The notes beneath the pieces are model-generated. The model searched no databases, was not told where the DNA came from, and saw only the letters and a program-made list of their open reading frames with translations. The translations under genes were made by a program, and so were the position numbers. Shown here piece after piece: positions 1 through 15,354 of a stretch of DNA of 15,354 nt; positions within the stretch are counted from its first letter, which is position 1; every line of letters starts with the position of its first letter. The DNA lies in the NCBI GenBank assembly GCA_051294375.1, contig JBJCIZ010000921.1, positions 1-15,354 of the forward strand, read 5' to 3'. This DNA is from Paraspadella gotoi. Its lineage: Eukaryota > Animalia > Chaetognatha.

Positions 1-1880
1 ATATATGATTTATATGTCTGATAATATCATTTTCCAAATAACTAATTTATCGGTTTTGTTATCTCAAACTAATCATCCTTTTATAATATCATCACCTCTA
101 ATTTGGTTTCCTTAAATATCATATGTTTTAAATTTGATTTACTTTAAATATCATCATTTTTTAAGTAAACCGTAGTTATATCTACAAATCAGTTTTCTTG
201 TTATTAATATCATTTTTCCAGATAACTATCATCGGTGTTTTTACTTTAACTTCATCTCTTTTACTTAAAACAATCATACAACTCCTGCAAATTCAGGTTT
301 TCTCTTCCTTAAATATCACTTTTTTAATATCATACTTTATTAAATTATACATCATTTTTAAATTATTCAAAAGTAACTCCGCTAAAATCGAAGTTCTTTT
401 ATAAGTAGCTTTGCTTCCAAATTATAACACTATGCTATCGGTTTTACTAACTATTTCCTTTTTTAAATGATCTAGCCTATCATACTCCATAAATCGATTT
501 GCCCTCTTAAACTATCAATAGCTTTTGTGTTTTTACGATATTGATCATTTACTTTAAAATATCATCTATGAATATAAATAACTGAGAGGCTAGAATTCAG
601 AGGTTATCCCTTTTAAGTATCCATTTTCTAATTACAAATAATATTATAACTATATAATCGGTTTTTACTTTATACTTTATCATTAATTACTTCTTTTTTT
701 ATAAAAATATTATTCATCAACTACTAAATTAAACTCTAGTGTTTTCTTTTCTTTTTATAAAGAATAATTATACCCTATTCTTTTTTTTTCTTAATTCAAT
801 AATATCATTACTTGTTAGTAAATGAAAAATATCATCTATATTTTATTAGATATTTCATCTTATGTTAACTACTAAATCTGTTTCACTTTTAAATTCATTT
901 TTCTAAATAACTATCATCGTTGTTTTTACTTTTAACTATCTGACTTTTTAAATATCATTCAACTAATAAATTCGTGTTTCCTTTTAAATATCATCTTTTT
1001 TACTTTAAATATCATTGTCTCCTCTAAAATAACTATCATCGTGTTTTGTTTATCATTTTTAATTATCAGTAATTCTAAATCGATCACTTTTTAATAATGT
1101 TTTTTCAATAAACTATCGTGTTATTTTAACTCAATCTTCTATTTTTCGATCCTATCATCAAGGCTAATAAACATTACTTTAAATACTTCTCATATATCAC
1201 TTACTTTTAACTATCACATAAATACAAAATAAATGCGTGTTCCTTTTAGAATATATCATTTTTTATAATCATTTCTCCAAATAACTATCCATCCGTTTTT
1301 TTACTTTATCAATAATATCATATATTTTAAATATATGTACTCACTATAATACGTGTTACTTTTTAAATAATCATTTCTTCCAAATAACTGATCAATCGAT
1401 TTTTTTTACTTTTTTAACTATCATCCTTTTTTTAAATATCATAACTACTAAATCGGTTTCCTTTGAATATCATCTTTTTTTAAATATCATTTTCTCCAAA
1501 TAATTATCATCCGTGTTTACTTTTAAAATTATCATCATTTTTTATTAATATTACACAACTAATAAATCGGTTTCTTTTTTAAATATCATTTTTTCAAATG
1601 ACTATTCATCCGATTTTTTTACTTTTAACTATCATTCCTTTTTATAAATATCATTACCTTCCTAAATTGGTTTCCTTTAAAATATCATTTTTCAAAATAA
1701 CTATCAACGGTTTTCTTACTTTTAACTATCAATTCTTTTTCAATATCATAACTAATAAATCGGTTTCCTTTTAAATATATCATTTCTCCAAATAAACTAT
1801 CATACGGATATTGATCTATTTTTACTTTTTATACTTTTGACTATCATCAATTTTAAATATATTTCCAGGATATACTATCA
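1..1880. repeat. Satellite array, ~85-95-bp monomers (approx. consensus AACTCCTAAATCGGTTTCCTTTTAAATATCATTTTTCCAAATAACTATCATCGGTTTTTACTTTTAACTATCATCCTTTTTAAATATCATC), truncated by the window start
   Basis: AAATCGGTTTCCTTT, AAATATCAT and AAATAACTATCATCGG recur at ~90-bp spacing (e.g. ~1450, ~1563, ~1663, ~1757). Copies are noisy with many indels. Confidence 0.95.
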
Positions 1881-1981
1881 TAAATTTTTATTAATTTTGT
1901 TTTAATTCTTTCCTTAGTAATATTACTCTTTTCTCGTAGTTTTTTTGAGTATTAGGACACAATAACAGTTTATGACAAGCA

Positions 1982-4900
1982 TTAAATTGACACACAATTT
2001 AGCAGATCACTGTTCGGCTCTTCACTTAGAGCCATTTTTCTTTTATCCTTTAAACTACATCTAACTCCTTTAAAACTATCATCAATCTATAACCTATAAT
2101 ACAAATCACACTAATATTTCAAAAAAATCAAGTTGCAATTGGTAATAGACTTCATATATCATTAAATCAATACGCACAAATTATTAAAAAGCTTTGAATC
2201 TCTCGAAGATGGATGTTTATTCTAGTTACATAATAATGTTTCTTTAGTGCAGCTTCATTCATATTCATTTCATATACAACAACACTTTCAAATAAAGTCA
2301 TTTCAAACCATTATCTCATGTAGTTCTGGAGAAATAACTTTATACCATCAGTCAATATTTTTTGCTTTCAATTCTTTAAAGGAGTGAAGGACTGTTTTTG
2401 TTACCGACTTCTCTTGGAGGGAAATATCTTCTTTGTTGTGTTCTGAAAGAATGAGAAAAGTAATTCATTATAGGTTTTAGTGTTTAATGTAGTTTTAAAA
2501 TTATAACACACGCTAAAAATTTTATTTTCAACTACTAATTGTATTTTTTAATTCTGAAACTTGAAGGAAGAGTTTTTTTATATTAATTTTACAATGTTTT
2601 ATTAATATTACTTTATTTATCATTTTACAATGTAGAACAGTTTTTATTTTCAGTCAACGTTTTTTTTTATGAATCGGACATGTTTCGGTTCTTATTTTGA
2701 ACCTTCATCTGTGCAATGATTGACATTTTTTGAAATTGATTATTAATAATGAGTGAGGGAAATAAGAACTGAAACTTCTCCGATTCATAAAAGTAAACAT
2801 TGTTAGCAGATAATCAAAACTCTTGTACTCTGTAAACTAATTTTAAGAACAACAAAAAAGAATGGAAACTATACAATTTATTTATCATACGGTTTTATAC
2901 GATATTATTACGATATTTTATTAAACCAGGTTGTTAGTGTTTCTGACAATGTCACCAGTTAGATAGTTTGCATGACACAAATTTTACACAAATTTTACAA
3001 TAACAATTTTGGTTTCTTGCCTGCAGCAATGACACCGCTTGCTGAAGATGGAATCTTTGGACGTCAGTCAAAGATAATATTTCTCCCGTCATTCAAATTA
3101 TCTAAATAAAAAAATTGAATTAAATATTAGAAAAAAATTTAAAAGCGTAGGAGGAAGACAAACTTCTTAAATTTTTTAATATTCTGTAGTCTATACCGCG
3201 TGACTATTTTCAACCCACCACTAGAAAAATTCACCATGCATTTTTTCAACTTGCATCATTTTTTCAACTTTCATAATTTTTTAAGTTGCATCATTTTTTT
3301 TAACTTTTATAATTTTTAAAATTTTCATAATTGGATCATTTTTTCATAGTTTCATCATTTTTTCAACTTTCTTTTTTTTTTATACTTTCATCATTTTTGT
3401 TACTTTCATCACTTTTTCAACTTGCATAATTTTTGCAACTTTTATCATTTTTTCAACTTGTATAATTTTTTAAACTTGCATAATTTTTTAAACTTGCATA
3501 ATTTTTTTCACTTTAATTAATTAATTATTCAATTAATTAATTAATTAATTAAAGAAAATATTTATGAGTGAGCATAAATTATAAAAAGTACAAATAGAAA
3601 CTATAAGCAAGTAATGGTTTGCTTAATCCAAGTTAGTACTAGTATGAATGGGGCATGAAATAGTAATTTTGTTTATTTAATAAATTAAACGAATGAATGT
3701 TATTGATTTACTCAGTATTTCAATAAAGTTGAATTTAATAATTATTATTAAAAGCAATGTTGTTTATGGTAGTCTGTTATTTAAAACCTGCATTATTTAA
3801 GAACCAAACAACAAAGGGCAAAATAAATAATTGTGTTATTAATTCATTTATAGTACACACCAATCCCATGTAATGCAACTGCAAAGTATCTTGATAGAAA
3901 ATGCAAAGAAATACTTACATTTGATTATACCCAATACTAAACCAGATGATTAATCGTAATGAGAGTCAGAAGGCGTACATCACCTGAATTAATGGTGTTC
4001 TTTCTGCAATAAAGTTTTAATAATTAATAGGAAGATCATTTTGTATGAAGTTAGATTAATATGCAACAACCAAAAAAAGAAAGAAAATATAAGGATAAAC
4101 TGAAAAAATATTATTCTTTTTGTGTTTGTTTAGGTTTTTATTATTGTATCTTTGTTACTTTTTTATGAAGTTTTAAACTATTCTTATGATGCAAACAGCA
4201 AACTTTTAAACTACTTTAAAGCATAAAAAAATCTAAAAAGTTATACTTACATTAACGTTAAAATTATTTAGGTCCAAAAATAACACTTTATGTTAGAAGG
4301 AGTAATATTATTTCTAGCATCTAATGAAAGTTTTACCTAAATAATAAAATTTTAATTAATACTGAGACAGTTTTTTTTTTCAATTTACAAATATGCCTAT
4401 ATTTTATTTACTTTTTAATGTCACTTAATATTTAAAAGAAATTACACTGCAGACCATATCAAGAAAATCAAACAATGAAAACTATTAATTATGAAATAAA
4501 TAAAGTTTGAAAGAGAGATTTAAACAACGATTGTTTATTTCATAGTGAAACGGACATGTTTGGACTCCACAACGAACATGAAAGGAAAAAACACAATATG
4601 CAAATAATATAATTTTTTTGTTCAACTTATAAAAAAGGAGAGCTCCCTCATTTAATTGTCAACTAAATTCAGTAAACAATTCTTGCACAACTGACTTATT
4701 AGTAGCTCATTTATTCTTGTGATCAACGATTTCTATCTCCAGGGACGCGTTAATGTCCAAATTAGGAGATTTCTGACATTCCTATGTATATATGTATTCC
4801 AATCTTTTAACATAAAACTCACAACTCAATCAGGCAACATTGCTTGCGACATTTTTTAATTTATTAATTTCTCATTCCTTCTCTCTACTTCTCTCTCTCT

Positions 4901-5790
4901 TTCCACCCCCCTTAAAAAATGGTACAATTTTTTTCTAAACATTAAATTGAAATAATTAGAGATAGTTTTAAATTTTTTTTCTGAATTCGCCTATTCTTAA
5001 TTCGCTATACACCATTTTATGTTAAGGAGTGTAGCTAATGTGGATCAGAAAATAAATTCCATAAATAATATACTTCCTGGTTTATTAGGCCATTAAAGAT
5101 GTTTTAAAAATATTTAATATCTTTCTTATAATATGATATATCTTGTACAAATACTTAAAATAAAACTTACTCTACTTCGTTATTAACCATAATTCCATCA
5201 GCTTTGTCTAAGATGGATAAAAAACATATTTGGAGCTGATATATTTCTCTTAAATTTAAATTTCATTCATAGTTTTATTATGAAATAATACCACTGCAAT
5301 TTTGTTCATCATAGTACAGAACTGAAGAGACAGTAAATGAATACTAAATGAGGTAGTTATGAAAATGCAATGTTAACGTTTTGAGTAAAAAAATATGTAC
5401 AATAAAATAATTAAAATAATTGTAGTATGAAAAACACGGCCTTTTTTCACTGGTTTTCAGATTTATATAACTCGCATTAAAGAAATTTCACTAATTTTCA
5501 AATGATGTTATAACATATAATATAGTACCTATCAATTCAGTACTCACTGCTGAGAAGTACCATTTTCACTGGTCTGATTAGATGATATCCCATAGATGCC
5601 TAATGAAAATTAGTACATTAATAAAAAAAATTTAAAGTTGGTCTACAAATTCAGTTAAATAATACACTGTACCTTTTAGTATAAGTTCGGATCAAATGAT
5701 CCTTGTATACCAATTGTGTAGTATAGCGCGCCCACCAAAAGCATCACACGTTCAATAAAAATAAAGTATATTTTTATAAACTCATCATTT
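1982..5790 (-). CDS. Multi-exon gene for an unrecognised protein with an N-terminal hydrophobic segment (possibly secreted); frames broken by probable sequencing indels
   Basis: Coding-like blocks bounded by GT/AG sites on the minus strand: 5673-~5790 (..IYFIFIERVMLLVGALYYTIGIQGSFDPNLY), 5548-5599 (IYGISSNQTSENGTSQ), 5171-5248 (..LSILDKADGIMVNNEV), ~4696-4781 (ECQKSPNLDINASLEIEIVDHKN), 4251-4336 (VKLSLDARNNITPSNI..), 3919-3983, ~2913-3101, ~2151-2442 (HNKEDISLQEKSVTKTVLHSFKELK..). Clean terminal exon 1982-2086 (IDDSFKGVRCSLKDKRKMALSEEPNSDLLNCVSI*). Several donors are canonical GTAAGT/GTGAGT. Start position is approximate. Confidence 0.65.
2623..2836. mobile_element. Intronic inverted-repeat element (Penelope pLTR-like or MITE-like) with a hammerhead-like motif
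   Basis: Left arm TTTATGAATCGGACATGTTTCGGTTCTTATTT (~2666-2697) matches the reverse complement of AAATAAGAACTGAAACTTCTCCGATTCATAAA (~2760-2791). Weaker arm similarity extends out to ~2623 and ~2836. Confidence 0.75.
2677..2711 (-). ncRNA. Degenerate minimal type I hammerhead ribozyme motif
   Basis: Minus strand reads CAGAUGA-A-GGUUC-AAAAUAA-GAACC-GAAA-CAUG-UC: CUGAUGA core with one substitution, perfect 5-bp stem II, GAAA, palindromic stem III loop and UC cleavage site. Stem I is not intact. Confidence 0.65.
3235..3512. repeat. Minisatellite, ~19-bp unit CAACTT(G/T)CAT(C/A)ATTTTTT, ~14 copies, intronic
   Basis: Tandem units visible directly, e.g. 3247 caacttgcatcattttttt, 3418 caacttgcataattttt, 3454 caacttgtataatttttt. 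Confidence 0.9.
3513..3552. repeat. (TTAA)n microsatellite
   Basis: ttaattaattaattattcaattaattaattaattaattaa directly abuts the minisatellite. Confidence 0.9.
4509..4567 (-). mobile_element. Truncated single-arm copy of the hammerhead-bearing element
   Basis: AAACAACGATT..TGAAACGGACATGTTTGGACTC aligns with the left arm of the 9386-9572 element (AAACAACGATT..TGAAATGGACATGTTTCGACT). Minus strand gives GAGUC-CAAA-CAUG-UC, the 3' half of the hammerhead. Confidence 0.6.
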
Positions 5791-7361
5791 TCCAAACACT
5801 TTATGAAATTGAAATCTGCTTTAACAAGTAAAACATTGATGTAGTAATACAAAAAAATATAACAATTTAATAACCAATTATAAAATATTGACCTCAAACA
5901 CAAAAACCGGGAGGTTCAATACATGCTCTGCAGAGACTTTCTTTTGTCATTGCGGCGCACATGAAATAATAAAACCTTATCAGATAAATATTCAAACAGT
6001 CAGGAACTGAATAATACACCAGAATTCTTAAAATCTTTATTCCTTCAGACAAGCACATAAATGTCCCAAAATTTATGAAGTAATGAAATCATAAAGCTAA
6101 AAAGATCTTTTCATTTCAGTCCTATTTATAAAGTTTTTTTTCAAAATATTGATTAGATTTTTGCTAAACTTGTAAAGTTGTAAGTAATCAATGAATTACT
6201 CAAATCTTAATTTAGTAATCATATCATAAATTAACCAAATATCCCTGAAAAAATTTTCAGGACAGAAAACATTTTGTAAAAACTAATGTTGAAAAATCAG
6301 ATCAAAACTTGGAAATCCCATTAGGGCACACCTTTTACACTACACAAGCTAATTTTCATAAAAGTTCATAAATCAATCAAAAAAAACTCAAACGCATTAC
6401 TTTATATTATTAAATTCAAGTATTAGTTGTTAAGAAGTTTTTTACTACACTGTAAATTTTTAATTTAAATGATTAAATTTAATTAAGAGGTGTACGTGAA
6501 AAAAAATATGTTAACTAAAATCTGTCTTTTTTAGTGTCAAGTATTTTATGATATTGGATAATAAGCTAATTTTATAATTTTATTGGTATATAAATGAACA
6601 ATGAAAGTTTTCCTGGAAAAAACCAGTTTAAAAGATAAATAACCTACAAGGTAGTGATTTAAATCTTAGAAAAAGTATTTATCAACAGATTTTATAGGCA
6701 AAAAGTTATTAATTAGATTTTTATAATACACTAAATAACATAATTTTTTTCTCTTAACATCAGAAAAAAGCATTTTTGACAAAAAATATTTGAATACGCA
6801 TAATTTATGGTCATGATAGATTATTTTAACGCTGTAATTCATAAGCATTTAAATTTCATCGGCTATGGCTAACTAAATATGTTTATGTTCCCAAACAGTA
6901 TGTTAAGTTATTAAGAAAGCTTTTAATAATATGAAAACTACTATTTCTAAGTCGGGAAACCGTGCGCAAGTCGCTGAGTCGATCAGGGCCATTTATAAGG
7001 ATGCGTCGTATTATATTAATAATTAGAACAACATCTGGTCAATTATATTCGCATTAAATTTTTTTCTTTAAATGCACCCAATGCGTCACAAAATAAAAAA
7101 GATGAAGTGATACGGATGTTTTAAGTGTTTGAATCACTACCTGTACATACAAAAAATAATTTTCACGTCACTGAAAGCCAAAATCACTTCAAATGATTGA
7201 AGTTCAGTCACATTCAAAAGTAGAGAAGGTAATTTGATATTGACTATTGATATGTATTGTAGCCGAGTTTTTGTAAGTCAGTTTTTATCAGCTTTATATT
7301 TCCGATTACTTGATCTTCAGTTTTTTTTACGTAGATGACGTAATATCTCAAAGTTTTTATT

Positions 7362-8547
7362 CTAACTTGAGGACCATGAAGTAGTTTTGAGAACTTTGTG
7401 TACTTCTTTGATTATTTCAATTGATTTAGGCTGAGTAAAAGGGAGACTTGGGCTTTGCATACTTCTCAAATTTCCATCCGAGGTACAGATTTTGGAATTT
7501 TTTTCAAGTGATACCAGTCGCATTTCAAGTGAAGAAATTTTTTCCATGGCTGAGTCGAGTATCATATGAACATTATCTAATATAATCTTAAAATCCTCAT
7601 CTATTTTTCCGCATGTGGAGTATGAATTCTCATTTTCTGTTTCTTTTTTCTTTTTGCAACAAAACTACACCAAATTTTAAATAAGTAAACATAATAAAAT
7701 GGTTGTGATAAACATAATTGTGAAAACAATTACTTTTACCAGCTTTAGACAAAAAATATTTAGTCCCAAAAATTTCCAAGATGTATATTGAATTCAAATT
7801 CTTTGAATTTTTAGCAATTTTTGAATTGATTTTTGTTGAAAGAAGCTTAGTTATATCATATCAAATAAATGTTTCATGTGTTAAAAGACTGGATGAAAAT
7901 AAGTTGAATTCCGGTTTCTATAAGAGATAGATTTTCCAATTCTTTGACCAGTAATCCATTAAAGTTTGTTTTAAATTGCTGTTATTGGTATGATTTGTAC
8001 ATGCAATTTCTTTGCTGTGCAAACTTAAAGATTTTGTCTCATTGTTATAAAATAACTTTTTTCCTGACCTGGTTATCACTTCTGGAAACTCGTAACATAC
8101 ATCATTTTTTTGACTGACCTTGACAGAAACTTTTGCACATTTTAAAAGATATATCATGTTTCCAGAAAGAATAAATGTTTTTCCATTGCCATTTACTGGG
8201 TCAATATTTTGAACTGAAAAATACCCATATTTCATTACATTTAATAGTGCAGTTTCTCTTGACCAAGGATTTAGAAATTTAAATCCTGACAACCTAAATT
8301 CAAAGGCTGTGTTGTTCCCACTTCTTAAAGCATTACTTTTGGTCTCTTGCCCAATAATGGTGCTGTTTTGATCAAAACAGTTGTAAGCCATGAGACTGTT
8401 TGTTTGTAGAAAAAAATTAGCCAACAAAATTAGTTGAATAGCTATTTCCATTAAATTTTTGGTTGTTTCATGCTGTTTTTTGCTGCTGTTTTTTTTATGA
8501 TGAAGCATATTCATTGCTGAATGCCTCTTATATGGTTTAATTTTCAT
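7362..8547 (-). CDS. Apparently intronless type I membrane glycoprotein, shortened class III viral fusogen-like (herpesvirus gB / chuvirus G / nematode retroelement env-like); frameshifted between ~7920 and ~7660
   Basis: ORF 7918-8547 has a signal peptide from Met33 (ATG at 8451; MEIAIQLILLANFFLQTNS), then LMAYNC, then NIDP..GKTFILSGNMIYLLKCAKVSVKVSQKNDVCYEFPEV..LFY..LSLHSKEIAC. This follows the gB pattern GDVMAVSTCVPV..CYSRPLV..IEPC and the equivalent chuvirus-like pattern as I recall them. Five N-glycosylation sequons lie after the signal peptide. Downstream, with frame changes: hydrophobic VIVFTIMFITTILLCLLI (~7680-7733), then FCCKKKKETE running in frame into ORF 7362-7565 (cytoplasmic tail). 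Confidence 0.75.
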
Positions 8548-8804
8548 TAAATGTTTTTCTTAATTTAATTGTTTTTGCTTTTGTTCCTTTTTTTATAATT
8601 TATTAATACTCTAAAATTTACCTAAAAGACCAAAAAATATTCAAAAATAATCAACTGTACAAAAATTCGTACATTTCAACATAGCTTGAATGTTTTGATG
8701 CCAAATGTTAATTTCACTAATCACCAAATTAAAATAGGGTATTTTGCCACTTTTTTAGCAATATAAAAAAGAGAAACAAATAGTCTTATGCAAAAATCAA
8801 ATTA

Positions 8805-9995
8805 CAATTTTGGCTATATTTTGAGCCTAAGTAATAGTTTTTTTTCTATGAAAAGTTGAAAGTTTTTGCCAGAGAATATGGACTGGCCAGAGATTTATTC
8901 TTTGATTTTTAGTGGTGATCAGTTTTTCTTTTTGAGCCGATCAAAGGGAAGGAAAAAAATTGAAGACGACAGTTTTTAGGCAGCTCATTATTTCCTACAT
9001 CATAATTTTAAATTTATTAATTTTATTCCTATATCATTCCTATAATACAACATCATTCTCCTGATACCTTTTCAGTGGCACTGTTCCGTCCCTCCCTATT
9101 GGCAGACAATGGGAATTTGGAGCTTTTGATCCGAACAACTCAAAGAGAATTTGTGAAGGGGAGAAACGTTTTTTGATTGCCAGTTTTTGTTGAGGAGTTT
9201 TAGAAATCCTGAAATAAATGATGCTTTTAAGCAAAAACAACCTTACAAATATAAAAGTAAAAACTTCTGTCTTTCTTTTTTAGTCGGATCAGTTTATCAA
9301 CAGATTCTGACTCTATAACCCACTTCGTCGGCCCGTCGGTCCACCCCCACCATCTTGTCGGTCATTCACTTAAATCATGCTTGAATGAGAAAACAAAGTG
9401 TATTTTTGTTTACAAACAACGATTTTTAATTTTGAAATGGACATGTTTCGACTGTTTTTTGAATCTTCTTCATCACCTTGCGCTGAAAAAGACTCGAAAA
9501 AGATTTGAAACATGTCCATTTGAAAAAAAAATTGTTGTTTGTAAACAAAAATTAACTTTGGTTTCTCTCTCAATTTTAAAACGCAACGAAACAAAAGTCT
9601 TTTAACTATGAATAAATTATGCCAAAAAAATTATGTCTGTCCGTAAGTCAGTCTCTCCATCCACATGTCCATCCGCCCCCCCTTAGCAAAAAACTCCAAT
9701 TACTAGGTTGAGTGAATCGCAGATGCTCATAACCGGTTCAGCCCCTAAAAAATGCTCTAACGTCAGTTACCTGCCATGTCGATCACTGATCCATTTGTCA
9801 AGGAAAGAACGTCTTGTTTGGGCTTCAACAGATGTCAATTGGCTCTTTTCCAAGCCAAAAGAAGGGTTTGATGATTTTGCTTTTCTAAGGCTAATCCTAA
9901 TCATCTTCTTTCTTAACAAAATTGTAATGGTCTTTAGTATCTATACCATCTGATACCATGAGGGTTACTCCTATCTTTAAAGTTTGTAAATTACT
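8805..9995 (-). CDS. Spliced gene, probable BEN-domain DNA-binding protein
   Basis: Exon-like blocks: MIRISLRKAKSSNPSFGLEKSQLTSVEAQTRRSFLDKWISDRHG (~9771-9905), AEPVMSICDSLNLVIGVF.., KWVIESESVDKLIRLKKKDRSFYFYIC, ISKTPQQKLAIKKRFSPSQILFELFGSKAPNSHCLPIGRDGTVPLKRYQEND, EIMSCLKTVVFNFFP..WPVHILWQKLSTFHRKK. The last two fit the BEN pattern LL..LF....L..H.L.G....PL....I...V...FP...W..I..K. Gene ends are approximate. Confidence 0.55.
9386..9572. mobile_element. Intronic palindromic element (~88-bp arms, ~11-nt loop) with two oppositely oriented hammerhead-like motifs
   Basis: Arm 9386-9472 is the imperfect reverse complement of 9484-9572. The opposite-strand ORFs 9370-9594(-) and 9381-9605(+) share IFVYKQ and KIVVCKQK, confirming the palindrome. 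Motifs: minus 9473-9440 AUGAAGA-A-GAUU..AGUC-GAAA-CAUG-UC; plus 9483-9516 CUGAAAA-A-GACUC..-GAAA-CAUG-UC. Confidence 0.85.
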
Positions 9996-10205
9996 CAGCA
10001 CAAGTGAGCCTAAATTGTACATAGTAATAATAATATATTAGGCTAAAATTTCAATATAATTTTTTTTTCTAAGACCGGATTTTTTATTCACTGTAAAAAG
10101 TTTATAAAAGAAAGTATAATAATTAAGATTAAAAGTATAGTTTTTGGCAATTATAACCAACTTGATCAATATTTAAAAAAAAATTATATTTCGTTGTTGA
10201 ACAGG

Positions 10206-10312
10206 TTTAGTATAAAGCAATTTGTAGTAAGAAAAATAATTCGTCCGTAAATATTGAAATACTGGCAAATAAAAATAAATGTTAATCCTACTATGAATTG
10301 CTTTATACTAAA
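10206..10312. repeat. 26-bp inverted repeat with 55-nt spacer, intergenic
   Basis: TTTAGTATAAAGCAATTTGTAGTAAG (10206-10231) versus CCTACTATGAATTGCTTTATACTAAA (10287-10312): 23/26 complementary, outer 17 bp perfect. Confidence 0.85.
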
Positions 10313-10466
10313 AGATTTATAATTTTATGACAAATCGAAATTTGTTCTCAAAATTTAAAATAAAAAAACACTTAGAAATTTTGATAAAATATAGGGATAA
10401 TAAATACTATGTACAAAATAAGCTACCATAAATAAAAAATTATAATAAATACAGATTTATATTAAT

Positions 10467-12300
10467 TTAAAAGATAGTTCCCGAGATATCATTGCTAATT
10501 TTATTTTCAAAACTTTTACTTTGCCCTCTTAAAGATGCCTTTCCACTGTCTGTCCTAAGACTCGTCTTAAGGGCTGTGCGAGTTAAATCATTTTGTCTGA
10601 ACCATGAATATTCCCGTTTTAACCTAAATGTGACGGTTAAAGAAATCCAGTGTCAGGAGGTAACTATGGGTCCACAGCCCCTAAACAAGTTGGTCAGATA
10701 CCCCCCCTCGGATATCACAGGCTGTCCTATAAGTATTAAGCCCTTTGCCCATACATGGAGTTGCTTCACACTGACACAACTAAAGGTATGTAACTTAAGG
10801 TATGTCTAACATGGCTCTATCTTTCTATCCTTTCACTATAGCCGCAAAATCAATACCCTCATTTGGACAGAAGTCAGGACCCTGCACAGCAATGATTTCT
10901 AACAAGGCTCTAAAATCTAATAGTTATTTTTTTAATATTAGTTTGTACATAGGAATCTTGTAATTTTTTATTCTAAAAGCACATTCAGACAGTTGAAAAG
11001 TTTAAAGTTAAAAAGTTGTTCTTACAAAGTATAGATTACAAGACTACAAAATTACAAGAGGCTACTTTTTTTGCACAGCAGCGTATTAACATTTTTTTAC
11101 AATTGTCTGCTTTGTAGGTAGGATCTAATGCATCCAGGTTCTCCATGTTACTTCTACAAGACCTTGCTGTACTTATTTATTCATTATCATGCAATAATTC
11201 AAAGTATACTTCATCATCTTCTGTTATGTCTTCAATATTTTCCAATTCTTGTTGACTATAAATATGAGTTATTTTTTCACCAAGCTTGGCAATTTCATTT
11301 TGTAAAGCTACTTCAGCTGATCTAAAAAAAAAATTAAAGACTTTAGGCCTGAACTTAAGTGGAATTTTTAACATTGTGACATTTATCTATCGATGAAGTA
11401 AATAGTCAAAATAAAACCCATCTTCCAGACAGTGGCGAAGGGCAACATAAAAGGGTCATTCCAAAGGATGTTCTCTGGGGACGTACAAAAAAGTTACACC
11501 CATGTTTGCTCATTGGGGAATGGTTTCTTTGGCACTTAGCGGCAACCATATGGTAGATCCACTCAGGGCCAAAAAACCGCTATCCCCTCTGTTTTCCACC
11601 TTCTTTAATCAATATTTTACTTTACATTGCTTTTATTTTGCTATCTGTATCTTTTAATAAAGTTTTCTCTTTCTCTCTCTTTTCTCCCTATTTTCTCCAT
11701 CTCTATTTTTAAGTTATTAGATAACATTTTAAAGAATTTGCAGGTTAGAATTGTATTGGTCCTATTAGCTACATGTATTTTAAACTATTTCCCTGGAGAA
11801 AACCTTGGGGTTGCCCGAGGTTAGTTTTGCTCTGAAAGAGTTAGTGTTTGAATGGTGATGAACTACCACTAACCCTGATGGTTGTGGTTTAAAAATTAGA
11901 TTTACTCGACATTTGTGTGTGGGCGGGGTTGTTTTATTTCTAACCTGAAACCCTATCGTTTTTAGAAAAACAATTTTGAAAATCTTTTCTAAACAAGCTC
12001 ACTAATCACCTGGGATAACCTAAAAATTATTTTGGTCATACCTTGACATGATAGATCCAGGTTCACTATATCCAAACACAAACATAGAAAAAATTATATA
12101 ATCCATCTCTTTCAATGTTGAAGCCCAAAAAATAGCCTTGTAGCAACTTATTAAAAACGCACGTTCTTTTTTTCTTGATTTTTCAATAACCGCTGCCACA
12201 TTATATTTCATGATAGCGGCCATATAATGGCTGTAATCTGAATTTGATAAATGTAGTTAATCATTGTTATAATAAAATTTAGAAAAAAATATATATGCTA
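10467..12300 (-). CDS. 3' part of a spliced Mutator/Foldback (NOF-like) DDE transposase
   Basis: TTFIK(F/L)-DYSHYMAAI (DxxH at 12227-12238; one indel assumed) is followed by RAFLISCYKAIFWASTLKEMDYIIFSMFVFGYSE. Then PFYVALRHCLEDGFYFDYLLHR..KIPL|SA (~11310-11450) and QQGLVEVTWRTWMH.ILPTK with a candidate catalytic Glu at 11152-11154. The last coding block ends LKREYSWFRQ..NDISGTIF* (stop 10467-10469). Motif order matches NOF-type MULE transposases as recalled (T.IR.D.AH; FY..CI..L....T..E...I.......SE; NPFY..PLWS; T...VE..F..LK..IL). Confidence 0.6.
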
Positions 12301-12388
12301 AGTTGATTGAGTAATACTAATTGATTGAGTGTATAGTAATTTATTGATGTATAGGATTGATTATTGATTCGATTGATAATTAATTTAT

Positions 12389-12475
12389 TATGCGATGATA
12401 GTCATTCCACTGCTTGATGAATAGTTCATTCAGTGATGCGCATGATTGTCATTCAATTGATGCGATGATTGTCAT
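12389..12475. repeat. Short tandem repeat, ~22-bp unit TGATGCGATGAT(A/T)GTCATTCA, ~4 copies
   Basis: tgcgatgatagtcattc, tgatgaatagttcattca, tgatgcgcatgattgtcattca and tgatgcgatgattgtcat occur in tandem. Confidence 0.8.
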
Positions 12476-12538
12476 ATGCTTATTTTTGATTGCGTAGTGA
12501 TATCAGGTTCAATAAAACAAACAAATGCGTGTATGAGT

Positions 12539-13280
12539 GAAAGAGAGAGAGAGAGAGAGAGAGGAGAGAAGAGAGAGAGAGAGAGAGAGAGAAGAGAAAG
12601 AAGAAGGAGACGAGAGAGAAAGGGAGAAGAGAGAGAAAGAAAGAGAATAAATCCACGAAAATCTCGGATGAAAATAGGGATTTTGTATTTGAAAAAAGCG
12701 CGGGAATATAATGGCCAATAATAAAAAGTTTTAGAAGAAAAAAATAATAGAATTTTTCAAAAAACAATACGATACACGCAAAAGATCGGAGCAGATAGGG
12801 GAACAGACACACAGCAGAGAACAGAGAGACAGAGAGAGAGAGAGAAGAAAAGAGAGAGAGAGAGAGACAGCCCTGCGCAGCAGGAAAAGAGAAGAAAGAG
12901 GAAACGAACCGATCATATAACTTTAGATTAAAAGATGAGAGGAGATGAGAAGCTCTACAGCCCTTTACCTCGTGTAAGAATCTAGTGCAAGTACTCTATG
13001 GCGCCCGCAACGTAGCGTGACGCTATCTCTACCCGAAGACTGCCGGGTTTCCGGCGCCCTGAGTCGGTATGGGCTAATCGTTTTTTTACATTAGTGAACC
13101 CACATTATATCTAAAAAATTTTTTGTAAAAAAAAAAAAGAGAGAGAGAGAGATGAGAGAGAGATATGAGAAAGAAGCGACAGATAGCGATAGACAGGGAC
13201 GCTGTTGCAAGAGCCGGGAAAGCTCGTTTTTATTTTTTTAGGAAGAGTGAGCAGAGGAGAAGAAAGAAGAGAGAGAGATG
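12539..13280 (+). repeat. Clustered (GA)n / polypurine tracts (12539-12647, ~12812-12904, ~13126-13280)
   Basis: Directly visible GAGAGA runs with nearly all purines on the plus strand. Confidence 0.95.
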
Positions 13281-13691
13281 ATGAGCGACATATAATTTAA
13301 AAACGTTTTTGTTTCTGTAAATAAAACATAAACAATAACGAAATTATTGACTTAGAAACATGAGAATTTAATAGGATCTTGATGATTAGAAGCCATATAT
13401 GAATCAACTCCCTAGTGATATCGACACTTTCAGAAGCCTAATGATTGCAAAAAGCCGAAGACCGAAACTAAAACCGAAAAAAATCGAGACAGGGGAACGG
13501 GGCTTTGCCCGCTGGCTGCGATAATAGAGGATATATTGTTTTTTGATAAATGTAAATAAAACATTTAATACTTGTCCTACTCAATTTTAAGGACATCGAT
13601 ATGATGACGCAAGTCGCCTGAAATTACTAAGTATATATTAAATTACTTACTTAATTAAATTAAATTTCTATTAATAATTTAGATTTAATCT

Positions 13692-13732
13692 ATTAATTAA
13701 TTAATTAATTAATTAATCAATTAATTAATTAA
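13692..13732. repeat. (TTAA)n microsatellite
   Basis: attaattaattaattaattaattaatcaattaattaattaa, about 65 bp upstream of the satellite array. Confidence 0.9.
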
Positions 13733-13795
13733 TATCGTAGGCAGATCCGACATTCGTTTGCTCAAACTTGTTAATACTTAATTACATATTTTAAT

Positions 13796-14866
13796 CAATC
13801 AACTCCTAAATCGGTTTCCTTTTAAATATCATTTTTCCTTTTTAAAAATTCAGTTTTTTACTCTTTTAAATATCATCACTTTTTTAAATATCATCAACTC
13901 CTTAATCCGGTTTTCCTTTTAAAATATCACGGTCTTTTTTTAAATATCAATTTCTCCAGCATACACTATATCCGTCTTTACTTTTAAAATAATCATCATG
14001 TTTTAAATATCAGTAGACTACTAAACGGTTTCCTTTTAAATATCATTTTTCCAAAGATTAACTATCACTTCGGTTTTTACTTTGTATACTATCATCCTTA
14101 TCTGTGTAATTCATCAACTCCTAACATCGGTTTCCTTTTAAATATTCATCTTTTTTTAAATATTTCATTTTACTTTAAAATATCATCATTTTTTAATTAT
14201 CAGGTAACTCCCTAAATCGTTTCCTTTTAAATATCATTTTTCAAATAACTATTCATCGCGTTTTTTACTTTTAACTATCATCCTTTTTTAAATTTATCAT
14301 CAACTCTAAATCGGCTTTTCCTTTAAATAACATCTTTTTTTTAATATCATTTTACTTTTAAATGTAGTCATTTTTTAAATCAGTAACCTTCCTAAATCGT
14401 CCAAATATCATTTTTGCCCATACACAAAACCGTGTTTACTTTTAAACTATCATCACTAAATATCACAACACCTAAACAATCCATTAAATATCATTCTTCA
14501 AATAAACTATCATCCCGTGTTTTACTTTTTAAATACATTCATTTAATAAGTCATTCAACTAAAAATCGTGTTCCCTTTAAATATCATGCTTTTTTAAATA
14601 CATACTTTTAAATATCATCATTTTAAATACAGTACTCCTAAATCGTTTCCTTATAATATTCATTCTCCAAATAACTATCATCGATTTTTTACTTTTAACT
14701 ATTCATCCTTTAAATATCATCAACTAATCCTAAATCGTTCCCTTTTAAATATCATTTTTTTTAAATATCATTTTTACTTTGTAATATCATTCATCACTTT
14801 TAATATCATCAACTCCTAAATCGGTTTTCCTTTTAAAGATCGGTCTTTTTTTTAAATATTCATTTT
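13796..14866. repeat. Second array of the same ~90-bp satellite (~12 monomers), same orientation as 1-1880
   Basis: AACTCCTAAATCGGTTTCCTTTTAAATATCAT-like starts at about 13801, 13896, 14016, 14116, 14206, 14302, 14385, 14467, 14557, 14633, 14722 and 14811. Confidence 0.95.
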
Positions 14867-15240
14867 GACAACTTTATTTGACAATGTCATTAAAAAATTA
14901 AACAAGTGACTAGGAGACGGCCAAACATTGCTAAATTGTATGTTGTTTGATCGTGTTTGTGTTTAAAAAAAATGTTTTCTCGTTTATTGTATGTTGTATG
15001 AATATGTAAAAAAATTCTTCAATAGAACACTGTTTATTATAGGAAAATCAAACCTTGACTCTTCAACTTACCTTTGAAAAAGTATCCGGTAGAGGGAGGC
15101 ACAAAATTTTCTACCATGTTTGGTAACCGTTTTTTCATTTGTAACAACTTCTGCCACTTTATCTTGAGGACCACTAGTCAAGCATGTCTACTAATGAAAA
15201 TTCTATGTAACCAAGCAGACGTTTCTCTCTGTCTTCTTAA
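14867..15240 (-). CDS. Upstream exons of the same NOF-like transposase (RNase H-fold core); gene probably continues beyond the window
   Basis: Minus strand, with frame slips: EDREKRLLGYIEFSLVDML..GPQD-KVAEVVTNEKTVT-NMVENFVPPSTGYFFK, donor GTAAGT at ~15070, then NVWPSPSHLFNFLM. This resembles the recalled NOF-type KRILYY..PVAEFIT..HT...I..FL..P...VTD order. The catalytic Asp residues are not cleanly readable. Confidence 0.45.
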
Positions 15241-15354
15241 AAACAGTATATAAGAAAGAACTAAACAACAAATCTGGTATAAAAAATAACTATTATAAAA
15301 TTACTTATTAGATAAAAAATCTGTCAATGTTTTTTCTTTTTATAAAAAAGACAA

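Follow-up and report, generated by a model that had tools for sequence, protein, structure and literature searches.

A tentative Mutator-like relic with a shortened viral-type envelope gene in the chaetognath Paraspadella gotoi

The stretch of Paraspadella gotoi DNA analysed here (15,354 nt, hereafter the window) carries three minus-strand gene-like units in the order transposase-like, BEN-like, and envelope-like. Our preferred reading, which we hold tentatively, is that the locus is a dead element of Mutator-like type with a truncated envelope gene as its passenger. It would be what is left of a single large Mutator/Rehavkus-type DNA transposon that is now dead, is probably present in one copy, and likely acquired a viral-type envelope gene in shortened form as passenger DNA. 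The envelope piece may derive from a retroelement, a Maverick, or an RNA-virus insertion, and may have been copied in by gap repair, Pack-MULE fashion. With no capsid, reverse transcriptase, or polymerase seen nearby, the envelope would offer such an element no exit from the cell. The locus does not represent an active enveloped transposon, and there is no sign that the three genes have ever moved as a group.

Structure of the three genes

The units and their order, as given in a preliminary description of this DNA, are confirmed by short-read contigs, in which all three are contiguous. The envelope-to-BEN-like junction is bridged by X1 record 3 (7071-9587) and X2 record 12 (8370-9591), and the transposase-like gene is covered through by X1 records 5-7 and X2 record 14; a thin run, X5, partially covers 9712-11958, without the envelope gene or flank, and gives no joining contig. 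The tight spacing described earlier also holds, with some adjustment of the values (about 470 and 260 bp): the spacer between the transposase-like and BEN-like genes is about 456 nt, and that between the BEN-like gene and the envelope is 268 nt to the ORF start or 376 nt to the ATG. The region looks single-copy, a point missing from the preliminary description.

Table 1. Features of the window
Positions	Strand	Feature	Evidence
15072..15254	-	Candidate upstream exon of transposase-like gene; frame and membership tentative	Strong donor at 15071
12042..12237	-	Transposase-like exon A; DxxH motif at its opening, three helices	Relatives, motif, model
11322..12041	-	720-nt intron, 35% GC, in phase 2 at either end; contains coding-like remnants	Splice sites
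10470..11321	-	Exon B and C-terminal portion of transposase-like gene, with stops and frameshifts	P0009 alignment, contigs
8827..10014	-	Pseudogene for a helical protein, with three exons (about 10014-9771, 9208-9068, 8994-8827); resemblance to BEN judged by eye only	Splice sites
7362..8451	-	Envelope-like gene of class III (gB/chuvirus-type), about 360 codons, without introns and internally shortened	PF24664 match, hydropathy, contigs
13760..14880	.	Diverged tandem repeats, matching the 1-1900 array in family and orientation	Shared 16-mers
1..1900	.	Diverged tandem repeats, related to the array at 13760-14880 and in the same orientation	Repeat comparison
3240..3552	.	18-bp tandem array, 14.4 copies (3240-3510), and ATTA tract	Tandem-repeat analysis
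6760..7140	.	High-copy short-repeat cluster just 3' of envelope-like gene	Depth
9380..9704	.	Hairpin element (9381-9573) and a second repeat ending at 9704, short and very high-copy, within the 9770-9209 intron	

The transposase-like gene represents a conserved, intron-bearing protein family with shared exon ends (nine matches, and 16 of 155 candidates in a second search), and none of the matches comes with a Pfam assignment or a telling name. At exon A, 27 of 29 retrieved relatives align, ending no more than 12 nt from the donor at 12041; DxxH is present in six of the seven rows covering the motif position, and the exon model has a pLDDT of 90.9. The intron that follows gave no Pfam match in three frames, and P0009 aligns from the exon B acceptor onward (E 6.3e-4). 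Upstream, the donor at 15071 is phase-compatible with the acceptor at 12237 in one frame, and the candidate exon there has no Pfam match.

PMC7780238 describes a C/DxxH motif opening a helical insertion domain in enzymes of the IS256/MULE, hAT, P, and Transib groups. In exon A this motif opens an all-helical block, an arrangement common to hAT, P, and Transib and hence not diagnostic alone. A glutamate near 10990, about 176 codons after the motif, was picked by eye from the motif pattern and is a candidate for the catalytic E, and we take the motif spacing to resemble that of NOF-type proteins. The helical block opened by DxxH and the candidate E suggest that the gene encodes a DDE transposase, for which Mutator/Rehavkus-type is still the best label, by motif and fold type and with no profile match. 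Pfam, PDB, Atlas, and fold searches gave no name, and neither of the first two D residues could be placed. For exon A, a word-based homolog search among longer proteins returned none of 3086 candidates, the Atlas search gave 0.77, and fold searches with the model found just generic helical bundles (best Z 6.3). The Mutator/Foldback identity proposed earlier thus fits motif and fold in a family that is conserved, and has no profile or fold match.

The exon B region contains one stop in 95 codons and six in 126, and the BEN-like gene has a frameshift near 9900 and a stop in its last exon. Contigs differ from the window by 0-2 letters over exon B and are identical to it over 8923-9849; read errors are therefore rejected as the source of these breaks, and both genes are true pseudogenes, which the preliminary description had missed. 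Its BEN domain is backed by no tool: the gene has no Pfam or PDB match, and its model (pLDDT 53.8, intron-encoded residues included) has no Foldseek match.

The envelope-like gene named in the preliminary description stands. It matches PF24664 (Pfam Monjiviricetes_fusion) above the cut-off (E 8.6e-8, 31 bits versus 27) at profile positions 365-430 of 653, that is, window positions 8193-7990, and its stop-free run of 213 codons was equalled in 0 of 1000 shuffles. The first 176 codons of the gene are without a stop. By hydropathy, the start is signal-like (peak at residues 1-15) and a membrane-spanning stretch lies at about 7778-7655, in another window frame than the ORF start; the tail occupies 7664-7362, and five glycosylation sequons are present.

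Because just 86 residues lie ahead of a match that begins at profile position 365, the gene lacks about 280 N-terminal residues, another feature overlooked earlier. Contigs from two studies have no extra DNA at the shortened part, and read errors were rejected as the cause of the shortening. A complete ectodomain (domains I-V and fusion loops) is absent. From the usual domain order, we take the lost part to be domains I-II; the missing residues are likely the fusion-loop domains, and the product would then likely be a membrane-anchored stub that could not fuse membranes.

In the window, the envelope frame is broken between about 7920 and 7630. This sequence is error-rich, with about 2.9 gaps per 100 nt between contigs and window over 7071-8829, so that the breaks may be read errors; over 8020-8457, X6 record 26, from a sample of the second study, shows 0 gaps. 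The contig depth of the gene equals that of its flank, which makes it likely single-copy. Its stop-free first 176 codons beside decayed neighbours hint that the envelope is younger or still under selection. The envelope ORF recovered no relatives among 219 candidates in the word-based homolog search of longer proteins, and nothing usable in the Atlas search.

Repeats, element ends, and the question of a single transposon

The two long arrays share 53 16-mers on the same strand and 0 on the opposite strand; they are direct, and were rejected as foldback termini. The 18-bp array is a candidate subterminal array solely if its mate lies beyond the window, in which no inverted mate was found apart from the ATTA tract. 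The cluster at 6760..7140 has a summed depth (X1 and X2) of 8,000-80,000, with loose ends at 6760 and 6799 and no inverted arms marking an element end. The repeats inside the BEN-like intron have inverted arms (I2 and I4), a summed depth of 27,000-87,000 (X1 and X2), and loose contig ends at 9379, 9667, and 9704. By contig depth, at least four unrelated high-copy repeats lie within 3650-12400.

No terminal inverted repeats were found between 1900-7400 and 12290-15354 of the window (the 5' end may lie outside), nor any target duplication within it, and Rfam gave 0 matches. Between the BEN-like and envelope genes there is no repeat peak or terminus-like sequence in the contig depth, bins 8322-8905 being near flank depth, so an element end is not evident there. 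The surroundings of the envelope gene contain no high-identity direct repeat longer than 17 nt. The idea that the cassette recurs downstream as a tandem second copy was rejected, as there is no protein-level match between the blocks.

Scans of viral contigs, metagenome contigs, prokaryote genomes, and phages yielded no relatives of the locus, and a second three-gene locus was not found in the viral/metagenome-contig and prokaryote collections. PDB sequence searches returned nothing under E 0.5. Pfam searches with 16 short pieces gave PF24664 and two matches under the cut-off. The 21 long read-through frames gave two weak unrelated matches and lost the true envelope match, a poor negative; this insensitive scan found no gag, RT, or integrase family of LTR retroelements (BEL/Pao, Ty3/gypsy) and no pPolB, integrase, or capsid family of Mavericks/Polintons in the window. 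Together with the short-piece searches and the direct-repeat check, it also showed nothing of gag, pol, or an LTR next to the envelope gene.

The earlier proposal that the three genes travel as one transposon thus gains no direct support: envelope depth equals that of the flank, the arrays are direct, and neither termini nor a second locus were found. The depth of the envelope gene, as for a single-copy sequence, leans against such a unit and is not decisive; so does the missing profile match of the transposase, which is not decisive because the long-frame Pfam scan missed the true envelope match as well.

Weighing the explanations

A passenger envelope in a Mutator-like element is supported by the compact same-strand cassette (spacers 456 and 268-376 nt), by the failure to find a gag/pol/LTR remnant adjoining the envelope gene or an evident element end between it and the BEN-like gene, and by a conserved exon family whose DxxH and helices fit an insertion domain of IS256/MULE type. 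MULEs acquire extra ORFs (PMC6446971), one nematode MULE carries a gene captured from the cargo of a Maverick (10.1101/2022.07.12.499685), and animal Pack-TIRs are mostly single-copy (PMC8277862). Against it stand the lack of a terminus or target duplication in the window and of a second copy in the scanned collections, a transposase with no Pfam, PDB, Atlas, or fold name whose DxxH and helices are common to several superfamilies, the 176 clean envelope codons versus decayed neighbours, and a region so crowded with unrelated repeats that chance nesting would be easy. The last point leads to chance adjacency in a repeat graveyard, in which a dead transposon (the first two genes) would lie next to the unrelated, truncated envelope fossil of an LTR element or RNA virus. 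We consider this doubtful. The likely single-copy region, its four or more unrelated repeats, and the lack of enclosing termini in the window all suit it, and solitary chuvirus-type glycoprotein fossils are common, those of nematodes and crustaceans being flanked by simple repeats alone (PMC10084718); yet the envelope lies on the same strand, less than 400 nt from its neighbour, with no visible element end between them and no pol or LTR remnant found near it.

The clean codons may instead point to a co-opted host gene beside which a dead transposon inserted; the stub could then counter related fusogens, as a decoy or in a dominant-negative manner. The signal-like start, 176 stop-free codons, five sequons, and membrane-spanning stretch are all retained, 8020-8457 is gap-free in the sample from the second study, and the frame breaks, in sequence with about three gaps per 100 nt, may be read errors where the neighbours' lesions are real. 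We nevertheless judge co-option unlikely: no envelope relatives that would show conservation were found in the homolog, locus, and Atlas searches; by a hand estimate from the neighbours (about 4-5 lesions in 340 codons), 176 clean codons would still arise without selection about 1 time in 10; and the 3' half of the frame may truly be interrupted. The tidy cassette would also suit a Mutator/Rehavkus-type family with the envelope as a standing third gene, of which this locus is one decayed copy. That is very improbable, given one copy and no second locus in the viral, metagenome, and prokaryote collections, an envelope whose length falls short of a full class III ectodomain, and a window in which neither a capsid nor any other particle gene was seen. 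It is just as hard to credit a Foldback-type Mutator lineage whose intact copies carry a gB-type envelope as a regular third gene, full-length or deliberately stub-shortened. In that event a cut-and-paste transposon would have adopted viral entry machinery while lacking a capsid or reverse transcriptase, and the locus would be one of its decayed copies.

Comparison with known systems

LTR retroelements are known to carry envelope genes, as are virus-like DNA elements that produce capsids as well; Teratorn reportedly combines envelope/fusogen, capsid, and polymerase genes in one DNA element. The locus resembles Rehavkus/FB-NOF, the Mutator foldback branch (PMC6446971, PMC12581902), in its DxxH-opened helical block and nearby tandem arrays, but has no inverted termini in the window, direct long arrays, no PHD finger seen, and extra genes downstream, and is dead and likely single-copy. 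With Pack-MULEs, Pack-TIRs, and the C. briggsae msft-1/tlpr-1 MULE, whose cargo derived from a virus-like Maverick (PMC8277862; 10.1101/2022.07.12.499685), it would share foreign coding DNA in a TIR-type element; here, in contrast, the cargo is envelope-type, no enclosing termini were found in the window, and no parent copy was identified.

The gB-type env genes of Ty3/gypsy and BEL/Pao elements and endogenous chuvirus glycoproteins (PMC13524379, PMC10084718) are alike in PF24664, the signal-like start, the single anchor, and the lack of introns, whereas the gene described here has about 360 codons versus a 653-position profile, lacks about 280 N-terminal positions, and has no gag, pol, or LTR seen with it. 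Nematode Mavericks with MFUS-1 (10.1101/2022.07.12.499685) are likewise DNA elements with an envelope/fusogen gene, but carry a capsid, a polymerase, and a full-length fusogen (MFUS-1, 866 aa), none of which is seen here. No envelope gene in a Mutator/Rehavkus element was found in the open-access papers and bioRxiv preprints searched.

If proven, an envelope gene in such an element would add viral entry genes to what Pack-MULE capture is known to cover and would be relevant to the passage of DNA transposons between species. At present, there is one decayed locus, and it leaves us with a transposase-like family that is unnamed but conserved in its intron positions, and with an envelope stub perhaps better preserved than its neighbours.

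The envelope-like gene and its sequence context

The preliminary description had proposed a captured viral envelope-like gene, and the envelope identification holds: the ORF matches Pfam PF24664 (Monjiviricetes_fusion; E 8.6e-8, 31 bits against a cut-off of 27) at profile positions 365-430 of 653, and its 213-codon stop-free run was equalled in none of 1000 shuffles. Read from the ATG at 8451, the product begins with a hydrophobic stretch and contains five sequons and four cysteines. The gene is short, with 86 residues before the match versus 364 profile positions and a total span of ~360 codons. This shortening is a property of the genome and not of the window's reads, since contigs from short-read runs X1 (record 3, 1732 nt for the window's 1759) and X2 (record 11, 1233 nt for 1248) carry no extra DNA, and a contig from a further run, X6 (record 26), aligns across 8020-8457 without a gap. 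Going by the domain order of gB-type envelopes, the part lost would be domains I-II. Such envelopes need five domains, with the fusion loops in domain I, according to PMC13524379.

The window is AT-rich (19-43% GC per 500-nt window), intron-bearing, animal-like DNA. It was compared with contigs from four of eight public runs of one organism over 3650-12400. Over 8923-12294, X1 and X2 contigs show 0-2 letter differences and no gaps; over 3650-8829, substitutions run at 0.6-1.6 and gaps at 2.2-2.9 per 100 nt, which we attribute to long-read errors of the window. Both runs possibly come from the source sample and hence give no independent support. X6 comes from a second study and, with G>A and C>T making up most of its differences, is likely a bisulfite library. 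Exact in the middle and error-rich at the left, the window resembles a short-read contig embedded in unpolished long-read sequence. The frame breaks of the envelope-like gene (~7920-7630) fall in the error-rich part and may be read errors; its 3' half is possibly open.

The adjacency of the three genes is real: one contig covers 7071 to 9587, and overlapping contigs go on to 12294. There, agreement ends abruptly at a 19-23 bp minisatellite, itself high-copy (12294-12475), and one X2 contig extends 2297 nt beyond without matching 12295-12400; upstream of exon A, the join is thus provisional.

Features of the locus and its surroundings
Feature	Position	Strand	Remark
Transposase-like gene, candidate upstream exon	15254-15072	minus	phase-compatible in one frame
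Transposase-like gene, exon A	12237-12042	minus	
Transposase-like gene, intron	11322-12041	minus	720 nt, phase 2
Transposase-like gene, exon B	from 11321	minus	
Second gene, exons	~10014-9771, 9208-9068, 8994-8827	minus	good splice sites
Envelope-like gene, ORF	8559-7918	minus	PF24664 match
Envelope-like gene, membrane-spanning stretch	~7778-7655	minus	
Envelope-like gene, tail ORF	7664-7362	minus	
GC-rich islands	12990-13090, 13440-13520		between CT-rich tracts
Short hairpin elements	2624-2836, 4522-4566, 9381-9573		related; very high copy in genome
Repeat end	9667-9704		high-copy
ATTA tracts	3513-3552, 13692-13733		
Exon-like pieces within 1900-6800	near 5900, 5750, 4780-4630, 3900, 3100, 2480	minus	scattered

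The transposase-like and second genes

Splice sites divide the transposase-like gene into exons A and B. A profile search against 1.84 billion representatives returned nine matches: eight on exon A and one where exon B begins (P0009, E 6.3e-4), which needs caution, given a bacterial permease in the same cluster. A second search matched 16 of 155 candidates, not one of which carries a Pfam family. Of 29 relatives, 27 match exon A, and each of these stops no more than 12 nt from the donor; they are thus exon fragments from a family with a shared intron.

The call of a Mutator-type transposase survives in part. DxxH occurs in six of the seven rows covering the exon A start (14 of 21 rows begin past the motif), and the exon is predicted to form three helices (pLDDT 90.9). 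A candidate catalytic E lies ~176 codons beyond, a spacing that, with the look of the sequence, we take to recall NOF/Rehavkus proteins. The first two D residues of the DDE catalytic set were not located in the gene, and Pfam, PDB, Atlas, and two fold searches gave no named match. According to PMC7780238, IS256/MULE, hAT, P, and Transib enzymes are marked by a helical insertion domain that opens with a C/DxxH motif.

The gene is dead. It has one stop in 95 codons and six in the next 126 (some possibly intronic or off-frame), plus frameshifts, all within contig-confirmed sequence. In its intron, GC is exon-like at 35% and both strands show coding-like stretches, perhaps from a piece of a different element; one of the GC-rich islands is coding-like on the minus strand, and either could be a missing exon or promoter.

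The second gene is broken by a frameshift near 9900, and its last exon contains a stop. Its BEN-like pattern, recognised by eye, is presumptive: BEN gained no backing from Pfam or a PDB profile search, from the low-confidence predicted structure (pLDDT 53.8), or from two Foldseek searches.

Termini, repeats, and depth

The three genes keep their tight same-strand adjacency, and the claim that they travel as one transposon gained no direct support: neither inverted termini in the window nor a second locus was found. Between 1900-7400 and 12290-15354, no inverted repeat rose above AT-rich noise. Of the 16-mers common to the related, diverged tandem arrays at 1-1900 and 13760-14880, 53 lie on the same strand and 0 on the opposite; the arrays are direct, whereas the terminal tandem repeats of Rehavkus are inverted (PMC12581902, PMC6446971). 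Five collection scans revealed no second locus, a weak result given that the collections are poor in animal contigs.

Other repeats crowd the region. The hairpin elements are likely one MITE-like family. The repeat end at 9667-9704, whose loose ends bear short 4-nt tandem runs, may be reminiscent of DINE-1/Helentron-associated elements. Each ATTA tract adjoins a tandem array (an 18-bp array and that at 13760-14880, respectively). The exon-like pieces downstream of the envelope gene suggest another multi-exon gene; they gave no Pfam match and no likeness to the upstream genes.

Contig depth, which is not copy number, was in X1 31.1 (flank), 30.4 (envelope-to-BEN), 31.8 (9568-9849), 46.5 (9820-11894), and 36.1 (11865-12294); in X2, from flank to upstream genes, 99, 98.1 and 97.4, and 109.2; and in X6 2.9-5 throughout. 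Downstream of the envelope gene (4570-6789), depth is at flank level. From level depth, long unbroken contigs, and envelope bins with little beyond one contig's depth, we infer that the envelope region is likely single-copy. The rise at 9820-11894 (1.5-fold in X1, 1.1-fold in X2) may reflect GC bias (35% vs 26-30%) or an extra copy of the first genes that lacks the envelope gene; the one-element claim gains from neither.

Origin of the locus

A herpesvirus-piggyBac fusion has reportedly been described. Open-access papers and bioRxiv yielded no envelope gene in a Mutator/Rehavkus element. Published sources place gB-type envelope genes in the Ty3/gypsy and BEL/Pao retroelements and in Mavericks (PMC13524379, 10.1101/2022.07.12.499685), describe arthropod MULEs as mostly single-ORF, with "envelope" absent from that text (PMC13359780), and confirm only that Rehavkus is classed with MULE (10.1101/2021.09.26.461848).

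We tentatively favour an envelope gene lying inside an old Mutator-like element, since the genes share a strand and lie 456 and 268-376 nt apart, nothing terminus-like or repeated separates the second from the third, and no pol or LTR remnant was found near the envelope gene. The literature reports that MULEs pick up additional ORFs (PMC6446971), that a MULE of C. briggsae has captured a cargo gene from a Maverick (10.1101/2022.07.12.499685), and that animal Pack-TIRs are mostly single-copy (PMC8277862). Somewhat less likely, in our judgement, is chance adjacency of a dead element and an envelope fossil, in favour of which solitary glycoprotein fossils are common (PMC10084718) and unrelated repeats crowd the region; the tight spacing speaks against it. 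We give some weight to a co-opted stub because the first 176 codons are clean beside decayed neighbours (a ~1 in 10 event by hand estimate), and consider it unlikely; a standing family of envelope-bearing transposons seems improbable. On no reading is the locus an active, enveloped transposon. With the envelope gene inside the old element, the locus might be a variant of Pack-MULE-type capture.

Follow-up and report, generated by a model that had tools for sequence, protein, structure and literature searches.

The window analysed here, a stretch of 15,354 nucleotides from Paraspadella gotoi, is AT-rich and indel-rich, with microsatellites and high-copy short repeats. Its minus strand carries an intronless open reading frame (ORF; 8547..7918) for a protein of 209 residues, P0001, which as the window stands contains exactly four cysteines, Cys57 (in AYNC), Cys137 (YLLKC), Cys151 (VCY), and Cys183 (EIAC), six N-glycosylation sequons (residues 20, 61, 78, 169, 185, and 188), and a hydrophobic stretch at residues 35–53 (hydropathy, 1.48). 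The original prediction had described a miniaturized ectodomain of the glycoprotein B (gB) type, reduced to the domain IV (crown) module, in which signal peptide, glycans, and membrane anchor were retained and the fusion machinery removed; the four cysteines and the 80-residue first spacing from which it set out match the translated ORF exactly. As had also been claimed, the ORF is the longest unbroken one of the window, among 37 frames of at least 60 residues, and extends over 213 codons from stop to stop, the runner-up (171 codons) lying inside a microsatellite. When the entire window was block-shuffled 200 times, a frame of at least 213 codons appeared in 4 cases, so that the length alone is only modestly unusual; when the 190-codon stretch of P0001 itself was shuffled, none of 20,000 shuffles was free of stops. 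The N-terminal 32 codons (8452..8547, minus strand; Met at 1, 12, and 14) are basic and polar, and may be untranslated if Met33, where the profile of full-length relatives described below begins, is the start.

The ORF was compared with the short-read contigs of six runs; among eight runs, from two studies, five contain part of it. X1 and X2 come from one of these studies and are possibly the source of the window. The X1 contig spans 7071–8829 as one piece, the X2 and X4 contigs also cross the ORF without an internal joint, and the X6 contig of the second study, which is bisulfite-like with all of its listed changes being G to A, covers 8020–8457 with no gap. Because all four cross the junction with neither a gap nor a joint, the short middle part of P0001 is not an assembly collapse; a longer allele, which the original prediction had named as a possible objection, was found in none of the short-read contigs of the two studies. 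At 80% likeness, X1 and X2 each gave one long contig and no second long piece, contigs being a record of presence and not of absence. From ~7975 to 8620, the X1 and X2 contigs are identical to the window (80% likeness, among the differences listed), and from 7615 to ~7975 they depart from it by at least 18 gap letters and 8 substitutions. This stretch of disagreement (7615..7975) includes the stop of the ORF and the frame changes before a downstream hydrophobic stretch; the reads thus support residues 1 to ~190 of P0001 and leave the stop and the ~18 residues before it doubtful. In X8, a possible RNA run, the gene is without cover, which is evidence neither way on expression. Over 7071–9587, indel-dense patches alternate with read-identical ones (8003–8298 and 8923–9587), a pattern that looks like a partly polished long-read assembly. 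At 8829–8923, the X1, X2, and X4 contigs have 88 other letters in place of the 93 of the window, with both flanks matching well; this difference is a local misassembly, a small inversion, or an allele.

In a Pfam search, P0001 matched the family PF24664 (Monjiviricetes_fusion) at 31.1 bits (gathering cut-off, 27), with residues 119–186 aligned on profile positions 365–430 of 653. Five full-length relatives (L004, L006, L020, L022, and L024; 638–730 residues), all on viral contigs of IMG/VR, were drawn from the 3 + 11 viral loci of two family-motif scans, the other loci being unrelated and dropped; two of the five were tested with Pfam, and both are strong PF24664 members. Their contigs are negative-strand-virus-like, with differing gene orders and with neighbours resembling polymerase or nucleoprotein genes. 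The profile built from the five matched P0001 at two places, with positions 1–29 on residues 33–61 (E, 1.5e-4; score reached by 0 of 500 shuffles) and positions 365–433 on residues 119–189 (E, 1.1e-12). The first match, together with the hydrophobic stretch at 35–53, supports the claim of a retained signal peptide on the basis of hydropathy, and corresponds to the signal-peptide-like stretch (residues 33–53) and the AYNC motif with Cys57 (8365..8451, minus strand). The second covers Cys137, Cys151, and Cys183 (residues 119–189; 7981..8193, minus strand), a region comprising the last β-hairpin of domain III and most of the domain IV crown. The four cysteines of P0001 are thereby placed as the first and the last three invariant ectodomain cysteines of the full-length glycoproteins, in line with the mapping originally proposed.

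P0001 thus resembles the gB-like glycoproteins of Jingchuvirales/Monjiviricetes (PF24664) in having a signal peptide followed by AY-x-C and then by a K-C...C-Y...C pattern, with 24–33% identity to the five full-length proteins in the crown region. It differs from them by the absence of about 280 residues and of 8 to 10 ectodomain cysteines between the first and the second cysteine, the cysteine spacing being 80/14/32 in P0001 versus 354–361/13/31 in the five. The loss had been put at ~450 residues by counting on herpesvirus gB; as the nearer relatives are of the chuvirus/retroelement type, it amounts to about 275–280 residues instead. In place of ~335 residues of the full-length relatives, P0001 has a middle part of 57 residues (8194..8364, minus strand), modelled as a confident strand and then low-confidence helices, in which no sub-window has a significant place in the full-length profile; it likely represents domain III remnants, by sequence not assignable. 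The missing domains were sought in the remainder of the window, and none of the other 663 six-frame pieces (664 in all) matched the profile, the next E-value being 0.86. We also considered an upstream-exon reading, a TTTTCAG being present at 8222–8216, and set it aside because the signal and the first cysteine share the frame and the window holds no domain I/II piece. The absence of the fusion machinery, with no match to it in the window and no longer allele in the reads, stands.

A HMMER search among 1.84 billion representatives returned two proteins. One of them, P0003 (297 residues; ENA; longest contig, 1114 bases), was found with an E-value of 6.9e-4, which is borderline library-wide; the other, P0002, is a surface protein of bacterial type that is full of repeats (4770 residues; E, 1.6e-9 as the sum over the repeats), and was regarded as a chance match because its cysteines are unmatched. 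P0003 and P0001 are colinear over 132 columns with 25% identity and all four cysteines matched (z, 21.7; 0 of 2000 shuffles), and have in common the same 80-residue gap (cysteine spacing of P0003, 80/13/32), a last cysteine interval longer by one residue than in the five long proteins, and a stalk shortened to a similar extent, P0003 having its transmembrane helix 82 residues past the last cysteine. On the five-sequence profile, P0003 gave an E-value of 5.6e-8, with a weak N-terminus (score reached in 12 and 126 of 500 shuffles); Pfam itself gave no match to it. Residues 76–171 of P0003 aligned on 341–439 of L006 with a probability of 88%, a range that starts at the base of the central helix and includes the helix cysteine. 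In the Atlas, P0003 lies among class III glycoprotein clusters (score, 0.93, a recognition value under the strong range of the tool), its look-alikes being clusters that are 75–100% viral, and P0001 as the query gave no usable match. A tree on 65 columns (unrooted, with long branches) separated the two short proteins from the five long ones with a support of 94/96, P0001 being equally identical (33%) to L004 and to P0003 in the shared region. The middle parts of P0001 and P0003, when aligned alone, are no more similar than expected by chance (z, −1.1).

Since P0003 has the same 80-residue spacing, the comparison suggests that the two proteins form a small family; the short build is at any rate not unique to P0001. 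Three word-index protein searches (with P0001, with P0001 at longer lengths, and with the alignment of the pair) gave no further member, the last of them returning P0003 itself, and the protein searches gave no orthologue of P0001, the protein collection also containing no entry for four start variants of it. In the viral collection, the short form was found neither by protein scans (with P0003 and with the pair) nor by motif scans, the motif derived from the short forms giving 7 loci, none related; a motif scan of prokaryotes gave 20 loci, again none related. Metagenome loci L001–L003, short weak matches among pattern-selected candidates, were rejected.

A structure model of P0001 residues 54–190 was built on a seven-row alignment including P0003 and five natural C-terminal stretches, and had a mean pLDDT of 71.7, being confident in the first 20 residues and the crown and poor in the middle. 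An earlier model of P0003, based on two sequences, had a pLDDT of 38.9, and none of the rows obtained with it in a fold search passed E ≤ 0.001. In a Foldseek search of the PDB, the P0001 model gave no row at E ≤ 0.001 either; the best row was the isolated domain IV of pseudorabies virus gB (E, 0.02; TM, 0.38), and all but one among the matches listed were herpesvirus gB. In BFVD, nine rows were found at E ≤ 0.001, all of them glycoproteins of chu-, rhabdo-like, or related negative-strand RNA viruses, a match that is partly circular because the alignment for the model was chosen from this glycoprotein family. Row 43 of the same search, UPI000C6F440E (254-residue target; 149 columns aligned; E, 0.14), is possibly another short form or a fragment. 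VIA-align, used as a second look at the candidates from Foldseek, placed model residues 1–134 on residues 113–637 of HSV-1 gB (PDB ID: 2GUM) with a middling Z-score of 5.0 (root-mean-squared deviation, 4.8; 107 residues); the first 38 rows were all herpesvirus gB, and the first unrelated row scored 3.0. The structural match to gB called for by the original prediction leads in both Foldseek and VIA-align, with middling scores. Sequence searches of the PDB with P0001, with the pair, and with a full-length relative gave no relevant match.

At the ends of the VIA-align alignment, residue 54 of P0001 lies at residue 113 of HSV-1 gB and residue 187 at 637. Cys57 would accordingly fall at Cys116 and Cys183 at Cys633, if the alignment ends are in register; the crown bond of HSV-1 gB is Cys116–Cys573. 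In that protein, domain III comprises residues 500–573 and domain IV residues 574–667, with bonds Cys596–Cys633 and Cys133–Cys529 (PMC13398477); the crown is described as discontinuous, with an N-terminal strand tied to it by a disulfide (PMC12240383), and domain definitions of gB-type proteins are outlined elsewhere (PMC4617298). In this numbering, the region immediately N-terminal to the second cysteine, which is what residues 119–136 of P0001 match, belongs to domain III. Moreover, 107 residues align, versus ~70 from domain IV in that range, and P0001 is therefore to be described as crown plus neck. The claim that essentially only the crown is kept holds in so far as domain IV is present with its cysteines, and fails for residues 119–136. 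The model also seems to be devoid of the last part of domain IV.

Domain I with the fusion loops and domain II, the PH domains, are absent from P0001. The long central helix of domain III is absent as well, short low-confidence helices being modelled instead, and both cysteines of the disulfide linking the central helix to the N-terminal segment are missing. The domain IV crown is present by the profile and fold matches, with two cysteine pairs predicted to be bonded. Although derived from the PF24664 family, P0001 does not qualify as a class III fusogen, given the domains that define this class. Compared with herpesvirus gB (HSV-1, 2GUM; pseudorabies domain IV, 5YS2), the model shares the crown but lacks domains I and II, the long central helix, and a match to domain V, with 12–21% identity in the structural alignments; as a natural protein, it resembles the domain IV of pseudorabies virus gB that was engineered in isolation.

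The membrane anchor was claimed to lie within the ORF, where the best C-terminal 19-residue hydropathy is only −0.53; no anchor is present there. A transmembrane-like stretch (7680..7742, minus strand; hydropathy, 2.6) is located downstream in a frame other than that of the ORF. The distance from the last cysteine to this stretch is ~88 codons, as compared with 82 residues to the transmembrane helix of P0003 and 121–128 in the full-length relatives, and the stalk of P0001 is likely ~40 residues shorter than those of the PF24664 glycoproteins. The stretch falls out of frame where the reads disagree with the window, which makes the stop of the ORF doubtful, and it is likely the anchor of the gene encoding P0001. 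Following it, a frame of 100 codons (7356..7664, minus strand) starts with a basic cluster and ends with a stop (7364–7362) directly before AATAAA (7361–7356). This frame, in parts of which the reads deviate from the window, gave no Pfam match and is a possible cytoplasmic tail. Just downstream of the gene, 6760–6871 and 7053–7141 show a very high summed contig depth with many loose ends and are likely other high-copy repeats.

Among 118 frames of at least 38 residues in this indel-rich 15-kb window, no gene of a transposon or a virus, such as gag, pol, polB, or capsid, was recognized; these are 118 of its 137 frames, those of the repeat-rich left end and the microsatellite having been left out. 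The window also contains no pair of long terminal repeats, and Rfam gave no match. Two palindromic elements at 9381–9573 and 2624–2836 (self-inverted, 81% and 69%) are related to each other, the former lying under very many contigs in four runs, like a high-copy MITE. An 18-base tandem array (14.4 copies) occupies 3239–3507 and, when translated from the minus strand, gives a six-residue repeat rich in lysine, methionine, and valine, with stops. GC-richer frames of 69–112 codons at 10471–10809, 11180–11386, and 12023–12256, without a Pfam match, may be fragments of exons or of old elements. Both ends of the window (1–2000 and 13800–14860) are occupied, in the same orientation, by a dispersed, degenerate family of repeats that has a strong C/G skew.

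In the read-supported part of the ORF, one CpG was observed versus 13.7 expected (TpG+CpA, 1.48). The ORF bin is the lowest in CpG among 31 bins, and the five viral genes give 0.39–0.88. A CpG content as low was reached in 0 of 5000 synonymous resamplings and in 66 of 5000 codon shuffles of the ORF, so that neither amino-acid content nor codon order is a ready explanation of the loss. The loss is consistent with an ORF that has stayed open over a long period in a genome that methylates its DNA. The single CpG of the ORF reads as converted in the bisulfite-like X6 contig (depth, 3.5); the interpretation by methylation concerns past exposure and not present-day methylation.

Several known systems resemble the present one. 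Endogenous relatives within PF24664 include the envelopes of Anakin BEL-Pao elements and solo glycoproteins, as reported (PMC7642597 and PMC10084718), and copies derived from Jingchuvirales are described from arthropods and nematodes in the latter (PMC10084718). The solo chuvirus glycoproteins of mosquitoes have been put forward as antiviral receptor blockers (PMC7642597). Envelopes of the gB type are also reported from errantiviruses of many phyla (PMC13524379) and from Mavericks (10.1101/2022.07.12.499685). P0001 is like the HSV/gB-type ENV of errantiviruses and MFUS-1 of Mavericks in belonging to the gB-type genes of invertebrate genomes, with a signal peptide and one transmembrane helix (a likely one in the case of P0001). 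It is unlike them in that ENV and MFUS-1 (866 residues) reportedly keep all five domains with fusion loops and sit inside elements; a donor among them is possible. Refrex-1, FeLIX, and Suppressyn are reported to be co-opted envelopes that have lost the fusion part and kept the outer domain. The likeness is a functional analogy only, these proteins being class I, C-terminally cut, and mostly secreted, whereas P0001 is class III, internally deleted, and likely anchored. In the literature searched, in which few subscription journals were covered, we found no account of a gB-like protein shortened internally.

We propose, with a probability of about 0.5, that P0001 is a shortened relative of the chuvirus/retroelement gB-type (class III) glycoproteins, likely kept for a long time as a non-fusogenic surface glycoprotein that would interfere with the entry of related viruses or retroelements. 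Compared with those glycoproteins, it is missing the domain with the fusion loops, the second of the PH domains, and the larger part of the central helix. The remaining protein would be secreted and form two disulfides in a rigid crown-and-neck fold, held above the membrane by a stalk of ~80 residues and anchored by one transmembrane helix. As it has neither fusion loops nor a long helix that could refold, P0001 is predicted to be unable to fuse membranes. As its most likely use, which is the least certain step of the proposal, it might tentatively be supposed to occupy the receptor of a cognate full-length gB-type envelope, or to join the trimers of that envelope and poison them; this proposal follows the one made for solo chuvirus glycoproteins and the analogy with the truncated retroviral Env factors. 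It is conceivable, though we would hold it as doubtful, that a ‘mini-gB’ family exists in invertebrate genomes, composed of class III fusogens cut once, long ago, to a conformationally fixed crown and neck on a short stalk, and retained by the hosts in a role equivalent, for class III, to that of the restriction factors derived from Env.

Other origins of the short form were weighed against this proposal. It may be an accessory glycoprotein of an unrecognized virus or mobile element, working alongside a full-length fusogen in attachment or as a decoy, the window then holding an integrated copy. P0003 coming from an ENA assembly, the viral character of its Atlas look-alikes, the intronless ORF, and the carriage of the family by chuviruses, Anakin/BEL-Pao elements, errantiviruses, and Mavericks are all compatible with such an origin. 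We nevertheless consider it rather unlikely, in view of the lack of element genes among the 118 frames of the window, the failure of protein and motif scans to find a short form in the viral collection, a CpG loss far beyond that of the five viral genes, and the single long contig per run for X1 and X2 (contigs showing presence, not absence). An improbable explanation is that P0001 is a piece of an endogenous viral sequence in decay, its internal deletion being private, and that P0003 has undergone a separate deletion of equal length. Arthropod genomes commonly hold solo and defective chuvirus glycoprotein copies, the frame of the window breaks past residue ~190, the protein searches gave no close relative, the two short proteins are not alignable by their middle parts alone, and a frame this long occurs by whole-window shuffling in the 4 of 200 cases given above. 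The frame breaks are, however, confined to where the reads disagree with the window, and 190 read-supported codons have stayed free of stops, as in none of the 20,000 shuffles, despite the heavy CpG loss. Furthermore, P0003 shares the 80-residue gap, the extra residue between the last two cysteines, and the similarly shortened stalk, and an equal spacing from two free deletions is, by a rough estimate, a ~1% event.

The remaining alternative takes the stop near 7918 as real and the product as a secreted, anchorless crown and neck serving as a soluble decoy, or else assigns the protein to adhesion or signalling, not defence. The ORF as assembled indeed has a signal-like stretch and no anchor, and secreted truncated Env proteins of mammals are reported to restrict retroviruses (PMC9245640). 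We regard this as distinctly improbable, because two samples deviate from the window just before the stop and a strong hydrophobic stretch follows downstream at a distance like that in P0003.

The co-option of class I retroviral Env is well known, and an antiviral role of solo chuvirus glycoproteins has been proposed, not shown. If P0001 is only a private, decayed fragment, it represents an ordinary endogenous viral element. As a class III protein without fusion domains, found twice with 25% identity and the same spacing, it would amount to a natural domain-deletion experiment. In gB, domain IV stays in place on the domain III base as the protein passes from one state to another (PMC13398477); P0001 would isolate this part of gB, which is immobile during fusion, and make its binding testable for the envelopes of chuviruses and retroelements. 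If the ‘mini-gB’ interpretation is true, it would hint at the crown being the receptor- or partner-binding module of these envelopes.
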